Of a stretch of 64,000 nt of DNA, positions 1 through 64,000 are shown one piece after another. The notes below the pieces were generated by a model. It had not been told where the DNA came from. It searched no databases and worked only from the letters and a program-made list of their open reading frames with translations. The translations under genes and the position numbers were made by a program. The DNA lies in NCBI GenBank assembly GCA_964445575.1, contig CAYULB010000002.1:158-64157 (forward strand), given 5' to 3'. The DNA comes from an uncultured Eubacteriales bacterium. GTDB taxonomy: Bacteria; Acidobacteriota; Aminicenantia; Aminicenantales; Aminicenantaceae. How positions within the stretch are numbered: position 1 is the stretch's first letter; every line of letters begins with the position of its first letter.

Positions 1-2170
1 TGTCTTTATAATCAGCTCCAGCCCGGGCCATGCCAAAAGCTCCTATCTGACATAGACCGACTCCGTGTCCCCATCCCTTTCCATTAAAGGTAAAGTATTT
101 GACCTGTCCTGTCTCATTATATTCTCTATCTATAACAAAATAGGTCTCCTTGAGACCTAAAACTCTTCGGATTCTCAAGCCCCTGACTTCAGCCTCTCCC
201 TTGATTCCTTTGACCATGATTTTTGCGATTCTTTTGGAATCCCCCCAGGCAGTGGGGATGATATCCAGTATATCTCCTACCGGATAAAATCTATTGACCC
301 TCCGGCTTATCTCTTCGACAGATTTTCTGACCTTCCACCGGTGATGACTGGACTGGCGGTCCATTATGTTGGTCTGGGGTGGATAGATGACTTCAAGAAA
401 AACAATTCCCTCTTCATTAGCTATGAATCTTATCTTTTCCCCCCCTACCAGCCTTAAATTGGAGACAAACGTTCTTTCTCCCTCATAGTTTTTAACAAAA
501 AAGGCATCACCCGCAAGAGGATGGCTGATTTCGTTTCTGTCACTTTCAAAAATCAACTTTTCATCTTCTTGTTTTATAAATTTTGCTTTTTTATAGGGAA
601 TGCCTTGAGTCAAAACAGCTTTCCATAAATTATAAGCTGCTTCTCCCCTTGTCATTTCTCTTTCCGGGTCCTGAACCTCCTCCACACCGGAAAAAATTCC
701 AGACTGAATCAAATAAGCAGCGTGAGGCTTGCTGTCTCCGTTCCAATCGCTCATTTCTCTGGTCAGAAATCTCTTCTCAGAATCCAATAAAAGATTATCC
801 ACTCTTTTCTGCCAGTCGAACACAGAAATAATCATTTCAGCAAAATTCTGACAGGTTAAGGAATCTTTATCAGCAAGTTCAGCTTCCTGCTTTGTTCCCA
901 TTGCCTCTGCTGCCCGCTGGGCCCATTCCCGCACTTCAGAATAAGATGCGTTCTCCTTATAAAAAAATGGCCCCTTGCCTTCAGGGAGAATTTTCATGCT
1001 GGTCAAAGCCGCAATCTCATAACTGATGTTTCTGGAACTTGAATAATGGGGCAGGACTTTCCGGGATGTTTTGAAATTCCATTCTTTCTGTGACTCATAA
1101 GTGCATTCAGTGCTTCTCAAATAAGGAAGGGCTGGCCCCATAAAAACATCTTCTACATTCTCTGTTTTTCCTCCGCAAGTACTGGTGTAGAGAGCTTCGA
1201 TCAGTTCGCCTTTGTAAACCGCTACCTGACCTTTTGTCTGCTCTACAGCTTCCGTACTCAAGGCATGCTCTGCATTCATTCCTTGATAAAACTGAGAATT
1301 GGGAGTGTCGTCCAGGTCAAAGTCAAGGCTTTGATTCAGCTTCATGTTTTTAAGAGCATAGGTTCTGGCTGCAACAGCCTGTGCTTTTTGAGCTTCCACT
1401 TCTCTGAATTCATAAGGAGAAAGCTCACTCGGAGCAACGGATTTCAGATAATCTTCGATATAAAGAGTATTGATCAGCACAATTCCACGGCTTCCTTTTT
1501 TTAATATAAAAATCCCTCTGTAATCTCGGCCTTCATAAGACAAATAACTCTGATAGCTGGATGGGATGAAATACAATACGGTATTTTCATCCAAACTCTT
1601 TATTTTATCTCCCACCAAAATCCAGGTGGGTTTTGAATCTCTATCTGTTATCTCTTCTCTTATGATCCAGGGGTCATACTTTCCTATCTCGTTTAACCGG
1701 GCAATAAAACCCAGAGCATCGCTTCGAGTGGCAAAATCTCCCACATTGACCCGGTACTGTCCAGTGACATCAATTCCAGGACTTCTTGATACAAAGACTT
1801 TGTGAAAGACCTTGTTTCTCAACTCCTGGGCTATCAACTCAGCTTCTTCTCTTTCATCAGAATAAGCGACTTGAACAAGATATTTTTCATTTAATTTATC
1901 TTTTTTTCCTTTGATATAAGCTTCACTGACTTTCTCCGCTATGGATGTATAATTTGTTCCTACCTCATAGATATTCATGCCTGCTGAAGCCGTAATTTCA
2001 ATGCTTTTTAAATTATCACCTAATCCGACCCTGACAACTGGAGTCTGGATAGAATATCCATGAAAAAAATTCTTGTCACTTCCATACTCCATTGGCAGGC
2101 CGCTCAAAAGAAAAAAAGATAGAAAGATGACGATAAAATACTTTATATTTTTTGAAATAATTTTTTTCAT
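1..2170 (-). CDS. SpoIID/LytB-domain protein with signal peptide and SPOR domain (C-terminus runs off the window start)
   Basis: Absent from the ORF track because there is no stop in the window. My reverse-strand translation from the ATG (complement of 2168..2170) stays open to position 1. It starts MKKIISKNIKYFIVIFLSFFLL. SPOR-like VQVAYSDEREEAELIAQELR and YRVNVGDFATRSDALGFIARL. SpoIID-type motifs AQAVAARTYAL, YTSTCGGKTE and GHGVGLCQIGAFGMA. Confidence 0.75.
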   Translation of the reverse strand, partial: MKKIISKNIKYFIVIFLSFFLLSGLPMEYGSDKNFFHGYSIQTPVVRVGLGDNLKSIEITASAGMNIYEVGTNYTSIAEKVSEAYIKGKKDKLNEKYLVQVAYSDEREEAELIAQELRNKVFHKVFVSRSPGIDVTGQYRVNVGDFATRSDALGFIARLNEIGKYDPWIIREEITDRDSKPTWILVGDKIKSLDENTVLYFIPSSYQSYLSYEGRDYRGIFILKKGSRGIVLINTLYIEDYLKSVAPSELSPYEFREVEAQKAQAVAARTYALKNMKLNQSLDFDLDDTPNSQFYQGMNAEHALSTEAVEQTKGQVAVYKGELIEALYTSTCGGKTENVEDVFMGPALPYLRSTECTYESQKEWNFKTSRKVLPHYSSSRNISYEIAALTSMKILPEGKGPFFYKENASYSEVREWAQRAAEAMGTKQEAELADKDSLTCQNFAEMIISVFDWQKRVDNLLLDSEKRFLTREMSDWNGDSKPHAAYLIQSGIFSGVEEVQDPEREMTRGEAAYNLWKAVLTQGIPYKKAKFIKQEDEKLIFESDRNEISHPLAGDAFFVKNYEGERTFVSNLRLVGGEKIRFIANEEGIVFLEVIYPPQTNIMDRQSSHHRWKVRKSVEEISRRVNRFYPVGDILDIIPTAWGDSKRIAKIMVKGIKGEAEVRGLRIRRVLGLKETYFVIDREYNETGQVKYFTFNGKGWGHGVGLCQIGAFGMARAGADYKD

Positions 2171-2409
2171 TTTGCTGACTTTTTTATTGCTTTTATATTA
2201 TTATAGTTGTTTTCTTTCAGTTATGTCAACAAAAAATTACAATATATTCAACATTTTATTTTCACCGTACTACATATTGTGCCATGTTCGTTTCATCAAT
2301 GTTTATACACCCTAGCGGAAAAGAATCTTTCTGTCAAGGGGAAAAGCGGCATATTTTTATCTTTAAACTTTTTTAGAGAAGCATTAAACTTACCTTAAGG
2401 AGGAGGACA

Positions 2410-5400
2410 ATGAGAAAAGAAATTTCACTGATTATATGTTTCACACTGTTTTTTTCCTACAGCCTGGGTAGTGAGGTCAGCAGCCTTTCTGAAGTATTTG
2501 CTTTAGGAAAAGGACTGGAGGATAGAGATGGAGACAGTCTTCCGGATCATATCAGATTGTCCCTAATCATTCCTGAGAACAGCTCCTCGTATGAGGTTCT
2601 CTCCGCTTCGGATATAGCTGCCAGAGCTAACCTGGAAAGCCTGGTAGTCAATATGGACCTTCTCTCCAGAAATACCTCTCCTGTTTTTAATAACAAAGAC
2701 CGCACCTGTCCCATCATCATAAGCCACGACCTTTTATGGATTAAAAAAACATTTCCTAGCCTGGATGGAATACCAAAAGAAATCCCGTCTCATCAAGGGC
2801 TGGTCTTTATCTCTCAATCAGAAAACAAAAAAGTTGTGGTGGTGACCGCCGGCTCCCCGGAATCCCTGCTCAAAACCAGCCGGTCTTTCTTCTTGAGATG
2901 GCCTTATCTCTGGGATATTTGGGGAAGAGAACAAGGAGCGACCTATCAAAAGGTAGAAGAAGACATCCGACATTATCTAGAATCCCAACTCATAAAAACC
3001 CCCCAAATCAAGATCACCTCTGCACTTTATGAATTTCCAGATAAAGAGTCATCCTATGAAACCATTAACAGATTGGAATACAACCAAGGCCAGATAAAAA
3101 CCCTTACCGTTGACCTGGTGTTAAAGGATAGGGATGAAGCCAGAAAAACCAATGAGGTGCTAAAAAAATTGGCTGGAAACCATTTAAGAGGGCTGGAAAC
3201 AGAAATTCTTTCTTATCCAGGTTGTTCTGAAATTATCTTTAATCTCAAGTCAAAGGACGATGCTTCCAAATTAATTCTTCCGCGGGTGGGTTTTCCAAAA
3301 AGAATATTGACCCCCTTCTACAAATCACCGGTTCAGATTAAGGTGAAGGAAAATGACTTTGACCTGCTCAATATGCTTTCTCCAAACGGGCTGTACTCTG
3401 ATGAAAATCAGGATAGGATTCCTGATAACACAAATACATCCATAGTCATCCCGGAAAATTACGGCCCAAGAGAAATCGCCGCTCTCGCCTCAAGGTTGAC
3501 TCTCCATACATCTGGAGCCTCTTTTCCTCTGACTTACATGGATTCAGAAATTGAAGAACCTAAGGAACTCCCGAATCCCATTATCATAGGCAAGGAAAAC
3601 ATTCTGTACCAGGATCTGGTCAAAACAGGAAAACTGAGTGCTTCAGAGCTAAAACCGGGGACAGCTGCTGTTCACATCATTCCCCAGGCTTTTAACCAAT
3701 CGCCGGCTGTAGCTGTCTTTGGCTCAGACAAAAAAAGCCTGGCCGGGTTGTTAGAATATCTCTCTCTTACTTTTCCTTACTTTGATGAATACAAACAAGG
3801 AAATCCTGAATTCAAGGACATCTCCCTCTGCCTCGAAGATTTCTTTCACGGGAAAAAGGGCAGTGCAGAATCCTATTTTTTCAATGAATTGAAAAACACT
3901 GTCCAAAAAATCAAACATAAAAAAATAACATCATTTTCAGTTGATTTCTATCTGCCAGAAAAAAATAAGCTTTTTGAAAAATTCATTCACCGGATGTTAA
4001 AAAATGAATTAGATGCCAAAGAGGTAAACACAAAATCCTTTTCTTTTGATGACAGTAACGTCATTTTCAAGATGGAAAAAACCTTTGATTGGGAGGTGGA
4101 GGAAGTTTACAGAATCCTTGATGAAACTCTGGCCAGTGGTCAGTTAAAAGGAGGCCCTCTTCAAATAAACCTAGGAGTCAGTGAGTCCCCCAAAAGCAGG
4201 GAGAAAATAAAAACAACCATTCAGGAAATATTAAAGAAAAATAACATCAATGACTTTCATGTTGATGTTATGTCTTCTTATAAACAAGGGTTTTTCTGGT
4301 TAAAAGAGAAGGTCATTCCTTCTCTTAAATCAAAAAATCCGAACCAGATATTGATCAGATTCTCTCGAACTAACCAGGACTTTACCAACTCAAAAAGATT
4401 TTATCCTGACCCCTCCCGGTGGCTTCAAGAACTGTATCCTATAGACGAAATCATTTCTCAAGAAACAGGAATTCCCCTTGAAAAAATTATTTTTGAAATG
4501 AAAGAAGAACAAAAACCTACCTATGAAATCACAGCCTATGATGAAAATGACCTTGAGGTTTTTAAAGGCCAATTTTCTCCCCGTACTAAAGAAAGCTGCT
4601 ACTTGAAAGTCCTTCCAGAATGGGGAAATGTGATTCGAACTACCGGGTGGCTTCAGATAAAAGAAAAAGAAAAGGTCATTAAAGACGTTCCCATCGCCAG
4701 TGACCTGGAAAAATTCTGGGACTTTTATCAGGAAGAAGTGCTTCCCCCTGTCTATGAATACATTCTTAACAAAACCCATAACAAACCAACGTTCGACAAA
4801 CAGCCCTACTTCAAACAGCTGTTGATTGAGCTGTGGATGAGCGAACCTGATTTTAAACTGGACCTGGACCAAGAAATCATAAGCAGTCTGGAGGCAATTC
4901 ATGATGAAATCTATTTTGATACTCTTGATTTCCTGAGAGGGATCACAGACATTCAAACCGATGAAAAGGACCTTCCTGAAGACTCCTCACGTTATTCAGC
5001 CCCGGGAAATGTCCTCCCCATAATCCATCCTTCAGCAGAAGGAGGAAAAAACAGAGTAAACATCCTGTTTGAAGACAAACTAGCAAAATCTTCCTCTATG
5101 GCCATAAACTGGAGTGATGACTTGGGGAATGAATTCCATGAAAAATTCGAATTCAAGCCCCTTGAAGCAAAAAAAATGAAAACTTCTGTTCTTCTCTATA
5201 ACTTAGAGAAAAACAGGATTGAAAACATCTTTATTGAAACAGAGATTGAAAAAGAGGAACAATATCTAAAACTTATAGAAATCCTCCAGACTTACAGACA
5301 CCTCTGTGAACAGGGAATCATTCTTACTTCATTTAACTTTCCCAATCTCAACAGTTTGACCCTTAAAATCAAACATGGAGACATCTTTAAACAAGAAACC

Positions 5401-6546
5401 ATTCCCGTTTCATGGGAAGATCCAGAAGTCTTCTCTAGAAGCGGGAACGAGTTTAGGGCTGAGTCCATCGTTCCCACAAAAGAAATCATCTCCCCGCAGA
5501 TGTGCCTCGATATTGTGGACAGGCTTTCTGAATTTGACTGCATAAACAGTTATATTGGAGGGGAGTCCTATGAGGGGAGAAAGATCCCTGTCATTGAAAT
5601 CTACTCTCCTATGGACCGGTACACCTCCCTTCCGAGACTGATTACCTTCAAACCCACACTCTACTGCAACGGCCGTCAGCATGCCAACGAAGTCTGCTCC
5701 ACCAATTACATTCTCAAATTTGCAGAACTTGTTGCAAAAAACAAGAAATATAAGTCATTTTTAAAAAAAGTAAATTTCGTTTTTCATCCCATGGAAAATC
5801 CAGACGGCGCAGAACTGGCTTACAAACTGCAAAAATTGACCCCTTTTCACAGCCTTCACGCTGGAAGATACTCTACTCTGGGAATTGACATCGGACATCA
5901 AGTCAGTGCTGACAATCCCATCCTTCCCGAAGCCAAAGTCAGAAAAAATCTATACAGCCGTTGGCTCCCGGATATACACCTCAATCTTCACGGTTATCCC
6001 TCTCATGAGTGGGTCCAGCCCTTTTCAGATTACGCTCCTTTTTTGTTCAGAGATTATTGGATTCCCCGGGGCTGGTTTGTGTATTACAGGTCTCTTTCTC
6101 TCCCCATTTATGAAAAATGGGAAAAAGCCGGAGAAGAGCTGAAAAAATATATCATAGAGGGCATGAATTCTCTGGAAAACATCCGCCTCTCCAATGAATC
6201 CCTTTATGACCGATACCACCGCTGGGCCGCTCGATGGCATCCTCATATGAACAACCTGGAGATCCAAGACGGAGTCAATATTTATTCAAAAAGACAATCT
6301 TCTCGGGAAAGCAAGCTGACGGAGAGGAGAAAAATAACTTTTGTTGAAGAAACTCCTGAACTTATGGACGAAACCGCTCAAGGAAAATGGCTGGACTTCC
6401 TGGTTGAACAGGGACTTGCTTATCTCAAAGCTCATGCTCTCTATCTTTCAGAGAGTTTTTATGCCATATCAAGAATAGAAGAAGAAATAAGAGATAAAAT
6501 CCATATCCAGTTTATACGAAGCCGGCCTGGAAAATCCCATGAATGA
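2410..6546 (+). CDS. Very large (1378 aa) secreted protein with a C-terminal M14-like zinc carboxypeptidase domain
   Basis: GGAGGAGG RBS before the ATG and an N-terminal signal-like segment. Near the C-terminus: NGRQHANEVCST (HxxE), HPMENPDGAE (NPDG) and LNLHGYPSHEW (third His), in the order and spacing expected for M14. The first ~1050 aa had no motif I recognise. Confidence 0.55.
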   Translation: MRKEISLIICFTLFFSYSLGSEVSSLSEVFALGKGLEDRDGDSLPDHIRLSLIIPENSSSYEVLSASDIAARANLESLVVNMDLLSRNTSPVFNNKDRTCPIIISHDLLWIKKTFPSLDGIPKEIPSHQGLVFISQSENKKVVVVTAGSPESLLKTSRSFFLRWPYLWDIWGREQGATYQKVEEDIRHYLESQLIKTPQIKITSALYEFPDKESSYETINRLEYNQGQIKTLTVDLVLKDRDEARKTNEVLKKLAGNHLRGLETEILSYPGCSEIIFNLKSKDDASKLILPRVGFPKRILTPFYKSPVQIKVKENDFDLLNMLSPNGLYSDENQDRIPDNTNTSIVIPENYGPREIAALASRLTLHTSGASFPLTYMDSEIEEPKELPNPIIIGKENILYQDLVKTGKLSASELKPGTAAVHIIPQAFNQSPAVAVFGSDKKSLAGLLEYLSLTFPYFDEYKQGNPEFKDISLCLEDFFHGKKGSAESYFFNELKNTVQKIKHKKITSFSVDFYLPEKNKLFEKFIHRMLKNELDAKEVNTKSFSFDDSNVIFKMEKTFDWEVEEVYRILDETLASGQLKGGPLQINLGVSESPKSREKIKTTIQEILKKNNINDFHVDVMSSYKQGFFWLKEKVIPSLKSKNPNQILIRFSRTNQDFTNSKRFYPDPSRWLQELYPIDEIISQETGIPLEKIIFEMKEEQKPTYEITAYDENDLEVFKGQFSPRTKESCYLKVLPEWGNVIRTTGWLQIKEKEKVIKDVPIASDLEKFWDFYQEEVLPPVYEYILNKTHNKPTFDKQPYFKQLLIELWMSEPDFKLDLDQEIISSLEAIHDEIYFDTLDFLRGITDIQTDEKDLPEDSSRYSAPGNVLPIIHPSAEGGKNRVNILFEDKLAKSSSMAINWSDDLGNEFHEKFEFKPLEAKKMKTSVLLYNLEKNRIENIFIETEIEKEEQYLKLIEILQTYRHLCEQGIILTSFNFPNLNSLTLKIKHGDIFKQETIPVSWEDPEVFSRSGNEFRAESIVPTKEIISPQMCLDIVDRLSEFDCINSYIGGESYEGRKIPVIEIYSPMDRYTSLPRLITFKPTLYCNGRQHANEVCSTNYILKFAELVAKNKKYKSFLKKVNFVFHPMENPDGAELAYKLQKLTPFHSLHAGRYSTLGIDIGHQVSADNPILPEAKVRKNLYSRWLPDIHLNLHGYPSHEWVQPFSDYAPFLFRDYWIPRGWFVYYRSLSLPIYEKWEKAGEELKKYIIEGMNSLENIRLSNESLYDRYHRWAARWHPHMNNLEIQDGVNIYSKRQSSRESKLTERRKITFVEETPELMDETAQGKWLDFLVEQGLAYLKAHALYLSESFYAISRIEEEIRDKIHIQFIRSRPGKSHE

Positions 6547-6636
6547 AAAATCAAGGAAAACAGATTGTATTGTAAAACCATTGAGAAACTGTTAATATAA
6601 AATCCAGATTTGGTTAATCCATAGGCGGGATTAAAA

Positions 6637-7992
6637 ATGAACCTTCTTTTGATTGACGAGGGCCTATCATTATACGACAAAGTTAAAAATTCCCCTCATA
6701 TTGATAAATGCGAAGTCTACTTTTCTGATAATATAGAATCCATTCTCAAACAAATAAAAGATTATAATATTGACGTGGTGATGGCAGATATAGACCGGTA
6801 CAAAAACAAAGCTCTTTCACTGCTGAAAGAACTTATTAAATTTGATTCATTGATCGATATCATACTCATTGGAAAAGCAAAATCTTCTGAAAATGTTATG
6901 GATGTCATAAAAAAAGGAGCTACCGATTATATTGAAAAACCAGTGAATCAAAATATCCTTGATAAGGCCCTGTGCGCTTTAAATAAAAAGAGAAATTTAA
7001 GAAAAGAAACTTTTATTCTTGAGAAAAGACTGGAAGAAAAATATTCTTTTAAAGGAATCATTGGAAAAAGTCCTTATATGTTAGAAATTTTTTCTCTTAT
7101 TGAAAAAATTTCTAAATTTTTCTCCAGCATTCTGATAACCGGGGAGACCGGTACAGGAAAAGAACTGGTGGCTCACGCTATCCATGACCTGAGCACCCGA
7201 AGCCATAAAAAGCTTGTCATATGCGACTGTGTTTCCATCCCTGAAAACCTTTTTGAGTCAGAACTCTTCGGCTATAAAAAAGGAGCGTTTACCGGAGCCA
7301 ACACCAATAAGCAGGGGCTTTTTGAGGCCGCCCATGAAAGCATTATTTTTTTAGATGAAATCGGAGAAATACCCTTGTCCGTACAAGCAAAACTACTGAG
7401 AGTCCTGGAGAGCCATCAATTCAGGCCGCTGGGGTCCAATGAGACCAAAGAAGTGGATGTTAAAGTGATTGCATCAACTAACAGGAATCTATCTGAATGC
7501 ATAACGAACAGGACTTTTCGGGAAGACCTTTTCCACAGACTCAACAAGGTAGAAGTCCATCTTTCCCCTTTAAGGGAAAGAAAAGAAGACATCCCGCTTT
7601 TAGTCCGGCATCTTCTGGAAAACCTGAGCGAGAAAGTAGACAAGAATCTAAAAGGAATCTCCATGAAAGTCCAAAAGCTGTTTACAAAATATCACTGGCC
7701 TGGAAATGTCAGAGAGCTGGAGAATGTTCTTGAAAGAGCTGCTTTAGTGACTAAAAAAGAGTTTATAGATATAAATGACCTCCCAAAATATCTGCAGAAA
7801 AGCTCTACCTTAAAGCAAAGCGCATCCCTTATCCAGAGAGAAAACCTCTGTTCTCTGGAAGATTTAGAAAAAGACTATATAATCTATCTATTGAACCAAA
7901 CAGATCACAATATAAAAAAAACTGCGGACATTTTAAATATATCCCGTACTACCCTGTACAGTAAATTAGAAAAATACCACATCCACCATTGA
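6637..7992 (+). CDS. Sigma-54-dependent Fis-family response regulator (NtrC-type enhancer-binding protein)
   Basis: Receiver domain (LLLIDEG, VVMADID, GATDYIEKP). AAA+ core with GETGTGKELVAHAIH, ESELFGYKKGAFTGA (GAFTGA sigma-54 contact loop) and FLDEIGE. C-terminal Fis-type HTH KKTADILNISRTTLYSKLEKY. Confidence 0.9.
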   Translation: MNLLLIDEGLSLYDKVKNSPHIDKCEVYFSDNIESILKQIKDYNIDVVMADIDRYKNKALSLLKELIKFDSLIDIILIGKAKSSENVMDVIKKGATDYIEKPVNQNILDKALCALNKKRNLRKETFILEKRLEEKYSFKGIIGKSPYMLEIFSLIEKISKFFSSILITGETGTGKELVAHAIHDLSTRSHKKLVICDCVSIPENLFESELFGYKKGAFTGANTNKQGLFEAAHESIIFLDEIGEIPLSVQAKLLRVLESHQFRPLGSNETKEVDVKVIASTNRNLSECITNRTFREDLFHRLNKVEVHLSPLRERKEDIPLLVRHLLENLSEKVDKNLKGISMKVQKLFTKYHWPGNVRELENVLERAALVTKKEFIDINDLPKYLQKSSTLKQSASLIQRENLCSLEDLEKDYIIYLLNQTDHNIKKTADILNISRTTLYSKLEKYHIHH

Positions 7993-8200
7993 ACTGATTT
8001 ACCTCACTTATTCATCAGAAGGCTAGATCTTCAATGTCGCTTCACCCACACCTCAATTTTATGAAGCTGCACTTTTTTATATAATCTTTTTCTTCAATGT
8101 CTTGCCTTTATCGCTTTCCTTGCCCCTTTCACACTAAATAAACAAGATAGACCAAATAAACTAACCCGGATTATTATTTCAACCTATAATCCACCTGAAA

Positions 8201-8217
8201 TGTTCAGTTATTGAACA
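8201..8217. promoter_or_regulatory. Palindrome TGTTCA-N5-TGAACA, candidate upstream activator site (distal)
   Basis: Perfect 6-bp arms, TGTTCAGTTATTGAACA, in the 432-bp intergenic region downstream of the EBP gene. It lies about 166 bp upstream of the -24 GG. Confidence 0.4.
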
Positions 8218-8277
8218 ATATTCTGTTGATCATTACAACTCATTTATTTTGAACAAGTTACCTGCCACCTGCCAATT

Positions 8278-8300
8278 AAGTGTTCATTATATGAACACTT
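8278..8300. promoter_or_regulatory. Palindrome AAGTGTTCA-N5-TGAACACTT, candidate upstream activator site (proximal)
   Basis: Perfect 9-bp arms with the same TGTTCA/TGAACA core as 8201..8217. Centre is about 86 bp upstream of the -24 GG. An extra half-site TTGAACA sits at 8249..8255. Confidence 0.45.
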
Positions 8301-8373
8301 AATCTGATACTTATATTCCGAATGAATTTCTATATCTCTTTTATTATAAGCAGCTTACAACTCTTTGGGCTCA

Positions 8374-8389
8374 TGGCATCCATCTTGCA
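8374..8389 (+). promoter_or_regulatory. Sigma-54 (-24/-12) promoter
   Basis: TGGCATCCATCTTGCA against consensus TGGCAC-N5-TTGCW. GG and GC have the canonical spacing. It is 36 nt upstream of the ATG at 8425, with the RBS AAGAGGA in between. Confidence 0.6.
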
Positions 8390-8424
8390 ACCTATATAAG
8401 TAAATTCAGAAAAAAGAGGATGCC

Positions 8425-9066
8425 ATGTTTAAAGCCAAAAATCTTAAAAAGTCAGACAGATTCCTTTCAGTGCTAGTCATGGCAGCTATTATTTCTTTTA
8501 TGCCCTTAAAAGCTGAAAAAGATAATGATGGAGAAGTGATGACCACAAACCTAACATCCTCTTTCACTGTAATCACCTCACAAGAACTAACTCCACTGGG
8601 AAAACCTTCTTTTGAAAGCTTCCTGATTTATGATTTCTCAAAAAACAAACAGTCATTTGATTTTTTTCTCAACCCAGTCCTTCCTAAAGCCGAAGTCACT
8701 AAATACCCAAATACATACAGACACATCCAAGAATACAAGAAATCTCATCGGTTTGAAAAATCCTTATTTGAAGCCAGTTTAATTGCTAACCTGGCTCTCA
8801 ATGCCGCTGATTATTTTTCCACCAGAGAAGCATTGAAATATGATGGCCTGCAGGAAGGGAATCCATTCATGAAGCCTTTTGTCAAAGACGATATGACTTT
8901 TGCAGCTGTGAAAATCGGACTGACAGTTGGCAATTATTTTATGATGAAAAAACTCTTTAAAAGAAATAAAACTTTAGGATGGATTATGAGCATAGCCAGT
9001 AATCTGGCGTTATCCTATGTAGTATCCAACAATATGGCTCACATATATGAGGCCAGAAACAAATAG
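8425..9066 (+). CDS. Membrane protein of unknown function (DUF5658-like by recollection)
   Basis: Good RBS and an N-terminal signal/TM segment. C-terminal hydrophobic helices with LNAADYFSTREALKYDGLQEGNPFMKP. The family assignment is from memory only. Confidence 0.4.
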   Translation: MFKAKNLKKSDRFLSVLVMAAIISFMPLKAEKDNDGEVMTTNLTSSFTVITSQELTPLGKPSFESFLIYDFSKNKQSFDFFLNPVLPKAEVTKYPNTYRHIQEYKKSHRFEKSLFEASLIANLALNAADYFSTREALKYDGLQEGNPFMKPFVKDDMTFAAVKIGLTVGNYFMMKKLFKRNKTLGWIMSIASNLALSYVVSNNMAHIYEARNK

Positions 9067-9075
9067 TACAAAGCA

Positions 9076-9321
9076 ATGAAAAAACAAAAGGATCCTTTTT
9101 CCGGTTCAGAAAATATGAAAAGTTTCTTTTATCATTCCGTGGTCATTAAAAATATAAAAGCAAATTCAGAACCGCTGCCCACTCTGGATAAATTGAAAAA
9201 AGAATACATTGTCTACCTCCTTAAGGTAACAGGAAACAACAAAGCAACCACTGCAAAAATACTCAAAATATCCCTCCCCGGACTCGATAAAAAACTGCAG
9301 CGGTACGGAATTGCCCATTAA
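9076..9321 (+). CDS. Stand-alone Fis-type helix-turn-helix protein (81 aa), paralogous to the C-terminus of the upstream EBP
   Basis: LDKLKKEYIVYLLKVTGNNKATTAKILKISLPGLDKKLQRYGIAH aligns with the EBP tail LEDLEKDYIIYLLNQTDHNIKKTADILNISRTTLYSKLEKYHIHH. About 22 of 45 residues are identical by eye. It starts 10 nt after the preceding stop. Confidence 0.7.
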   Translation: MKKQKDPFSGSENMKSFFYHSVVIKNIKANSEPLPTLDKLKKEYIVYLLKVTGNNKATTAKILKISLPGLDKKLQRYGIAH

Positions 9322-9445
9322 GAAAACCTATCCCTGATTTTTCCCTCTTAAAACCAATTCCCATATTCTACGTATTACCAAACCAGAGAAACAATTTGCT
9401 TTACTACGTAAAAATTTCAATCTAGAATAAAAAAAGGAGGAAAAT

Positions 9446-10204
9446 ATGAAAAAATCCCTATCCATAGCAGCTCTGTTCCTTGTGATTCTCAGCGTGGCTT
9501 CACTGCCCTCATACTGCAACCCAGCCCAGGAGCACAAAACAGACCACAAGGCTGCTGAAATCCTGTCTAAAATGATAGATGCTCAGGGCGGCAGAGAAAG
9601 AATTCAGAAAATCAAGGATACCACTGTAACCGGGACTATAGAACTGACACAATTTGGGATGGAAGGAACTCTCACTCTCTATCACAAAGAACCGGATAAA
9701 ATGCGTATGGATATAGAGATGATGGGAATGCTTATCACTCAAGCTTATGATGGAAAAACTGCCTGGATGTTCAATTCTCAGACAGGAGAAAATGAAGAAG
9801 TTCCCGAACAAGTGGCTGCTGAATTAAAAAGAGAGGCCTTTGGGAATGACTCTCTCCTCAACCCAAAAAAATACGGTATCCATTATACCTATGAAGGGAC
9901 AGAGACCATAGATGGAAAAGAACATCATGTTCTCATCCAGCACTTCAATGACGGATTTGAAGCTGTTCTGTATGTAAATGGAAACACTTATTTAACCACC
10001 AAGAGTAAGGCAACAACCCTAGACCCTCAAACTGGGATAGAAGTTCTGGTTGAGACCTTCCAGTCCGACTACAAAGAAGTAGAGGGTACCGTAGTGGCTC
10101 ATTCCATCATTTCCTACAGAGACGGAGAAGAATTTATGGTCTCCACCATCTCTGAAGTGAATTACAACACCGGCTTGAAAGACTCTTTGTTTAAGATGGA
10201 TTGA
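9446..10204 (+). CDS. Secreted or lipoprotein of the outer-membrane lipoprotein-sorting (LolA-fold) type
   Basis: AGGAGG RBS and a signal peptide. Size and beta-rich composition resemble proteins usually annotated as outer membrane lipoprotein-sorting protein. Recognition is by resemblance only. Confidence 0.5.
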   Translation: MKKSLSIAALFLVILSVASLPSYCNPAQEHKTDHKAAEILSKMIDAQGGRERIQKIKDTTVTGTIELTQFGMEGTLTLYHKEPDKMRMDIEMMGMLITQAYDGKTAWMFNSQTGENEEVPEQVAAELKREAFGNDSLLNPKKYGIHYTYEGTETIDGKEHHVLIQHFNDGFEAVLYVNGNTYLTTKSKATTLDPQTGIEVLVETFQSDYKEVEGTVVAHSIISYRDGEEFMVSTISEVNYNTGLKDSLFKMD

Positions 10205-10207
10205 GTT

Positions 10208-11122
10208 CTATTCCTCTATTTCTGCCAGCACCCGGTGAGCAAGTTTAAGAGCCCGGACACCTTCGGCCCCGCTCACCTTCCTCTGTTTGCCGTCATCAAG
10301 GCATTTAAAGAAATTGATCAGCTCCTTTTTCAGGGGTTCTTCTTTTTTTATTTCTAAGGACTTTATATCAGTTTGTCGTCCGTTCAATGGAAAAACCTTG
10401 ATCTCCTGGTCTATATAGTCTATGGAATAATAGGAAGTAGGTTCAAATATTCTTAAATTTCTGACCTTTCCCTGATGAACACGGCTGGCTGTCAAGGTAG
10501 CCACACATCCTGATTTAAACTCAAGCCTGGCATTGGCTATATCAAATTTTTCTGAAAGCACGTGAATACCGGAAGACCTTATAACCTCAACTTCATCGTC
10601 TATCAAGTCAAGGATGATATCCAGGTCATGGATCATCAAATCCAATACCACATTGGTGTCCAATGAACGGGCTGAGAAAGAGCCTAACCTTTGAACCTCA
10701 ATAAACTTTGGTTCAGTTATGAGATATTTCAGTTTTTCAACAGCAGGATTGAATCTTTCTAAATGGCCGACCTGCAGAATGAGCCCTTTCTTTTTTGCCA
10801 GATCAACCAGCTCTTCTCCCTGCTCAACTGTATCTGTAATGGGTTTTTCAACCAATACAGACTTGCCTTCCATAAGCAGCTTTTTAGCGATTGGAAAATG
10901 CTCATTGGTAGTGGTTGCCACGATACCTACATCAATTTCACCAAGCATATCCTCAAAATTCTCATAATAGGGAACCCGGTGACGGTTGCCTATGACCATA
11001 GCTTTATTTTTATCTATATCGGCAACCGCTTTCAAATCAGCTTCTTCAAGATAGGAGAGGATCCGGGCATGCTGGGTCCCAAGATATCCGACTCCGATGA
11101 TTCCAACTCTTTTCTTTGCCAT
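10208..11122 (-). CDS. Gfo/Idh/MocA-family NAD(P)-dependent oxidoreductase (possible GnnA-like UDP-GlcNAc 3-dehydrogenase)
   Basis: N-terminal Rossmann motif KRVGIIGVGYLGTQHARIL and an EKP motif (VLVEKPI). Located directly downstream of lpxA-lpxI. Confidence 0.75.
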   Translation of the reverse strand: MAKKRVGIIGVGYLGTQHARILSYLEEADLKAVADIDKNKAMVIGNRHRVPYYENFEDMLGEIDVGIVATTTNEHFPIAKKLLMEGKSVLVEKPITDTVEQGEELVDLAKKKGLILQVGHLERFNPAVEKLKYLITEPKFIEVQRLGSFSARSLDTNVVLDLMIHDLDIILDLIDDEVEVIRSSGIHVLSEKFDIANARLEFKSGCVATLTASRVHQGKVRNLRIFEPTSYYSIDYIDQEIKVFPLNGRQTDIKSLEIKKEEPLKKELINFFKCLDDGKQRKVSGAEGVRALKLAHRVLAEIEE

Positions 11123-11223
11123 TGGTATCTACTCTTTCTTTCTCTGATTTCCTGTTTTTGGACCTTTGACCTTATAGTTTAATTCCTCTGAAAAAAATAT
11201 TCAAATGATTTCAGCCACCACTC

Positions 11224-12036
11224 TTAGTTTTTAGCGATAATGGAAATATTGTTTTCCTCAACCAGATTCAAAGCCTTTTGTTTGTTTAGAAAAAGAACCT
11301 TTCCTGCTTCTATACAAAGCGCTGAACATCTTGCTCTTTTAAGGCTTTTGATCGTTCTCAATCCCACAGCTGGCTGGTCAATTCTTGCATCCTGATGTGT
11401 CCTGGCAGCTTTAAGAACCACACACCCCTTTCCTGCAATGGACCCTGCCCTGATAATGGTTTGATCGGTTCCTTCCATTCCTTCAACAGCAACCACCGCT
11501 TTATTTTTTATCACCACTGTCTGACCTACTTCCAGATCCGCCATCTTTCTTGCAATAGACCATCCATATTTGATTTCATCATTGATTTCCGCAGAGACGG
11601 GGTTCCTGGTTAAAACTCCTGGTTCACAGAAAAGATCTGAAAGAAACCCAGAAGGATCCATGACTTCAATCCCCAGGTTTTCAATATAATCAAATACAGC
11701 TCTTAGAATTTCATCCGGATTCCTGTTTTTGGTGCCCTCTAAAAGGAAGGATAACGGCAAAGGAAAATCTGCTCTGGAATAAATAATTCTGTGTTTGACT
11801 TTCCCTGCCAGTACCACCTTACTGACTCTGTGGTCTTTAAACCAGGATAACAGGTTCAAAAAATCTTTCACCTCAAAACTTTCGAACAAGTCTGCCTGCT
11901 TTTTAATCTGTTGACTGAACTTGTTCCCCACCCCTGCAACAAAACAAGCAGCGCCTTCTTTTTTTGCTTTTCTGCATATGTATTCAGGTATTTCTCCTGA
12001 ACCGGCAATAATGCCTAACCTTATTTCTTTTTTCAC
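11224..12036 (-). CDS. lpxI: UDP-2,3-diacylglucosamine hydrolase LpxI (DUF1009 family)
   Basis: LGIIAGSGEIP N-terminus. EVGQTVVIKNKAVVAVEGMEGTDQTIIRAG and DQPAVG match Caulobacter LpxI motifs as I remember them. Overlaps the lpxA stop by 4 nt. Confidence 0.8.
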   Translation of the reverse strand: MKKEIRLGIIAGSGEIPEYICRKAKKEGAACFVAGVGNKFSQQIKKQADLFESFEVKDFLNLLSWFKDHRVSKVVLAGKVKHRIIYSRADFPLPLSFLLEGTKNRNPDEILRAVFDYIENLGIEVMDPSGFLSDLFCEPGVLTRNPVSAEINDEIKYGWSIARKMADLEVGQTVVIKNKAVVAVEGMEGTDQTIIRAGSIAGKGCVVLKAARTHQDARIDQPAVGLRTIKSLKRARCSALCIEAGKVLFLNKQKALNLVEENNISIIAKN

Positions 12037-12833
12037 TGCTGTTTTTTTAAAATTCCCCTTTTGGATGTCTTTATAAATTCCAAGATTTCATTTCTGTCTT
12101 CCGAAGGTTCAATCTCATTTTTTATCTTCTCTACGGCCTGATTGGTGTTTAAGTCCGAATGATAGATCAATTTGTACATTTTTTTTATGGTCTGTATTCT
12201 CTCTCTTGAAAATCCGCACCTTCGCAGACCAATGGCATTGATGCCGTAAAAATGAGTGGGGCGGCTGCCCGCCACCCGAGAAAAGGGAAGGACATCCTGG
12301 GTTATGACCGATTGCCCCCCGATAAAACTGTATTTTCCCAACCTGCAGAACGGATGCAAACCGCTCAGGGCTCCTACCTGCACATAATCGTCAACAAAAC
12401 AGTGACCTCCTAAAGTCGCCCCATTAATAAAAACGACATGGCATCCCACCACACAGTCATGGGCAATGTGAGAATAGGCCATAAAGTAATTGTCATCCCC
12501 GATCCGGGTTTCTTGCCTTCCTTTTAAGGTTCCTCTGTTGACAGTTATAAATTCCCTGAATACATTTTTACTTCCGATGATTACCCGGGTTGGCTCCTGG
12601 CTGTAGGTGAAATCCTGGGGCTCTGTCCCGATGGAAACATAGGGAGAAAAAAAATTGCCCTCTCCGATTTGAGTGGAACCGGCTATACAAACATGAGCCT
12701 GTATTCGAGTCCCTTTGCCTATAGATACCTGCTTTTCTATAACGGAAAAAGGGCCTATATAAACACCTTTATCCAGCTGAGCCTTTTTATGGACCTCTGC
12801 TTGGGGATGAATAAATGTTTCACTTCTGTTCAT
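12033..12833 (-). CDS. lpxA: Acyl-ACP--UDP-N-acetylglucosamine O-acyltransferase
   Basis: Left-handed beta-helix hexapeptide repeats, followed by the typical LpxA C-terminal helical domain (GLRRCGFSRERIQTIKKMYKLIY). Confidence 0.9.
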   Translation of the reverse strand: MNRSETFIHPQAEVHKKAQLDKGVYIGPFSVIEKQVSIGKGTRIQAHVCIAGSTQIGEGNFFSPYVSIGTEPQDFTYSQEPTRVIIGSKNVFREFITVNRGTLKGRQETRIGDDNYFMAYSHIAHDCVVGCHVVFINGATLGGHCFVDDYVQVGALSGLHPFCRLGKYSFIGGQSVITQDVLPFSRVAGSRPTHFYGINAIGLRRCGFSRERIQTIKKMYKLIYHSDLNTNQAVEKIKNEIEPSEDRNEILEFIKTSKRGILKKQQ

Positions 12834-13302
12834 TCATCTCCTCTCGAGTGAGGAATGACGCGATGATGTCAGCTTCCACGGCAATTTCTCCGTCCACTAA
12901 AGCTTTTCCCCGAACCTCGCAAAACCTTTTCCTCATCTTAACCAGCTCAACATAGAGCTCGATCTGATCCCCAGGAACAACCGGCTTTCTGAACTTTGCA
13001 TTGCTGACTTTACTCAGCATCATAAGCTTCGATCCCGGCTCAGGAACAGTATGATAAACAAGAATTCCTCCGCTTTGAGCTATGGCTTCGATGATAAGCA
13101 CTCCCGGCATAATCTTGTTTTCTGGGAAGTGGCCGTTGAAAAAAGGCTCATTATAAGTCACATTTTTAATGGCTGACACAGACTTTCCTTTTTTAAGTTC
13201 TGTTACTCTGTCCACAAGTAGAAAAGGATACCGATGGGGAAGGATTTGCTGGATTTCTTTTATATGGATAAAATTATTCTTACTTCTGGGCTTTTTGCGC
13301 AT
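12820..13302 (-). CDS. fabZ: 3-hydroxyacyl-ACP dehydratase
   Basis: LPHRYPFLLVDRV, FFNGHFPENKIMPGVLIIEAIAQ. Confidence 0.92.
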   Translation of the reverse strand: MRKKPRSKNNFIHIKEIQQILPHRYPFLLVDRVTELKKGKSVSAIKNVTYNEPFFNGHFPENKIMPGVLIIEAIAQSGGILVYHTVPEPGSKLMMLSKVSNAKFRKPVVPGDQIELYVELVKMRKRFCEVRGKALVDGEIAVEADIIASFLTREEMNEQK

Positions 13303-13816
13303 CGTATCTCTGGATCACAGCTTGAGTGACATCAACGGTCGGACTGACATATATTGCTCCGCTTCTCTGTAAGTCAAAAATAATACTCAATCCTTTCTCC
13401 TTGCCGATCTGTTCAATAATGGGCATCACCTCGTTCTGGATCTTCTGGAAAAGTCTTGCAGCCGTCTCATTCATATCTCTTTGGCTGTCCTCGGACATTC
13501 TTTGTCTTTCTGTTTTCAGCCTCTCCAGGTCTGAATTGAGGTTAATACTTGCTTCCTGAGTCAGAGTCAAACTCTGAGTGTTTATCTTTTTCTGCAGGTC
13601 GCGAATTTCCTCATCTTTTTTTGCCAGGAGTTCCTGGTTGGCTTTTTCCTTCTCTCTAAGCTGGGCCAGTACTTTCTTTCCTTCAATGGAATTTTCCAGT
13701 ATTTGTTGAGAATCAACCACTCCCACCTCTGTAGCTTCCTGAGCTTGGCCTGCAGAAAATAAAACCGCCAGAACAAGTGTAAGAAAAAGAATCTTGCTTG
13801 TACTCCTTACTAACAT
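13280..13816 (-). CDS. skp: OmpH/Skp periplasmic chaperone
   Basis: Signal peptide and a coiled-coil-rich 178-aa protein, between bamA and fabZ as in the canonical envelope cluster. Confidence 0.8.
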   Translation of the reverse strand: MLVRSTSKILFLTLVLAVLFSAGQAQEATEVGVVDSQQILENSIEGKKVLAQLREKEKANQELLAKKDEEIRDLQKKINTQSLTLTQEASINLNSDLERLKTERQRMSEDSQRDMNETAARLFQKIQNEVMPIIEQIGKEKGLSIIFDLQRSGAIYVSPTVDVTQAVIQRYDAQKAQK

Positions 13817-13853
13817 GTTAAACCTCCTCTTTTAAATTAGAAAAGTATATTTC

Positions 13854-16214
13854 TTAAAATGTCGTTCCTATGGCAAAACGAAATTTAAAATTTGAATCTC
13901 CAGCCCGGGCTATTCGATTGTTGTAGGAGAATATAAGCCTGAAGGGAACTCTTAAAGCAGGAACAAATATTCTTGCCTCCAGCCCTGCTGAAGAATACAT
14001 ATCACCTATATCAATTTTTTGGGAAGAGCCATAAGCATTTCCCATATCATAGAAAAATATGGCATACACGGGTCCTCCAAGAGGAATGATGTATTCGGCA
14101 TTGAATATCAGAGCTTTTTCTCCGCCCATATTCACTCCCTCTTCATTCCGAGGCCCTATGGTGTAGATATCATACCCCCGGATTGACCTTTCGCCCCCCA
14201 AATAAAATCTCTCCCAAAATGGAACCGCTGAATCTCCAGTGGGTTTGATGAATTTGTATTCAACATGAAAACCAAGAGATGTATTTTTAATCACAGGCTT
14301 ATATAAAGTCCACTCGAAGCGGGGTTTTATCATAGAAATATCACCGCCTAAAATTCCCCCTGCAAATTTACAATCTACCAGATAAAGGGTTCCTCTAGAG
14401 GGAGTTAAAGGACTGTCCACAGTGTTTCGGTATATCATGGGAGAAAGGCTGCTTATATTGTATTTGCCGTAGCCGAATCCCCCTCCATAGTAGTATGGAT
14501 TATACCCATAACTACCTCCATACATAGAAGCTGTATAGGGATCATAATAGGGGAAATAGTCCTCCTCACCTGTATATTCACTTATATCCAAATATTCAAA
14601 TCCATAAGAAAGCCGGGCTCTCCAGTATCCCTTTATTCGTCCTCCTACATGAAAGTTTATTCCTCTCCCTTTTCTGTTAAACAATCCTGGATAAATCATT
14701 TCCTGATTGTGAATGTTAAAGCCGGTATTTACAGGAAGGTCAAATATATACGGTTCAGTAAAACCAAATGAATAATTCTTTATCCGCTTTCCGTACATGG
14801 CGACCAATTCTAATTTCTCTCCAGCACCTAAAAAGTTCACTGTGGAATAACTCAAAGACACAAACGCTCCCTGGTATCCGCTGTATCCAGCTGTAAACTG
14901 AATGTTGTTTCTCTGTAATTCTGTCACATTAATGGTGATATCAACTTGAGATGGATCTTGGGGGTCAGGCTGAATAGCGGGGTCCTCTTTGATTTCAACA
15001 AGACCCAGCTGATTTATCCTGAGAAGGCTGTTCTTAAACAAATCATAACCGAACCGGCTTCCTTCGACAATCATCATCTCACGCCGCATTACTTTATCAT
15101 TGGTATAAACATTTCCATTAAACTCGATCCTATGAACGTAGGCTACCGGACCTTCTATAATGTTATAGGTCACATTGACTTTCTTGTTTTTAGGGTCAAG
15201 CCTTTCAACGGGAATGATCCTGACATATAAATAACCAAAATTTTGATAGAGCTTGCTTATCTCTTCCACCCCTTTTTCTCTTTCTTCTATGCTGTAAACC
15301 TTTCCTTCCTTTAATGGAATCAGGGTTCGCAAGTTCCTTTCATTGAAAAATTCATTTCCTTCAATATTGACATCTCCCACAAAGTATAAATATCCCGCAT
15401 CCACAGGTATAATGATCTTTTTCATATTCTGTTTATTAAAGAAAATTGATCTTTTCTCTATCTCTTCAACTCTCGGTTCTCCAATCTGGACTTCCATAAA
15501 ACCATGCTCTTTGTATTTTTCCACCAAGTTCTGTACATCAGCTTCCAGCTGATCTGGTTTGAAAGTATCCTTTCCGCTGGCCCAAGACATGAAGCTATGT
15601 TCTCTGTTTTCTTTCAAAGCATTCATAAGAGTGCTTTCTCTGAGTTTAGGCTTTCCATCAAAAACAACATCCCCGATTTTTATTTTATGTCCCTCATCAA
15701 TATCAAAGATGATTTCAACTTCATTGGACCCTTTTGTTTTGACTTCTGTCTTTATTTTTCCAGAAGCAAGGCCCTTCTCTTCCATCATTTCTTCAATAGT
15801 CTTTTCTATCCTCTTTGTCTGGTAAGGCCTGTAATAGGAATGAGGAAGAATATTTACGTTCTCTTCTTTTAACTTATCTATAATATCCTTTTCTTTGATC
15901 TTTTTCCCTGTTTTATAAGTGATTTTCTTGATAACAGGATTTTCCTGGACAAAGACCTTGATTATCTTTCCTTTTTCCCCATCGTCCGCATTAATTTTTA
16001 TATCTGCAAAATACCCTGTAGCCCATAAAACCTTAAAGCCATCCCGGACAGCAGCCCTATTATAATAATCTCCTTCCTCAAAGGTAAGATAATAGAGGAC
16101 CATATCCTCTGTGACCCGTTCATTCCCAATGACTTCTATCTTTTCAATCACTTCCTGGCCCAAGAGCCCCAGAGGAAAAAGTGAAATTAAAAGTATCAAA
16201 ATTATTTTTTTCAT
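13854..16214 (-). CDS. bamA: Outer membrane protein assembly factor BamA
   Basis: Signal peptide, repeated POTRA-like modules (IEKIEVIGNERV...), and a C-terminal Omp85 barrel ending FRFAIGTTF. Confidence 0.9.
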   Translation of the reverse strand: MKKIILILLISLFPLGLLGQEVIEKIEVIGNERVTEDMVLYYLTFEEGDYYNRAAVRDGFKVLWATGYFADIKINADDGEKGKIIKVFVQENPVIKKITYKTGKKIKEKDIIDKLKEENVNILPHSYYRPYQTKRIEKTIEEMMEEKGLASGKIKTEVKTKGSNEVEIIFDIDEGHKIKIGDVVFDGKPKLRESTLMNALKENREHSFMSWASGKDTFKPDQLEADVQNLVEKYKEHGFMEVQIGEPRVEEIEKRSIFFNKQNMKKIIIPVDAGYLYFVGDVNIEGNEFFNERNLRTLIPLKEGKVYSIEEREKGVEEISKLYQNFGYLYVRIIPVERLDPKNKKVNVTYNIIEGPVAYVHRIEFNGNVYTNDKVMRREMMIVEGSRFGYDLFKNSLLRINQLGLVEIKEDPAIQPDPQDPSQVDITINVTELQRNNIQFTAGYSGYQGAFVSLSYSTVNFLGAGEKLELVAMYGKRIKNYSFGFTEPYIFDLPVNTGFNIHNQEMIYPGLFNRKGRGINFHVGGRIKGYWRARLSYGFEYLDISEYTGEEDYFPYYDPYTASMYGGSYGYNPYYYGGGFGYGKYNISSLSPMIYRNTVDSPLTPSRGTLYLVDCKFAGGILGGDISMIKPRFEWTLYKPVIKNTSLGFHVEYKFIKPTGDSAVPFWERFYLGGERSIRGYDIYTIGPRNEEGVNMGGEKALIFNAEYIIPLGGPVYAIFFYDMGNAYGSSQKIDIGDMYSSAGLEARIFVPALRVPFRLIFSYNNRIARAGDSNFKFRFAIGTTF

Positions 16215-16292
16215 CTCTCTATCCTTATATCATATTTGCCTCTAAAAATAAAGATGACCGCCTCTTTTCTTTCTGCAGAAGAATCTTTTTTT

Positions 16293-16994
16293 TCAGTAAT
16301 TTAAACTTGAAGGGGAAGGGAAAAGTTTCAAGTCTTTGCCTTCCATCAAATAAACCTTATCGCAAAACCGGGCAATTTTTTCATTGTGCGTTACAATGAT
16401 AGAAGACAGACCTTTCTTATTGTGGAGTTCCCGAATAAGCTTCAATATCTTTTCGCCTGTTTTCCAATCCATGTTTCCAGTGGGTTCATCAGCCAGAAGG
16501 ATGCCCGGTTCATTGATTAAAGCCCGGGCAATGGCCACTCTCTGCTGTTCTCCACCAGAAAGCTGAGAGACCCGGACCAAAGCCTTATCTTCTAAATACA
16601 CTTCCCTGAGCCTTTTCAGGGCTTTCTGGCCAGCTTCTTTATGATCACAACCGCTTATTAATAGAGGAAAACTTACATTTTCCTGGGCATTAAATTCAGG
16701 AAGGAGATGATAGAATTGGAAAATAAAACCAATTTTTTTGTTTCTTATTTCTGCCTTTTTCACAGGGTCTTTTTTGTTTATATCTTCTCCTTCAATCAAT
16801 ATCTTTCCTTGGGTGGGTTTGTCCAAAGCCCCACATAAATTGAGAAAGGTGGTCTTTCCTACTCCAGAAACTCCCATTATGGATACCAGTTCGTTCCTCT
16901 TCAGTGAAAAATTAACATTTTTAAACACACAAAGTTTCCCATTAGGAAGCGAATACTCCTTCTTTAGATTCACAATCTCAAGCACATTACTCAT
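16293..16994 (-). CDS. lolD: Lipoprotein-releasing system ATP-binding protein
   Basis: Walker [10 protein letters not shown], signature [15 protein letters not shown], Walker [11 protein letters not shown]. Overlaps the upstream LolC/E-type permease gene. Confidence 0.85.
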
Positions 16995-18207
16995 ACTTTA
17001 AAGCTCCAGCAGGATCGATTTTAGAAGCTCTCTGTGAAGGAAACAGGGTTGAAACAAAGCTAATCAAAATCGCAGAAAACACAATGATCAACAAATCCAA
17101 AATACCGATTTTAAAAGGGACAAAGGGAATTTGATATATATCCACAGGAACTTTAATCAATTCAAATGTATTGGCGAACCAACACCATGCCAATCCCAGA
17201 ACCGTACCTATAAATGTCCCCAGAATCCCTATAGTAGCGCCCTGAAGGAAAAAAATCTTTCTTATGCTTTTGGATGTAGCTCCCATGGCCATTAAGATTC
17301 CAATGTCCTTGGTTTTTTCCATAACCATAAGAATAAGGGTGGCAATGATGTTTAAAGCAGCCACCAAAATGATTAAGGCTATGGTAAAAAACATAAGCTT
17401 TTTCTCAAGTTTAAGGGCTGAAAACAAAGATTCGTTCATCTCCATCCAGGTAGTGACATATGTTTCTGGAGGAAGGATATCTCTTATTTCTTCCTTCAGG
17501 TCTGGTGCCTTAAATATGTTTTTAATCTTTATCTGAATCAGGTTGACATTCTCATGAAGCCCGATTATATCCTGGGCTGTTTTTAAATTCACCAGCACTG
17601 TGGAGGCATCATATTCATACAACCCAGTTCGAAATATTCCTGTGACCCGCAGTTTTTTGATTTTTGGAAAAAGTCCTGTTGGTGTCAGCCGATTGGATAA
17701 AGAAAGCACGGTTACCACATCTCCCACTCCAGCTCCTATCTCAAAGGCCAGGTCCCAGCCCAACAAAATATCTCCCCTGTCTGAATCAACGTCTGGAACA
17801 GTGCCCCGCTCTAATTTCTCTTTCCAAAAAGATTCGCTTTCTTTTCTTTTAAAATCAAATCCTCTTAAAATGACCCCTGAGTTTTTATAAGGGCCCCTTA
17901 TCAGAACAGTCTTGTAAGCAACCGGACTCACTTCAGTGACTTCGTCAATTTTTTTGACATTTTCTATAAATGTCTCGTAATCTGAAATGCCCTTACCAGA
18001 TAAATCAGAAGCCATGAGGTGGGAAGTGGAGCCTAAAATTTTATCCTGAACATCTCTCTGGAACCCGGTTATAAGTGCAATGGCAATGATTAAAGCCATC
18101 ACCCCGATAGTAATCCCCAATACTGAAATTAAGGTAATGACCGAAATAAAGGCCTGCTTCCTTTTGGCTGTAAGATATCTTTTGGCTACAAACCATTCAA
18201 ACTTCAT
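16987..18207 (-). CDS. Lipoprotein-releasing system permease (LolC/LolE family)
   Basis: 406 aa, N-terminal FEWFVAKRYL, MacB-like periplasmic domain and a C-terminal FtsX domain. Translationally coupled to lolD. Confidence 0.85.
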   Translation of the reverse strand: MKFEWFVAKRYLTAKRKQAFISVITLISVLGITIGVMALIIAIALITGFQRDVQDKILGSTSHLMASDLSGKGISDYETFIENVKKIDEVTEVSPVAYKTVLIRGPYKNSGVILRGFDFKRKESESFWKEKLERGTVPDVDSDRGDILLGWDLAFEIGAGVGDVVTVLSLSNRLTPTGLFPKIKKLRVTGIFRTGLYEYDASTVLVNLKTAQDIIGLHENVNLIQIKIKNIFKAPDLKEEIRDILPPETYVTTWMEMNESLFSALKLEKKLMFFTIALIILVAALNIIATLILMVMEKTKDIGILMAMGATSKSIRKIFFLQGATIGILGTFIGTVLGLAWCWFANTFELIKVPVDIYQIPFVPFKIGILDLLIIVFSAILISFVSTLFPSQRASKIDPAGALKYE

Positions 18208-18234
18208 GGGATTAGATCCTGTAGAATCCAGAGG

Positions 18235-19749
18235 TCATGACTTGTTTTTTCTTCCTTTCGGGCGAAGAAGTGGAAACAGAATAACTTCCCTTATGGAATG
18301 CCGGTCAGTAAAAATCATGACCAGACGGTCAATCCCGATTCCATCCCCTCCTGTGGGGGGGAGACCGTATTCCAGTGCCTGGATATAGTCATAGTCCACC
18401 ACATGAGACTCCTCATCTCCTTTTTTTCTTTCCTTTGCTTGCTGTAAAAATCTTTTTTTCTGCTCCTCGGGATCGGTTAATTCACTAAAAGCATTCGCCA
18501 CTTCCATACCTGCGATGACCAGTTCGAATCTTTCGGCTTCATCCGGATTTTTTTCAGAAGCTTTGGCAAGAGGAGAAATCTCCTTTGGCAGGTTGGTCAC
18601 AAAAGTGGGTTGAGTCAAATTAGGCTTTACATATTTATCAAAAACAATATCCAGTGCTTTCCCGTAAGAAAGGATATCATTCCCGCCGCTTAGATCAGAT
18701 GCAAATTGAATGATCCCTTTTTTATCATCAAAACGACTGGGAGCCAGACCGCTGTACTTTGAGAGGGCATCCATGAATTTTATCCTCTTCCATGGTCTTT
18801 TAAATGAAATCTTGTGCTCTCCATAAGTGACTTCTTCCTTTCCTTTGAGCTCCACGCTCAGCACATGAATCAATTCTTCGGTGATTTCCATCATGTCATT
18901 ATAGTCACAGTAGGCCTCATAAAACTCCAGCATAGTGAACTCAGGGTTGTGTTCTGATGAGATCCCCTCGTTTCTGAAGTTCCTGTTGATTTCATAGACC
19001 TTTTCCATTCCCCCGACCACCAATCTCTTTAAATACAGCTCGGGAGCGATTCTTAAAAATAGTTCGATTCCTAAAGCATTATGAAATGTCTTAAACGGTT
19101 TAGCCAGCGCACCTCCTGGGATTGGCTGCATCATTGGAGTCTCAACTTCCACATACCCCTTGTTATTGAAAAATTCTCTTATTTTAGTGATCATCTGGCT
19201 TCTCAATCGAAAGACCTCCACTTCCTCAGGATTAACAATCAAATCAAGATGCCTTTTCCTGTAGCGAAGTTCAGTATCACGCAGACCATGCCATTTTTCT
19301 GGTAAGGGATTGAGACATTTTGCCAGAAAATCAAATGAATCTAAAAGGACAGTCAGTTCATGGGTTCTGGTTTTGAAGACGATGCCTTCCACAGCAATGA
19401 TGTCACCTATATCCACAAGTGAAAACAAATCAAATGTCTTTTCTCCTACCCGGTCCTTTCGGATATAACCCTGAAACTTGGTTCGGCTGTCTTTGATATG
19501 AAAAAAAACAGCCCTTCCCATCTCTCTTATAGATACGATGCGGCCTGCAACTTTTACTCTAATTTTTTGCTTTTCCAGGTCTTCGGCTTTATAATCTGAA
19601 TATTCAGAAACCACATCATAGAGCGAATGAGTTACATTGGCCTTGTGAGGAAAAATCTCCATTCCTCTTTGGGCCAATTTTCTCATCTTTTCTTTTCTGA
19701 CTCGTTTCTGTGTGCTCTTTCCTGATAATTTTTGTCTTTTTTTATCCAT
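18235..19749 (-). CDS. lysS: Lysine--tRNA ligase, class II
   Basis: OB-fold anticodon-binding domain followed by a class II catalytic core (FRNEGIS..HNPEFTMLEFY, GGDGIGIDRLVM). Confidence 0.95.
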   Translation of the reverse strand: MDKKRQKLSGKSTQKRVRKEKMRKLAQRGMEIFPHKANVTHSLYDVVSEYSDYKAEDLEKQKIRVKVAGRIVSIREMGRAVFFHIKDSRTKFQGYIRKDRVGEKTFDLFSLVDIGDIIAVEGIVFKTRTHELTVLLDSFDFLAKCLNPLPEKWHGLRDTELRYRKRHLDLIVNPEEVEVFRLRSQMITKIREFFNNKGYVEVETPMMQPIPGGALAKPFKTFHNALGIELFLRIAPELYLKRLVVGGMEKVYEINRNFRNEGISSEHNPEFTMLEFYEAYCDYNDMMEITEELIHVLSVELKGKEEVTYGEHKISFKRPWKRIKFMDALSKYSGLAPSRFDDKKGIIQFASDLSGGNDILSYGKALDIVFDKYVKPNLTQPTFVTNLPKEISPLAKASEKNPDEAERFELVIAGMEVANAFSELTDPEEQKKRFLQQAKERKKGDEESHVVDYDYIQALEYGLPPTGGDGIGIDRLVMIFTDRHSIREVILFPLLRPKGRKNKS

Positions 19750-20167
19750 TTTTATTCCCTGAAGATTTCTCTTGGATAAGCGGGTCTTTACTCAGCGCAT
19801 CCAGAATACCGTTCACAAACTTTGCAGATTCATTACTGCCAAACTTCTTTGCCAGCTCCACAGCCTCGTTTATCACAACGGCAGCAGCTATCTCTTTTTC
19901 AAAAAGCAGTTCATAAACAGCCAGCCTCAAGATGTTTCTGTCTATATAGAGCATTCTGGAAACACGCCAGTTTTCAGAATAGGACTGAATCAAGGAGTCT
20001 ATTTTTTCTCTATGGGAAACTACCCCTTTTGTCAGCCTCTGGCTGTATTCAGCTCCACCCTTATTTCTTCCCTGGAAATGACTTAAAGCCACATCCTCTG
20101 GGGTATCATTAAATTCCAATTGGAATAAAATCTGAAGGGCCGTCTCCCTGGATTCTCGTCTCCCCAT
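19742..20167 (-). CDS. nusB: Transcription antitermination factor NusB
   Basis: RRESRETALQILFQLEF N-terminus, 141 aa, ribH-nusB synteny. Confidence 0.9.
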   Translation of the reverse strand: MGRRESRETALQILFQLEFNDTPEDVALSHFQGRNKGGAEYSQRLTKGVVSHREKIDSLIQSYSENWRVSRMLYIDRNILRLAVYELLFEKEIAAAVVINEAVELAKKFGSNESAKFVNGILDALSKDPLIQEKSSGNKNG

Positions 20168-20188
20168 TCTCTGCAGCCAAAAAAAATG

Positions 20189-20659
20189 TCAGCCCAGGTC
20201 CGCTTCTCTAAGCAAATTCAAGGTCTCAATAAGAGCAAAAGCGGAATCATATCCTTTATTTCCTGCTTTTGTTCCAGCTCTTTCGATTCCCTGTTCAATG
20301 GTATCCACAGTCAGAATGCCAAAAGATACAGGTATTCCCAAATCCATAGAGATCTGAGCCAATCCCTTTGTCACTTCAGCACTCAAGTACTCAAAATGAG
20401 GAGTGTCTCCCCGAATCAGAGCTCCCAGACAAAGAATCCCATCCACTTTCTTGGATTCTGCCAGCTTTTTGGTTACCACAGGGATTTCAAAAGAACCAGG
20501 GACTTTATATACAGAAATACTGCTCTTATCTGCCCCCAGTTTCTCCAATGCATCCAATGCACCTTCCAGCAGCCTCTCTGAGATAAACTGATTGTAACGG
20601 CTCACTACGATCCCAATGTTCAGACCTTCGGCTTTTAATTTTCCCTGGAATGTATCCAT
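20189..20659 (-). CDS. ribH: 6,7-dimethyl-8-ribityllumazine synthase
   Basis: IGIVVSRYNQFISERLLEGA, VPGSFEIPV, LGALIRGDTPHFEY. Confidence 0.92.
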   Translation of the reverse strand: MDTFQGKLKAEGLNIGIVVSRYNQFISERLLEGALDALEKLGADKSSISVYKVPGSFEIPVVTKKLAESKKVDGILCLGALIRGDTPHFEYLSAEVTKGLAQISMDLGIPVSFGILTVDTIEQGIERAGTKAGNKGYDSAFALIETLNLLREADLG

Positions 20660-20671
20660 TTTTTTCTCCCT

Positions 20672-21457
20672 TTAATTGCCTTTAAAATTAGGTTTTCTTT
20701 TCTCTAGAAAAGCTTTGGTTCCTTCCTTGCTGTCCTCAGTGGCACAGGTCTTCCCAAAAAGTTCTGCCTCTAAAAGCAGCCCTTTATCCAATGGCTTTTC
20801 TAAGCCTTTATTTATTGACTCTATTCCATATTCTAAGGCTTTGGGCCCGTTGGCTGCTATTTTCTGAGCTAATTTTTTACAGGTCGTTAACAGCTCCTCT
20901 TGCGGCACAACCTCATTTACCAAACCAATCCGGTAGGCTTCCTGAACATCGATTGTTTTTCCGGTTAGAATCATTTCCATGGCCACTCCCTTTCCTACCA
21001 ATCTGGGCAGTCTTTGGGTTCCTCCAAATCCGGGAATAAGGCCCAGCTTCACTTCAGGCTGCCCCATTTTTGCATTCTCAGAAGCAATGCGGATATGGCA
21101 GGCTAAAGACAATTCTGTTCCTCCGCCTAAAGCAAATCCATTGATGGCAGCAATAACAGGCTTTTTGAAGTTTTCAATCAAACTCATCAATCTCTGACCT
21201 TCCAGCACATATTTTTTACCCGATGAACGGTCCAGCTCTGAGAGCTCCTTTATATCAGCTCCGGCTACAAAAGCTTTTTCTCCGGAACCCGTCAGCAGCA
21301 CGGCTTTCACCTCATCATCACTCTGAAAAGAGGCAAAAGCATCCAGCAGTTCTTTTACTGTCTCTTGATTTAAAGCATTCAACTTATCGGGCCTGTTGAT
21401 GACAATCAAACCAATGTTATTTTCTTTTTCAGTTTTTAAATTTTTATAGTGTCCCAT
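20672..21457 (-). CDS. Enoyl-CoA hydratase (crotonase family)
   Basis: INRPDKLNALN, FVAGADIKE, AAINGFALGGGTELSLACHIRIAS. Confidence 0.85.
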   Translation of the reverse strand: MGHYKNLKTEKENNIGLIVINRPDKLNALNQETVKELLDAFASFQSDDEVKAVLLTGSGEKAFVAGADIKELSELDRSSGKKYVLEGQRLMSLIENFKKPVIAAINGFALGGGTELSLACHIRIASENAKMGQPEVKLGLIPGFGGTQRLPRLVGKGVAMEMILTGKTIDVQEAYRIGLVNEVVPQEELLTTCKKLAQKIAANGPKALEYGIESINKGLEKPLDKGLLLEAELFGKTCATEDSKEGTKAFLEKRKPNFKGN

Positions 21458-21478
21458 TTTTTATCTCCTTTCTTATCA

Positions 21479-22609
21479 TTATCCAATATTTTTTTGATAA
21501 ATTCTGTATTTCTTATAAATCCGCCCTCCGATAGACATAACAAACTTATTCACTGGTTCATTGTCTTCAAGCTGCCAGGAAGTCTCAGCCCATTTGTATC
21601 CTTTTTTTAGGGCATTTTTATACAATCTGGAATAAAGAAGATAGCTCAGTCCAGTCATCCTGTATTCTCTAACAATTCCAAATACCAAAACTCTTATTCC
21701 CTTTATTTTTCTCTTCTTCAGAAGGAACTTGATGAATCCAAAAGGAAATAAGCGTCCGTTCATATCCTTGAGTACTTCATTGTAATTGGGAAGAGCAAAA
21801 CCAAAACCCACCGGTCTTCCGTTTTCTTCTGCCAGGACAATTATGTCTGGATCCGCAATTTGCTTTAGTTTTTTTGCCATATGTTTCATCTCTTTTTCAG
21901 TCCACGGCACAAATCCCCAGTTGTTCTCCCAACCTTGATTGTAAATAGACTTGATTTTTCCAGCTTCTTCTTCCACTTTTTTTAAATCAACACTTCTCAG
22001 GTTGACACTTGTTTGCCTTTCTATTTTTTTCACTATGGTTTCTAACTTCTTATTGGCCATTTCGTTTTCTTCCATAAGAAAAGCATACAGGTCCCTGATT
22101 TTTTTCATCCCGTATTTTTCCATGAGTTCAAGATAATACGGGGGATTGTAAGGCATCATGACTGCTGGAGGAGAATCAAAACCCTCCAGCAAAAAGGCAC
22201 ATTCATCATTTAACGACGCATTTACCGGACCTCTGAGAACATTCATGCCTCTTTCTTTGCCCCACTCACAAACTCTATCCAGGAGGGCCTTTGTGACATC
22301 CGGGTCATTGAAACTTTCATAGAAACCAAAAAACACTATTTTCTCATTATGACGGCTGTTGTGATTTTCATCTAAAATAGCCGCCACTCTTCCCTTTAAT
22401 CTTCCCTCATCATAGGCCAAAAAAAGGTCCATATCCGCATGTTCAAAAAAAGAGTGCTTATTTTTGTCAAGCTTCTCTTTGACATCAGAGAGCAGAGGAG
22501 GAACCCAATTGGAATCATCTTCATAGACTTTCCACGGAAATCGGAGAAAGACTTTTTTGTCTTTTTTGGACTCAACTTTTTTTATCTGAATATCATTCAT
22601 TTTGATCAC
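21479..22609 (-). CDS. Conserved hypothetical protein, probably GNAT-fold acyltransferase-like
   Basis: 376 aa. The N-terminal FLRFPWKVYEDDSNWVPPLL pattern and overall layout resemble a widespread uncharacterised N-acetyltransferase-annotated family. Weak, memory-based. Confidence 0.35.
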   Translation of the reverse strand: MIKMNDIQIKKVESKKDKKVFLRFPWKVYEDDSNWVPPLLSDVKEKLDKNKHSFFEHADMDLFLAYDEGRLKGRVAAILDENHNSRHNEKIVFFGFYESFNDPDVTKALLDRVCEWGKERGMNVLRGPVNASLNDECAFLLEGFDSPPAVMMPYNPPYYLELMEKYGMKKIRDLYAFLMEENEMANKKLETIVKKIERQTSVNLRSVDLKKVEEEAGKIKSIYNQGWENNWGFVPWTEKEMKHMAKKLKQIADPDIIVLAEENGRPVGFGFALPNYNEVLKDMNGRLFPFGFIKFLLKKRKIKGIRVLVFGIVREYRMTGLSYLLYSRLYKNALKKGYKWAETSWQLEDNEPVNKFVMSIGGRIYKKYRIYQKNIG

Positions 22610-22879
22610 TCCTGGTCCAATCTGGATTGTTCCTCAGGCTCATTCACTAAGCCTCCATCTTTTTCGTGAACAGTTTTGGTTTAAGTTATCTTATCAAATA
22701 AAGAATCTTTTTGCACGAAGATTTTCTTGGGCATAGGACCCCCTTTACAGGCATTCTATGCTATTTTTGGGGTTCTGCCAGTTTCGCTCAAATAATTTGA
22801 GGTTAAATGGTTTTTATGTTAAAAAGATTAAACAAAACATTTTAAAAATTCGCCTTTGATTATAAGAAAGGAACTTAAG

Positions 22880-25309
22880 ATGAAATCCGCATCTCATTTC
22901 AAAGAATTGCCGAAAGAAAAGCTTTATAAAGGAATTCATCCTGATTCCATCCCGTTTAAAACCACTGATGAGTGTAAAAAATGCGATGAAATCATTGGTC
23001 AAAAAAGAGCCTTGAAATCCATCCAGACAGGACTGGACATCAAAAGCCGGGGCTACAACATTTTTATAACGGGAATGGTCGGAACAGGGAGAACCACAAC
23101 CATAAAAAAATTCCTGGACAAAATTGAGAAAACCAAAGCCAGGCCTGATGATATTCTTTATGTCCACAATTTCAAATCTCCTGACGAACCCACTCTCATC
23201 AAACTCCCTTCTGGAGAAGGAAAGCTCTTCAGAGAAGACATGAATAATCTGATCAATGTATTGAAAAGAGATATTCCGGAACTTTTAAAAAGTAAGTTTT
23301 ACACCGATAAAAGAAACAGTATTGTGGAAGGACAGCAGAAAAAGCAAAAGAAACTCCTTCAGGAATTTGAGGATGAAGTATCCAAGGAAGGATTCACAGT
23401 CATTCAAGTTCAGGTCGGCACTTTTGTCAAACCCGATCTGGTTCCCGTGATTGACAAAAAACCAACTCCCTTTGAAAAACTCGCTCAGCTGGTCAAGGAA
23501 GATAAATTCTCAAAAAAAGAGTTTAACGAGCTCAAGAAAAAATATGAAGCTTTGACCGAAAAGCTGGAGGAAGTGTTCAGCAAACTTAAAAAAATTGAAG
23601 AAGAAACTCATGACAAACTAAAAAAATGGGATGAAAAATCCATCATTCCTGTCATCAAAGAAATCGTTTCTAAGGTCCGGGGTAAACATGAGTCAAAGAA
23701 AGTTCAAAAGTATCTGGATTATGTGGAAGAAGAGCTTACGAAAAATATTGACCTTTTTAAAAGTCAAAAGGCCCAGCAAAGAGAAAAACTTCCCATTGAT
23801 CCCTTTATCAAATACAGGGTCAATCTGTTGGTAGACAACTCTGAACTAGAGGGAGCTCCCATCATAATGGAAAACAATCCCAATTATGTAAATCTGTTCG
23901 GATCCATTGAATCCAGCATGAACCGATTTGGTATGCTGCAAACAGATTTCACAAAGATAAGAGCGGGCTCTTTATTAAAGGCAAACGGAGGTTACATTGT
24001 AATCAGTGCCTTAGATGCTCTGCTGGAGCCAGGGGTCTGGCCTTCCTTAAAAAGAACACTCAAATACCAGACTTTAGAAATTCAGAATTATTCCTCTCTT
24101 TTTCTCTTTTCTACTAAGGGGCCAAAACCAGAGCCCATAGATATCAATGTCAAAGTTATATTCATTGGAGACGATTTCATTTATGACCTTCTTTATTATC
24201 AGGACGTGGACTTCAAGAAAATATTCAAGATAAAAGCAGAATTTGATTCTGAGACTAACCTGACCAAAGAAACCATACAAGACTATTCTGATTTTGCCAA
24301 AAAAATCATCGACGAAGACGGATTAAAACCCATGGATAAAAATGGAATGGCAGCTCTCATTGAACAGTGCATAAGGATGTCAGGAAGACAGAAAAAAGTA
24401 ACCACCCGCTTCCATCATGTGGCAGACATCATACGGGAGGCCAATTACAGGGCTAAAAAATCTAGGGCAAAAATAGTGAGCCGGAAGCATATTGAAAAAG
24501 CAGTTGAGGAACGTTTTGAGAGAGTCAGCCTAGTGGAAGACAAAATCCAGGAGATGATCGAAGAAGGCACTCTCATGATCGATACCTCTGGATCAAAGGT
24601 CGGCCAGGTCAATGGTCTTTCTGTTTACAGTTTGGGGCAGTTCTATTTTGGCAAACCAACCCGAATCACTGCCACCACAGCGGTGGGCCGCGCAGGAGTC
24701 ATCAATATCGAAAGAGAAGCTGACCTCAGCGGAAGGACCCACAATAAAGGAGTTCTCATTCTTGCAGGATATCTCAGAAACAAATATGCCAAAAATAAGC
24801 CATTTGCCCTTTCCGCCAGCCTAGCATTTGAACAGTCATACTCTGGGGTAGATGGAGACAGTGCTTCTTCAACCGAAGTTTATGCCATACTCTCGAGCTT
24901 ATCAAATCTTCCCCTCAGACAGGATATTGCTGTGACCGGCTCTCTCAATCAAAAAGGTGAAATCCAGCCTATTGGAGCTGTAAACGAAAAGATCGAAGGG
25001 TTTTATGATGTCTGCAAATCAAAAAAACTCACCGGCAAACAGGGAGTGATCATTCCTAAAGAAAACATTAAAAACCTGATGTTGAGGAGAGACATTGTGG
25101 AGGTAGCTGAAAAAGGAAATTTCCATATCTACCCTGTAGAAACCATTGACGAAGGCATAGAAATCCTGACCAGCATAAAAGCTGGGAAACAGAAAAAAGA
25201 CGGGAGTTTTGAAAAGGATACCGTCAATTATCTTGTGGATAAGGAACTCGAGCGGCTGGCTGAGAGCTGGAAAAAATTTTCTGCTCCAGAGAAAAAAAAC
25301 AAAATTTAG
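22880..25309 (+). CDS. Lon-like protease (LonB/LonC-type, COG1067-like) with a coiled-coil insertion
   Basis: P-loop-like GMVGTGRTT and a long K/E-rich coiled-coil segment. C-terminal Lon proteolytic domain has VDGDSASSTE (Ser) and GAVNEKIEG (Lys). I moved the start to ATG 22880 (RBS AAAGGAA) from the ORF-track 22856. Confidence 0.8.
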   Translation: MKSASHFKELPKEKLYKGIHPDSIPFKTTDECKKCDEIIGQKRALKSIQTGLDIKSRGYNIFITGMVGTGRTTTIKKFLDKIEKTKARPDDILYVHNFKSPDEPTLIKLPSGEGKLFREDMNNLINVLKRDIPELLKSKFYTDKRNSIVEGQQKKQKKLLQEFEDEVSKEGFTVIQVQVGTFVKPDLVPVIDKKPTPFEKLAQLVKEDKFSKKEFNELKKKYEALTEKLEEVFSKLKKIEEETHDKLKKWDEKSIIPVIKEIVSKVRGKHESKKVQKYLDYVEEELTKNIDLFKSQKAQQREKLPIDPFIKYRVNLLVDNSELEGAPIIMENNPNYVNLFGSIESSMNRFGMLQTDFTKIRAGSLLKANGGYIVISALDALLEPGVWPSLKRTLKYQTLEIQNYSSLFLFSTKGPKPEPIDINVKVIFIGDDFIYDLLYYQDVDFKKIFKIKAEFDSETNLTKETIQDYSDFAKKIIDEDGLKPMDKNGMAALIEQCIRMSGRQKKVTTRFHHVADIIREANYRAKKSRAKIVSRKHIEKAVEERFERVSLVEDKIQEMIEEGTLMIDTSGSKVGQVNGLSVYSLGQFYFGKPTRITATTAVGRAGVINIEREADLSGRTHNKGVLILAGYLRNKYAKNKPFALSASLAFEQSYSGVDGDSASSTEVYAILSSLSNLPLRQDIAVTGSLNQKGEIQPIGAVNEKIEGFYDVCKSKKLTGKQGVIIPKENIKNLMLRRDIVEVAEKGNFHIYPVETIDEGIEILTSIKAGKQKKDGSFEKDTVNYLVDKELERLAESWKKFSAPEKKNKI

Positions 25310-25322
25310 CCATACCTAAATT

Positions 25323-26054
25323 TTATCTTAAGTGACTCTGTTTGAGCTTTTTGATTTCATTCGGGGTAAGATGACGCCATTTTCCTCTATCTAATTTCCC
25401 TAATTTCAAATCAGCAAATTGGATCCGCTTCAATCTTACCACCTGACAGCCTACAGCTTGAAACATTCTCCTTATCACTCTTTTTCTTCCTTCATGGATT
25501 TCTACTCTTAAAAGACAAGAATCCGGTTCCTTTCTGATTAATTCAATCTGATCCGGGAAAGTTTTTCGGTTATCTAAGAACACTCCTTCTGACAGTGTTT
25601 TTAAGTGCGGGCTTTTCAAATGTCCTTTTATCCAAACTTCATAGACTTTTCTGATATTATACCGGGGATGCATGAGATGATGGGCAAATTCTCCGTCATT
25701 GGTTAAAATAAGAAGTCCCTCGCTGTTTAAATCCAGCCTTCCCACCGGGAAAAGACGCACACCTAGATCCGGGAGAATCTCTTTTACAGTGGGGCGGTTG
25801 AAAGGGTCGTCCAGAGTGACCAAATATCCGGGGGGTTTATGGAGAATTAAATAACATTTTTTCTCAGACCTGACTTCTTTCCTATCCACTTCGACTTTGT
25901 CTTCCTCAATATTGATTTTTGTTCCCAGCCGGGTCTCTACTCTTCCATTGACCTTGACTCTTCCCTGCTCAATCAGCTGATCAGCCTTCCTCCTTGAGGT
26001 CACACCTGCTCTGGCTATAAATTTATTCAAACGCAATTTAACCTGACCTATCAC
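25323..26054 (-). CDS. rluB: Pseudouridine synthase, RsuA/RluB family
   Basis: S4 domain RLNKFIARAGVTSRRKADQLI and catalytic GRLDLNSEGLLILTNDG. The start is ambiguous: GTG 26054 or TTG 26036. The first six ORF-track codons are repeat-element sequence. Confidence 0.85.
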   Translation of the reverse strand: MIGQVKLRLNKFIARAGVTSRRKADQLIEQGRVKVNGRVETRLGTKINIEEDKVEVDRKEVRSEKKCYLILHKPPGYLVTLDDPFNRPTVKEILPDLGVRLFPVGRLDLNSEGLLILTNDGEFAHHLMHPRYNIRKVYEVWIKGHLKSPHLKTLSEGVFLDNRKTFPDQIELIRKEPDSCLLRVEIHEGRKRVIRRMFQAVGCQVVRLKRIQFADLKLGKLDRGKWRHLTPNEIKKLKQSHLR

Positions 26055-26125
26055 TTGGGATACAGCGATGTTTTCATTAATATTCTCATTTAAGCGGTAA
26101 GCAAGACCTTTTCAAATAAAGTTGA
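26042..26125 (-). repeat. Truncated copy (promoter-proximal end only) of the intergenic repeat family
   Basis: In sense orientation it reads ...TGAAAAGGTCTTGCTTACCGCTTAAATGAGAATATTAATGAAAACATCGCTGTATCCCAAGTGATAGGTCAGG + TTAA. It is collinear with 59620..59693, including the identical 11-mer AAAACATCGCT and the end ATAGGTCAGG. Confidence 0.6.
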
Positions 26126-26149
26126 GCTTATGTGAAAAAGAAATTATAT

Positions 26150-26713
26150 TTAAAAGTAAAAGTTAAAACCGCCGCTAAAAGTAAAATCCTGAACATTGAA
26201 ATCCAGGTTGTCCAAATTAAAATTAAGGTTCTGGTATTTCCCCTCTGCTAAAATGGAAAACTTACTCCCGATATGGACTTCCAGGCCAGCTCCTGCGTTC
26301 AGCTTTCTGACCGTGTCTTTATCAATAGTTGAGATGTCCGCAGTATAATATCCATAACCCACCGTGACATAAGGATGGATAATGACAATGGGAAAAAACC
26401 ATTTAAAATTAAGGCCTAAATAATTGTAAGCCACTTCCCGTTCATTCCATCCGAAAGGAGCCAACTGCGCAAGGTCTAAATTGTGAGCTGCTTGAAAATA
26501 ATCGACTTCCAGCCCCAGCATGGCAATTTTTACCCCGGCTCTCACTCCGTAAAGAAAGGTGGTGTCAGTATCCAGCTTGACATCCTCGAGAGTGGGTTTG
26601 GGGGCTGAAATCCCCAGATGGGGACCGATATAAATTCCTGTCTGTGCATTTACGTGAGGCACAAAAACTGCCATAAAAAAAACCACCCAACAGAAAATTG
26701 ATATCTTTTTCAT
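26150..26713 (-). CDS. Small outer-membrane beta-barrel protein
   Basis: Signal peptide MKKISIFCWVVFFMAVFVPHVNA, alternating beta-strand pattern, C-terminal GGFNFYF. Start chosen at ATG 26713 (RBS AAGGGA); the ORF track extends to 26764. Confidence 0.6.
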   Translation of the reverse strand: MKKISIFCWVVFFMAVFVPHVNAQTGIYIGPHLGISAPKPTLEDVKLDTDTTFLYGVRAGVKIAMLGLEVDYFQAAHNLDLAQLAPFGWNEREVAYNYLGLNFKWFFPIVIIHPYVTVGYGYYTADISTIDKDTVRKLNAGAGLEVHIGSKFSILAEGKYQNLNFNLDNLDFNVQDFTFSGGFNFYF

Positions 26714-26818
26714 ATTCATTCCCTTTGAATCGATTTGCTCAATGCTTTTGGTTATTTTACTCAAACACTAAAAAAATAGCAATGGAATGCAGATAAAGGA
26801 TAAGAAAAATAACCTGAA

Positions 26819-28066
26819 CTATTCATAACGAAGGGATACCATGGGGTCCACTCTAGCTGCTTTCTGAGCTGGAAATATGCCAAAGAAGAGTCCCACTGAT
26901 ACAGACACGAAAAGCCCCAGACCTACGGACCACAGAGTGACTGTTGCCGGCAGAGGGGTGGTGACTCTTACCAGCAAAGCAACTGCAAATCCTATGAGAA
27001 GGCCGGCGGTCCCTCCGACTCCAGTTAATATTATGGATTCTATAAGAAATTGGTTCTGGATATCAGAAGAGCGCGCCCCAATGGCTTTGCGTATCCCTAT
27101 TTCTCTGGTCCTTTCTTTGACCGTTACCAGCATAATATTCATGACTCCAATTCCCCCTACCAACAAACCGATAGAGGAAATCACAATCATCACAAGATAA
27201 GCGGCGCCAGTTAACTGGTTATAAAGGTCAAGGATAGTTCCCTGCCCATAGATAGCAAAGTCATTGGGTTTGCCTACGGGAACTTTTCTTCTCTGGCGGA
27301 GGACATTGATGATCTGGTCTTTAGCTTCTTCATAAAATTCATGCTTTTGAGGAACAGCTACAATCTCAATACTGCTCAAATCATAGGGAAAGTGCTTCAT
27401 GGCCGTGGTCAAGGGAATCGCTGCAATATTATCCCTGCTCTGCCCAAACATAGCCCCCCTTTTTTCCATCTGCCCTATGACTGTGAATCTGTGTGCTCCG
27501 ATCCTGATCTCTTTTCCTATAGGATCTGTATGGGGAAACAGAGCTTCTTTAACATCAGCCCCTAGAACACACACCTTGGTGCGGTGAATCATATCAGATT
27601 CTGAAATGAAACGTCCTCTCTCAGGAAGATAAACAGAAATGACACTGGGAAAGCTTTCATTCATGCCGATAATGATGGTATCTGTGGATTCTGTCCCCCG
27701 ATATTTAATGGGAATGCTCTCGAACAAGGATACCGTGAGGTCAACACCCACTGCTTTGACCAAAGGACATTCCCTTTTTATAGCCATGGCATCCTCAAAG
27801 GTCAGGTCTTTTCTCTGCCTTCCTTCTTCGGACATATTCCCCACATTGATCCCGGGTTCATACTTGCTGATCATGATTACGTCTGGTCCTACAGATTCCA
27901 GCTCACTGAGAAAAGATTTGTTCAGCCCCTGTACCACTGAAACCATAGCTATCACAGTCATGACTCCAATCATGATTCCCAGAAGAGTAAGAAATGACCT
28001 GAGTTTATGGGAAATGATAGATTCCAGGGACATCTGAAACACGTCTTTTAGAATTCCTATTTTCAT
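26819..28066 (-). CDS. ABC transporter permease, MacB/FtsX type
   Basis: N-terminal TM helix, MacB-like periplasmic core, C-terminal FtsX four-helix module (RTREIGIRKAIGA). Confidence 0.85.
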   Translation of the reverse strand: MKIGILKDVFQMSLESIISHKLRSFLTLLGIMIGVMTVIAMVSVVQGLNKSFLSELESVGPDVIMISKYEPGINVGNMSEEGRQRKDLTFEDAMAIKRECPLVKAVGVDLTVSLFESIPIKYRGTESTDTIIIGMNESFPSVISVYLPERGRFISESDMIHRTKVCVLGADVKEALFPHTDPIGKEIRIGAHRFTVIGQMEKRGAMFGQSRDNIAAIPLTTAMKHFPYDLSSIEIVAVPQKHEFYEEAKDQIINVLRQRRKVPVGKPNDFAIYGQGTILDLYNQLTGAAYLVMIVISSIGLLVGGIGVMNIMLVTVKERTREIGIRKAIGARSSDIQNQFLIESIILTGVGGTAGLLIGFAVALLVRVTTPLPATVTLWSVGLGLFVSVSVGLFFGIFPAQKAARVDPMVSLRYE

Positions 28067-29298
28067 AGACTCGACCTCAATGCTTCTATGGGATCCTGCC
28101 TGGATGCCTTATTTGCTGGATAAATGCCGAAAAAAATTCCTATGGATGCAGATACCACCACAGCCACTACAATAGACACAGGGTCTACACGGGAAGGAAG
28201 CGCGGTGGCCGAAGAGATGATTTTGGCCAAGACAAAACCGAGAATGATCCCAATACTTCCTCCAATAGTGGATAAAGTCGCAGCCTCAATAAGGAACTGA
28301 AAAAGAATGTCAATTCTTCTTGCTCCCACGGCCATTCTAATTCCTATTTCATTGATCCTTTCTGTTACCGAGACCAGCATGATATTCATGACCACGATTC
28401 CCCCTACTATGAGAGCTAAAGAAGAGATAGCAATCATGGCAAAATAAATCCCTGTGGTGGCGCTTTTATATATCTGAATGAACTGGTCTGAGGTCTGAAA
28501 TGAAAAGTCATCCGGCTTGTCAAAGGGAATATGTCTTTTAGTCCTTAAAATAGTCCTCACTTCTTCCTGGGCCAGAATCATTTGTTCCTGAGATTGAGTG
28601 TGTATATTTATGTTGATGGTCCTTCGTGATCCGTAAGCTTTATGGAATGTGGTTATGGGAATACGGACATAATTGTCCTGACTCATTCCCAATATCTTTC
28701 CCTTTGCTTTGGCAGCTCCAATGACCCTGAAGTGATGATTTCCAACTTTGATCCATTTCCCAAGAGGATTGACGTAGGGGAACAGGTTTTCTGAAACATC
28801 TGCCCCTATCACACACACTCTGTGTGAATGGTCTTCCATTTCCTTCAGAATGTGGTGTCCGTATTCAAGCTCTTCCACGCTTCCGATCAAATGATCCACA
28901 TAAGTAGCGCCTCTTACTGAGACATCCTTTAAAGACCGGCCTTTGTATTTGACTGTACGGCTGGTGCTCAGCGTGGCTCCAACCAGTTCACAGTATTTAC
29001 ATTGATCTCGGATGAGCCTCATATCATCCAGAGTCAGGTCCTTTCTTTTGAGCTGTTCTCGATAATCCTGAAGAGAGGTCCCCACAAACGAAAACTTCGA
29101 TACAGAAAAGTCATTAGCTCCATAAAAAGACATCTTTTCATAAACATAATCATTAAGACCCTGAATGATCGAAACCACAGCAATAATGGTGAGAACCCCG
29201 ATTATGATCCCGAGGAGGGTAAGAAATGTCCTTAATTTATTCCCCCACAGAGAACTGATCGACATGGAAATGGATTCACTGATATGCACTCTTGCCAT
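28063..29298 (-). CDS. ABC transporter permease, MacB/FtsX type (paralog of the downstream gene)
   Basis: Same architecture (RINEIGIRMAVGA). 4-nt overlap with 26819..28066. Confidence 0.85.
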   Translation of the reverse strand: MARVHISESISMSISSLWGNKLRTFLTLLGIIIGVLTIIAVVSIIQGLNDYVYEKMSFYGANDFSVSKFSFVGTSLQDYREQLKRKDLTLDDMRLIRDQCKYCELVGATLSTSRTVKYKGRSLKDVSVRGATYVDHLIGSVEELEYGHHILKEMEDHSHRVCVIGADVSENLFPYVNPLGKWIKVGNHHFRVIGAAKAKGKILGMSQDNYVRIPITTFHKAYGSRRTININIHTQSQEQMILAQEEVRTILRTKRHIPFDKPDDFSFQTSDQFIQIYKSATTGIYFAMIAISSLALIVGGIVVMNIMLVSVTERINEIGIRMAVGARRIDILFQFLIEAATLSTIGGSIGIILGFVLAKIISSATALPSRVDPVSIVVAVVVSASIGIFFGIYPANKASRQDPIEALRSSL

Positions 29299-29456
29299 TT
29301 TCTTTGATTTCCTGCTAAACTTCTCTTTCTAATTCAGATAAAATAGATTTTAATTCTACAATATTCCTACGAAATGAAAAAGAAAAGGTTCAAATCAGAG
29401 CCAGGTTCATTAAATCAGTATAATAAAATCGGGATAATAAAAACAGGAGGAAACTA

Positions 29457-30035
29457 ATGAAAGACAATCAGAGAATCTGTTATGTTTTTGAAAAACCAGG
29501 GAAAGAGAACACCCAGAAGACCCTAGAAATCGCTGCTCAAAAAGCAGAAGAACTCAACATCGAAAACATCATCATTGCCTCTTCCTCTGGACAGACAGGT
29601 CTAATGGCCGCTCCTTATTTCAAGAACAGAAATCTAGTGGTAGTCACTCATTCCACTGGATTCCTAAAACCCGGTCACCAGGAACTCAAAAAAGAACAGA
29701 AAATAAAGCTGGAGAAAGCCGGGGCAAAAATTTTAACGTGTCAGCATGCCCTGGGAGGAGTGGGAAGAGCTGTGAGAAAAAAGCTGGGAACCTATCAATT
29801 GGAGGAAATCATCGCCTATACCTTAAGGATTTTTGGCGAAGGAACCAAGGTAGCCGTTGAAATAGCTCTCATGACCGCTGATGCTGGTCTTGTCCTTCCC
29901 TTTAATGAATGCATCTCCATTGGAGGTACCGGACAGGGAGCAGACACAGCAGTGCTTTTAAGGCCAGTACATGCCCAGAACTTTTTTGATATGAAGGTCA
30001 TAGAGATTTTTGCCAAACCCAGCCTCATAAGCTGA
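29457..30035 (+). CDS. Pyruvate kinase alpha/beta (C-terminal) domain-like protein
   Basis: 192 aa, AGGAGG RBS. The pattern ...KENTQKTLEIAAQKAEELNIENIIIASSSGQTG...VVVTHSTGF resembles stand-alone PK_C-like proteins. Memory-based. Confidence 0.45.
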   Translation: MKDNQRICYVFEKPGKENTQKTLEIAAQKAEELNIENIIIASSSGQTGLMAAPYFKNRNLVVVTHSTGFLKPGHQELKKEQKIKLEKAGAKILTCQHALGGVGRAVRKKLGTYQLEEIIAYTLRIFGEGTKVAVEIALMTADAGLVLPFNECISIGGTGQGADTAVLLRPVHAQNFFDMKVIEIFAKPSLIS

Positions 30036-30087
30036 AATTCAAAGAAAAATCCTATTATTCAAAATTCAAGAATAATTCTTTATATCC

Positions 30088-31290
30088 TCATGTAAGAGGG
30101 ATGGAATCTGAAGCTTTACTAAGAGCCAATTCCAATTTGTCTATCTCTTCCCCCACCAGCTCAACCAGAGAGGGGCGGCCCCCTCCTTTAACCTTCATGA
30201 GAGAAGAAATCTCAGGGATAAGCGTCCGCATATCTAAATCAATATCTTCAGACCGAGCTAAAACCATATGGCATCTATCCTCTTGGAGAAGACCAAAAAG
30301 GACACAAAATCCTGAATTTTTGATGATATCAAGAGCCAGATAGCGGATCTGCTCCTTGCTTTTTGCTTGAAAGATTTTTTTGATAACAGGACCTTTCGCC
30401 TCCTGAATTATCCTGTCAGCCTCGAACTGATTTAATTTCTCAGATATTTTTCGATTCTTTTTTTTCTGGGCTTTTAAATCCGAAAAAAGTTTTTCCACAG
30501 CCTCTGGAACTTCTTCTTCATGAGACGATAGTTTAACCGCCGCTTCCGTGATTAACCTGTGTTTTTTGTCATAATCCCTAAAAGCCCTTCGCCCACAAAC
30601 AAATGTGAAGCGAAGATTCTGTCTTATCCTTTCCTGCCCTATTATTTTGATCAGACCGATTTCACCCGTGTGGCGAGGGTGGGTGCCCCCACAAGCAGAA
30701 TAATCAAATCCCTCTACTTCAACAATCCGGATCAGCCCATTCTTCTGAGGAGCCTTCCTCAGCGGAACCTCCCCACTCCTTTCTTCAGGTAAAAAATAAG
30801 TCTTGATCTCCCGGTTCTCAAACACGATATTATTAGCCATCTCTTCCAATTTAAGCTGTTTGCTTTCTGAAATATTCTCAATATTGATATCCACTGTAGA
30901 AATGCTTTCTCCTAAATGAAATGAGACTGTTTCTCCGCCCAGCAATTTATAGAAACACTGTGAGAGAACATGCTGACCCGCATGCTGCTGCATGTGATCA
31001 AACCTTCTCCTCCAGTCAATCTTTCCCCTTACCTTTTTAGAAGAGAGTTCTCCTTCCAACACATGTATGATTTCTTGACCTTTTTCAAATACTTCCAGCA
31101 CTTCAACACCATCTATTTCTCCTTTATCTGCTGGCTGACCTCCTGATTCCGGATAAAAACAGCTCTGGTCGAGAACCACCCAATACTGGCCATTCCTTGA
31201 AATCACGCTTTTAACTTCAGCCTCAAACTCTTTCCTGTAGGGATCTTCAAAATAAAGCCTTTTGGTCCTGCTGCCCATTTTATCACTCAT
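30088..31290 (-). CDS. alaX: Alanyl-tRNA editing protein, AlaX-L type (editing domain plus DHHA1-like C-terminus)
   Basis: Zinc motifs QQHAGQHVL (HxxxH) and ACGGTHP (CxxxH) of the Ala/Thr-tRNA synthetase second additional domain. 400 aa. Confidence 0.8.
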   Translation of the reverse strand: MSDKMGSRTKRLYFEDPYRKEFEAEVKSVISRNGQYWVVLDQSCFYPESGGQPADKGEIDGVEVLEVFEKGQEIIHVLEGELSSKKVRGKIDWRRRFDHMQQHAGQHVLSQCFYKLLGGETVSFHLGESISTVDINIENISESKQLKLEEMANNIVFENREIKTYFLPEERSGEVPLRKAPQKNGLIRIVEVEGFDYSACGGTHPRHTGEIGLIKIIGQERIRQNLRFTFVCGRRAFRDYDKKHRLITEAAVKLSSHEEEVPEAVEKLFSDLKAQKKKNRKISEKLNQFEADRIIQEAKGPVIKKIFQAKSKEQIRYLALDIIKNSGFCVLFGLLQEDRCHMVLARSEDIDLDMRTLIPEISSLMKVKGGGRPSLVELVGEEIDKLELALSKASDSIPLT

Positions 31291-31967
31291 TAGGTTTCAT
31301 CCACATTGACCGCATCCAAAATTCTCTGGGTCAGTTTAAAATGACTTTTAGCCACTTTTTTTAAAACATCAGCGCCGTAAAGTCTAACCAGTTCCACTCC
31401 CGCCTGCTCAGACCTGGGAGAAGAACCTTTGGGAAGCTCGACCTTAAATTCACTTGACAACAAATACAGCCTTCTCAAAAACTCGCTTCTTGCCAGTATA
31501 GAGGCTGCAGCCACAGCCATATCTTCCTCTGCCTTTGTCTTCTGCTCCAGTTCAATGTTTCTCCCTTTTTTCATCAATGCATTGAGGACAAATCTTTGAT
31601 CTCCAAACTGATCAGTGACGGCAAGAGTGCAGGGAACTTTTTCCAGGATATTCTCAATAACTCGGGAATGAGCCCAGGCAAGAATACGGTTGAGATTTCT
31701 TAGCTTTAAATAAAGTTCATTGTACCGTTCCGGTCCAATGGTGACGATGGAGTGAGTGTATCCGTCTCTAATCTGCTTGGATAATTCTCTGGTTCGATTA
31801 TCAGAGACCCTTTTGCTGTCTTTCACTCCCAGTTCCGTAAGAACTTTTTCCTGTCCTTCTGGCAGAAAAACCCCGGCCGCAACCAGCGGGCCAAAATAAT
31901 CGCCTTTTCCAGACTCATCAGTCCCGATATGCCCTCTTTCAGACTCAAACAGACTCGATTGCCTCAT
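31290..31967 (-). CDS. rnhC: Type 2 ribonuclease H with an RNase HIII-type active-site motif, no N-terminal domain
   Basis: GTDESGKGDYFGPLVAAGV begins only ~15 aa from the start. Start taken at ATG 31967 (RBS AAGGA); the ORF-track TTG is at 31970. 1-nt TAATG overlap with alaX. Confidence 0.7.
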   Translation of the reverse strand: MRQSSLFESERGHIGTDESGKGDYFGPLVAAGVFLPEGQEKVLTELGVKDSKRVSDNRTRELSKQIRDGYTHSIVTIGPERYNELYLKLRNLNRILAWAHSRVIENILEKVPCTLAVTDQFGDQRFVLNALMKKGRNIELEQKTKAEEDMAVAAASILARSEFLRRLYLLSSEFKVELPKGSSPRSEQAGVELVRLYGADVLKKVAKSHFKLTQRILDAVNVDET

Positions 31968-32018
31968 CAAGCTTATCCTTGGTTCATGAATGACCCAGGT
32001 TATTGATTTCTATTTTAA

Positions 32019-32272
32019 CCTGACCTATTCATAAAAAAATGGCGATATTTTCATTATCGCTCTATTTTCAGCAATGTACAAGAATTTTTCAAGAACAATG
32101 TCTTAAACATTTTTCCTGTTTGAATTTTTTATTTTAATCGCCATTTTTTTACCATTAAGGCGAGCCGATCTCACGGCATCTGCTTCGTTGCAGGGCATTC
32201 GCAGTGAAAGACCACGACTTCATGCCCTGGCGCCTCGCATCTGCCGCAATTTCGACTCGTGAATAATTCAGG
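32019..32272 (-). repeat. Full-length copy 1 of a MITE-like intergenic repeat (sense orientation on the minus strand)
   Basis: Reverse complement aligns over its whole length with 59432..59689, roughly 80-85% identity by eye. Ends CCTGACCTATTCAT / GTGAATAATTCAGG. TTAA at 32015..32018 and 32273..32276. Confidence 0.8.
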
Positions 32273-33566
32273 TTAATAAATTTCTACTTTTTGCTTCTTT
32301 AATCAAATCATCCCTGAATTTGGGATGAGCGATTTCAATCAGAGATTTAGTTCTCTCATGTAAGTTTTTTCCATGAAGGTAGGCGACTCCGTACTCAGTG
32401 ACCACATACTCCACATCAGCTCTGGTTGTCACCACCCCAGAGCCTTTTTTAAGATAAGGAACAATCCGGGAAAACTCTTCCTTTTTAGCGGTAGAAGGAA
32501 GGGCGATGATGGGTTTTCCTTTTTTAGAGTGGGCTGCTCCCCGAATAAAATCAACCTGTCCTCCAAAACCACTGTAAATGTACTTTCCGATTGAATCAGA
32601 ACACACTTGTCCTGTAATATCGACTTCAATAGCTGAATTGATGGCCACCATTTGGTCATTTCTAGATATGATAAAAGGATCATTGGTGTAATCTGTGGGA
32701 TGGGCTTCAAAAACAGGATTGTTATTGGCAAATTCATACAGTTTTTTCGATCCAAGAATAAACGTTAAAATGATCTTATTGGGATGATAGGTCTTTTTTG
32801 CCCCTGTGATGACTCCGGATTCTATGGCTTCCATGACTCCATCTGAAACCATCTCTGTATGACTTCCCAGGTCTCCCCGGTTCTTTAAAGCTGAAAGAAC
32901 CGCGTCTGGTATCCCGCCAATTCCCAACTGCAGAGTGGACCCATCCTCAATCAAATCTCCAATATACGCCCCGATCTTCCTTTCCACTTCACTAAACGGT
33001 TTTTTCTGAAGCTCTGGGAGAGGTTCGGAAACTTCCACAATCTTATCTATTTTAGACACGTGGATAAAAGAATCCCCTAGAACCCGAGGCATCTGGTCAT
33101 TTACCTGTGCTATCACCACATCTGCAGTCTCGGCTGCGGACTTGGAACAAAGGACTTCCACTCCATAACTCATAAAACCGTGTTCATCAGGGGGAGACAG
33201 ATGAAGCAGAGCCACGTCAATGGGCATCTGTCTGGAATAAAACAATTCAGGTATCTGATGAAGAAATATAGGAATATAATCCGCTCTCCCATCATTAATG
33301 GCTTTTCTGTCGGCAGGACCCACAAATAAAGAGTTGTGTCTGAAATGCCCTTCCATTTCAGGCTTAGAAAAAGGGTCATCTCCCAATAAAAGGACATGCA
33401 CCAATTCAACAGTTTTCAATTCATCCTTTCTTTCCGCCAGAGCATTCGCCAGTACATAGGGAGTGGCTGCGTTTCCACTAATATAGACTCTTTGCTTGCT
33501 CTTAATTTCTGAAACAGCTTCTTCCGCACTTACCAGCTTTTTTTTGTACTCATCAACCCAGCTCAT
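32268..33566 (-). CDS. Acetyl-CoA hydrolase/transferase family protein (4-hydroxybutyrate / short-chain acyl-CoA:acetate CoA-transferase-like)
   Basis: ~430 aa. Family-typical SGNAATP, LQLGIGGIPDAV and GFGGQVDFIRGA. Start set at ATG 33566 (GGAGG 6 nt upstream); the ORF track gives 33572. Confidence 0.85.
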   Translation of the reverse strand: MSWVDEYKKKLVSAEEAVSEIKSKQRVYISGNAATPYVLANALAERKDELKTVELVHVLLLGDDPFSKPEMEGHFRHNSLFVGPADRKAINDGRADYIPIFLHQIPELFYSRQMPIDVALLHLSPPDEHGFMSYGVEVLCSKSAAETADVVIAQVNDQMPRVLGDSFIHVSKIDKIVEVSEPLPELQKKPFSEVERKIGAYIGDLIEDGSTLQLGIGGIPDAVLSALKNRGDLGSHTEMVSDGVMEAIESGVITGAKKTYHPNKIILTFILGSKKLYEFANNNPVFEAHPTDYTNDPFIISRNDQMVAINSAIEVDITGQVCSDSIGKYIYSGFGGQVDFIRGAAHSKKGKPIIALPSTAKKEEFSRIVPYLKKGSGVVTTRADVEYVVTEYGVAYLHGKNLHERTKSLIEIAHPKFRDDLIKEAKSRNLLT

Positions 33567-33633
33567 TAACATCCTCCATGATTAACAGAATCATATATGA
33601 ACAAAATTATTTTGACAAGATAAGAAACCAAGT

Positions 33634-35130
33634 TCAAGAAGAAAGATACTTGTGGATTTCTCCAGCTGCTACTCGAGCATCCCCCATTGCTAAAATCACA
33701 GTAGCTCCACCCCGGACAATATCTCCTCCAGCATACACTCCTTCTAAACTGGTAGCCATGGTTTCCCAGTCCACCTCTACATTTCCCCATTTCCCGATTT
33801 TAAGTCCTGGAGTGACTTTCCCTATCAATGGATTAGGGCTGTTCCCTATGGACACGACCACCAAATCCACTTCCATTATAAATTCAGACCCTTTAATAGG
33901 AATAGGTCTCCGCCTGCCCGAAGAATCCGGTTCACCCAGCTCCATCTTTATGCATTCCATAGCTTTAACCCTGTTGTTTTCATCACTGATATAACGGACG
34001 GGATTGGTAAGGAAATGAAACTTTATTCCTTCTTCTTCTGCATGATGGACCTCTTCCACTCGTGCTGGCATCTCTTTTCTGGAACGGCGGTAAACAATGG
34101 TAGCTTCTTCTGCACCCAAGCGTTTGGCTGTTCTTACAGAATCCATGGCGACATTTCCCCCACCCAGAACAACCGCTCTTTTACCTAAAAAGACAGGAGT
34201 ATCATACTCAGGAAACTGATTGGCCCTCATTAAATTAACCCGGGTCAAGTATTCATTTGCTGAATAAATGCCTATTAAATTTTCCCCGGGTAAACCCATA
34301 AAGTTGGGAAGCCCGGCACCTGTTCCTATATAAAAAGCATGGTATCCTTGCTTTTTTAACTCCTTTATGGTCATGGTCATACCAACCACAAAATTCATCT
34401 TGAACTCAACTCCTAATTTTTGGAGATAATCGACTTCTGCATCCAGGATGAAATTGGGCAGTCTGAACTCAGGAATCCCATAAGCCAGCACTCCACCCGG
34501 AACATGAAGGGCTTCAAAAACAGTAACCTTATGCCCTTTCTTTGCCAGTTCCCCTGCAACGGTCAATCCTCCCGGACCTGAACCGATCACTGCTACCTTA
34601 CGCCCGGTAGAAGGAGATATCCTTGGAATATGGACTTTTCCTTCTTCTCTTTCATAATCCGATGCAAACCTTTCCAGATTCCCTATGGCTACAGGACTTC
34701 CGGTTGCTTTTTTCAGATTGCACAATTCTTCACACTGGATTTCCTGGGGGCATACTCTTCCGCACACAGCGGGAAGACTGTTTGTTTCTTTTAACTTCTG
34801 CGCACTTTCCAGAAATTTTTTCTTTTCAATCAATTTGACAAAAGAGGGAATATCAATTCCTACCGGACATCCCTTGATACACTGGGGATTGGCACAATCC
34901 AAACATCTCATGGCTTCTCTGACTGCTGCCTCTTCATTCAGCCCCTGATTGACTTCTTTGAAATCTTGATTGCGTTCTTCTGATCCTCTTTCCGGCATAA
35001 CCTGCCTGGAGATCTTCATACGCTCTTTAGCAGAAATAGATTTTCGCAGTTCCTTGCGCCATTCCTCATTAAAAGTCTTTTTAAGTTCTTCTTTGAGTTC
35101 TGGAGAAAGTTTTTTCTTGTCTTCTCCCAT
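33634..35130 (-). CDS. GltD-like NAD(P)H-dependent oxidoreductase, NfnB/SudA type
   Basis: Two [4Fe-4S]-type Cys motifs (CLDCANPQCIKGCP, CGRVCPQEIQCEELC). Dinucleotide folds VAVIGSGPGGL and VVLGGGNVAMD. Confidence 0.85.
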   Translation of the reverse strand: MGEDKKKLSPELKEELKKTFNEEWRKELRKSISAKERMKISRQVMPERGSEERNQDFKEVNQGLNEEAAVREAMRCLDCANPQCIKGCPVGIDIPSFVKLIEKKKFLESAQKLKETNSLPAVCGRVCPQEIQCEELCNLKKATGSPVAIGNLERFASDYEREEGKVHIPRISPSTGRKVAVIGSGPGGLTVAGELAKKGHKVTVFEALHVPGGVLAYGIPEFRLPNFILDAEVDYLQKLGVEFKMNFVVGMTMTIKELKKQGYHAFYIGTGAGLPNFMGLPGENLIGIYSANEYLTRVNLMRANQFPEYDTPVFLGKRAVVLGGGNVAMDSVRTAKRLGAEEATIVYRRSRKEMPARVEEVHHAEEEGIKFHFLTNPVRYISDENNRVKAMECIKMELGEPDSSGRRRPIPIKGSEFIMEVDLVVVSIGNSPNPLIGKVTPGLKIGKWGNVEVDWETMATSLEGVYAGGDIVRGGATVILAMGDARVAAGEIHKYLSS

Positions 35131-35148
35131 CTTATCAGTTTTCCTTAA

Positions 35149-35985
35149 TCATTTTCTCGGTTTCTTTTTCCTTTCCCAATAACACAGGGAACGAATCTCA
35201 TCATCAAAATAGGACTTCCTTCGATAAAAAAGTTCATTCCAATCCACCTGATGCCCATCAAACTCAGGACCATCCACACAGGCAAATTTGGTGTCTTCTC
35301 CCACTTTTAAACGACAGGCACCGCACATTCCGGTCCCGTCTACCATAATGGGATTCAAATTCACGTATGTATTTATCTCAAACGGCTTAGTTGCTTCAGA
35401 ACATGTATACATGAGATAAGTGCAACCAATGGATACAACTCTGTCAATCTTGTTTTCCTTTAAAACATCTTTGAGAACTTTGGGAATATAATCCCTGCAG
35501 TCGTAAAATCCATCCCGGGCTGATACAAAATACTGATCACTGATTTCTTTAAATCGCTCTTCCCAGTAGATAAGGTATTTTGCCTTGGCATCGATAAGGG
35601 TTATCACTTTGTTTCCGGCTTGTTTCAGGGCTCTGGCTATGGGATAAATGGCTCCAATCCCATAGCAGCCCGCTGCACAAAGAACAGTCCCGAATCGGCC
35701 GATTTCTGCAGGCTTTCCCAGGGGCCCCACACAAACAGAAATCTCATCACCGGTTTTAAGCCGGGTAAGTTTCTGGGTGGAGGTCCCCACTGCCATGAAC
35801 ACACAGGTTATAGAACCTTGTTCCTTATCCCAATCAGCCAAGGACAAAGGTATCCTTTCCCCTTTTTCATCTGGCATGAGGATAACAAACTGACCAGGTT
35901 TGCATTTTTTAACTATATCCGGAGCTGATATTTCTATCATATGAATATTGGGCACCAGTCTTTTTCTATTTAAAATTTTAACCAT
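35149..35985 (-). CDS. Ferredoxin-NADP reductase-like small subunit, NfnA/SudB type
   Basis: PyrK-like FAD/NAD fold and C-terminal [2Fe-2S] motif CGACRLKVGEDTKFACVDGP. Start reassigned to MVKILNRK (ATG 35985), giving a 1-nt TAATG overlap with the upstream gene. Confidence 0.8.
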   Translation of the reverse strand: MVKILNRKRLVPNIHMIEISAPDIVKKCKPGQFVILMPDEKGERIPLSLADWDKEQGSITCVFMAVGTSTQKLTRLKTGDEISVCVGPLGKPAEIGRFGTVLCAAGCYGIGAIYPIARALKQAGNKVITLIDAKAKYLIYWEERFKEISDQYFVSARDGFYDCRDYIPKVLKDVLKENKIDRVVSIGCTYLMYTCSEATKPFEINTYVNLNPIMVDGTGMCGACRLKVGEDTKFACVDGPEFDGHQVDWNELFYRRKSYFDDEIRSLCYWERKKKPRK

Positions 35986-38507
35986 TACTTTCCTCTTAGT
36001 ATCCTTACCGGAGCCAAATCCCAATCAGCCGTATCTTTCTCCCCATAAGCCATGTAATAGGCTGTGGTCATTCCTTCCGGGACAGACTCTGAAATGTGAA
36101 TGATCCCTTTAAACTTTCCTTTTTTTGACTCTAAAACCACAGAATCCCCTTCTTTCAAATCATATTTTTTGGCATCCTTTTTGTTCACTTTAATCCCGTT
36201 GCTATTCCGGAACATTACAAATTCAGGAATTTCCTCACTCAACAGACAGCTTCGGTAGTAATCAAGAGTGTTCTCCATAATTAACCGTAAGGGATATTTT
36301 TGAGTCAACTTTTCCGCTCCGCTTTCAGGCCTCAGGGGTATTAATTTTTTCTTGATTTCAGAGCTTTCTTTTAGAAAAACTCCTTTTTTCCTCCGCCTTA
36401 TTTTTTCTACATCTTTAAAAGCAGGCAATCTCTGGCTCATTTCTTTTCGAATCTCTTTTTCTCCAGCGTAATTAAAATCCTTTGAGCCCATTTTCTGGGC
36501 TATTTCTGATATGATTTCCCAATCCGGTTTTGCTTCTTTCTTCTTATCCAGAGGATTTTCACTGCTCTGAATCCTTCCCTCTGTATTGACAATGGTTCCA
36601 TCTGTCTCGAATAAAACAGCAGAGGGAAGTACCAGGTCAGCCCTATCCATGCTGACTCCCTTAAAGCTGTCCTGAACGATTAAAAGCTCAGGGTGTATAT
36701 CTTTGGGAAGTTCTAAAGAAACTGTGGTGTATACTGCTTTATAAGCCCCTTTTTGGACTTCTTTTATAATGTCTCTAAGGCTCTCTGTTTTCTTTAAGAA
36801 ATGTTCATTTAGGGAATGCCACCCTTTCTGGTTTCCTTCAGAACTGAGAGGGAATACTCGAGCCCTGGTAAGAAGTGCCAGGTTTAAAAGAGCTTCCGTG
36901 CAAGCTTTTCCTCTTTGAGGTGAAGCAAATCGGGGACCAAAGATAAAACCTGGTTTGTTCTTGGCTGCAATGAGATTGATGACTTTCTCAGCTTCATCAA
37001 TGCTGATTCCTGTTTTTCGTTCCAACTTATCCAATGAAATCAATCCCAACGATTTTTTAAACTCCTTAAAACCGGGTAGGGAAGAAAATTCTTTATCCCC
37101 TTTCATATCAAGGAGTATTTTTGAAAGACAGGCCAGAAAATAGGACTCCTCACCCGGCTTTATTCTCAGTTTTTTTGAAGCATATCTATCTACAGATTTT
37201 TCCAGGTTTCCGGCTTTGATGAAATCCGCTCCTTTGGTCAAAGCTTTTAAAATCCTTACCCAAACAAGGGGATTGGTCTCAATGATATTCTCTCCCATCA
37301 AAAACAAAACATCCAGGTCAGATAGGTCATCCAGTTTGAATTCAACAGGAACTGAGATTTTATGCTCCCTGCTTATAGCAGAGATGAGAGAAAGAGAATC
37401 TCCTGGAGAATGACGATTGATGTTTCTTGTTTTAAGCACTTTTTCGGCAAATTGATTCAATACAAATATATCCTCGCACGATAATTGCGGAGATGTAAGC
37501 ACTGCGATTTGATCTGGTTTGTATTTATTCAGTCTTTTTGAGGCATAATCAATCGCTTCATCCCAGGCAACTTCTTCTAAATGATTGTTTTTCCTTACTA
37601 AGGGCTTTTCAATCCTGTTTTCACTCTGCAGTACATCTCTCAGCGCAAAGCGTCCCCTTACACAGGCCTGTCCCGCATTGACAGGGCTTTCCTTGAACAC
37701 ATCCACGTTTAATAATTTGTTTTCATGGAAATTAAAAATAACAGAACATCCTGTGCTGCACAGCGGACAAACCGTTTTTTTATTCTTGTCAGGAGGACTC
37801 TCATATTTAACAGCTTTCTCTGTGAGGGCTCCTGTGGGACAAACATCAACGCAAGCTCCGCAGAATTGACATCCTGAATCAAGCAGAGGCTTTTCCAAGT
37901 TTGTTCCCACTACTGTTCTGGCTCCCCGTCTTATAAAAGAGATGACTGAAAGTCCCCTTACTTCTCGGCAGACTCTCACACACCGTCCGCAGAGTATACA
38001 AAGATTATAATTCCGGTCAAAAAACGGATCGTCTTTTTCAATCTCTAGTTCCCGATAGACTGAGGGAAAGGTTACGGTCTCAAGACCCACTTCCTCAACC
38101 ACTTTCTGAAGTTCACAGCGTCCGTTATTAGGGCAGAGAACACATCCAGTGACTTCATCTACTTTTCTTATGGTTGCTTTATGCTCATCACAGCTTTCTT
38201 TTTCTTCACAGATCAGACAGGCACTGGGATGCTCAGTTAAGATCAATTCCAGGATGTTCTTTCTCAGCTTCTTAATCCCAGGAGTATTTGTTCTGACTTT
38301 CATTCCTTCCTTAACATAAGTACTGCAGGAAGGGACATATCCTTTCATGCCTTCAACTTTGACCAGACACAATCTGCACCCAGAGAAAGGATCGAGCTCC
38401 TTAAAATCACAGAGTGAAGGAATGTAGATTTTATTTTCTTTAGCCAGCTCCAGTATGGTTTTTGTTTCTTTGGTCTCTATTTCTTTTCCATCAATGCTTA
38501 TTTTCAT
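35985..38507 (-). CDS. NuoG/formate-dehydrogenase-alpha-like Fe-S protein with molybdopterin-oxidoreductase fold
   Basis: N-terminal 2Fe-2S ferredoxin fold and a NuoG-type His/Cys cluster region. Two 4Fe-4S motifs (CILCGRCVRVC, CQFCGACVDVCP), MopB N-terminal cluster CPLCSTGCSV, and a C-terminal MopB barrel domain. Confidence 0.75.
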   Translation of the reverse strand: MKISIDGKEIETKETKTILELAKENKIYIPSLCDFKELDPFSGCRLCLVKVEGMKGYVPSCSTYVKEGMKVRTNTPGIKKLRKNILELILTEHPSACLICEEKESCDEHKATIRKVDEVTGCVLCPNNGRCELQKVVEEVGLETVTFPSVYRELEIEKDDPFFDRNYNLCILCGRCVRVCREVRGLSVISFIRRGARTVVGTNLEKPLLDSGCQFCGACVDVCPTGALTEKAVKYESPPDKNKKTVCPLCSTGCSVIFNFHENKLLNVDVFKESPVNAGQACVRGRFALRDVLQSENRIEKPLVRKNNHLEEVAWDEAIDYASKRLNKYKPDQIAVLTSPQLSCEDIFVLNQFAEKVLKTRNINRHSPGDSLSLISAISREHKISVPVEFKLDDLSDLDVLFLMGENIIETNPLVWVRILKALTKGADFIKAGNLEKSVDRYASKKLRIKPGEESYFLACLSKILLDMKGDKEFSSLPGFKEFKKSLGLISLDKLERKTGISIDEAEKVINLIAAKNKPGFIFGPRFASPQRGKACTEALLNLALLTRARVFPLSSEGNQKGWHSLNEHFLKKTESLRDIIKEVQKGAYKAVYTTVSLELPKDIHPELLIVQDSFKGVSMDRADLVLPSAVLFETDGTIVNTEGRIQSSENPLDKKKEAKPDWEIISEIAQKMGSKDFNYAGEKEIRKEMSQRLPAFKDVEKIRRRKKGVFLKESSEIKKKLIPLRPESGAEKLTQKYPLRLIMENTLDYYRSCLLSEEIPEFVMFRNSNGIKVNKKDAKKYDLKEGDSVVLESKKGKFKGIIHISESVPEGMTTAYYMAYGEKDTADWDLAPVRILRGK

Positions 38508-40417
38508 TTTTCCGTCTTTTTCTTTTGATGCTCTTTCAAGACCTTTTGTTTTTCTTTCCCTGTATATTTAGACACTGCACTGACTTTAGGAGGACAGACA
38601 TCCAAACAGGCTCCACATTTGATGCATACATCCTGGTCAATGAAATGCACTTCTTTCCTCTCTCCACTAATAGCATCTACAGGACAGTTCTTTTTACACA
38701 ATAAACAGCCCACACATTTTTCAGGCTCAATATAATAAACGATTAAATCTTTACAGGCCAATGCGGAACAGCTTTTCTTTTCAATGTGTTCTTTGTACTC
38801 ATCCAAAAAATACCGAAGAGTAGTTAACACAGGATTGGGAGCGGTTTGACCTAATCCACACAGAGAAGCGTTCTTAACGGTTTCTGCTAAGTTTTGGAGC
38901 TTCTTGATATCTCCCTTTTCTCCTTTTCCTTGGGTTATACGAGTCAAAATATCAACCATCTCTTTGGTTCCGATTCGGCAGGGAACACATTTTCCGCAGG
39001 ACTCCTCCTGAGTGAATTTCAAAAAGTACCTGGCTACATCCACCATGCAGGTCCCCTCATCCATGACTATCATCCCACCGGAGCCCATGATAGAGCCTGC
39101 TTTGGTCAAGGTATCAAAATCTATGGGTTGATCCAGCATATCCGCCGGAATGCACCCTCCGGAGGGCCCTCCGGTTTGAACAGCCTTGAACTTTTTTCCG
39201 TCTTTTATTCCTCCTCCGATATCATAAATGATTTCTCTTAAAGTCATTCCCATAGGCACTTCTACCAGACCGGTGTTGTTTATCTTTCCCACCAAGGAAA
39301 AAATCTTTGTTCCTTTGCTTAATTCCGTGCCTATCCGGGAGTACCAGTCCGAACCTCTATCAATGATCAACGGCACATTGGCCCAGGTTTCCACATTATT
39401 GATATTGGTAGGCTTTCCCCATAATCCCTCATCAGCTGGATAAGGGGGACGCTGCCTTGGGAAAGCACGGCGGCCCTCAATAGAAGCCATCAAAGATGTT
39501 TCTTCCCCAGAAACAAAGGCTCCTGCGCCTTTAAAGACATTTATGTCAAATTCAAAACCAGAACCAAATATGGATTTTCCCAAAAACCCGTATTCCCGAG
39601 CCTTCTTGAGAGCCAAGGTGATATTCTGAACAGCAAGGGGGTACTCCAGCCGGACATAAATATATCCCTCATTGGCACCTATGGCGTACGCTCCAATGAT
39701 CATACCTTCAATAATGCTGTGAGGGTTGCCTTCCAGTAAACTGCGGTCCATGTAAGCTCCTGGGTCTCCCTCATCAGCATTGCATATGATGTACTTTTCA
39801 GAAGACTCGGATTCCCGGCATATCTCCCATTTCTTTCCAGTGAGGAAGCCTCCGCCGCCTCTTCCCCTCAGCCCTGATTTTTTGACTTCAGAAATGATTT
39901 CCTCAGGTTCCATCTCAAATAAGGCTCGGCTCACCGCTTTGTATCCATCCAGAGCTATGTAATCCTCTATATCAGTGGGATCTATAAATCCGTTTCTTCC
40001 AAATATAATCCGTTTTTGCTTTTTATAAAATGGGACCTCTTTCTCTTTTTCGATCTCTTCCCCTGTTTGAGGCTCTTTATAGAGAAGTCTGGAAATAACT
40101 TTTTTTTCAATCGCGGTCTTTGAGATGATTTCTTTGATATCCTTGTTTTTGACTCTTTGATAAAAAATCCCCTCCGGTTGAATGACCACAATTGGACCGC
40201 GTTCACAAAATCCGTGGCACCCGGTGACTCTTATGTCAATTTTTTTTTCAAGCTTTTGCTTCCTGATCTCATCTTTAAATTCCTGTGCAATCTCCACACA
40301 GCCATAAGCATGACATCCAGTTCCACCACAGATTGTGATACAGGTTTTTTCTTTGTCTCTTGATTCAATGACCTTTGCCCTGAGCTTTTCTAATTTTTTT
40401 GGATCAGCTTTTTTCAT
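38504..40417 (-). CDS. NuoF/HydB-like NAD(H)-binding flavoprotein subunit with N-terminal thioredoxin-like 2Fe-2S and C-terminal 2x[4Fe-4S] domains
   Basis: GLRGRGGGGFLTGKKW (FMN/NADH site), SCGKCVPCR, CVGCLLCKKNCP, CIKCGACLDVCP. Start set at ATG 40417 (RBS AAGGA). ATGA overlap with the downstream gene. Confidence 0.85.
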   Translation of the reverse strand: MKKADPKKLEKLRAKVIESRDKEKTCITICGGTGCHAYGCVEIAQEFKDEIRKQKLEKKIDIRVTGCHGFCERGPIVVIQPEGIFYQRVKNKDIKEIISKTAIEKKVISRLLYKEPQTGEEIEKEKEVPFYKKQKRIIFGRNGFIDPTDIEDYIALDGYKAVSRALFEMEPEEIISEVKKSGLRGRGGGGFLTGKKWEICRESESSEKYIICNADEGDPGAYMDRSLLEGNPHSIIEGMIIGAYAIGANEGYIYVRLEYPLAVQNITLALKKAREYGFLGKSIFGSGFEFDINVFKGAGAFVSGEETSLMASIEGRRAFPRQRPPYPADEGLWGKPTNINNVETWANVPLIIDRGSDWYSRIGTELSKGTKIFSLVGKINNTGLVEVPMGMTLREIIYDIGGGIKDGKKFKAVQTGGPSGGCIPADMLDQPIDFDTLTKAGSIMGSGGMIVMDEGTCMVDVARYFLKFTQEESCGKCVPCRIGTKEMVDILTRITQGKGEKGDIKKLQNLAETVKNASLCGLGQTAPNPVLTTLRYFLDEYKEHIEKKSCSALACKDLIVYYIEPEKCVGCLLCKKNCPVDAISGERKEVHFIDQDVCIKCGACLDVCPPKVSAVSKYTGKEKQKVLKEHQKKKTEK

Positions 40418-40904
40418 TATTCCTTTTCTTCTTTTCTTCTTCCTCCATACGGTCAATTATTTTTTTCACATCCCTGGTGGTAGCATGTCCGTGATAATGA
40501 CCGTCTCCGATCACTATAGGCCCCAGTGCACAAGCTCCAACGCAGTTGACGGTCTCTAAGGTAACATATTTATCCTCAGTGGTTTGACCAGGAGAGATAT
40601 TCAGTCTGCGTGAAAATTCATCCAATACTGCGGGAGCCCCCCGAACATGGCAAGCTGTTCCCATACAAATGGTGATGGTATGCTTCCCTTTTGGTTCCAA
40701 GGTAAAGGCATTGTAAAAAGTCAAAACTCCATACACATCCCCCTCAGATATTCCCAGATATTTGGATATAACAGAAATAGCTTGAGGAGAGATAAATCCC
40801 TGGTCAGATTGGACACGGTGAAGAATATGGATGAGCTCTTTCTTATCAGGCCTAAATTCTTTTAAAATATTCTCCATCTCAAGTTGGGTTTCTTTCCTCT
40901 TCAT
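40404..40904 (-). CDS. NuoE/HydC-like thioredoxin-fold [2Fe-2S] subunit
   Basis: ICMGTACHVRG ... CVGACALGP Cys pattern, 166 aa. Overlaps the nuoF-like start. Confidence 0.85.
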   Translation of the reverse strand: MKRKETQLEMENILKEFRPDKKELIHILHRVQSDQGFISPQAISVISKYLGISEGDVYGVLTFYNAFTLEPKGKHTITICMGTACHVRGAPAVLDEFSRRLNISPGQTTEDKYVTLETVNCVGACALGPIVIGDGHYHGHATTRDVKKIIDRMEEEEKKKRNNEKS

Positions 40905-42012
40905 TAAATTCTAATTTCTGGTATGGCAGTTTAAATCTTTCAGCAATGTTCTTTTTAACCAGACTTTTCCGATACATATAAACACCACAACATAAGGCTT
41001 GATTCCTCTTTAAGGCTTCATGGAGCCCTAACTCTCCTATCTGAAGTATGTAGGGGATCACCAGATTAGAAAGCACCTTAGTTGAAGTTCTGCTGACAGA
41101 GGAAGTGATGTTGGGCACACAATAATGGATAACTCCTTCTTCTGTAAATGTGGGATGCTCCAAAGTAGTGGGACGGCTGGTCTCAATACAACCACCCTGG
41201 TCAATGGATAGGTCTATGATAACAGAGCCTTTTTTCATTCTTTTGACCATTTCCTTGGTGATCATAATGGGAGCTCTCCGTCCGGGGCGCAGTACAGCTC
41301 CTATAAGCACATCCGCGATCTCTGACATCCTCTGCAGGTTGTAATTGCTTGCCATGAGGGTCACCAGTCTCCCTTGGGTCATATCTTCCAGTTCCTTTAA
41401 TTTATCCATATAACGACCTAAAGCAATGGTATGGGCCCCTGCTCCAATCATGGCTTTGATAGCACTCCTTGCCAAGATGGTGCTTCCTACGATTACAGCT
41501 GTAGCTGGGGGAACACTGACCACCCCTCCCAGGATCACTCCCCTTCCTCCGTAACAGGACTGAAGAAAATGCCCTGAAATGACATGGCACATTTGGCCGG
41601 CTATTTCACTCAGACTACCAATAAAAGGAAGATCTCCTTCATTGTCCTCTACAATCTCATACCCTATCATAGTGACATTTTTCTTCATCAGCTCTTCGAT
41701 GATGCCCTTCTTTGCCACCGCCAGATGATGGAATCCGAAAAGGATTTGATTTTCTCTAACCAAGCCACATTCTTCTTCATTTAAAGGAGAAATATTCAGC
41801 ACTATGTCTGAACGGCCGAAAACTTCTTCTTTGGTAAAAACGATCTCAGCTCCCAATGAGACAAAGTCCTCATTTGAGTATCCTGCTTTGAGGCCAGCCC
41901 CTGCCTGCATAAACACTTTGTGCCCTTTTTCAACCAGAAAAGACACTCCGCTCGGAGAGAGTCCAGTTCTGTTTTCTATTTTCGAACTCTCATTTATAAC
42001 TCCGATGTTCAT
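40879..42012 (-). CDS. Alanine dehydrogenase / PNT-family protein with degenerate cofactor and catalytic motifs
   Basis: Close collinear resemblance to AlaDH (ENRTGLSP, GGRGVILGG, DLSIDQGGCIETSRPTT, HYCVPN). Start at ATG 42012, with GGAGGA 7 nt upstream. Confidence 0.7.
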   Translation of the reverse strand: MNIGVINESSKIENRTGLSPSGVSFLVEKGHKVFMQAGAGLKAGYSNEDFVSLGAEIVFTKEEVFGRSDIVLNISPLNEEECGLVRENQILFGFHHLAVAKKGIIEELMKKNVTMIGYEIVEDNEGDLPFIGSLSEIAGQMCHVISGHFLQSCYGGRGVILGGVVSVPPATAVIVGSTILARSAIKAMIGAGAHTIALGRYMDKLKELEDMTQGRLVTLMASNYNLQRMSEIADVLIGAVLRPGRRAPIMITKEMVKRMKKGSVIIDLSIDQGGCIETSRPTTLEHPTFTEEGVIHYCVPNITSSVSRTSTKVLSNLVIPYILQIGELGLHEALKRNQALCCGVYMYRKSLVKKNIAERFKLPYQKLEFNEEERNPT

Positions 42013-42123
42013 GAAGTCTTCCTCCATCAATAAAAAAACATCTTATCAAATAGATATTTTAAGTCAACGATTTTTATCAAACAATGCTTCCACCGTCTGA
42101 ATAAATCCATATCCTCGTTTAAA

Positions 42124-43107
42124 TCAAACCAAAAACAGAAGTGTCCAAATAAAATAAACCGCATAGAAAAAAAGAAGAACAGCTCCTTTGAATCTTCCGA
42201 ACCGGCATCCGATCCGCATGGAAGCCAGCATGATAGTCACAATCAATATCATGTAAGGGAAGGTAAACCCGATTACCTGGGGTTCTACATTTATAGGTCT
42301 TACTACCGCAGACATTCCAATGATCCACAGGATATTCAGCACATCCGCACCTAAGATGTTCCCCACTGCAATCTCTCCTTCACCTTTGAAAGCTGCTGTG
42401 ACTGCAGTTGAAATTTCAGGAAGGGAAGTCCCTAGTGCGATGACTGTAAGCCCGATTATGGTTTCTGAAATAGAGAAGTAAAGCGAGATATTAACAGCAG
42501 ACCATATAACAATTCTGCTGGTTAAAACCACTCCGATGATCCCGCCTAAAAAATAAAAGATATGTCTTCTGATCAGTTTGGCTCTGTTTTCTTCAGAAAA
42601 GAGCTTTTCTTCTTCAATGTGTTCCTCAGGGATGGGGAGAAATTCTTTCTTTCTTTTCTGCATAATGATTATGATTAAAAAATATGGAATTAAAAGCAGC
42701 AACAATATCATTCCTTCGATACGGCTTATTTCTCCATTTCTGACTAATAGATAAGCAAAAAAATCAATTGCCAGAAGAAAGGACCCCACAACTCTGAGAA
42801 CGCGGCAGTTGACAATGATAGCTGTAGAGGCCACAATTCCAGCCAGTGCCATGGCGATCCCATCATCACATATCACCGAACCCACTGCATTTCCTAAAGA
42901 GATTTCAGAGTGTCCTAGAAAAGCAGCCTGCACAGAAACCGCCAATTCCGGAGCTGTGGTAGCCAGGCCTACGAGAACAATCCCTACTATCAATTTGGGT
43001 ATTCTGAAAATACGGGACAACCCTGCAGAAGCATCAATAAAAATATCTGCACACTTGAACAGCAGTAAAAAAGATACTCCCAGTGCCCCAAAATACAGAA
43101 AAATCAT
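42124..43107 (-). CDS. Sodium/calcium exchanger family membrane protein (CaCA, YrbG-like)
   Basis: Two alpha-repeat motifs (GLATTAPELAVS, ALGTSLPEISTAV). About 10 TM helices. Confidence 0.8.
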   Translation of the reverse strand: MIFLYFGALGVSFLLLFKCADIFIDASAGLSRIFRIPKLIVGIVLVGLATTAPELAVSVQAAFLGHSEISLGNAVGSVICDDGIAMALAGIVASTAIIVNCRVLRVVGSFLLAIDFFAYLLVRNGEISRIEGMILLLLLIPYFLIIIIMQKRKKEFLPIPEEHIEEEKLFSEENRAKLIRRHIFYFLGGIIGVVLTSRIVIWSAVNISLYFSISETIIGLTVIALGTSLPEISTAVTAAFKGEGEIAVGNILGADVLNILWIIGMSAVVRPINVEPQVIGFTFPYMILIVTIMLASMRIGCRFGRFKGAVLLFFYAVYFIWTLLFLV

Positions 43108-44729
43108 CTTTGATAAACAATCCTTCCATTAAACAAAGTCATTAAAACCTGAGCGTCCTTAATATCTGAATAGTCTCTTTCAAACAAATTTTTATCCAGC
43201 ACTACCAGGTCGGCCACCTTGCCTTTTTCAATCGATCCCTTAACGCCTTCTGAAAATTCTGCATAAGCTGCATTATATGTGTAACTTAAAAGAGCCTCCT
43301 GGACAGAGATTTTTTCTTCTGGTATCCATCCTTCAGGGTGTTTCTCATCCAGAGTGCTTCGGGTCACTGCAGAAAAAATCCCTAAAAGAGGGTCCAAAGG
43401 CGCCACGGTCCAATCAGAGCCAAACGCTAATCTTACTTTATTCTTTAACAAAGACCTGAAAGGATATGATCGGCGGATTCTTGAGGGGCCGATCCTTTTT
43501 TCTGCCCATTGTCCATCATCTATCAGATGATAGGGCTGGACTGAAGCTATCAATCCCAGCTTCCCCATTCTTATGATGTCCTGGGGAATCAGGTGTTGAG
43601 CATGTTCTACCCGCCACCTTCTTTCTCTTTTTTCTCCTGACCTTATCACTTTTTCAAACAGGCTTATAATGATGTTGTTTGCTCTGTCGCCGATAGCATG
43701 GACAGCCACTTGAAGCCCCATAGCATCAGCTTTTTGGATCCTCTCTTCCATTTTTCCTTCAGGAAACATATCTGAAGCCAAAATGCCCTTATTCCCTGCA
43801 TCATCTGTGTAACTCTCAAAAAATAAAGCAGTGGAAGAACCAAGAGAACCATCCACAAATCCTTTAAGTCCTCCTATCTTTAAAAATTCTTCTCCCGTGC
43901 TCTTCTTCTCTACCCCTGATTCTAACCAATGGTCTATGAGGGAAATAGGAGGGTACAATGAGATACGCACGTCTAATTTGTTCTGTGAGGATAACTTTTT
44001 ATACAGTTCAAGATTCTCCAAGGGACCCATCTCATGTACGGAAGTGACTCCCTTTTTTTTGGCAAATTGGACCGCTTTTTCTGCTGCTCTAAGTTTTTCT
44101 GCTGGACCCGGCTCAGGAATGTGTTTCAATATCAAATCCGCAGCCCCATCCATCAATATTCCGGTAGGTTCTCCAGATTCCGGGTTCCTTATTATTTCTC
44201 CCCCCTCAAGATCAGGTGTGTTTTTGTTAATCCCTGCTATTTTCAATGCCAGGCTGTTTGCCAAAACCATGTGCATATCTTTTCTTGGTATGCAGACCGG
44301 ATTTTCAGAAGTGACACCATCAATCCATTCTTTTTCCGGAAGCTGCTGGGAATCAAATCCAAGGTGGTCCCATTCGCCGTGGGTAATCCATTTGCCTTTT
44401 CCCAGCTTCTCAGCTTCAAGTTTTATCTTTTTTACAAACTCCTCTTTACTCCTTACATCACGCAAATTAAGCGAAGAAAGACTCATCCCTCCCTCTAAAA
44501 AATGTGTATGACAGTCTATAAACCCAGGCACAACAAAAGCTCCCTCTAAGTCAATTATTTGAGTTGAGGAACCCTTAAGATATCCCACCCGGCCCCAGGA
44601 ACCGACTTCCACAATCCTTCCTTTTTTCACTGCCACTGCTTGAGCCTCTAAAAACCTTGGGTCAGCAGTCCAGAACCGTCCGTTTTTCAGGATAAGTTCT
44701 GCTTTTAACTCTGAACTTTGTTCCTTCAT
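43104..44729 (-). CDS. Amidohydrolase-family metal-dependent hydrolase (Amidohydro_3 / YtcJ-like)
   Basis: VVPGFIDCHTHF, VAVHAIGDRA, EHAQH, AFGSDW motifs in canonical order. Confidence 0.8.
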   Translation of the reverse strand: MKEQSSELKAELILKNGRFWTADPRFLEAQAVAVKKGRIVEVGSWGRVGYLKGSSTQIIDLEGAFVVPGFIDCHTHFLEGGMSLSSLNLRDVRSKEEFVKKIKLEAEKLGKGKWITHGEWDHLGFDSQQLPEKEWIDGVTSENPVCIPRKDMHMVLANSLALKIAGINKNTPDLEGGEIIRNPESGEPTGILMDGAADLILKHIPEPGPAEKLRAAEKAVQFAKKKGVTSVHEMGPLENLELYKKLSSQNKLDVRISLYPPISLIDHWLESGVEKKSTGEEFLKIGGLKGFVDGSLGSSTALFFESYTDDAGNKGILASDMFPEGKMEERIQKADAMGLQVAVHAIGDRANNIIISLFEKVIRSGEKRERRWRVEHAQHLIPQDIIRMGKLGLIASVQPYHLIDDGQWAEKRIGPSRIRRSYPFRSLLKNKVRLAFGSDWTVAPLDPLLGIFSAVTRSTLDEKHPEGWIPEEKISVQEALLSYTYNAAYAEFSEGVKGSIEKGKVADLVVLDKNLFERDYSDIKDAQVLMTLFNGRIVYQR

Positions 44730-44744
44730 TTCATCATGAAAAGT

Positions 44745-45569
44745 TTAACCATTCCCATTCAAATCTTCTTTTTTTCTACCCCACAAAGAAGAGGATAAGG
44801 TCAATCTATCCAGATCCTTAGGAATGATCAGTCGATTTTTATAATTTTCTTTAATTTCTTTTTGGATTTCATCCATAGAATAATCCAGTTCTCCAAAAAA
44901 ATGGACAGGAATCAAGCACTTCACTCCAATTTGTTTGGCAATCTTTCCTAAATCAAGAGAATGAGTGTGCATTTTGGAAAGAGAAGGATATTCCTTAAAA
45001 AAACGCGAAGGAGCACTGCAATCATGAATGAGAATATCCGGGCTTCCAATCTCTTTAAACAAAGGCAGATGCACAGGCGTATCTCCAGAATAAAAAAGGT
45101 CCATATCATTTTCCTCAAAATGAAAATAAATGCCGGATGATGATGAGGAATGAGGTATGCTGAGGCAAAGAGCCCGGACATGCGGAAGGATCTGGAAAGA
45201 TACACCCGTATCTAATCCCTTGAATTGAACCCTGCATTTGATTTTCTTATCCAAAAGACCAAAAAGGCCCAAAAGTCGTTCACAAAAAAGGACGGCCTCT
45301 TTTGATCCGTAGATGGAAACAGACATTTCTTCTAACATCAAGCTGTGGATCAAAGCAGGAAGGCCATACACATGGTCCGGATGGATATGGGTAATAAATA
45401 TTGACTCGATCTTCCGGGGGTCAAGACCGGCAAGTTTCATTTTATTGAATGCATCACCAGGACAGTCGATCAACAGGAGGGGGCCTCCTGTATCCAGAGC
45501 CAAACTAGTGTTATTCCTTTTTTTCTGAGGAATAGAGCCTCCTGTTCCTAAAAAACAAAGTGTATTCAT
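44745..45569 (-). CDS. MBL-fold metallo-hydrolase, RNase Z-like
   Basis: LGTGGSIP, LLIDCPGD, FITHIHPDHVYGLP (HxHxDH). Confidence 0.65.
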   Translation of the reverse strand: MNTLCFLGTGGSIPQKKRNNTSLALDTGGPLLLIDCPGDAFNKMKLAGLDPRKIESIFITHIHPDHVYGLPALIHSLMLEEMSVSIYGSKEAVLFCERLLGLFGLLDKKIKCRVQFKGLDTGVSFQILPHVRALCLSIPHSSSSSGIYFHFEENDMDLFYSGDTPVHLPLFKEIGSPDILIHDCSAPSRFFKEYPSLSKMHTHSLDLGKIAKQIGVKCLIPVHFFGELDYSMDEIQKEIKENYKNRLIIPKDLDRLTLSSSLWGRKKEDLNGNG

Positions 45570-45663
45570 GGAAAACTCCCTACATTCAAGATATATATAA
45601 TAGACTCAAATCTTGTCCTCTGCAAGAAAAGGATTTGAAAGCCTTCTGAGGCTTGAATATTAT

Positions 45664-45814
45664 CCTGGCATATTCACAAGTCTAGGTGGCGAGCTTAATG
45701 AAATTCAGCCACACCTGAATTTCATCTTGGTTAGGTGCTTTTTTGGAAAAATCTTGCACATCACAGGAAAAATACCAATAATAAAAACATCTCTTTTTTT
45801 GTGAATAGGTCAGA
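45664..45814 (+). repeat. Short variant copy of the intergenic repeat family (different internal hairpin)
   Basis: Ends CCTGGCATATTCAC / GTGAATAGGTCAGA match the family TIRs. The right half is collinear with 59620..59689. The core is replaced by ATGAAATTCAG-CCACAC-CTGAATTTCAT. Confidence 0.65.
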
Positions 45815-45820
45815 GAAATC

Positions 45821-46897
45821 ATGAATGCTGATAAAATAAAGGTTTCAGCTCCGGGCAGATTATGTCTGCTGGGAGAACATCAAGATTATTTCGGCCTTCC
45901 CATAATAGCAGCGGCCATAAACCTGAGAATCTCTGTCACTGCGAGTAAAACCACTAACCAGAGGATCGAACTGGACCTTCCTGATATCAGAGAAAAAGAA
46001 GAATTCCCTTTAAGAAAAAAACTGAATTACCGCAAAGAGCGGGATTACCTGAAAAGTGCTGTGAATATCCTGTTGAGAAAAAACATTTATCCTCACTCAG
46101 GTTGGAAAGCCCGGGTCAGGGGCACTATTCCCATCAATTCAGGCACAGCCAGTTCCTCTGCTCTGGTGGTAGCCTGGATCGGTTTTCTGTTGAAAGCTGC
46201 CGGAGACCAAAGAGCCTCTCGTCCTGATGAAATCGCGGAATTGGCCTTTCAGTCTGAGGTTGCGGAATTTAATGAACCTGGGGGGAAAATGGACCATTAT
46301 TCCTCAGCCTTGGGTCAGGTCATCTCCATCCACTTTGGAGAAAAACTCAAAACAAATCAATTTAAAAACCCTTTAAAAAAATTTGTACTGGCTGACTCTC
46401 TTATAAGAAAAAATACCACTGGAACCCTGGGGTTTATTAAGTCCCATGTTATGAAAGCCCTGTCAAAAATAAGAAAGAAAAACAGCAATTTTGTGCTTAA
46501 GTCTCCCTTGTCTTCTTTTCTAGAAAAAGAGATCGAAAACCTCCCGCAACCTGAAAGAAGACTTTTAAAAGGGACTCTTATGACTAGAGACATCACTGCA
46601 CAGGGAGAAGCTCTGTTTAAAGCAAGAGAATTTGATCACAAGAAATTCGGAAGGCTTCTTTCCCAGCAGCAGGAAGTGATTAAAAATTACTTGAAGCTCT
46701 CATCTCCAAAGCTCAACCACATGATTGAGGAAGCTATCCGTGCAGGAGCCCTAGGCGCCAAAATCAACGGCTCAGGAGAAGGAGGCTGCATCTTTGCTTA
46801 TACTCCAAAGAATGCAGAACAGGTAGCCAAAAAACTGGAAAAATTAGGTTGTAAAACTTATATTGTCCATGTAGACAAAGGAATAATAATCCAGTAA
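45821..46897 (+). CDS. GHMP-family sugar/acid kinase (galactokinase-like)
   Basis: APGRLCLLGEHQDYFG (galactokinase-type signature) and PINSGTASSSALVVA (GHMP motif II). Confidence 0.75.
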   Translation: MNADKIKVSAPGRLCLLGEHQDYFGLPIIAAAINLRISVTASKTTNQRIELDLPDIREKEEFPLRKKLNYRKERDYLKSAVNILLRKNIYPHSGWKARVRGTIPINSGTASSSALVVAWIGFLLKAAGDQRASRPDEIAELAFQSEVAEFNEPGGKMDHYSSALGQVISIHFGEKLKTNQFKNPLKKFVLADSLIRKNTTGTLGFIKSHVMKALSKIRKKNSNFVLKSPLSSFLEKEIENLPQPERRLLKGTLMTRDITAQGEALFKAREFDHKKFGRLLSQQQEVIKNYLKLSSPKLNHMIEEAIRAGALGAKINGSGEGGCIFAYTPKNAEQVAKKLEKLGCKTYIVHVDKGIIIQ

Positions 46898-46924
46898 AAC
46901 ATGGTTTCAAAATAGGAGAAAGGC

Positions 46925-47488
46925 ATGATCAACGCAACTCAAATCAGGAAAGGCATGGTCATAGAAATTGAGGGTGAACTCTACTTGGTTCTGGAAACCT
47001 CTCATATCACGCCAGGAAAAGGACAAGCTCTGATGCAAACAAAACTGAGAAAGCTTAAAGACCAGACTCTTCATGATCATCGATTCCGCTCCAAGGACAA
47101 GGTAGAACAAGCCTATTTAGAAGAGATAGAAATGGAATACCTTTATCGAGAAGGCAGCCATTACGTTTTTATGAACACAGAGACCTATGAGCAAATCAGG
47201 CTCTCTGAATATATCCTGGGAAATTCTGTCAATTATTTGATCCCCAATGTGGTCTTCTCTGTAGAGATGCATGAAGGGAAACCTGTGAGAGTGAACCCGC
47301 CTATGACCATTGACCTCAAAGTTACAAAAACAGAGCCTTATCTTAAGGGAGCCACTCAGACAGCCAGCAGCAAACCAGCTACCTTGGAAACAGGAATAAC
47401 AATAAACGTCCCTCAATTCATTAAAAAAGGAGATATCATCCGCATAGATACCAGGGAAGATAAGTATTTGGAGCGGGTTAAAAAATAA
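46925..47488 (+). CDS. efp: Translation elongation factor P
   Basis: 187 aa. Starts MINATQIRKGMVIEIEGELYLVLETSHITPGKGQA, with the conserved PGKG loop. Confidence 0.95.
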   Translation: MINATQIRKGMVIEIEGELYLVLETSHITPGKGQALMQTKLRKLKDQTLHDHRFRSKDKVEQAYLEEIEMEYLYREGSHYVFMNTETYEQIRLSEYILGNSVNYLIPNVVFSVEMHEGKPVRVNPPMTIDLKVTKTEPYLKGATQTASSKPATLETGITINVPQFIKKGDIIRIDTREDKYLERVKK

Positions 47489-47489
47489 G

Positions 47490-49316
47490 ATGAAAGGAAT
47501 AAAACCAGGAGGGGTTCATCAAAAACTCCTTGAAATAGACCTGACTCATCCAAGAATGCGCAGCCGGAAGCTCAATAAAAAGTTATTCAAAGATTATATT
47601 GGAGGAAGAGCTCTGGCCACCCGGCTATTTTTCGATGCAGTAAATCCTTCCTGTGACCCTCTAGGACCTGAAAACATCATTGTGATTGCAGCCTCTCCCT
47701 TGATCGGTACTTCAGCTCCCACTGCGGCCAGAGGACACATGGTGTTCAAGTCTCCCTTAACCGGTTTGATAGGGAGCTCCAACTGCGGGGGCACCTGGAC
47801 CCGTTATCTGAAATCCACAGGATACGACGCCGTGCTCATAAAGGGAGCATCAAAAAAACCTGTCATAATCTATATTGAACCTGAGTCGGTTAAGATTGAA
47901 TCTGCTGAAACTCTCTGGGGATGTGATGTGCATAAAACCACAGACATATTAAAAAAGAACCATCCCAAAACTCACCCTCTCTGTATCGGCCCTGCTGGAG
48001 AAAATAAGGTAAGGTTCTCGTCTGTAATGAATGACAAAAACAGAGCTTTTGGCCGGGGAGGACCTGGAGCTGTGTTTGGGAGTAAAAATCTCAAGGCGAT
48101 CTGTGTTTCCGGAGATAAAAAAACATGGATAGAAAAAAAAGAGGTATTCAGCACCGGAAAAGACCAGGCCGAGTACATGATGAAAGCCGCCCCCATTACC
48201 AAAAGACTGTTGAAGGATTTAGGCACATCCGGGCTTTTTAAGCTCATCAATGTTATGGAAATGCTTCCCTGTAAAAATTTCCAGAGCAATGTTCATCCGG
48301 GTGACAAGATCAATGCCATATCAGGAGAAAGAATAAAAAAAGATCTTCTCAAAAGGTCAGGGGCCTGTTTCGGATGTTCCATTGCGTGTCAGCGTCACAC
48401 TTCTTTAAACGGAAAATCCGGAGAAGGGCCAGAATATGAAACTCTGGTTATGCTGGGTCCTCTTTGCGGAATTTATAACTTAGAATCAATAACCAGAGCC
48501 AACTATTTGTGCAATGAACTTGGTTTGGACACCATAAGTATGGGAGGGACTTTAGCCTGCGGTATGGAGCTTTTCCAAAAAGGCGTTATTAACACACATG
48601 AGACCGGAGGGATTTCATTATCCTTTGGGAATTTTGAAGTTCTTGAAGAAACAGTCAGAATGACCGCATTCAAAAAAGGTATCGGGGGCCAAATATCAGA
48701 AGGCTCTTACAGACTGGCTGCATTTTTCAATCAGCCCTTCTCAATGAGTGTCAAAAAATTAGAAATCCCTGCCTATGATCCCAGAGCCTCTTTTACTCAA
48801 GCCCTGGGTTATATGACTTCTCCCACTGGAGCCTGCCATCTCAGAGGAGGTTATGCCGTGTCTTTGGCGTTTTTTGGAGGGACCAAGGAGATCCCAAGAT
48901 TCAGCCTGCTTCAATCCCCCATTGCCATAAGAAACATGCAGAACCTGGGGCTCATACATGACTCCTTAGGGATATGCCGCTTTACTGGGTTTGCCTTCTC
49001 TAGAGAACCTTGGTCCAGGATGCTGAGCGGGGTCACTGGACATGAATATTCATCCGCAGAGTTAGAAAAAACAGCCAATAGAGTGGCTGCCTTGGAAAGA
49101 GTGTTTAATCTCAGGGCTGGCTTAAAATATACAGACGACACCCTTCCCTCTCGTTTCAGTTCAGAGTCCCTCAGGATTCAAGGCAGAAAAATATCTCTTT
49201 CTGTAGAATCACAAACCAGAATGAGAGAAGACTATTACAAAGCCCGGGGATGGAGTGTCCCAGACGGAATCCCTTCCCAAAAAATCTTAGAGGCTATAGA
49301 ATGTGAAGGAATTTAA
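47490..49316 (+). CDS. aor: Aldehyde:ferredoxin oxidoreductase family (tungstopterin) enzyme
   Basis: AOR N-terminal domain. [4Fe-4S] motif GACFGCSIACQR. Family-typical EGPEYETLVMLG and GLDTISMG. Confidence 0.9.
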   Translation: MKGIKPGGVHQKLLEIDLTHPRMRSRKLNKKLFKDYIGGRALATRLFFDAVNPSCDPLGPENIIVIAASPLIGTSAPTAARGHMVFKSPLTGLIGSSNCGGTWTRYLKSTGYDAVLIKGASKKPVIIYIEPESVKIESAETLWGCDVHKTTDILKKNHPKTHPLCIGPAGENKVRFSSVMNDKNRAFGRGGPGAVFGSKNLKAICVSGDKKTWIEKKEVFSTGKDQAEYMMKAAPITKRLLKDLGTSGLFKLINVMEMLPCKNFQSNVHPGDKINAISGERIKKDLLKRSGACFGCSIACQRHTSLNGKSGEGPEYETLVMLGPLCGIYNLESITRANYLCNELGLDTISMGGTLACGMELFQKGVINTHETGGISLSFGNFEVLEETVRMTAFKKGIGGQISEGSYRLAAFFNQPFSMSVKKLEIPAYDPRASFTQALGYMTSPTGACHLRGGYAVSLAFFGGTKEIPRFSLLQSPIAIRNMQNLGLIHDSLGICRFTGFAFSREPWSRMLSGVTGHEYSSAELEKTANRVAALERVFNLRAGLKYTDDTLPSRFSSESLRIQGRKISLSVESQTRMREDYYKARGWSVPDGIPSQKILEAIECEGI

Positions 49317-49318
49317 AA

Positions 49319-50644
49319 ATGGCTTCTGATAAATGGAAAGCTGATAAAAATTTGTTCCATCTCTTCCAATCTATAGGCCGCATCCTTTTGGATAAAGACT
49401 TAGAAGACAGCCACAGTGGGAATATCTCCACGCTTTGGAAAGATGCTCAAGGTAATGAAAAAATTGTGATAACTGCTGCCGGGTCTCAAAAAGGAGACCT
49501 GGAGCCGGGTCAAATCTGTTTCCTTTCTCCTTCCGATACAGATTACGGTTATTATAAAGCCTCATCAGAAACAGACATCCATGCCAAAATTCTTTCCATC
49601 CCCGGAGTGCGTTCCGTGATACACGCTCACTCCAAAGACCTTACCATCATGACTTTTGATGAGGAAAAAAAGCCTAACCAACCAATCCCCTTCATTCCTA
49701 TAGACCCACTGGGATTTTATCATCTCAGCGCCAGTATTCCTGTAGATTGGGTGGAAGTCCCCTCTGGTTCTCCTGAAATGGCAAAAATCATTCCGGAAAG
49801 ATTAGCCCATCATAACATCACTGTGCTGCAGGGACACGGAACTTTTGCCAGAGGAAAAACGCTCCAAGAAGCCCTATTTTATGTCTGCATTGCAAATAAT
49901 TCAGGGTATATTGCAAGAACAGCCCATAAACTCGACATTGATATCCAAAAATTGAGAAAAGAGATGGTCAGCTCTCCTCAAAAATATTTTCCATACCCAC
50001 TGAAAAAATATAGAGAAGACCAAAAAGAGCCAGAAGGAATAAAAGGAGAAGAGGAGATTGTTAGAGAATTCAATAAAGCCGCAGCCAGGATATTCAAATC
50101 CGACCTTTCTCCTTTTTGCACCGGTTCTATTTCTCTTAGAGGAGTCGACAGAATGCTCTATGCCCCCGGAGCTTCCAGGCCCCAGGACATCAAAGGTCCT
50201 CTCAGAGAACTTCCGCTCAGCTTAAAGGGAAGTGAAACAGACAGAGAACAGATGATTCATAAAGAAATATACCATCATACTGACTTTCAAACAATCATCC
50301 ACTGCTACCTGCCGGAAGCAGAAGCGCTGTGTTATTTTGTCCCTCCTGGAGGGAAAAAACCTATTGACCGAGTGATTCCCATTGATGCGGAGGGGAGCTT
50401 TTTCTATCTTGTTATTCCTGTTCTTCCTCCTGACTTTCAATCCAAAACCCTGATCCGTCTTCTGCATGACTACAAAATAGTGATCATCAGAGGAGGCGGA
50501 GTGTGGAGTGTAGGAGAACAGTCTTTATCCGAAGCTCTTCATCATCCTTCTTCACTCCGGGATATCTGCCTCTATATTATCGGGGCTTATGAAAGAGGAA
50601 TGGATATTTCTAAGCTGCAGCCTGAAAAAGCCAAACAGTGGTGA
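49319..50644 (+). CDS. Tandem class II aldolase/adducin-domain protein
   Basis: The first half has DSHSGNIS, VIHAHS and LQGHGTFARG. The second half repeats the fold (TGSISLRG, IIHCYL, IIRGGGVWSVG) but with the metal ligands altered. Confidence 0.65.
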   Translation: MASDKWKADKNLFHLFQSIGRILLDKDLEDSHSGNISTLWKDAQGNEKIVITAAGSQKGDLEPGQICFLSPSDTDYGYYKASSETDIHAKILSIPGVRSVIHAHSKDLTIMTFDEEKKPNQPIPFIPIDPLGFYHLSASIPVDWVEVPSGSPEMAKIIPERLAHHNITVLQGHGTFARGKTLQEALFYVCIANNSGYIARTAHKLDIDIQKLRKEMVSSPQKYFPYPLKKYREDQKEPEGIKGEEEIVREFNKAAARIFKSDLSPFCTGSISLRGVDRMLYAPGASRPQDIKGPLRELPLSLKGSETDREQMIHKEIYHHTDFQTIIHCYLPEAEALCYFVPPGGKKPIDRVIPIDAEGSFFYLVIPVLPPDFQSKTLIRLLHDYKIVIIRGGGVWSVGEQSLSEALHHPSSLRDICLYIIGAYERGMDISKLQPEKAKQW

Positions 50645-50655
50645 TTAAAAACAAA

Positions 50656-51318
50656 TCACAGATTTTCCAGATACTCAACAACTTCTTGAGGATGGGCTGA
50701 GGTCATATCCGCACCTATTTTTACAGCAAAATTATCTGTTACCGGAGCCCCCCCCACTAAAACCTTTACTTCAGGATATTTTGATTTAATGGTTTTGACT
50801 GTTTCTTCCATATTGACCATGGTGGTGGTGAGCAGAGCACTCAGCCCTACGGCAGCCGGATAGTGTTTCTTGACTGCATTCATAAAATCCTGGGGGGAAA
50901 CATTTACACCACAGTCAACCACTTCCCAACCACTTCCCTCCAAAAACATGTTAACAATCTTTTTCCCAATGTCATGCAAATCCCCGGCAACCGTACCCAT
51001 TACAATTTTTCCTTTATGCTCAACCTCACCGGATTTAAAATAGGGCTTCAAATGAGCCATGGCAGCTGTCATGGCTTTGGCAGCCACTAAAACATCCGGA
51101 AGATAGATCTCATTTTTTTTGAATTTTTGCCCGACTCTCTGCATCCCCGTTATGAGACCGGAAGTCAATACCTTCCTGGGCTTTATCCCTTCCTCAAGTG
51201 CTCTTTTGGTCAGCTCATCAGCCCCGTCCTGACCTTTGAGCTCCGGAGGGTAGCGGGATTCAGCGCTGACTTTTCCTCTTTCCACACACCAGGCAATCTT
51301 TTCCAACAAGTCAGACAT
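50656..51318 (-). CDS. Cobalamin-binding (corrinoid) protein, MtbC/MttC-like
   Basis: N-terminal B12-binding_2 helical cap plus Rossmann-like B12 domain with GTVAGDLHDIGKKIV (DxHxxG). Confidence 0.8.
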   Translation of the reverse strand: MSDLLEKIAWCVERGKVSAESRYPPELKGQDGADELTKRALEEGIKPRKVLTSGLITGMQRVGQKFKKNEIYLPDVLVAAKAMTAAMAHLKPYFKSGEVEHKGKIVMGTVAGDLHDIGKKIVNMFLEGSGWEVVDCGVNVSPQDFMNAVKKHYPAAVGLSALLTTTMVNMEETVKTIKSKYPEVKVLVGGAPVTDNFAVKIGADMTSAHPQEVVEYLENL

Positions 51319-51339
51319 TTTTTACTTTTTATCTTTTAT

Positions 51340-53496
51340 TTAAAAAGAAGCTCTTGCTACGCCTACATTGCCCTGCTCATCCTCTGCTTTGACGGTGATC
51401 AGGTCATCAAACTTCTCTGGCAGAGTTACAGAAAATTTGAATACTTCCTGGGTTGAATCACACATCCCATCCTCAGGAAAAACAACATTCCACCCTAAGG
51501 GCCTGATAAAATACTGAACCTTTTTTATTCTGGAATAGGAGTCTTGGACCTTGAATTGAACTTTTAATTTACTACCGGAACGGACTGCCTGCATATCAAT
51601 GACCTCAGGTCTAGAGTTGTCTATGACCAGAGCCTGGCTTATCTTTTCATGTTCCAGGCATTTGTCAGGAGGATTAGAGGGAAGGTCAGAAGCTCTGACT
51701 TTTACAAGATATTCTCCGTCCGGCAGTGAAAGAGTATTAAAAGCTAATATTCTTTCTGTCCAATTCTCTTCCAGAATACGCCATTTATTTTCATTTATGC
51801 TTCTTATATAAATGGAATAAACCAGCGAATCATCATTTTCATCTTCAACCTGCCAGATAAAAGTCTGATATCCCTTTCTCTGGACCCTTTTTGCGGCTGT
51901 GAATGAATTGTTTTTATTGTTATCACTTTCTGGAGATTTAGACTCCAGGCCCCATATCTTTTCTTCTCCAGAAGGAGATTCCAAAAATACTGTATTGGGA
52001 GGAAGTATATTTATTTTCTCTATGTTTGGCGCTTTATTATGCTGAAGAAAAAAAACAACAACTTTCTCAACAATAGGAGAGACGCTCCCTGAATTGGTCT
52101 TAAACAATATCTTAAACTGAAGATAACGGGCATCAGGATTCAGAACCTGCTCTCCGTTCTCTTTTTTATAGGGAGGAGACCAGTCACTCCAGGTGGAAGA
52201 AGGCTGCTTTGAATTCCCGCTTCGGGTTTGGAGCTGAATAACCGTATTTGAAGGCGTCTCGCCCTTCCATTCTATATTCCCCCATGAAGATATCAACTCT
52301 GCATCATATACGCTGCTTAAGTATTCTCCATTGTATCTTTGATCAGGATATATCACACTTGCTTGGGATGGATTGTTGGACAAAGCATAGATATCATCTT
52401 TATCTTTAAAAGGAACTAAAAGATAAATCTGCTCAGAATCTTTTTGAAACAGAAGAGATATGTTCTCCTTTTTATCCAATGTATAAAGTCTTCCTCTTCT
52501 TCCGGTTCCAAAAATAATTCTCTTTTTTGAATCATCCCAGCACATAGAATAAATCATATCTTTATCTGATTTCCAAACCTGTTTTACTTTTCCATCATTC
52601 TCTATTTTATAGAGAGCAGAGGGTTGGTCTCCATCTGAGACAGAAATTTTCTTTTCTCTCCTTCCTGATGCACTGACTGTAACAGAAACATCTGTATCTT
52701 CAGCTGAAAATGTGGAGGGCAGGCCGCTGTTTCCGGGCTTTTCTGTTCTTCCTCCGGCTCCAGCAAATATTTGGCCTTCATCATCAACTACAATCGATCT
52801 TATTTCTTCATAAGGTGATTCAAACAGCACTGATGCTTTTTTTTCCTTAGAAATCTTATAGATCAATCCAGCTCCTCCGCTTCCTGCTAAAAAACTTTCA
52901 TCTGAAATCTGCTTCATACAGAGGATATGATTTTCCGCCGAGTCAAACACCTTGACTCCTCCTCCTTCAGAAGTTATCTCGTAAATACCGCCATCTTCTC
53001 CTACTGCAGCCAGCAGTGATCCTTCTTTTGTGAACATCAAATCCCAGATATACTTTTCATGGGGGTTAAAAAATTCAGTTCCGTTTCCCTTCTCTTTAAT
53101 TTTATAGATTTTTCCATTAGGGGAAGTCCCCGCGTACAATCTTCCATCAGGACCAAGAGCGAGACAGGTCACATCCATTTCTGGGGCTTTGAAATACAAT
53201 TCAGGCTCTCCACTGGCATCAATTTGGTAGATAGCTCCTTTATGGCCGGTTCCTATATATAGGATATTCTCTGAAGTCAGAACCATGGATAAATAGAATT
53301 CCTCAGGAGGAGTTTTTAATTCCTCTTCTCTCGGGGAAAGAGTCAGCTTTCCCTCTGAGGAGATGGTTATTCCATTAAACTTTCCTTTGATAAAATCATC
53401 AAACGATTCTAAAATCCATTTCTTTGGAGTCACAGAATATCCGGCCTGAACCATAAACATCAAAACCAAAATAATCACAAAAAATGCTTTTTTCAT
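51340..53496 (-). CDS. Secreted beta-propeller protein with C-terminal Ig/Fn3-like domains, function unknown
   Basis: Signal peptide MKKAFFVIILVLMFMVQAGYS. Repeated ~45-aa G-x-IY/LY blade-like units. The C-terminal module resembles Y_Y_Y/Fn3 domains. Confidence 0.5.
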   Translation of the reverse strand: MKKAFFVIILVLMFMVQAGYSVTPKKWILESFDDFIKGKFNGITISSEGKLTLSPREEELKTPPEEFYLSMVLTSENILYIGTGHKGAIYQIDASGEPELYFKAPEMDVTCLALGPDGRLYAGTSPNGKIYKIKEKGNGTEFFNPHEKYIWDLMFTKEGSLLAAVGEDGGIYEITSEGGGVKVFDSAENHILCMKQISDESFLAGSGGAGLIYKISKEKKASVLFESPYEEIRSIVVDDEGQIFAGAGGRTEKPGNSGLPSTFSAEDTDVSVTVSASGRREKKISVSDGDQPSALYKIENDGKVKQVWKSDKDMIYSMCWDDSKKRIIFGTGRRGRLYTLDKKENISLLFQKDSEQIYLLVPFKDKDDIYALSNNPSQASVIYPDQRYNGEYLSSVYDAELISSWGNIEWKGETPSNTVIQLQTRSGNSKQPSSTWSDWSPPYKKENGEQVLNPDARYLQFKILFKTNSGSVSPIVEKVVVFFLQHNKAPNIEKINILPPNTVFLESPSGEEKIWGLESKSPESDNNKNNSFTAAKRVQRKGYQTFIWQVEDENDDSLVYSIYIRSINENKWRILEENWTERILAFNTLSLPDGEYLVKVRASDLPSNPPDKCLEHEKISQALVIDNSRPEVIDMQAVRSGSKLKVQFKVQDSYSRIKKVQYFIRPLGWNVVFPEDGMCDSTQEVFKFSVTLPEKFDDLITVKAEDEQGNVGVARASF

Positions 53497-53526
53497 GCTC
53501 TCTCTCTCTCTCAATTTTATAAAAAA

Positions 53527-55344
53527 TCATTTTATTCTTATCGGAATTAAGGCAGCTCCCTTGAATACAAAGGGCACCGGTATCTGAAAATTACTTACAG
53601 TGGATTTACTGAGTTCTGTTGGCACTGAGGTAGCAATCCGCGAGGAAGAAAACATAGTCTTCATGCTGGGCGGAAGATTGGGAAGTTCTTCCCCTTTTAA
53701 AAAAAGCCCTGGTTTGTCTACCAGGATTTTTAAATAAATACGGTTATTTTTTCTCTGGTTGCTTAAAACTCGGATCAGCTGATAGAGGTCACGGGGCATA
53801 AAAGCTTGAGTCTGATAAAGACTTCTTTCCAGCTGTCCCATTGAATCTGTATCCCCTACAAAAAGATAAAATTGGGAGCCAGAAGGAAGATTCGGTGCAA
53901 CAATTCCTCCCTCTCTCAAAACACTATCACCCCTAAAATTCCTGGAGTATATTTTGACCTGGATGCTCTCTCCGGGCGCAACATCATATTTGTCCAGCCA
54001 TACCTTCTCAAGATAAGAAATCTTTATGTCTTCTGAAGAATTCAGTTTCAAATCAATGCGGTGGATCCCCAGCTCTTTAAACTCATTATTGGTTAAAAAA
54101 TAGGTGACAGCAGCGATCAGGGTCGAAGCATTGTTAACAGAAGAGTCAAAATTCCCAGAGAAAAGGTCTTCTAGTTGAATACTCATCCCATTCTCAAGAA
54201 AAATATTTCCCTGCAACTCAAGAGTGAGGTCCCCTATAGACCTTTCTTCAGCAAACATGATGCTGAGGACCGCGACATTCATTAAAGTAGGGGTTAATAT
54301 CTTATTCTCAACCACTTTCAACTGAATATCTTTTGCTTTCTTGCCTAACTTGTACAGCTCAATATTGACAGGTATAAGGTCAGGCATCTTTCCAATCTCT
54401 CCAAACACCCCAGAAGACCGGTCCTGACTGAAGGTTCCTATTACAGAGCCTGTGCCCGTCAACTTCAAGGAAGTGGAAAGACTTGGAACTACAGTGATGA
54501 CATTTGCGGCAGTCATAGCATAATTGACTTGCCCCAAATTGTACATAGGATGTCCGAATGCCAGCACATCCGTACCGTCCACATAAGTGGCAGTTCCTGT
54601 TGCCGCTATGCTCAAGTCCCCGGATATCAGCTGAACACCGACTGAGTCCCCTTCCCTTAATTCAATATCTGAAAAACTGGATCTGCTTTGAGTTTGTTCC
54701 AAATACCCTACCATCATGGGACTGAATCCAAGGTCAGTGAAAAAACCTTTCGATTTCTCAAAAGCTCTGTTTGAAAAACCGCTGAATATGAGTGGAACCT
54801 TCATGGGTTCAAGGTTTTTCCCTTGATATAATGCATAGGTAGTTGTGACATGGTACTCTTCATTTATTTCAGAAAGCTCTTCCAGAGTTAGGTGTTTTTT
54901 TATGGGTATAGGAGGAGAAAAAGTGGATTTTACATCCTCGGTTTTTTTTATGTCCACCATCTCTCCAATGGGAGTTATTCCGGCAATGGCTTCAGTAGAA
55001 AAAGGGAAGCTGTATGCCACAGCTCCTGCCAGTTTCCCCTGTAAATATATTGGACTCCCGCTCATTCCCTGGATCACCCCTGTTTTTTCCAAATCGATTC
55101 CGGTCAGTTTAGCTAAAATTATATTTCTTTTTGCCCCGATACTGGGGTCATTTTCTAGAACGCCCAGTATCTCTACCTCAAATTCTCTAATATCCCTGCC
55201 TTTTAACACAGTTTTTCCAGTGCCCTTCATTCCTTCTTTTATCTGATCCACAGGAAAAAAGGAATTTTGGCCACTTAAAGGGGAAGACAAAGCCAGACCT
55301 AACATTATAATGATAATAATCGCTTTTATAGGAAATCTTTTCAT
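53527..55344 (-). CDS. Secreted SpoIVB-type (peptidase S55) serine peptidase-domain protein
   Basis: TGVIQGMSGSPIYLQGKLAGAVAYSF closely resembles the B. subtilis SpoIVB catalytic-Ser region as I recall it. Start set at ATG 55344 (RBS AGGAGA, then signal peptide MKRFPIKAIIIIIMLGLALS). Confidence 0.65.
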   Translation of the reverse strand: MKRFPIKAIIIIIMLGLALSSPLSGQNSFFPVDQIKEGMKGTGKTVLKGRDIREFEVEILGVLENDPSIGAKRNIILAKLTGIDLEKTGVIQGMSGSPIYLQGKLAGAVAYSFPFSTEAIAGITPIGEMVDIKKTEDVKSTFSPPIPIKKHLTLEELSEINEEYHVTTTYALYQGKNLEPMKVPLIFSGFSNRAFEKSKGFFTDLGFSPMMVGYLEQTQSRSSFSDIELREGDSVGVQLISGDLSIAATGTATYVDGTDVLAFGHPMYNLGQVNYAMTAANVITVVPSLSTSLKLTGTGSVIGTFSQDRSSGVFGEIGKMPDLIPVNIELYKLGKKAKDIQLKVVENKILTPTLMNVAVLSIMFAEERSIGDLTLELQGNIFLENGMSIQLEDLFSGNFDSSVNNASTLIAAVTYFLTNNEFKELGIHRIDLKLNSSEDIKISYLEKVWLDKYDVAPGESIQVKIYSRNFRGDSVLREGGIVAPNLPSGSQFYLFVGDTDSMGQLERSLYQTQAFMPRDLYQLIRVLSNQRKNNRIYLKILVDKPGLFLKGEELPNLPPSMKTMFSSSRIATSVPTELSKSTVSNFQIPVPFVFKGAALIPIRIK

Positions 55345-55482
55345 TTCATCTCCTGTGTGTTTTAACCTTTTTTTATAAGTCTTAAACAAAAAAAATATCT
55401 CATTGGTTTCAAATATTGTAAATAAGCATAGATCATTCATGGTACTATTATACATGTCTGTCTTTTTCAGGGAAAGCCCAGA

Positions 55483-56664
55483 CTAGATGACTTGGAGTAC
55501 TTTTCCGCATTCTTTAAATTGCTGGATAACTGTATCCAGCTCTTCGTCAGTATGAGTGGCTGAATAACTGGTCCGGATGAGTGCGTTTCCCCTTGGAACT
55601 GCAGGATAAATAACAGGATTTGTAAAAATTCCCCTTTCTCTTAACATCTTCCAAAGCATGAATGCTTTTTCGTCATTTCCGATTATAACCGGAATCACCG
55701 CACTTTGAGTGGGACCAGTCTCATATCCCATAGACTGGAAACTGGTTCTCATTTTCTTTGTAATTTCCCATAGCCTTTCTCTTCTCTCCGGCTCATTTTC
55801 AATGATATCCAGAGTAGCCAGCACAGTGGCGACAGAAGCGGGAGTAATGCTGGCACTGAATATAAGCGATCGGGCAAAATGTTTTATATAAGAAATAACC
55901 TTTTTCTCTCCAACCACAAATCCTCCTAAAGAAGCAAAAGATTTGCTGAAGGTCCCCATGATGAGGTCAACATCCTCTTCCACACCGAAATGTTCGCAAG
56001 TGCCTCTTCCATGCTCTCCCATAACTCCGATTCCATGAGCATCATCAACCATGACCTTGGCATTATATTTTTTAGCCAGTCTGACAATTCCAGGCAGGTC
56101 AGCCAAGTCTCCTTCCATGCTGAAAACTCCATCCACCACAATGAGTTTATTCCTTTCTTCCTCTACAGAAGAAAGGACTCTTTCCAAATCATCCATATCA
56201 TTGTGCTTAAATTTACAGACATCTCCATAGGAAAGGCGGCTGGCATCAATGATGCTGGCATGGACCATTTCATCCGACAAAATGACTTCTCCTTTCTGAA
56301 CTAGAGTTGATATGATTCCTTGGTTGGTCTGAAAGCCAGTGCTGAAAGCCAGTGCTGCTTCCTTTTTCATGAATCGGGCCAGCCTTTCTTCCGATTCCAC
56401 ATGAATATCAAGGGTCCCGTTTAAAAACCTTGAACCGCAGGTAGCCACTCCATATTTATCAACAGCCTCTTTGGCTGCCTGCATGACTTTTGGATGGTCA
56501 ATAAGGCCCAGATAATTGTTGGAACCGACCATGATCACATCTTTTTCATTGATCTTGACCTTGTTCCCTTCTACTTTCTGTATGGGAGTAAAATAGGGAT
56601 AAATCCCCGTTTCCTGAGCCTCCTCAGCTCTCCTAAAGCAGTAGCATTTATCAAATAAACCCAC
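55483..56664 (-). CDS. PLP-dependent alpha-oxoamine synthase (serine palmitoyltransferase-like; KBL/BioF family)
   Basis: NNYLGL, GSRFLNGTLDIHVESEERLA, HASIIDA, DDAHGIG, GTFSKSFASLGGFVVG (PLP-Lys). Confidence 0.85.
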   Translation of the reverse strand: MGLFDKCYCFRRAEEAQETGIYPYFTPIQKVEGNKVKINEKDVIMVGSNNYLGLIDHPKVMQAAKEAVDKYGVATCGSRFLNGTLDIHVESEERLARFMKKEAALAFSTGFQTNQGIISTLVQKGEVILSDEMVHASIIDASRLSYGDVCKFKHNDMDDLERVLSSVEEERNKLIVVDGVFSMEGDLADLPGIVRLAKKYNAKVMVDDAHGIGVMGEHGRGTCEHFGVEEDVDLIMGTFSKSFASLGGFVVGEKKVISYIKHFARSLIFSASITPASVATVLATLDIIENEPERRERLWEITKKMRTSFQSMGYETGPTQSAVIPVIIGNDEKAFMLWKMLRERGIFTNPVIYPAVPRGNALIRTSYSATHTDEELDTVIQQFKECGKVLQVI

Positions 56665-56754
56665 GATTTCCTCCTGCTAAATGGTTTAAGATTTTAGAAA
56701 AAAACATCTTCTGATGATTTGACCTGACAAATGTATTTCCTTACAATTTCTATC

Positions 56755-57729
56755 ATGAAAATTTTCATAACGGGTGGGACCGGCTTTGTCGGCAGTCACC
56801 TTGTTGATTTCCTGTTAAAATTTAAAAACATTGAAATACATGCCCTCACCCGCAATCTCAAACAACTAAAATGGCTGAGAAGCCGCAACGTCAATCTTGT
56901 GGAAGGCGATTTGTTTTCCTTTCCTTCTCTCCCTTCCGATCTGGACTGCGTTTTTCACATTGCCGGTGTCAGTAAAGCACTTAAATCTGAAGATTATTAT
57001 ACAGTAAACCAGAAAGGCACAGCAAGCCTTTTTCAGAAACTATCCTTAGGATATCCCAATCTTAAAAAAGTCATACACTTAAGCAGTCTGGCTGCAGCAG
57101 GGCCATGCTGTGACGGAAAACCTGTGACAGAAAACACAGAGCCCTTTTGTGTGACTCCTTACGGAGAAAGCAAACGACTGGGAGAAAAAGAAGCTCTTAA
57201 GTATAAACAAAACTTTTCTGTGATTATCGTTAGGGTAGGGCCTGTTTTTGGTCCCAGAGATAAAGATTTTCTTCCCTACTTCAAATTTATAAACAAAGGA
57301 ATCCTCCCCTCTCTGGATTCAAAATCAGGTCTGATGAGCCTATGCTATATCAAAGATTTAGTCCGGGCTCTGTACTTATGCATGAATAAAGACCTTGAAA
57401 GCGGAGAAATATTCCATATTGCTGACCCTCGTCCCTACAGCTGGGATGAGCTGGGAATGACTATTGCCAAATCTCTGGGGAAAAAACCTGTAAAAATAAA
57501 CCCTCCCCGCTTCCTTCTCCGCATTGTTACTGCGCTTTCTGAGTTAGGTTCAAAAATCAATAAAAACCCCAGTATACTGAACCAGGATAAATTGATGGAA
57601 ATGAATCAGGAAGGGTGGACAACCGACACTTCAAAAGCCAGAAAAGAGCTCGGGTTTGAAACCAGTTATTCTCTGGAACAGGCTGTTAAAGAGACAGTCA
57701 ACTGGTACAAAGATATGAACTGGTTGTGA
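56755..57729 (+). CDS. NAD-dependent epimerase/dehydratase-family (extended SDR) protein
   Basis: MKIFITGGTGFVGSHLV, SSLAAAGP, YGESKRLGE (YxxxK). Start moved to ATG 56755. Confidence 0.8.
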   Translation: MKIFITGGTGFVGSHLVDFLLKFKNIEIHALTRNLKQLKWLRSRNVNLVEGDLFSFPSLPSDLDCVFHIAGVSKALKSEDYYTVNQKGTASLFQKLSLGYPNLKKVIHLSSLAAAGPCCDGKPVTENTEPFCVTPYGESKRLGEKEALKYKQNFSVIIVRVGPVFGPRDKDFLPYFKFINKGILPSLDSKSGLMSLCYIKDLVRALYLCMNKDLESGEIFHIADPRPYSWDELGMTIAKSLGKKPVKINPPRFLLRIVTALSELGSKINKNPSILNQDKLMEMNQEGWTTDTSKARKELGFETSYSLEQAVKETVNWYKDMNWL

Positions 57730-57730
57730 C

Positions 57731-58213
57731 TTAATGATCCGGATGCCTTATGGAAGTATAAAAGGTAGCGGAAAATCCTTTTTTATCCTTAAGACACCAT
57801 TCTTCTTCCAGAGAACAAGCAAAATACCTGACTTTTCCCTTAACCATATGGTTCCCTCTTTCCGCTTCCGTCTTTACAGTAAAGGGCACTTTTACCGGTT
57901 CTGAAAGGTCCAGATATTCCACTCCATCTTTTTCTTTAACTTTTATATCCAGGTCAGAAGCAGTGAAAAAGTCTTTGGAGAAAGCCAAGATGTCTGAGGG
58001 TTCGATTTCGATGATAAAGGAGGGTTGAGAGCTAATGATAATCCCTTCCTTAACCGAAAAATTCAAAACAATGTTTCCTTCCTGTCCTCTGGAAAGCCGT
58101 TTGGGACTTACATTGGCATTGATTCCAAGCAAATCATATTTATCTGATTTGTCTGAAGCAAAAGACAGCAAGGTCAAACAGATAAGAACTGCAATGCAGG
58201 CACTTTCTCTCAT
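57731..58213 (-). CDS. Small secreted protein, unknown function
   Basis: Signal-like N-terminus. Beta-rich 160-aa protein with a C-terminal Cys pair (FACSLEEEWC). No recognisable family. Confidence 0.4.
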   Translation of the reverse strand: MRESACIAVLICLTLLSFASDKSDKYDLLGINANVSPKRLSRGQEGNIVLNFSVKEGIIISSQPSFIIEIEPSDILAFSKDFFTASDLDIKVKEKDGVEYLDLSEPVKVPFTVKTEAERGNHMVKGKVRYFACSLEEEWCLKDKKGFSATFYTSIRHPDH

Positions 58214-58352
58214 TGATGGCTTCTTTATAGATATAATCTATAATAATGAGTTGTGGGATAGAATTCAAATTTTAGCCCAAAAAAAATTCATTTATCAGAG
58301 AAAAATTTAACTTTATTTTTTTATATATATTTATTATAATCCAAAAAATAAA

Positions 58353-59354
58353 ATGAGTTTGAGATCACAAATCACGGGAACAGGACACTTTGTGCCCCCC
58401 CGCATTGCTACAAATTTCGACCTGAAAAAGGAAATAGATACTTCTGACGAATGGATACGCAAAAGAACAGGAATCAGAGAAAGACATTATGTTGAACCTG
58501 GAACCGGTTCTTCAGACCTAGCTTATGAAGCCTCCTTAAAAGCCATTCGAGACGCAGGAATCCAAAAGGATGATATTGATTTCATCATTGCAGCGACTCT
58601 GTCTCCAGACCATTACTTTCCTGGAATTGCCGTGCTGGTCCAATCAAAACTGGGGATTAAAAATATCGGAGCTCTGGACATCCGGAATCAATGCAGCGGC
58701 TTCATCTACGCTTTATCTATAGCAGACCAATATATTAAATCTGGAATGTACCGGAAAATACTGTTAGTGGCTGCAGAGGTTCAGTCCACAAATCTTGACT
58801 ATTCCATGGAAGGAAGACACATTGCCGTTCTTTTTGGAGACGGGGGAGCGGCTGTCATAATAGAAGGAATTGAAAATGATGAAAACCGGGGTCTTCTTTC
58901 CACTCACCTGTTCTCTGACGGAAGATTCGCATCAAAGTTATGGATGGAAACTCCCAGCCCCAAAGACAAACCTACCTTTTCCTATGAAATGATTGACAAA
59001 AAAAGGTGCTTTCCGAAAATGGATGGAAAGCATGTATTTGTTAATGCTGTTGAAAAAATGCCTCAAGCCGTTTGGGCAGCTCTGGAATACAATCACATGA
59101 CCATCGATGACGTGGATCATCTCATCCCTCATCAAGCTAATGACAGAATAAGTCTTATGGTGGCACAAAAATTAGGAATCCCGGTTCCTAAAGTGATCAG
59201 AAATATTGACCGTTTGGGAAACACCACAGCAGCCTCAATTCCTATAGCCCTGGATGAATCCGTTAGAAACGGACGAATAAAAAAAGGCGATATTGTGGCG
59301 CTGACATCCTTTGGATCAGGTTATACCTGGGCTTCTGCTCTCATGCGATGGTAA
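58353..59354 (+). CDS. fabH: 3-oxoacyl-ACP synthase III
   Basis: Active-site NQCSGFIYAL (Cys), PHQANDRI (His), GNTTAASIP (Asn). Confidence 0.9.
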   Translation: MSLRSQITGTGHFVPPRIATNFDLKKEIDTSDEWIRKRTGIRERHYVEPGTGSSDLAYEASLKAIRDAGIQKDDIDFIIAATLSPDHYFPGIAVLVQSKLGIKNIGALDIRNQCSGFIYALSIADQYIKSGMYRKILLVAAEVQSTNLDYSMEGRHIAVLFGDGGAAVIIEGIENDENRGLLSTHLFSDGRFASKLWMETPSPKDKPTFSYEMIDKKRCFPKMDGKHVFVNAVEKMPQAVWAALEYNHMTIDDVDHLIPHQANDRISLMVAQKLGIPVPKVIRNIDRLGNTTAASIPIALDESVRNGRIKKGDIVALTSFGSGYTWASALMRW

Positions 59355-59431
59355 TGATAAATGTGACAGTTAAGGTGATTGAATAACCTACCTTTATTTA
59401 GTTATGGTTTTGTGCTAGGATTGTTATTTAA

Positions 59432-59689
59432 TCTGGATTATTCACGAGTTGAGATTGGAGATTGCTGCAGATGCGAGGCACAGGGCATGAAGTCGTGGTC
59501 CTTCACTGCGAATGCCCTGTAACGAAGCAGATGCAGTGAGATCGGCTCGCCTGGAAGGTAAAAAAATGGCGATTAAGATTAAAAATATAAACAAGAAAAA
59601 TATTCAAGACATTGTTCCTGAAAGAATCTTGCATATAGCTGAAAATAAATTATTAAAAAACATCGCTATTTTTTTATGAATAGGTCAGG
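59432..59689 (+). repeat. Full-length copy 2 of the MITE-like intergenic repeat (sense on the plus strand)
   Basis: See 32019..32272. Ends TCTGGATTATTCAC / ATGAATAGGTCAGG. Flanks TTAA (59428..59431) and CTAA (59690..59693). Contains a GAGATTG tandem duplication at 59451..59464. Confidence 0.8.
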
Positions 59690-59743
59690 CTAATATTAAT
59701 CATTTAACAAAGAATATTTGTGGTTAAATACAGGAGGAACAAT

Positions 59744-61507
59744 ATGAAAAAGATTTTAACCATTCTTTTCATTTTTGCATTTTCACTGACCAGCACTGGG
59801 ATTCTTTTCTCTCAAAATAAAGAAGATGAAAAATTCCAGAAAACTTTAGAGGACTACCTGGATACTTTATGGAAGTTCTTTCCTACTCAGGCCACCCTTG
59901 CTGGATTTCATGGATATGACGATAAACTGGAAGATTTTTCCAGCCGTAATGTCTCCAAACAGTATGAAAACCTGGAAAAACTGAATAAATCATTCATAGT
60001 TGATATCGACACAGAAGCATTGAGCCCTGAAGTCAAAATAGACCATTCTATGGTCATTGATGGTCTTTCCCTTGAATTACTCCAGCACGAAAGTCTTCTT
60101 CCCTGGGAATATGACCCATTATTTTACAACAAAATATTATTCAACTGTGTAAGACCTCTGATGACAGGAGATTTTGGCAGTCCTGAAGATCGAGCCAAAA
60201 ATGCAGTTAAGCGGCTCAATGAAATACCCAAATTCCTGAAAACAGCCATGAAAAACTTAAAAACTCCCCCTCAAATCTCTACAGAAAAAGCCATTGAGCA
60301 ATTCCCGGCCATACTGAATTTTTATCAAAATGAAATGCCCCAGCTCATCCAGGAAGCTCCTGATTCCCAAAAGTCTGACCTTCAGAATAAACTTGCTTCT
60401 GTCATTCCCGCTTTACAGGAATATCAAACCTATTTAAAGAATGACCTTCTTCCCAAATCAACAGGCAATTTCCGCTTACTCACCGCCCATGTGAGAATGG
60501 CCAGAATGAGCTTACAGAATCTTACTCCTCTTCAGCAAATTGCAGAAATGGCAAAAATCGATATCAACAACATACACAGAGAGATGGCTCTGATTTGCAT
60601 TTCCTTCTATAAAATCATGGACCCAAAATTCAATGTTGAAAAACCCCCTTCAAATCTTACAGAAGAACAGGTTAGAAATGTCATCATCTCCCACGTCCTT
60701 GATAAACTAAAAACCTTTCACCCGACCAAAGAAAACTTTATGGAAGCTTTAAAGTCATCTAAAGAGGACGTTAAAGAATTCATACAGGAAAAAGAACTGC
60801 TCCTCAATCTTCCTGAAGCGGAATTGAATATCGAGGAAATGCCTGAAGTCTTCAACCTGGGGAACCGCTTCAGACTGGTGAGGCCTGCCCCGTATGAGGA
60901 TTCAGATCAATATAACCTTCAAATTGCTCCTATTGATGAAAATTTAAGCGACGAGGCTATCCAGGGAATCCTGGAAGAATACAATGATTTCATGCTGCCC
61001 TTCTACAGCACAAGAAACATCTATCCAGGACCTTTTGTTCCTGCCTATACGACACTTAAAGATGCTTCTTTAGCCCGGAAACTTCACCCTAACAGAGCGA
61101 TCTTCCATGGTTGGCCTTTGTTTGTCGAAGAAATGTTAGCTATGAACGGAATTGGAAATTATGACTTAAGATATCGCTTGCATCAATTAAAAATGAAGCT
61201 CAAGAGTGCCATTGATTTTATATTGGACCTTCAGATCCATCAAGGGAGCATGACCAAAGAACAAGCTGTCAACTATATGACAAGGATGGGTTTCCAATCC
61301 AAAGCCGAAGCTGAAAAGAACTGGGAGAGAATCGTCTTGATGCCTGTTGAAGCTGCCATGCCCTATGTAGGTTACCAAGAAATGCTGGATATACAAGAAA
61401 ATTACAAAAAAATCAAAGGGGATTCTTACAGCAAAAAAGAATTTCTCCAGGAATTACTCAATTATGGTCCTATCCCACTCAGACTATTAAGAGAAGAGAT
61501 CAAATAA
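59744..61507 (+). CDS. DUF885-family secreted protein
   Basis: AGGAGG RBS before ATG 59744 and a signal peptide. N-terminal FPTQATLAGFHGYDDKLEDFS and C-terminal ...FLQELLNYGPIPLRLL patterns are typical of DUF885 as I recall it. Confidence 0.65.
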   Translation: MKKILTILFIFAFSLTSTGILFSQNKEDEKFQKTLEDYLDTLWKFFPTQATLAGFHGYDDKLEDFSSRNVSKQYENLEKLNKSFIVDIDTEALSPEVKIDHSMVIDGLSLELLQHESLLPWEYDPLFYNKILFNCVRPLMTGDFGSPEDRAKNAVKRLNEIPKFLKTAMKNLKTPPQISTEKAIEQFPAILNFYQNEMPQLIQEAPDSQKSDLQNKLASVIPALQEYQTYLKNDLLPKSTGNFRLLTAHVRMARMSLQNLTPLQQIAEMAKIDINNIHREMALICISFYKIMDPKFNVEKPPSNLTEEQVRNVIISHVLDKLKTFHPTKENFMEALKSSKEDVKEFIQEKELLLNLPEAELNIEEMPEVFNLGNRFRLVRPAPYEDSDQYNLQIAPIDENLSDEAIQGILEEYNDFMLPFYSTRNIYPGPFVPAYTTLKDASLARKLHPNRAIFHGWPLFVEEMLAMNGIGNYDLRYRLHQLKMKLKSAIDFILDLQIHQGSMTKEQAVNYMTRMGFQSKAEAEKNWERIVLMPVEAAMPYVGYQEMLDIQENYKKIKGDSYSKKEFLQELLNYGPIPLRLLREEIK

Positions 61508-61530
61508 AACAGAAGACAAATACCATATAT

Positions 61531-61563
61531 AAAAAAGACCCGTTCAAAAGCGGGTCTTTTTTT
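61531..61563 (+). terminator. Rho-independent terminator
   Basis: AAAAAAGACCCG-TTCAAAAG-CGGGTCTTTTTTT, directly after the DUF885 stop. Confidence 0.75.
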
Positions 61564-61595
61564 ATGCAATCTTAGCCCGGCTGAAGATAAGAAAA

Positions 61596-62381
61596 ATGTT
61601 TAGGATTGTCGATTCTCACGCTCACTTAAACACAAAGGATTTTGATAAAGACAGAGACCAAGTTATCGAGCGTGCTTTTCACTCTGGTGTAAAAGCCATT
61701 CTTTGTCCTGCAGAAGTATCAGATAGAGAAAATTTAAGAACAACTTACAGCCTTCTGAAAAAATACCATCAAATTTCAGCAGCCGCAGGAGTTCATCCCC
61801 ATAATGCAAGGTTTTTTAATCCCAAAAATGAAAATATCATTAGAGAAATGGCTAAAAAGAATCAAATCACTGCAGTAGGAGAGATAGGTCTTGACTATCA
61901 CTACAACTACTCTCAACCTTCTGAGCAACAGTATGCATTTCAAAAACAACTCTTTGTGGCTGAGGATTTAAAACTTCCGGTTATCCTCCACAGTCGAATG
62001 GCCTCCTCAGACATCCTCTCCTCTATTAAAGAACAGCATTTTACTTTCGGTGGCATCCTGCACTGCTTTACAGAAGGTCTTGAATTTGCAGAAAAAATGC
62101 TTGACCTGGGCTTCTATATCTCATTCTCAGGAATTATTACTTATCCCAAAGCACACCAGTTAAGAGAAGCGGCAAAAAATATTCCCCTTCAAAGACTTCT
62201 GATAGAAACTGACGCCCCTTATCTGACTCCGGTTCCTTACCGGAATAAATATAAAAGAAATGAACCGGCTTTTGTTATAGAAACCGCAAAAATTCTAGCA
62301 GAACTTAAAAAAGTTTCCTTTGAATCTTTTGCTGAACAAATGTATCTTAACTTCAGCACACTTTTTCAGTTTGAAATATAA
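61596..62381 (+). CDS. tatD: TatD-family metal-dependent hydrolase/DNase
   Basis: VDSHAHL, GEIGLDYHY, LHCF, ETDAPYL. Confidence 0.9.
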   Translation: MFRIVDSHAHLNTKDFDKDRDQVIERAFHSGVKAILCPAEVSDRENLRTTYSLLKKYHQISAAAGVHPHNARFFNPKNENIIREMAKKNQITAVGEIGLDYHYNYSQPSEQQYAFQKQLFVAEDLKLPVILHSRMASSDILSSIKEQHFTFGGILHCFTEGLEFAEKMLDLGFYISFSGIITYPKAHQLREAAKNIPLQRLLIETDAPYLTPVPYRNKYKRNEPAFVIETAKILAELKKVSFESFAEQMYLNFSTLFQFEI

Positions 62382-62442
62382 AATTTTTGATGGTAATATA
62401 CAATCTGCATATAAAAAATAATCGGCCCTCTAGGGAAACATT

Positions 62443-63465
62443 ATGGTAAAGGCAACCCAAAAGGCTCTCAAAAAGAAAATCAAAAAAAACGCTTCTTTAA
62501 CAGACCTCTATTCGATCATAAAAAATGATTTAAACGAGACAGAAAATAAAATACAAAATTTCATCTCTTCTCCCAATCCTCTCATAAAAGAAATCAGTGC
62601 GTATCTGTTTAAAAAGCCAGGGAAAAAAATAAGGCCGGCCGTACTGACTCTTTGCTCCAAGCTGTTTAACTATCAAGGAACCGAACACATCCTCATGGGA
62701 GCTCTTGTAGAAATGATTCATACCGCAAGCCTTATTCATGATGACATCATCGATGACTCAGATAAAAGAAGAGGAAAGGATACCATCCACACCCGTTGGG
62801 GTCCGAACATCACCGTTCTTCTGGGAGATTACTTATACATAAACACCATAGACACTTCTCTTGAAACAGATTATCTAGATATAACCCGTACCCTCTTAAA
62901 CGCCTCCACAAAAATGATTGAGGGAGAGCTGAATGAATATTACCTAAGCGGAGATCTGAGCATCAGCGAACATGACTATTTAGAAATACTCAACAAAAAA
63001 ACAGCCGCTCTTTTTTCTGCTTCCTGCCAAATTGGAGGAAAACTCGCCAATGCCTCCCCAAAACACATAAAAATGCTGGGAGAGTTCGGCACTAATTTTG
63101 GGATGAGTTTCCAACTGATCGACGACCTTTTGGACTATTCGGGAGACCCCGAATCACTAGGAAAACCGGTTTTATCAGATTTGAGAGAAGGACGTATCAC
63201 TCTCCCTCTGATATACACCTTCAACAATGACGGCCGTGAGAACCGACACAGCATTACGAAACTCTTCAACCAAAAAGATTTCAGTGAATACTCCCTTAAC
63301 AAAATTATAGACATAGTCAAATCCAATGGGGCGCTCGATTATACTTTTCAAAAAGCAAATGAATTTTCGATTTCAGCTCAAAATATACTGAACGATTTTC
63401 CAGAATCTGTTTACCGGAAAAGCCTGATGCAGCTCTCAGGCTACGTGCTCCACCGGAACAGATAG
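62443..63465 (+). CDS. Long-chain polyprenyl diphosphate synthase (IspB-like)
   Basis: First and second Asp-rich motifs LIHDDIIDDSDKRRG and FQLIDDLLD. Confidence 0.9.
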   Translation: MVKATQKALKKKIKKNASLTDLYSIIKNDLNETENKIQNFISSPNPLIKEISAYLFKKPGKKIRPAVLTLCSKLFNYQGTEHILMGALVEMIHTASLIHDDIIDDSDKRRGKDTIHTRWGPNITVLLGDYLYINTIDTSLETDYLDITRTLLNASTKMIEGELNEYYLSGDLSISEHDYLEILNKKTAALFSASCQIGGKLANASPKHIKMLGEFGTNFGMSFQLIDDLLDYSGDPESLGKPVLSDLREGRITLPLIYTFNNDGRENRHSITKLFNQKDFSEYSLNKIIDIVKSNGALDYTFQKANEFSISAQNILNDFPESVYRKSLMQLSGYVLHRNR

Positions 63466-63536
63466 CTTATTTTGCATATATCATATTAAATTTGCGTGGG
63501 AATGAATGAACATCTTAAGAATCGCATAGGCCAGAA

Positions 63537-64000
63537 ATGCTGGAGATCGAAGTCAAGGTCAAAATCGACCATTTAAAAAAAATTCATGAAAAGCTTTTGT
63601 CCCTAGAGGCCCGGCTGCACAGACCCCGATATTTTGAAGAAAATATTCTCTATGACTTTCCGGATAAAAAGCTCACCCGCAGCTGTCGGGCATTGAGACT
63701 TCGTTCAACAGGCAGAAAATGTATGCTGACTTACAAAGGGGAATTAAAAAAATCCAGAAAGTTTAAAATCAGAAAAGAATATGAAACTCAGGTAAACAAC
63801 AAAAAACAAATTCAAAATATCCTAAGCTCCTTGGGTTTCAAACAAATCTTTTCCTATCAGAAATACAGAACAGAATACAGAGCCAAAAACCTAAAAATTT
63901 GCCTGGATGAGACCAAGGCGGGAAATTTTCTGGAGTTCGAAGGGGAAAGGGAAGATATAATCCGATTTGCAAAAAAAATGGGGTTTAAAAAAAGTGATTT
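63537..64000 (+). CDS. CYTH-domain protein (class IV adenylate cyclase / triphosphatase family), 3' end off the window
   Basis: Not in the ORF track. My translation from ATG 63537 is MLEIEVKVKIDHLKKIHEKLLSLEARL...RALRLRSTGRKCMLTYKG...CLDETKAGNFLEFEGE. The ExExK signature is at the N-terminus. Confidence 0.75.
   Translation, partial: MLEIEVKVKIDHLKKIHEKLLSLEARLHRPRYFEENILYDFPDKKLTRSCRALRLRSTGRKCMLTYKGELKKSRKFKIRKEYETQVNNKKQIQNILSSLGFKQIFSYQKYRTEYRAKNLKICLDETKAGNFLEFEGEREDIIRFAKKMGFKKSD

Follow-up and report, generated by a model that had tools for sequence, protein, structure and literature searches.

A probable MITE family carrying a strand-biased hairpin in Aminicenantes

A multi-copy element family

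The intergenic segment at positions 32019–32272 of the 64-kb stretch of DNA analysed here (the window) is very probably a full-length non-autonomous DNA transposon (a MITE) belonging to a multi-copy family of the Aminicenantes (Acidobacteriota). This reading, first put forward in the original prediction, best explains the observations as a whole, namely dispersed copies with sharp ends, terminal repeats, a 4-bp target duplication and sites which are empty in relatives. The family is previously undescribed, and we found no mention of MITEs in Aminicenantes in the papers searched. The element is of an ordinary kind; the family stands out in one respect, a conserved hairpin for which good folding is confined to a single strand.

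The 254-bp copy at 32019–32272 (hereinafter c1) has its sense strand, the one ending in TGAATAGGTCAGG, on the minus strand, and thus shares the direction of both flanking genes, which encode a CoA-transferase and RNase HII. The second full-length copy in the window (c2; 59432–59689, plus strand, 258 bp) lies between the genes for FabH and a DUF885 protein. The two copies are reverse complements of each other, as the original prediction had it, and the identity that had been estimated by eye at roughly 80–85% was measured at 84% over 262–269 nt with flanks (blastn, E = 2e-70); the same pairing was recovered by nhmmer with an E-value of about 2e-93, and by a repeat search, in which two arms of 167 nt and 40 nt show 89% and 90% identity, respectively. 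When c1 is compared with more than 60 other loci, to which it is 74–88% identical, the edges of the matches are abrupt, falling at 32015–32019 and 32272–32280. The imperfect terminal inverted repeats predicted for c1 were likewise recovered, the left one being CCTGAATTATTCA (32260–32272, minus strand) and the right one TGAATAGGTCAGG (32019–32031, minus strand); with the flanking TTAA counted in, they form an inverted repeat of 17 nt with 88% complementarity. TTAA indeed brackets c1, at 32015–32018 on the right-end side and at 32273–32276 on the left-end side, the latter within the last codons of the CoA-transferase gene, and c2 has the TTAA (59428–59431) and CTAA (59690–59693) flanks ascribed to it. 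Neither coding capacity nor a shared reading frame is apparent: c1 contains no open reading frame of 80 or more amino acids, and indels between c1 and c2 disrupt any frame.

A scan of species-representative genomes with the 20-nt end motif TTTTTTTRTGAATAGGTCAG located at least 107 loci in at least 16 species-level assemblies, so that the family extends well beyond the window; among the matches listed, a single MAG contains up to 19 exact copies of the 20-mer. Nearly all of the listed assemblies with the motif are labelled as Candidatus Aminicenantes or Acidobacteriota MAGs. For many matches the nearest contig end is about 115 nt away, indicating that the repeat breaks assemblies and that many Aminicenantes MAG contigs end about 115 nt into the element; a Logan contig from the same organism as the window (L188) starts inside c2. 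The window itself probably derives from this group, given that its proteins have homologues assigned to Aminicenantes. The repeat also occurs under labels other than Aminicenantes, including a Methanosarcinales archaeon (CAZAIK01; locus L038, whose contig of 2.9 kb includes a full copy sharing 84% identity with c1), a member of the Bacteroidales (CAZVKJ01; locus L087) and several assemblies labelled 'uncultured Eubacteriales'. These records are likely to be mis-binned contigs or to carry generic labels, and the repeat could accordingly be used as a lineage marker exposing mis-binned or mislabelled contigs.

Anatomy of the element and its size variants

The main size of the element is 251–254 bp, with deletion and modular variants ranging from 22 to about 420 bp. 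The family ends, CCTGNNNTATTCA on the left and TGAATANNNCAGG on the right, are kept in the 41 aligned copies and are sharply defined, with TGAATAGGTCAGG as the terminus of the right-end strand. Read together with the YTAR target, the right end provides each of the three reading frames with a stop codon (TAG, TGA and TAA/TAG). A full copy appears to be built of four modules, in the order left end, GC-rich hairpin (about 100 nt), AT-rich module and right end. In c1, the GC-rich module (32161–32259, minus strand) is a long imperfect hairpin stable on the sense strand only, and the AT-rich module (32032–32151, minus strand) is closed by a perfect 15-bp stem, TAAAAAAATGGCGAT/ATCGCCATTTTTTTA (32032–32046 with 32137–32151), which in the family has the form A7-TGGCGAT/ATCGCCA-T7. 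Pairwise identity among copies is 0.89 for the left end, 0.85 for the GC hairpin and 0.69, the lowest of the element, for the AT loop. At its inner border, the AT module has a degenerate inverted counterpart of the element's right 28 nt. The AT module therefore looks like an older long-ended element, and the GC hairpin module may have been joined onto it. Among the small variants are forms of 37–55 bp and a 50-bp perfect palindrome composed of two right ends (L051).

The window contains four copies in 64 kb, in addition to fragments. The original prediction had placed two shorter relatives at 45664–45814 and 26042–26125. Both are significant in nhmmer searches (45741–45813, E = 5e-9; 26038–26115, E = 2e-8) and share only the last ~75 nt of the element, and the second of them is better placed at 26038–26115. 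The first (c3; 45664–45814, plus strand) had been taken for a truncated copy, which it is not: since it has both termini, CCTGGCATATTCA and TGAATAGGTCAG, enclosing an interior unlike that of c1 and c2 with a different internal hairpin (ATGAAATTCAG..CTGAATTTCAT), it represents a short subfamily, and similar interiors are found at five other loci (L010, L013, L052, L091 and L097). Its right end lies 7 nt ahead of the ATG of a GHMP-kinase gene. The other (c4; 26038–26115, minus strand) is a partial copy consisting of the right ~75 nt and TTAA, and abuts the start of a pseudouridine-synthase gene.

The 17-nt terminal motif TGAATAGGTCAGGTTAA occurs eight times in the window with up to three mismatches, against 0.33 occurrences expected, and none of 100 shuffled sequences reaches this number. 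One solo right-end-like motif, TGAATAGTTCAGGTTAT (26809–26825, minus strand; two mismatches to the 17-mer), has no element body beside it and overlaps the stop codon of a gene for a MacB/FtsX-type permease. A weaker end-like motif, TGAATAAGTGAGGTAAA (7998–8014, minus strand), is found just past a sigma-54 activator gene, and the sequence adjoining it gave no convincing alignment with c3. A 23-bp piece made up of terminal repeats only, CCTGGGTCATTCATGAACCAAGG (31977–31999, minus strand), is flanked by ATAA on both sides (31973–31976 and 32000–32003) and is missing from the related locus L109; it can be compared with a 22-bp terminal-repeat-only form, CCTGGATTATTCATAGGTCAGG, which in L013 has CTAT on either side.

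Target duplication and empty sites

The base following GGTCAG is G in 104 of the 109 copies, and the next four bases conform to YTAR in 63 of 109. For 60 of 114 copies, the left end CCTGNNNTATTCA could be located no more than 400 nt away. The flanking 4-mers are identical at register 4 in 25 of 55 end pairs, compared with two or three pairs at every other register. End pairs with YTAR on both flanks are identical in 19 of 24 cases, as counted from the flank table, and duplications of sequences other than YTAR occur as well (for example, TAAA, TAGA, ATGA, AGAG and TTCA). Thus, a duplication does recur at copy boundaries, and it is exactly 4 bp long and mostly YTAR.

Empty sites, which the original prediction had suggested looking for, were found in relatives for both full copies. 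The order of the CoA-transferase and RNase HII genes is kept in about 30 metagenome loci, in which the spacer is usually 3–42 nt. In one of these (L109; 90% and 87% amino-acid identity to the window for the two proteins), the c1 site is empty, with an 18-nt spacer and a single CTAA where the window has TTAA–element–TTAA. The sequence at this site is ...AATTTACTAAGATAAAAATATGATAG-ATG in L109 and ...AATTTATTAA-element-TTAAAATAG... in the window, from which it follows that the insertion struck the CoA-transferase gene within its final codons, at a YTAR site. The stop codon of this gene (TGA, 32268–32270, minus strand) lies inside the left end of c1, CCTGAATT, in agreement with the overlap noted originally, and the protein ends in LLT* in the window, by way of the element's TGA, versus LLR* in L109. 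The insertion of c1 has therefore displaced the old stop codon, and a codon supplied by the element now ends the gene, an instance of a gene end altered by the element. At the c2 site, the spacer between the FabH and DUF885 genes is 389 nt in the window versus 108 nt in three relatives of 78–80% identity (L189, L190 and L191), in which the sequence is conserved right up to the insertion point; one of them (L191, MAG JAWLEN01) has at least seven family copies elsewhere in the MAG. Both full copies are insertions without counterpart in close relatives, and transposition in this uncultured lineage is recent, with occupied sites differing among relatives at about 80–90% protein identity.

Two further observations concern insertion sites. 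Locus L108, which is as close to the window as L109, has a different, decayed variant of the element just past the CoA-transferase stop codon (3800–3900), with a short tandem repeat, (GAAATGT)n, and only the right ~75 nt recognisable (nhmmer, E = 3.7e-10). At three loci (L073, 6626–6904; L034, ~5660–5920; L102, ~3150–3310), elements are arranged head to tail, 4–5 nt apart (GGTCAGG-AGAG-TCTGAGTTATTCA...), as tandem dimers with a common 4-nt flank, which suggests either insertion beside an existing copy or unequal recombination.

A hairpin favoured on the sense strand

In each of the 41 full copies, the sense strand forms a more stable fold than the antisense strand, with mean energies of −84.0 and −66.9 kcal/mol, respectively, and the difference comes wholly from the GC module (−52.4 versus −36.9). 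For the consensus, the contrast is greater still (−64.1 versus −21.6 kcal/mol overall; −45.2 versus −9.8 for the GC module). Across the 57 consensus pairs of the alignment, 1976 cells are Watson–Crick, 291 are G·U and 15 are A·C, and G·U outnumbers A·C at 31 pairs, with the opposite at 5. Compensatory double changes affect 13 pairs, against 6.8 ± 1.4 in shuffled alignments (none of 500 reaches 13) and 2–7 in slid controls; one subfamily (L064, L039) has swapped CAGGG/CCCTG for GCGGC/GCCGC. Taken together, strand-biased folding, the G·U excess and covariation are the mark of a structure preserved in RNA, or at any rate in a single strand, and point to an RNA-level structure with a candidate function. 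As the copies have common ancestors, six fixed G·U pairs, and with them part of the G·U excess, go back to a small number of inherited changes and do not amount to 41 independent ones; strand-biased deamination could also have added to the excess.

Two other explanations of the hairpin region were rejected. A small open reading frame antisense to the hairpin loses its frame between c1 and c2, which differ by indels of −1 and +7, and the substitutions track base pairing, not codons. An intrinsic terminator would call for a U-run, which does not follow the GC hairpin, and a terminator-like hairpin at 32042–32060 is specific to c1.

Orientation relative to neighbouring genes

Among copies picked by the exact right-end motif, the right end points toward a gene start in 80 cases versus a gene end in 28. 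Between tandem gene pairs, 35 copies are in the sense and 13 in the antisense orientation (p = 0.002), and spacers with an element are divergent in 25 cases versus convergent in 7, against a background of 89 versus 92. On the left side there is no bias, the upstream gene reading into the element in 46 cases and away from it in 40. Copies picked otherwise show a 15:8 ratio, a trend only. On these counts, the sense orientation beside gene starts appears to be favoured.

A promoter within the element could in principle underlie such a bias, and c1 does have a sigma-70-like motif, TTGTAC-17-GATAAT (32053–32081, minus strand), identified by consensus match alone. In one subfamily only, a motif of this kind is positionally conserved, as TTGCAT-17-AATAAT. 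However, a scan for consensus sigma-70 promoters returned matches at chance level, and the orientation bias is similar with (32:10) and without (45:18) the TTGnnn-17-nATAAT motif (Fisher's test, 0.66). For these two reasons we claim no promoter for the family; in the one subfamily, a sigma-70 promoter is a weak possibility. A sigma-54 promoter suggested by eye was rejected, the GG-N9-GC of c3 having the wrong spacing and not being conserved.

The strand ending in TGAATAGGTCAGG probably preserves the hairpin as an RNA structure. Copies would be kept preferentially when their TGAATAGGTCAGG end faces a gene start, which we take to mean that the element is transcribed with or into the neighbouring gene, the sense orientation being tolerated or even useful. 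Possible roles include a 5′-UTR or processing hairpin or, in one subfamily, a promoter, as in Correia and ERIC elements. A more far-reaching reading, which we hold to be less probable than not, is that the GC module is a transposon-borne functional RNA, with the ~100-nt covarying, sense-only hairpin serving as a mobile module for RNA processing, stability or insulation. On this reading, an RNA module would have been seeded beside dozens of housekeeping genes per genome, would be retained in an orientation-dependent manner and would shape expression across the Aminicenantes.

The hairpin and the strand asymmetry may instead be baggage from the parent insertion sequence (IS), devoid of any host function, with the MITE having kept the left end of that IS; we regard this as possible, if somewhat doubtful. 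Subterminal sequences of a parent IS are commonly retained in MITEs, the hairpin comes immediately after the left end, and covariation between subfamilies could stem from evolving master elements; selection for the structure might have acted in the parent IS instead of the host. One conceivable variant is that the hairpin was the leader of the transposase mRNA, hiding the ribosome-binding site from read-through transcripts. No parent IS is at hand for comparison, and inheritance from it leaves unexplained both the right end facing gene starts and the persistence of short right-end fragments next to start codons (c3, c4 and the decayed variant of L108).

It is improbable that the GC module constitutes a small RNA gene family in its own right, with transposon ends on its flanks by chance and, as a domesticated element, with a trans-acting RNA as its main role. 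The covarying structure on the sense strand and the better conservation of the hairpin than of the AT loop (0.85 versus 0.69) would suit such a role. However, a search of the window against Rfam yielded no match at the gathering threshold and nothing credible at permissive thresholds (the best match, IS128, scored 20.6 bits against a threshold of 80), the hairpin has neither an obvious promoter of its own upstream nor a terminator after it, the module is wholly missing from many copies, and copies diverge from one another by 12–25%, more than would be expected of a trans-acting RNA whose target is fixed.

Far less likely still, the repeats could be copies of a host regulatory region, for instance a promoter or 5′ leader common to a regulon; they would then be immobile, and would have arisen by duplication or been conserved where they stand. 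In the window, all four copies have the same orientation with respect to the gene downstream, their motif end lies 5–50 nt from its start codon, and c1, c3 and c4 have the TTGnnn-17-nATAAT motif in common. The sites that are empty in close relatives contradict immobility, and the exact 4-bp duplications, non-YTAR ones included, are at odds with it; moreover, the downstream genes are unrelated housekeeping genes (encoding RNase HII, DUF885 protein, GHMP kinase and pseudouridine synthase), 28 of 108 copies face gene ends, and assemblies break at the copies.

Parent element and transposase

As a MITE, the element would be mobilised in trans by a DDE transposase making 4-bp staggered cuts at YTAR. 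The window was predicted to be free of transposase genes, and a Pfam search of 50 of its 51 open reading frames (all except the last, end-truncated one) accordingly identified housekeeping families only. A full-length IS with the same termini, proposed as a source of the family, was found neither in the window nor in about 1.4 Mb of related DNA. Pairs of ends 0.6–3.5 kb apart enclose ordinary genes, for a transporter, a decarboxylase, a DsbA-like protein and a lipoprotein, rather than a parent IS; phmmer searches with InsH of Escherichia coli IS5 produced no match in about 1.4 Mb of fragmented related MAG DNA; and plasmid and phage collections contained no match. A match of the left end to a viral contig was rejected as a chance match within a coding region.

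The mobilising transposase would be IS5-like or IS701-like. Preference for YTAR is typical of IS5-group elements, and the IS5-like assignment is drawn from the 4-bp YTAR duplication. Elements of the IS701 family have duplications of exactly 4 bp (PMC2266710). Their published end consensus, ---YACT-Y--YR, which is not representative of the whole family (PMC2266710), is matched by eye at four of seven specified positions by the right end of the element and at three of seven by the left end. MITEs derived from IS5-family or IS701-family elements resemble the present family in their 4-bp target duplication, and the fit of its ends to the IS701 consensus is partial, at 3–4 of 7 positions.

A REP/REPIN or an IS200/IS605-derived palindrome, which a tyrosine (HUH) transposase would mobilise in single-stranded form, could explain why folding is strand-asymmetric and includes many G·T pairs but is highly unlikely, considering that IS200/IS605 and REP/RAYT elements are not known to have terminal inverted repeats or target duplications, both of which are present and regular here, and that the window contains no RAYT or TnpA gene.

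Relationship to known MITEs

The closest parallels are the Correia elements, MITEs of Neisseria, which are likewise small, non-coding and multi-copy, have terminal inverted repeats, are located mostly just upstream of genes and are polymorphic in their sites between related genomes. Correia elements duplicate TA and have Neisseria-type 26-bp ends, whereas the Aminicenantes element duplicates 4 bp, mostly YTAR, and has unrelated ends; there is no sequence similarity, and the hosts belong to different phyla. Furthermore, the Aminicenantes element is larger (254 bp) and contains a separate internal hairpin of ~100 nt, so that its pairing is not confined to the ends. The ERIC/IRU elements of Enterobacteriaceae and Yersinia are comparable in being imperfect palindromes in transcribed intergenic regions, and an RNA-level structure is plausible here as well; however, ERIC elements are about 127 bp long, are unrelated in sequence and differ in target duplication and ends. 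Given that duplication, ends and host all differ, the Aminicenantes family belongs to neither Correia nor ERIC.

Effects of MITEs on gene expression are known, through promoters and through processing by RNase III and RNase E (PMC10969869). Some Correia subtypes have sigma-70-like promoters, and transcribed copies fold into hairpins cleaved by RNase III; the mRNA-level effect of ERIC/IRU via RNase E depends on placement in the transcript (PMC10969869). With promoter-bearing and RNA-processing MITEs being well known in other bacteria, the present family extends a known theme. The parts that merit follow-up are the covarying hairpin confined to the sense strand and the orientation bias, and the approximately 100 or more diverged copies constitute a natural data set for testing RNA-level selection on a MITE-borne hairpin.

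Additional observations

Next to c4 (26038–26054) and c3 (45802–45824), the downstream start codon lies only 1–7 nt past the element or its TTAA, so that any ribosome-binding sequence would need to be supplied by the end of the element itself, TAGGTCAGG; several predicted gene starts at other loci are 3–9 nt from an element end. Downstream of c1, the start of the RNase HII gene is most likely the ATG at 31965–31967 (minus strand; ATGAGGCAATCG) rather than the TTG at 31970 given in the list of open reading frames, as the same start is present in the orthologues of L109 and L110. A 126-nt direct repeat with 73% identity (27075–27200 and 28322–28447) falls within two adjacent MacB_PCD/FtsX permease genes (26819–28066 and 28063–29298), which are tandem paralogues; the repeat has no relation to the MITE. 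Finally, the 430-nt spacer between the sigma-54 activator gene (6637–7992) and a DUF5658 gene contains a near-perfect palindrome, TTAAGTGTTCATTATATGAACACTTAA (8277–8304), which may be an operator site.

Follow-up and report, generated by a model that had tools for sequence, protein, structure and literature searches.

A GC-rich hairpin that keeps its base pairs on one strand lies within a probable miniature transposable element of Aminicenantes

The window, i.e., the whole stretch of 64,000 nucleotides of DNA that was analysed, is ordinary chromosome in its context, with fabH-like, DUF885, acetyl-CoA hydrolase, RNase HII, GHMP kinase and TatD genes. Three related intergenic sequences are found in it, of which copies 1 and 2 align over about 255 nt and copy 3 shares with them only the ends and the last 70 nt and stops 6 nt short of the GHMP-kinase start codon, an ATG. 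Their features are given below by position in the window and strand, TIR standing for terminal inverted repeat.

32019..32272, minus strand: copy 1, 254 bp, with TTAA on both flanks
32033..32046, minus strand: stem A' and U-run of copy 1, ATCGCCATTTTTTT, with its partner at 32137-32150
32053..32092, minus strand: two overlapping promoter-like sites of copy 1 given by a promoter scan, TTGAAA-17-GAAAAT and TGTACA-16-GATAAT
32161..32259, minus strand: core hairpin of copy 1, scoring 154.7 bits with the covariance model
45664..45814, plus strand: copy 3, a relative of 151 bp that shares the ends and the promoter-like/right-end module and has another short hairpin as its cargo, without the core
59432..59689, plus strand: copy 2, 258 bp, delimited by end-to-end alignment and flanked by TTAA (59428-59431) and CTAA (59690-59693), a match at 3 of 4 positions
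59432..59445, plus strand: left TIR of copy 2, TCTGGATTATTCAC, pairing with 59677-59689
59445..59549, plus strand: core hairpin of copy 2, made of P1, P2 with a tandem G.A, P3, a GAA/GAA internal loop and an apical hairpin of 4-6 bp
59560..59573, plus strand: 5' half of stem A of copy 2, AAAAAAATGGCGAT, pairing with 59662-59675
59629..59657, plus strand: position of the putative sigma70-like outward promoter of copy 2, with TTGCAT and a –10 box degraded to ATTAAA by a 2-nt deletion
59662..59675, plus strand: stem A' and U-run of copy 2, ATCGCTATTTTTTT, here with one G.U pair in its helix with stem A
59677..59689, plus strand: right TIR of copy 2, TGAATAGGTCAGG, pairing with the left TIR

The stop codon, TGA, of the ORF upstream of copy 1 (32268-33572) lies within the left repeat.

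A preliminary description of this DNA had drawn one long hairpin of three stems in the GC-rich core of the repeat, and on re-reading the sequence all the stem coordinates in copy 2 proved exact. P1 joins CGAGTTGA (59445-59452) to TCGGCTCG (59542-59549), P2 joins CTGCAGATGC (59465-59474) to GCAGATGCAG (59527-59536), with a tandem G.A that splits it into two short helices, and P3 joins ACAGGGCAT (59480-59488) to ATGCCCTGT (59512-59520) and closes a loop of 23 nt, which folds further into a small hairpin of 4-6 bp set off by the symmetric GAA/GAA internal loop. Folding of the plus strand as RNA (59440-59555) reproduces the P1-P3 rod as drawn, at a minimum free energy of –49 kcal/mol against a mean of –35.7 kcal/mol for shuffled sequences (z = –3.67; 0 of 200 as good), whereas the minus strand of the core, as RNA, reaches –31.7 kcal/mol (z = –0.92). 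With DNA parameters the fold is unremarkable on either strand (z = –1.49 for the plus and –0.76 for the minus strand). The sense strand is the more stable one in 38 of 38 cores, with means of –49.4 vs. –35.8 kcal/mol. The core is GC-rich, as had been noted, the earlier figure of about 60% being slightly high: the measured G+C content is 56% in copy 2 and 59% in copy 1, while the tail of the repeat has 25% and the window 41%. The differences listed between copies 1 and 2 are all present, namely CTGCA/TGCAG vs. CGGCA/TGCCG in P2, an A-U vs. a G-C plus a bulged C at the base of P3, a U.G vs. a C-G in P1, a T/C in the loop and a 7-nt GAGATTG duplication; the latter occurs only in copy 2 among the 44 copies described below.

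The earlier remark that no Rfam family was recognised also holds: nothing reached the gathering score in the window, and neither the core, searched at E up to 10, nor the L019 copy, searched at E up to 1, gave a match. The sole ORF inside the 253-bp element, of 11 codons (MKSWSFTANAL) and running from P3 through the apical loop, was rejected as a gene, since its stop codon is not conserved, being lost in many copies, and the changes follow the pairing and not the codons. The core was likewise rejected as an intrinsic terminator, since it is followed by GCCUUAAUGGUAAAAAAA, without a U-run.

Further evidence for the hairpin comes from the comparison of copies. In a first alignment of 38 distinct cores, made with MAFFT, 97.5% of the pair cells are standard pairs. 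A covariance model made from this alignment retrieved six more complete copies with diverged apical loops, for a total of 44 distinct cores drawn from the window, five MAGs and JGI metagenomes. Over the 44 copies, standard pairs occupy 97.2% of the pair cells, compared with 29-42% when the partners are slid by 1-3 columns, and double-sided changes occur in 10 pairs (4.1 ± 1.2 in shuffles, 0 of 500 reaching the observed value; 1-5 in the slid controls) and in 33 cells (again 0 of 500 shuffles). Examples are found in all three stems, with one pair in P1 seen as G-C in 29 copies, A-U in 9 and G-U in 5, one in P2 as U-A in 34 and G-C in 4, and three in P3 as C-G in 39 and U-A in 5, G-C in 40 and A-U in 3, and A-U in 42 and G-C in 1. 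RNAalifold, run independently, gives the same core structure with 11 compensatory pairs, so that the earlier claim of a hairpin backed by compensatory changes is borne out. The same is true of the claim that the wobbles pair on one strand only: among the non-Watson-Crick cells of the 38-copy alignment, 186 are G.U or U.G and 5 are A.C or C.A.

The way in which the variants are distributed adds to this picture. Among stem variants common to at least two copies, 21 pair types keep the pairing and 7 break it, while those seen in one copy only keep it in 14 cases and break it in 22. The latter ratio is close to that of unselected mutation, which suggests that pairing is filtered over time or along the lineages that spread, and that single copies also decay. 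Paired and unpaired columns of the core are equally variable (0.079 vs. 0.078), i.e., the signal of selection lies in the kind of change and not in its rate. The core hairpin is thus real and evolves so as to keep its base pairs on one strand. The further claim that this is an RNA-level structure and not merely a DNA palindrome fares well on the contrast between the RNA and the DNA folds (z = –3.7 vs. –1.5) and on the sense-strand stability of every core; the choice of RNA over single-stranded DNA we infer, and selection on the pairing probably acts at the RNA level.

The hairpin is a module of mobile DNA and not a stand-alone RNA locus, being the left-hand module of what is, with high confidence, a non-autonomous miniature transposable element (MITE) of about 253 bp. 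The preliminary description had rightly seen the core as part of a repeat and had missed the transposable nature of that repeat, which is bounded by terminal inverted repeats and a 4-bp target duplication. End-to-end alignment of copy 2 with 30 other complete elements gives lengths of 250-258 bp and mutually inverted terminal repeats of 13-14 bp, with the family consensus CCTGGATTATTCAC on the left and ATGAATAGGTCAGG on the right; in copy 2, CCTGGATTATTCA and TGAATAGGTCAGG form 13 pairs, and 92% of the cells over the 31 elements are standard pairs. Of 28 complete elements whose flanks are distinct, 13 have identical 4-nt sequences on the two sides and 10 more agree at three of the four positions, whereas shifted control flanks give at most one perfect match. 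Nine tetramers are used, TTAA being the commonest, followed by CTAA, CTAT, TTGG, TTCA, TTAT, TTTA, TAAA and AAAA, and identical flanks of fixed length and varied sequence indicate a 4-bp target-site duplication. The features of a MITE are therefore seen together: terminal inverted repeats, a target duplication constant in length and varied in sequence, and small, non-coding, dispersed copies.

Relatives with the same ends and other cargo, of 86, 104 and 151 bp, also occur, as do right-end fragments. At one site the filled and the empty states can be compared on contigs that are 94-98% identical, with L022 holding the 104-bp relative between two TAAG and L029 having a single TAGG, a polymorphism that covers the short relative only and not the core-bearing 253-bp form. 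Since such short relatives, which lack the core, also transpose, the core is not needed for mobility. Head-to-tail neighbours 1-5 bp apart are frequent (L008, L013, L016, L018, L021 and L026), and their spacing of mostly 4 bp is expected if TTAA serves as both target and duplication.

A scan for the apical-loop pattern, with one genome per species, found 19 loci in five MAGs, labelled as Candidatus Aminicenantes in two cases and as Acidobacteriota, "uncultured Eubacteriales" and "Halobacteria archaeon" in one case each, the copy in the last being truncated at a contig end. The same pattern was found in 27 contigs of JGI metagenomes, making 46 loci in MAGs and metagenomes together. Many of the core-bearing loci sit at contig ends, and the sole contigs with the window's own FabH and TatD proteins break inside the element, as expected of a multi-copy repeat in short-read assembly. 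The right-end pattern is absent from viral contigs. Two extra right ends in the window, at 969 and 47430, were dismissed as chance matches within coding sequence.

From left to right the element consists of the left TIR, the core, stem A, about 90 nt of AT-rich sequence with a promoter-like box, A' with its U-run and the right TIR, with the 4-bp duplication outside. As a single strand the whole would form a three-way junction, in which the paired TIRs enclose the core rod and a second helix, formed by A (AAAAAAATGGCGAT) and A' (ATCGCCATTTTTTT) across the AT-rich stretch and paired in 95.8% of cells. Mean pairwise identity is highest in A' and its U-run (0.945), followed by the TIRs (0.90), the core (0.84-0.87) and the AT-rich middle (0.73). 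In a second subfamily (L005, L007 and L034) the core is nearly unchanged while the ends and the tail differ: the ends are TTTAGATGATTCAC and do not start with CC, and A/A' is swapped wholesale for AAAAyCAGCCTGCA/TGCAGGCTGATTTT. The A/A' helix has a U-run and a loop of about 90 nt, so that it is terminator-like only; a terminator scan did not call it in copies 1 and 2, and reported a local hairpin with a U-run only in copy 1.

The element also seems to carry an outward-facing sigma70-like promoter. The best-kept columns of its AT-rich part read TTGyAt-17-rATAAT (27 elements), with the key –10 positions kept in 22-26 of 27, and the promoter scan gave, besides the two overlapping sites of copy 1, TGCACA-16-AATAAT in copy 3; no site was called in copy 2, where the 2-nt deletion spoils the –10 box. 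The –10 box of the main family stops 6 nt short of A', and the end of a TGnGATAAT box in the second subfamily is 8-9 nt ahead of that subfamily's own, unrelated A', so that in both the predicted start falls on the first bases of A'. AT-rich DNA readily gives promoter-like matches, and the conservation of the promoter region equals that of the AT-rich spacer (0.73 each). A sigma-54 promoter suspected by eye at the TTGCA box was discarded, the GG-to-GC spacing being wrong and the GG absent in two copies.

The strand on which the core pairs is also the one that runs in the direction of the promoter-like box. That this strand points toward the downstream gene is correct for the three copies in the window; overall there is only a weak tendency, the longest ORF downstream of complete elements being co-directional in 16 cases, opposite in 8 and unclear in 5, so that a strict orientation relative to the downstream gene was rejected. 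In 15 of the 16 co-directional cases the start codon lies 2-73 nt past the element and in the remaining one it overlaps the element end; with start codons so near, the insertion would displace the native promoter of the gene. The genes downstream are unrelated to each other (RNase HII, DUF885 and others). On the upstream side no orientation bias is seen, the gene being co-directional in 12 of the 21 cases that could be scored (12 vs. 9).

The search for a transposase partner was negative in the sequences covered. No inward-facing TIR pairs 1-3 kb apart occur in any of the loci, and no autonomous partner with the same ends in the 314 kb of window and loci. Among the candidates that were rejected, the L047 ORF beside a right-end fragment encodes a histidine kinase, and L038 holds only fragments of unrelated transposases (Y2_Tnp). 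The closest lead to the ancestry of the element, not a result, is the IS1380 family. Target duplications of 4-5 bp are typical of IS1380, and IS5-like families use 4-bp targets of the YTAR type. In the IS1380 member ISEcp1, as read from plasmid pC15-1a, the left end, a leader, tnpA, an outward promoter and the right end follow each other in this order; the ends are CCTAGATTCTACGT and CCTAAATTCCACGT, of which the left, CCTAGATTCTACGT, matches CCTGGATTATTCAC at 9 of 14 positions, and about 75 nt separate the promoter, TTGAAA-18-TACAAT, from the right end. For two members of IS1380, ISEcp1 and ISPme1, promoters facing outward at the 3' end have been documented (PMC9330008), and IS1380 is treated as a prokaryotic outgroup or relative of the TTAA-specific piggyBac (PMC10813416). 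The element resembles this family in that its ends begin with CC, its target duplication is of 4 bp, TTAA is its commonest target as in piggyBac and its promoter-like box lies near the right end; it differs in that the ends of the second subfamily do not begin with CC and its target also fits the YTAR type of IS5-like families. No match to the ISEcp1 transposase was found by tblastn in the window and the loci, and a database search with ISEcp1 returned only its close relatives, whose ends differ from those of the element. Since no transposase with these ends was found, one subfamily lacks the CC and AT-rich targets of four bases occur elsewhere too, the element is not filed as an IS1380 derivative.

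The reading that best accounts for these observations, and that we hold to be probable, is that of a portable and insulated promoter cassette, the hairpin of which would act as RNA on the transcripts that enter the element. Transcription from outside would yield the core as RNA; it could reach the element by read-through of a gene upstream or, in tandem arrays, start at the promoter of the copy that precedes it. Incoming transcripts would hold both A and A' and could form the helix that ends in the U-run, a terminator-like barrier, and the stable GC-rich rod near their 3' end would protect or delimit that end. Transcripts from the element's own promoter, for which the first bases of A' are the predicted 5' end, would lack the 5' half of the A/A' helix, would be unable to form it and would continue into the neighbouring gene. 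The conserved box columns, the scan matches, the short gaps to the start codons, the conservation of A' and the TGnGATAAT box of the second subfamily suggest such a promoter and insulator. Against it stand the loop of about 90 nt, atypical for a terminator, the degraded –10 box of copy 2 and the absence of any promoter upstream of the hairpin in a solo element; given the 12 of 21 co-directional upstream genes, many copies may never have their core transcribed in the sense direction. This specific role as insulator and stabiliser is proposed as a tentative suggestion. At one orthologous insertion, in two genomes whose flanking genes are about 85% identical, identity stays at about 95% in the left TIR, the core and stem A, whereas the tail can no longer be aligned and another repeat has taken the place of part of it. 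This speaks for an importance of the core beyond mobility; the same pattern could, however, result from gene conversion among copies.

The same one-strand signal could arise if the hairpin acted as single-stranded DNA, extruded in replication or transposition and recognised by the transposase or a host protein, with selection working on the master copies that transpose. The core does lie inside mobile DNA, adjoining the left end; shared variants keep the pairing and private ones do not (21:7 vs. 14:22), as if transposing lineages were selected; G.T is the best-tolerated mismatch in DNA too, and upstream genes have no orientation bias. This explanation is nevertheless unlikely, since TIRs together with a duplication of constant length (4 bp) indicate a double-strand mechanism of the DDE type, the relatives of 86-151 bp without the core keep intact ends and provide the one filled/empty polymorphism, the fold is unremarkable with DNA parameters and the old orthologous copy keeps its core though its right end has decayed. 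Somewhat less probable still is that the core is a leftover of the 5' leader of a parent IS transposase mRNA, where it served translation control or a block to outside activation, with no role in the MITE and with covariation inherited from parent lineages. Its place right after the left end, on the would-be transposase strand if the layout is ISEcp1-like, would fit, as would a 9-bp hairpin retained in the corresponding part of the leader by ISEcp1 and an environmental relative; but the searches found no parent element, the same deletion architecture in all MITE copies across several MAGs indicates descent from the MITE and not repeated deletions, structure-preserving variants are shared within MITE subgroups, and the core of the old orthologous copy is kept at about 95%.

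Of an RNA nature too, though improbable, would be a core that is a functional non-coding RNA of benefit to the element, e.g., one that binds or regulates a trans-acting transposase or a host factor, made by transcription from the right-end promoter through the junction of tandem copies or of a circular form and on into the left end that follows. If true, this would account for three observations, namely that no other cargo is kept as well as the core among subfamilies differing in their ends and tails, that the spreading lineages retain the pairing and that head-to-tail junctions of 1-5 bp (mostly 4) are common, and it would make the core a DDE-type counterpart of the RNAs encoded by IS110 and IS200/IS605 elements. 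An independent small-RNA gene, riboswitch or ribozyme, multi-copy by chance, is very improbable: the rod with its purine-rich internal loops (tandem G.A and GAA/GAA) and highly conserved apical hairpin looks the part, and the core is joined to different ends and tails in different subfamilies, but a transposon end is never more than a few bases away from it, it lacks its own promoter, the genes that follow are unrelated (RNase HII, DUF885 and others) and even at E up to 10 no Rfam family matches. Hardly credible, finally, is a chance palindrome whose covariation reflects the relatedness of the copies alone. The copies are indeed 85% identical on average and shuffle controls ignore phylogeny; measures robust to relatedness are nonetheless extreme, as seen in the excess of double-change pairs over shuffled and slid controls, in the 186:5 ratio of G.U to A.C and in the swap of a whole stem in A/A'.

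By kind, the element read here as a probable promoter cassette belongs with the structured bacterial MITEs, such as Correia of Neisseria, ERIC/IRU of enterobacteria, BOX/RUP of pneumococcus and bcr1 of Bacillus cereus, which fold as RNA and act on neighbouring genes. These are non-coding, intergenic, multi-copy sequences of 100-300 bp with terminal inverted repeats and short AT-rich target duplications, which form stable hairpins when co-transcribed and some of which have promoters or terminator-like activity; compensatory changes between copies have been reported for bcr1, and the hairpins of REP, ERIC and Correia repeats protect or delimit transcript 3' ends. The element resembles them in size, in its non-coding and multi-copy nature, in its TIRs and short AT-rich duplications and in its stable hairpins. 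It has no sequence relationship to them, resides in an uncultured phylum and is tripartite, with a TIR stem, a GC-rich rod of 100 nt and a long-range helix around the promoter-like box; its rod is far GC-richer than the host DNA and has been exchanged between subfamilies with different ends. REP/BIME sequences and REPINs are intergenic repeats too, whose hairpins can stabilise the 3' ends of upstream mRNAs, but REPs are palindromes of 20-40 nt mobilised by RAYT tyrosine transposases, without such TIRs or target duplications, whereas the element is a unit of 253 bp that has both inverted repeats and a 4-bp duplication, and is thus neither a REP nor a REPIN. The bridge RNA of IS110/IS1111 and the omega RNA of IS200/IS605 are structured RNAs encoded by elements whose targets are specified by RNA and which lack this combination of TIR and target duplication. 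The likeness lies in a structured RNA of 100-200 nt beside an element end and in a right-end promoter that could read across the junction; the difference is that the targets here are varied AT-rich tetramers and that relatives without the core still move. No guide-like complementarity was detected in the element.

Structured MITEs bearing promoters are already well known, and what stands out here is that the signal is confined to one strand, that the design is modular and that the host lineage is an obscure one. For RNA-discovery pipelines the case is a warning, in that the source of the strong covariation is a mobile repeat rather than an RNA gene of the conventional sort. As a structure borne by a transposon and selected on one strand only, the hairpin is directly testable in existing metatranscriptomes, and the element itself is an abundant marker repeat that visibly breaks the short-read assemblies of these genomes. 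To our knowledge, the Aminicenantes (candidate phylum OP8) have no cultured model and almost nothing is known of their promoters, RNA elements or mobile DNA; for this lineage the element offers a probable native consensus of a sigma70-type promoter.

Within the terminal-repeat framework of the element (a MITE of about 253 bp), a second GC-rich cargo (…GAAATTCAGGTGTGGCTGAAGCGACATTGAAGATTTAGCC…GACCCACGGACGGGGGGAGTTGCGCAGCAGCC…) was found that is unrelated to the core hairpin; it is listed below with the other features discussed here, L-numbers denoting loci collected for comparison.

Features of the element, its relatives and their surroundings
L020 1-175, - strand: second GC-rich cargo
L019 about 3000-3180: second GC-rich cargo
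window 45690-45735: short hairpin related to the second GC-rich cargo
L035 5816-5900: 87-bp derivative of the element
window 26805-26826, - strand: right-end-like sequence CGTTATGAATAGTTCAGGTTAT, matching a right-end variant at 15/15 positions
L038 2530-3669 (= L014, L039): junk region adjoining a right-end fragment
L049 870-895, and L052-L054 about 110 nt upstream of tnpA: ISEcp1-type leader hairpin
window 59486-59521, with an equivalent place in all copies: 11-codon ORF MKSWSFTANAL, with GAGG 8 nt upstream

In L020 the second cargo occupies the exact site that is taken by a standard element in L043, the flanks of the two loci being 95% identical, and in L019 it replaces the tail of the element; cargo modules are thus shuffled among elements with common ends. 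In the L035 derivative, what comes after the left repeat and P1 is the 3' half of the core in reverse complement (…CAAGCCGATCTCACTGCAT…), with the promoter module behind it, an order that looks like the product of a hairpin-mediated deletion or of a template switch. The CGTTATGAATAGTTCAGGTTAT sequence is without A'/U-run and overlaps the stop codon (...LRYE stop) of the ORF at 26819-28066. It may be a solo end; otherwise the match is a coincidence aided by the conserved C-terminus. The junk region of L038 contains a C-terminal fragment, 133 aa long, from a Y2_Tnp (IS91-type) transposase, together with an ORF of 180 aa resembling the N-terminus of another transposase.

At copy 1, the acetyl-CoA hydrolase/transferase ORF (window 32268-33572, - strand) crosses the TTAA duplication and finds its TGA stop within the left terminal repeat (32268-32272), so that the last codons of the gene were rewritten by the insertion. 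Only this copy carries a local 6-bp hairpin, GCGATA..TATCGC, just 5' of the U-run (window 32042-32060, - strand), which was scored as terminator-like by the scan and overlaps the -10 box. The MKSWSFTANAL ORF, spanning P3 through the apical loop, was judged spurious, because its stop is missing in many copies and the changes track pairing.

In the insertion sequence ISEcp1, the leader that separates the left end from tnpA has a 9-bp hairpin (CTTTCACCCA..TGGGTGAAAG), which is also kept in an environmental relative (84% identical). ISEcp1-like transposases of 83-90% identity are frequent in environmental metagenomes; MAGs named Labilibaculum and ANME-2 are among their carriers.

Besides MAGs labelled Aminicenantes and Acidobacteriota, the element itself is present in others labelled "uncultured Eubacteriales", with 11 loci, and "Halobacteria archaeon", with a single contig of 1.9 kb (L003-L021). 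Mis-binning or poor taxonomy is the probable source of the latter two labels, and the repeat could be used as a lineage marker.
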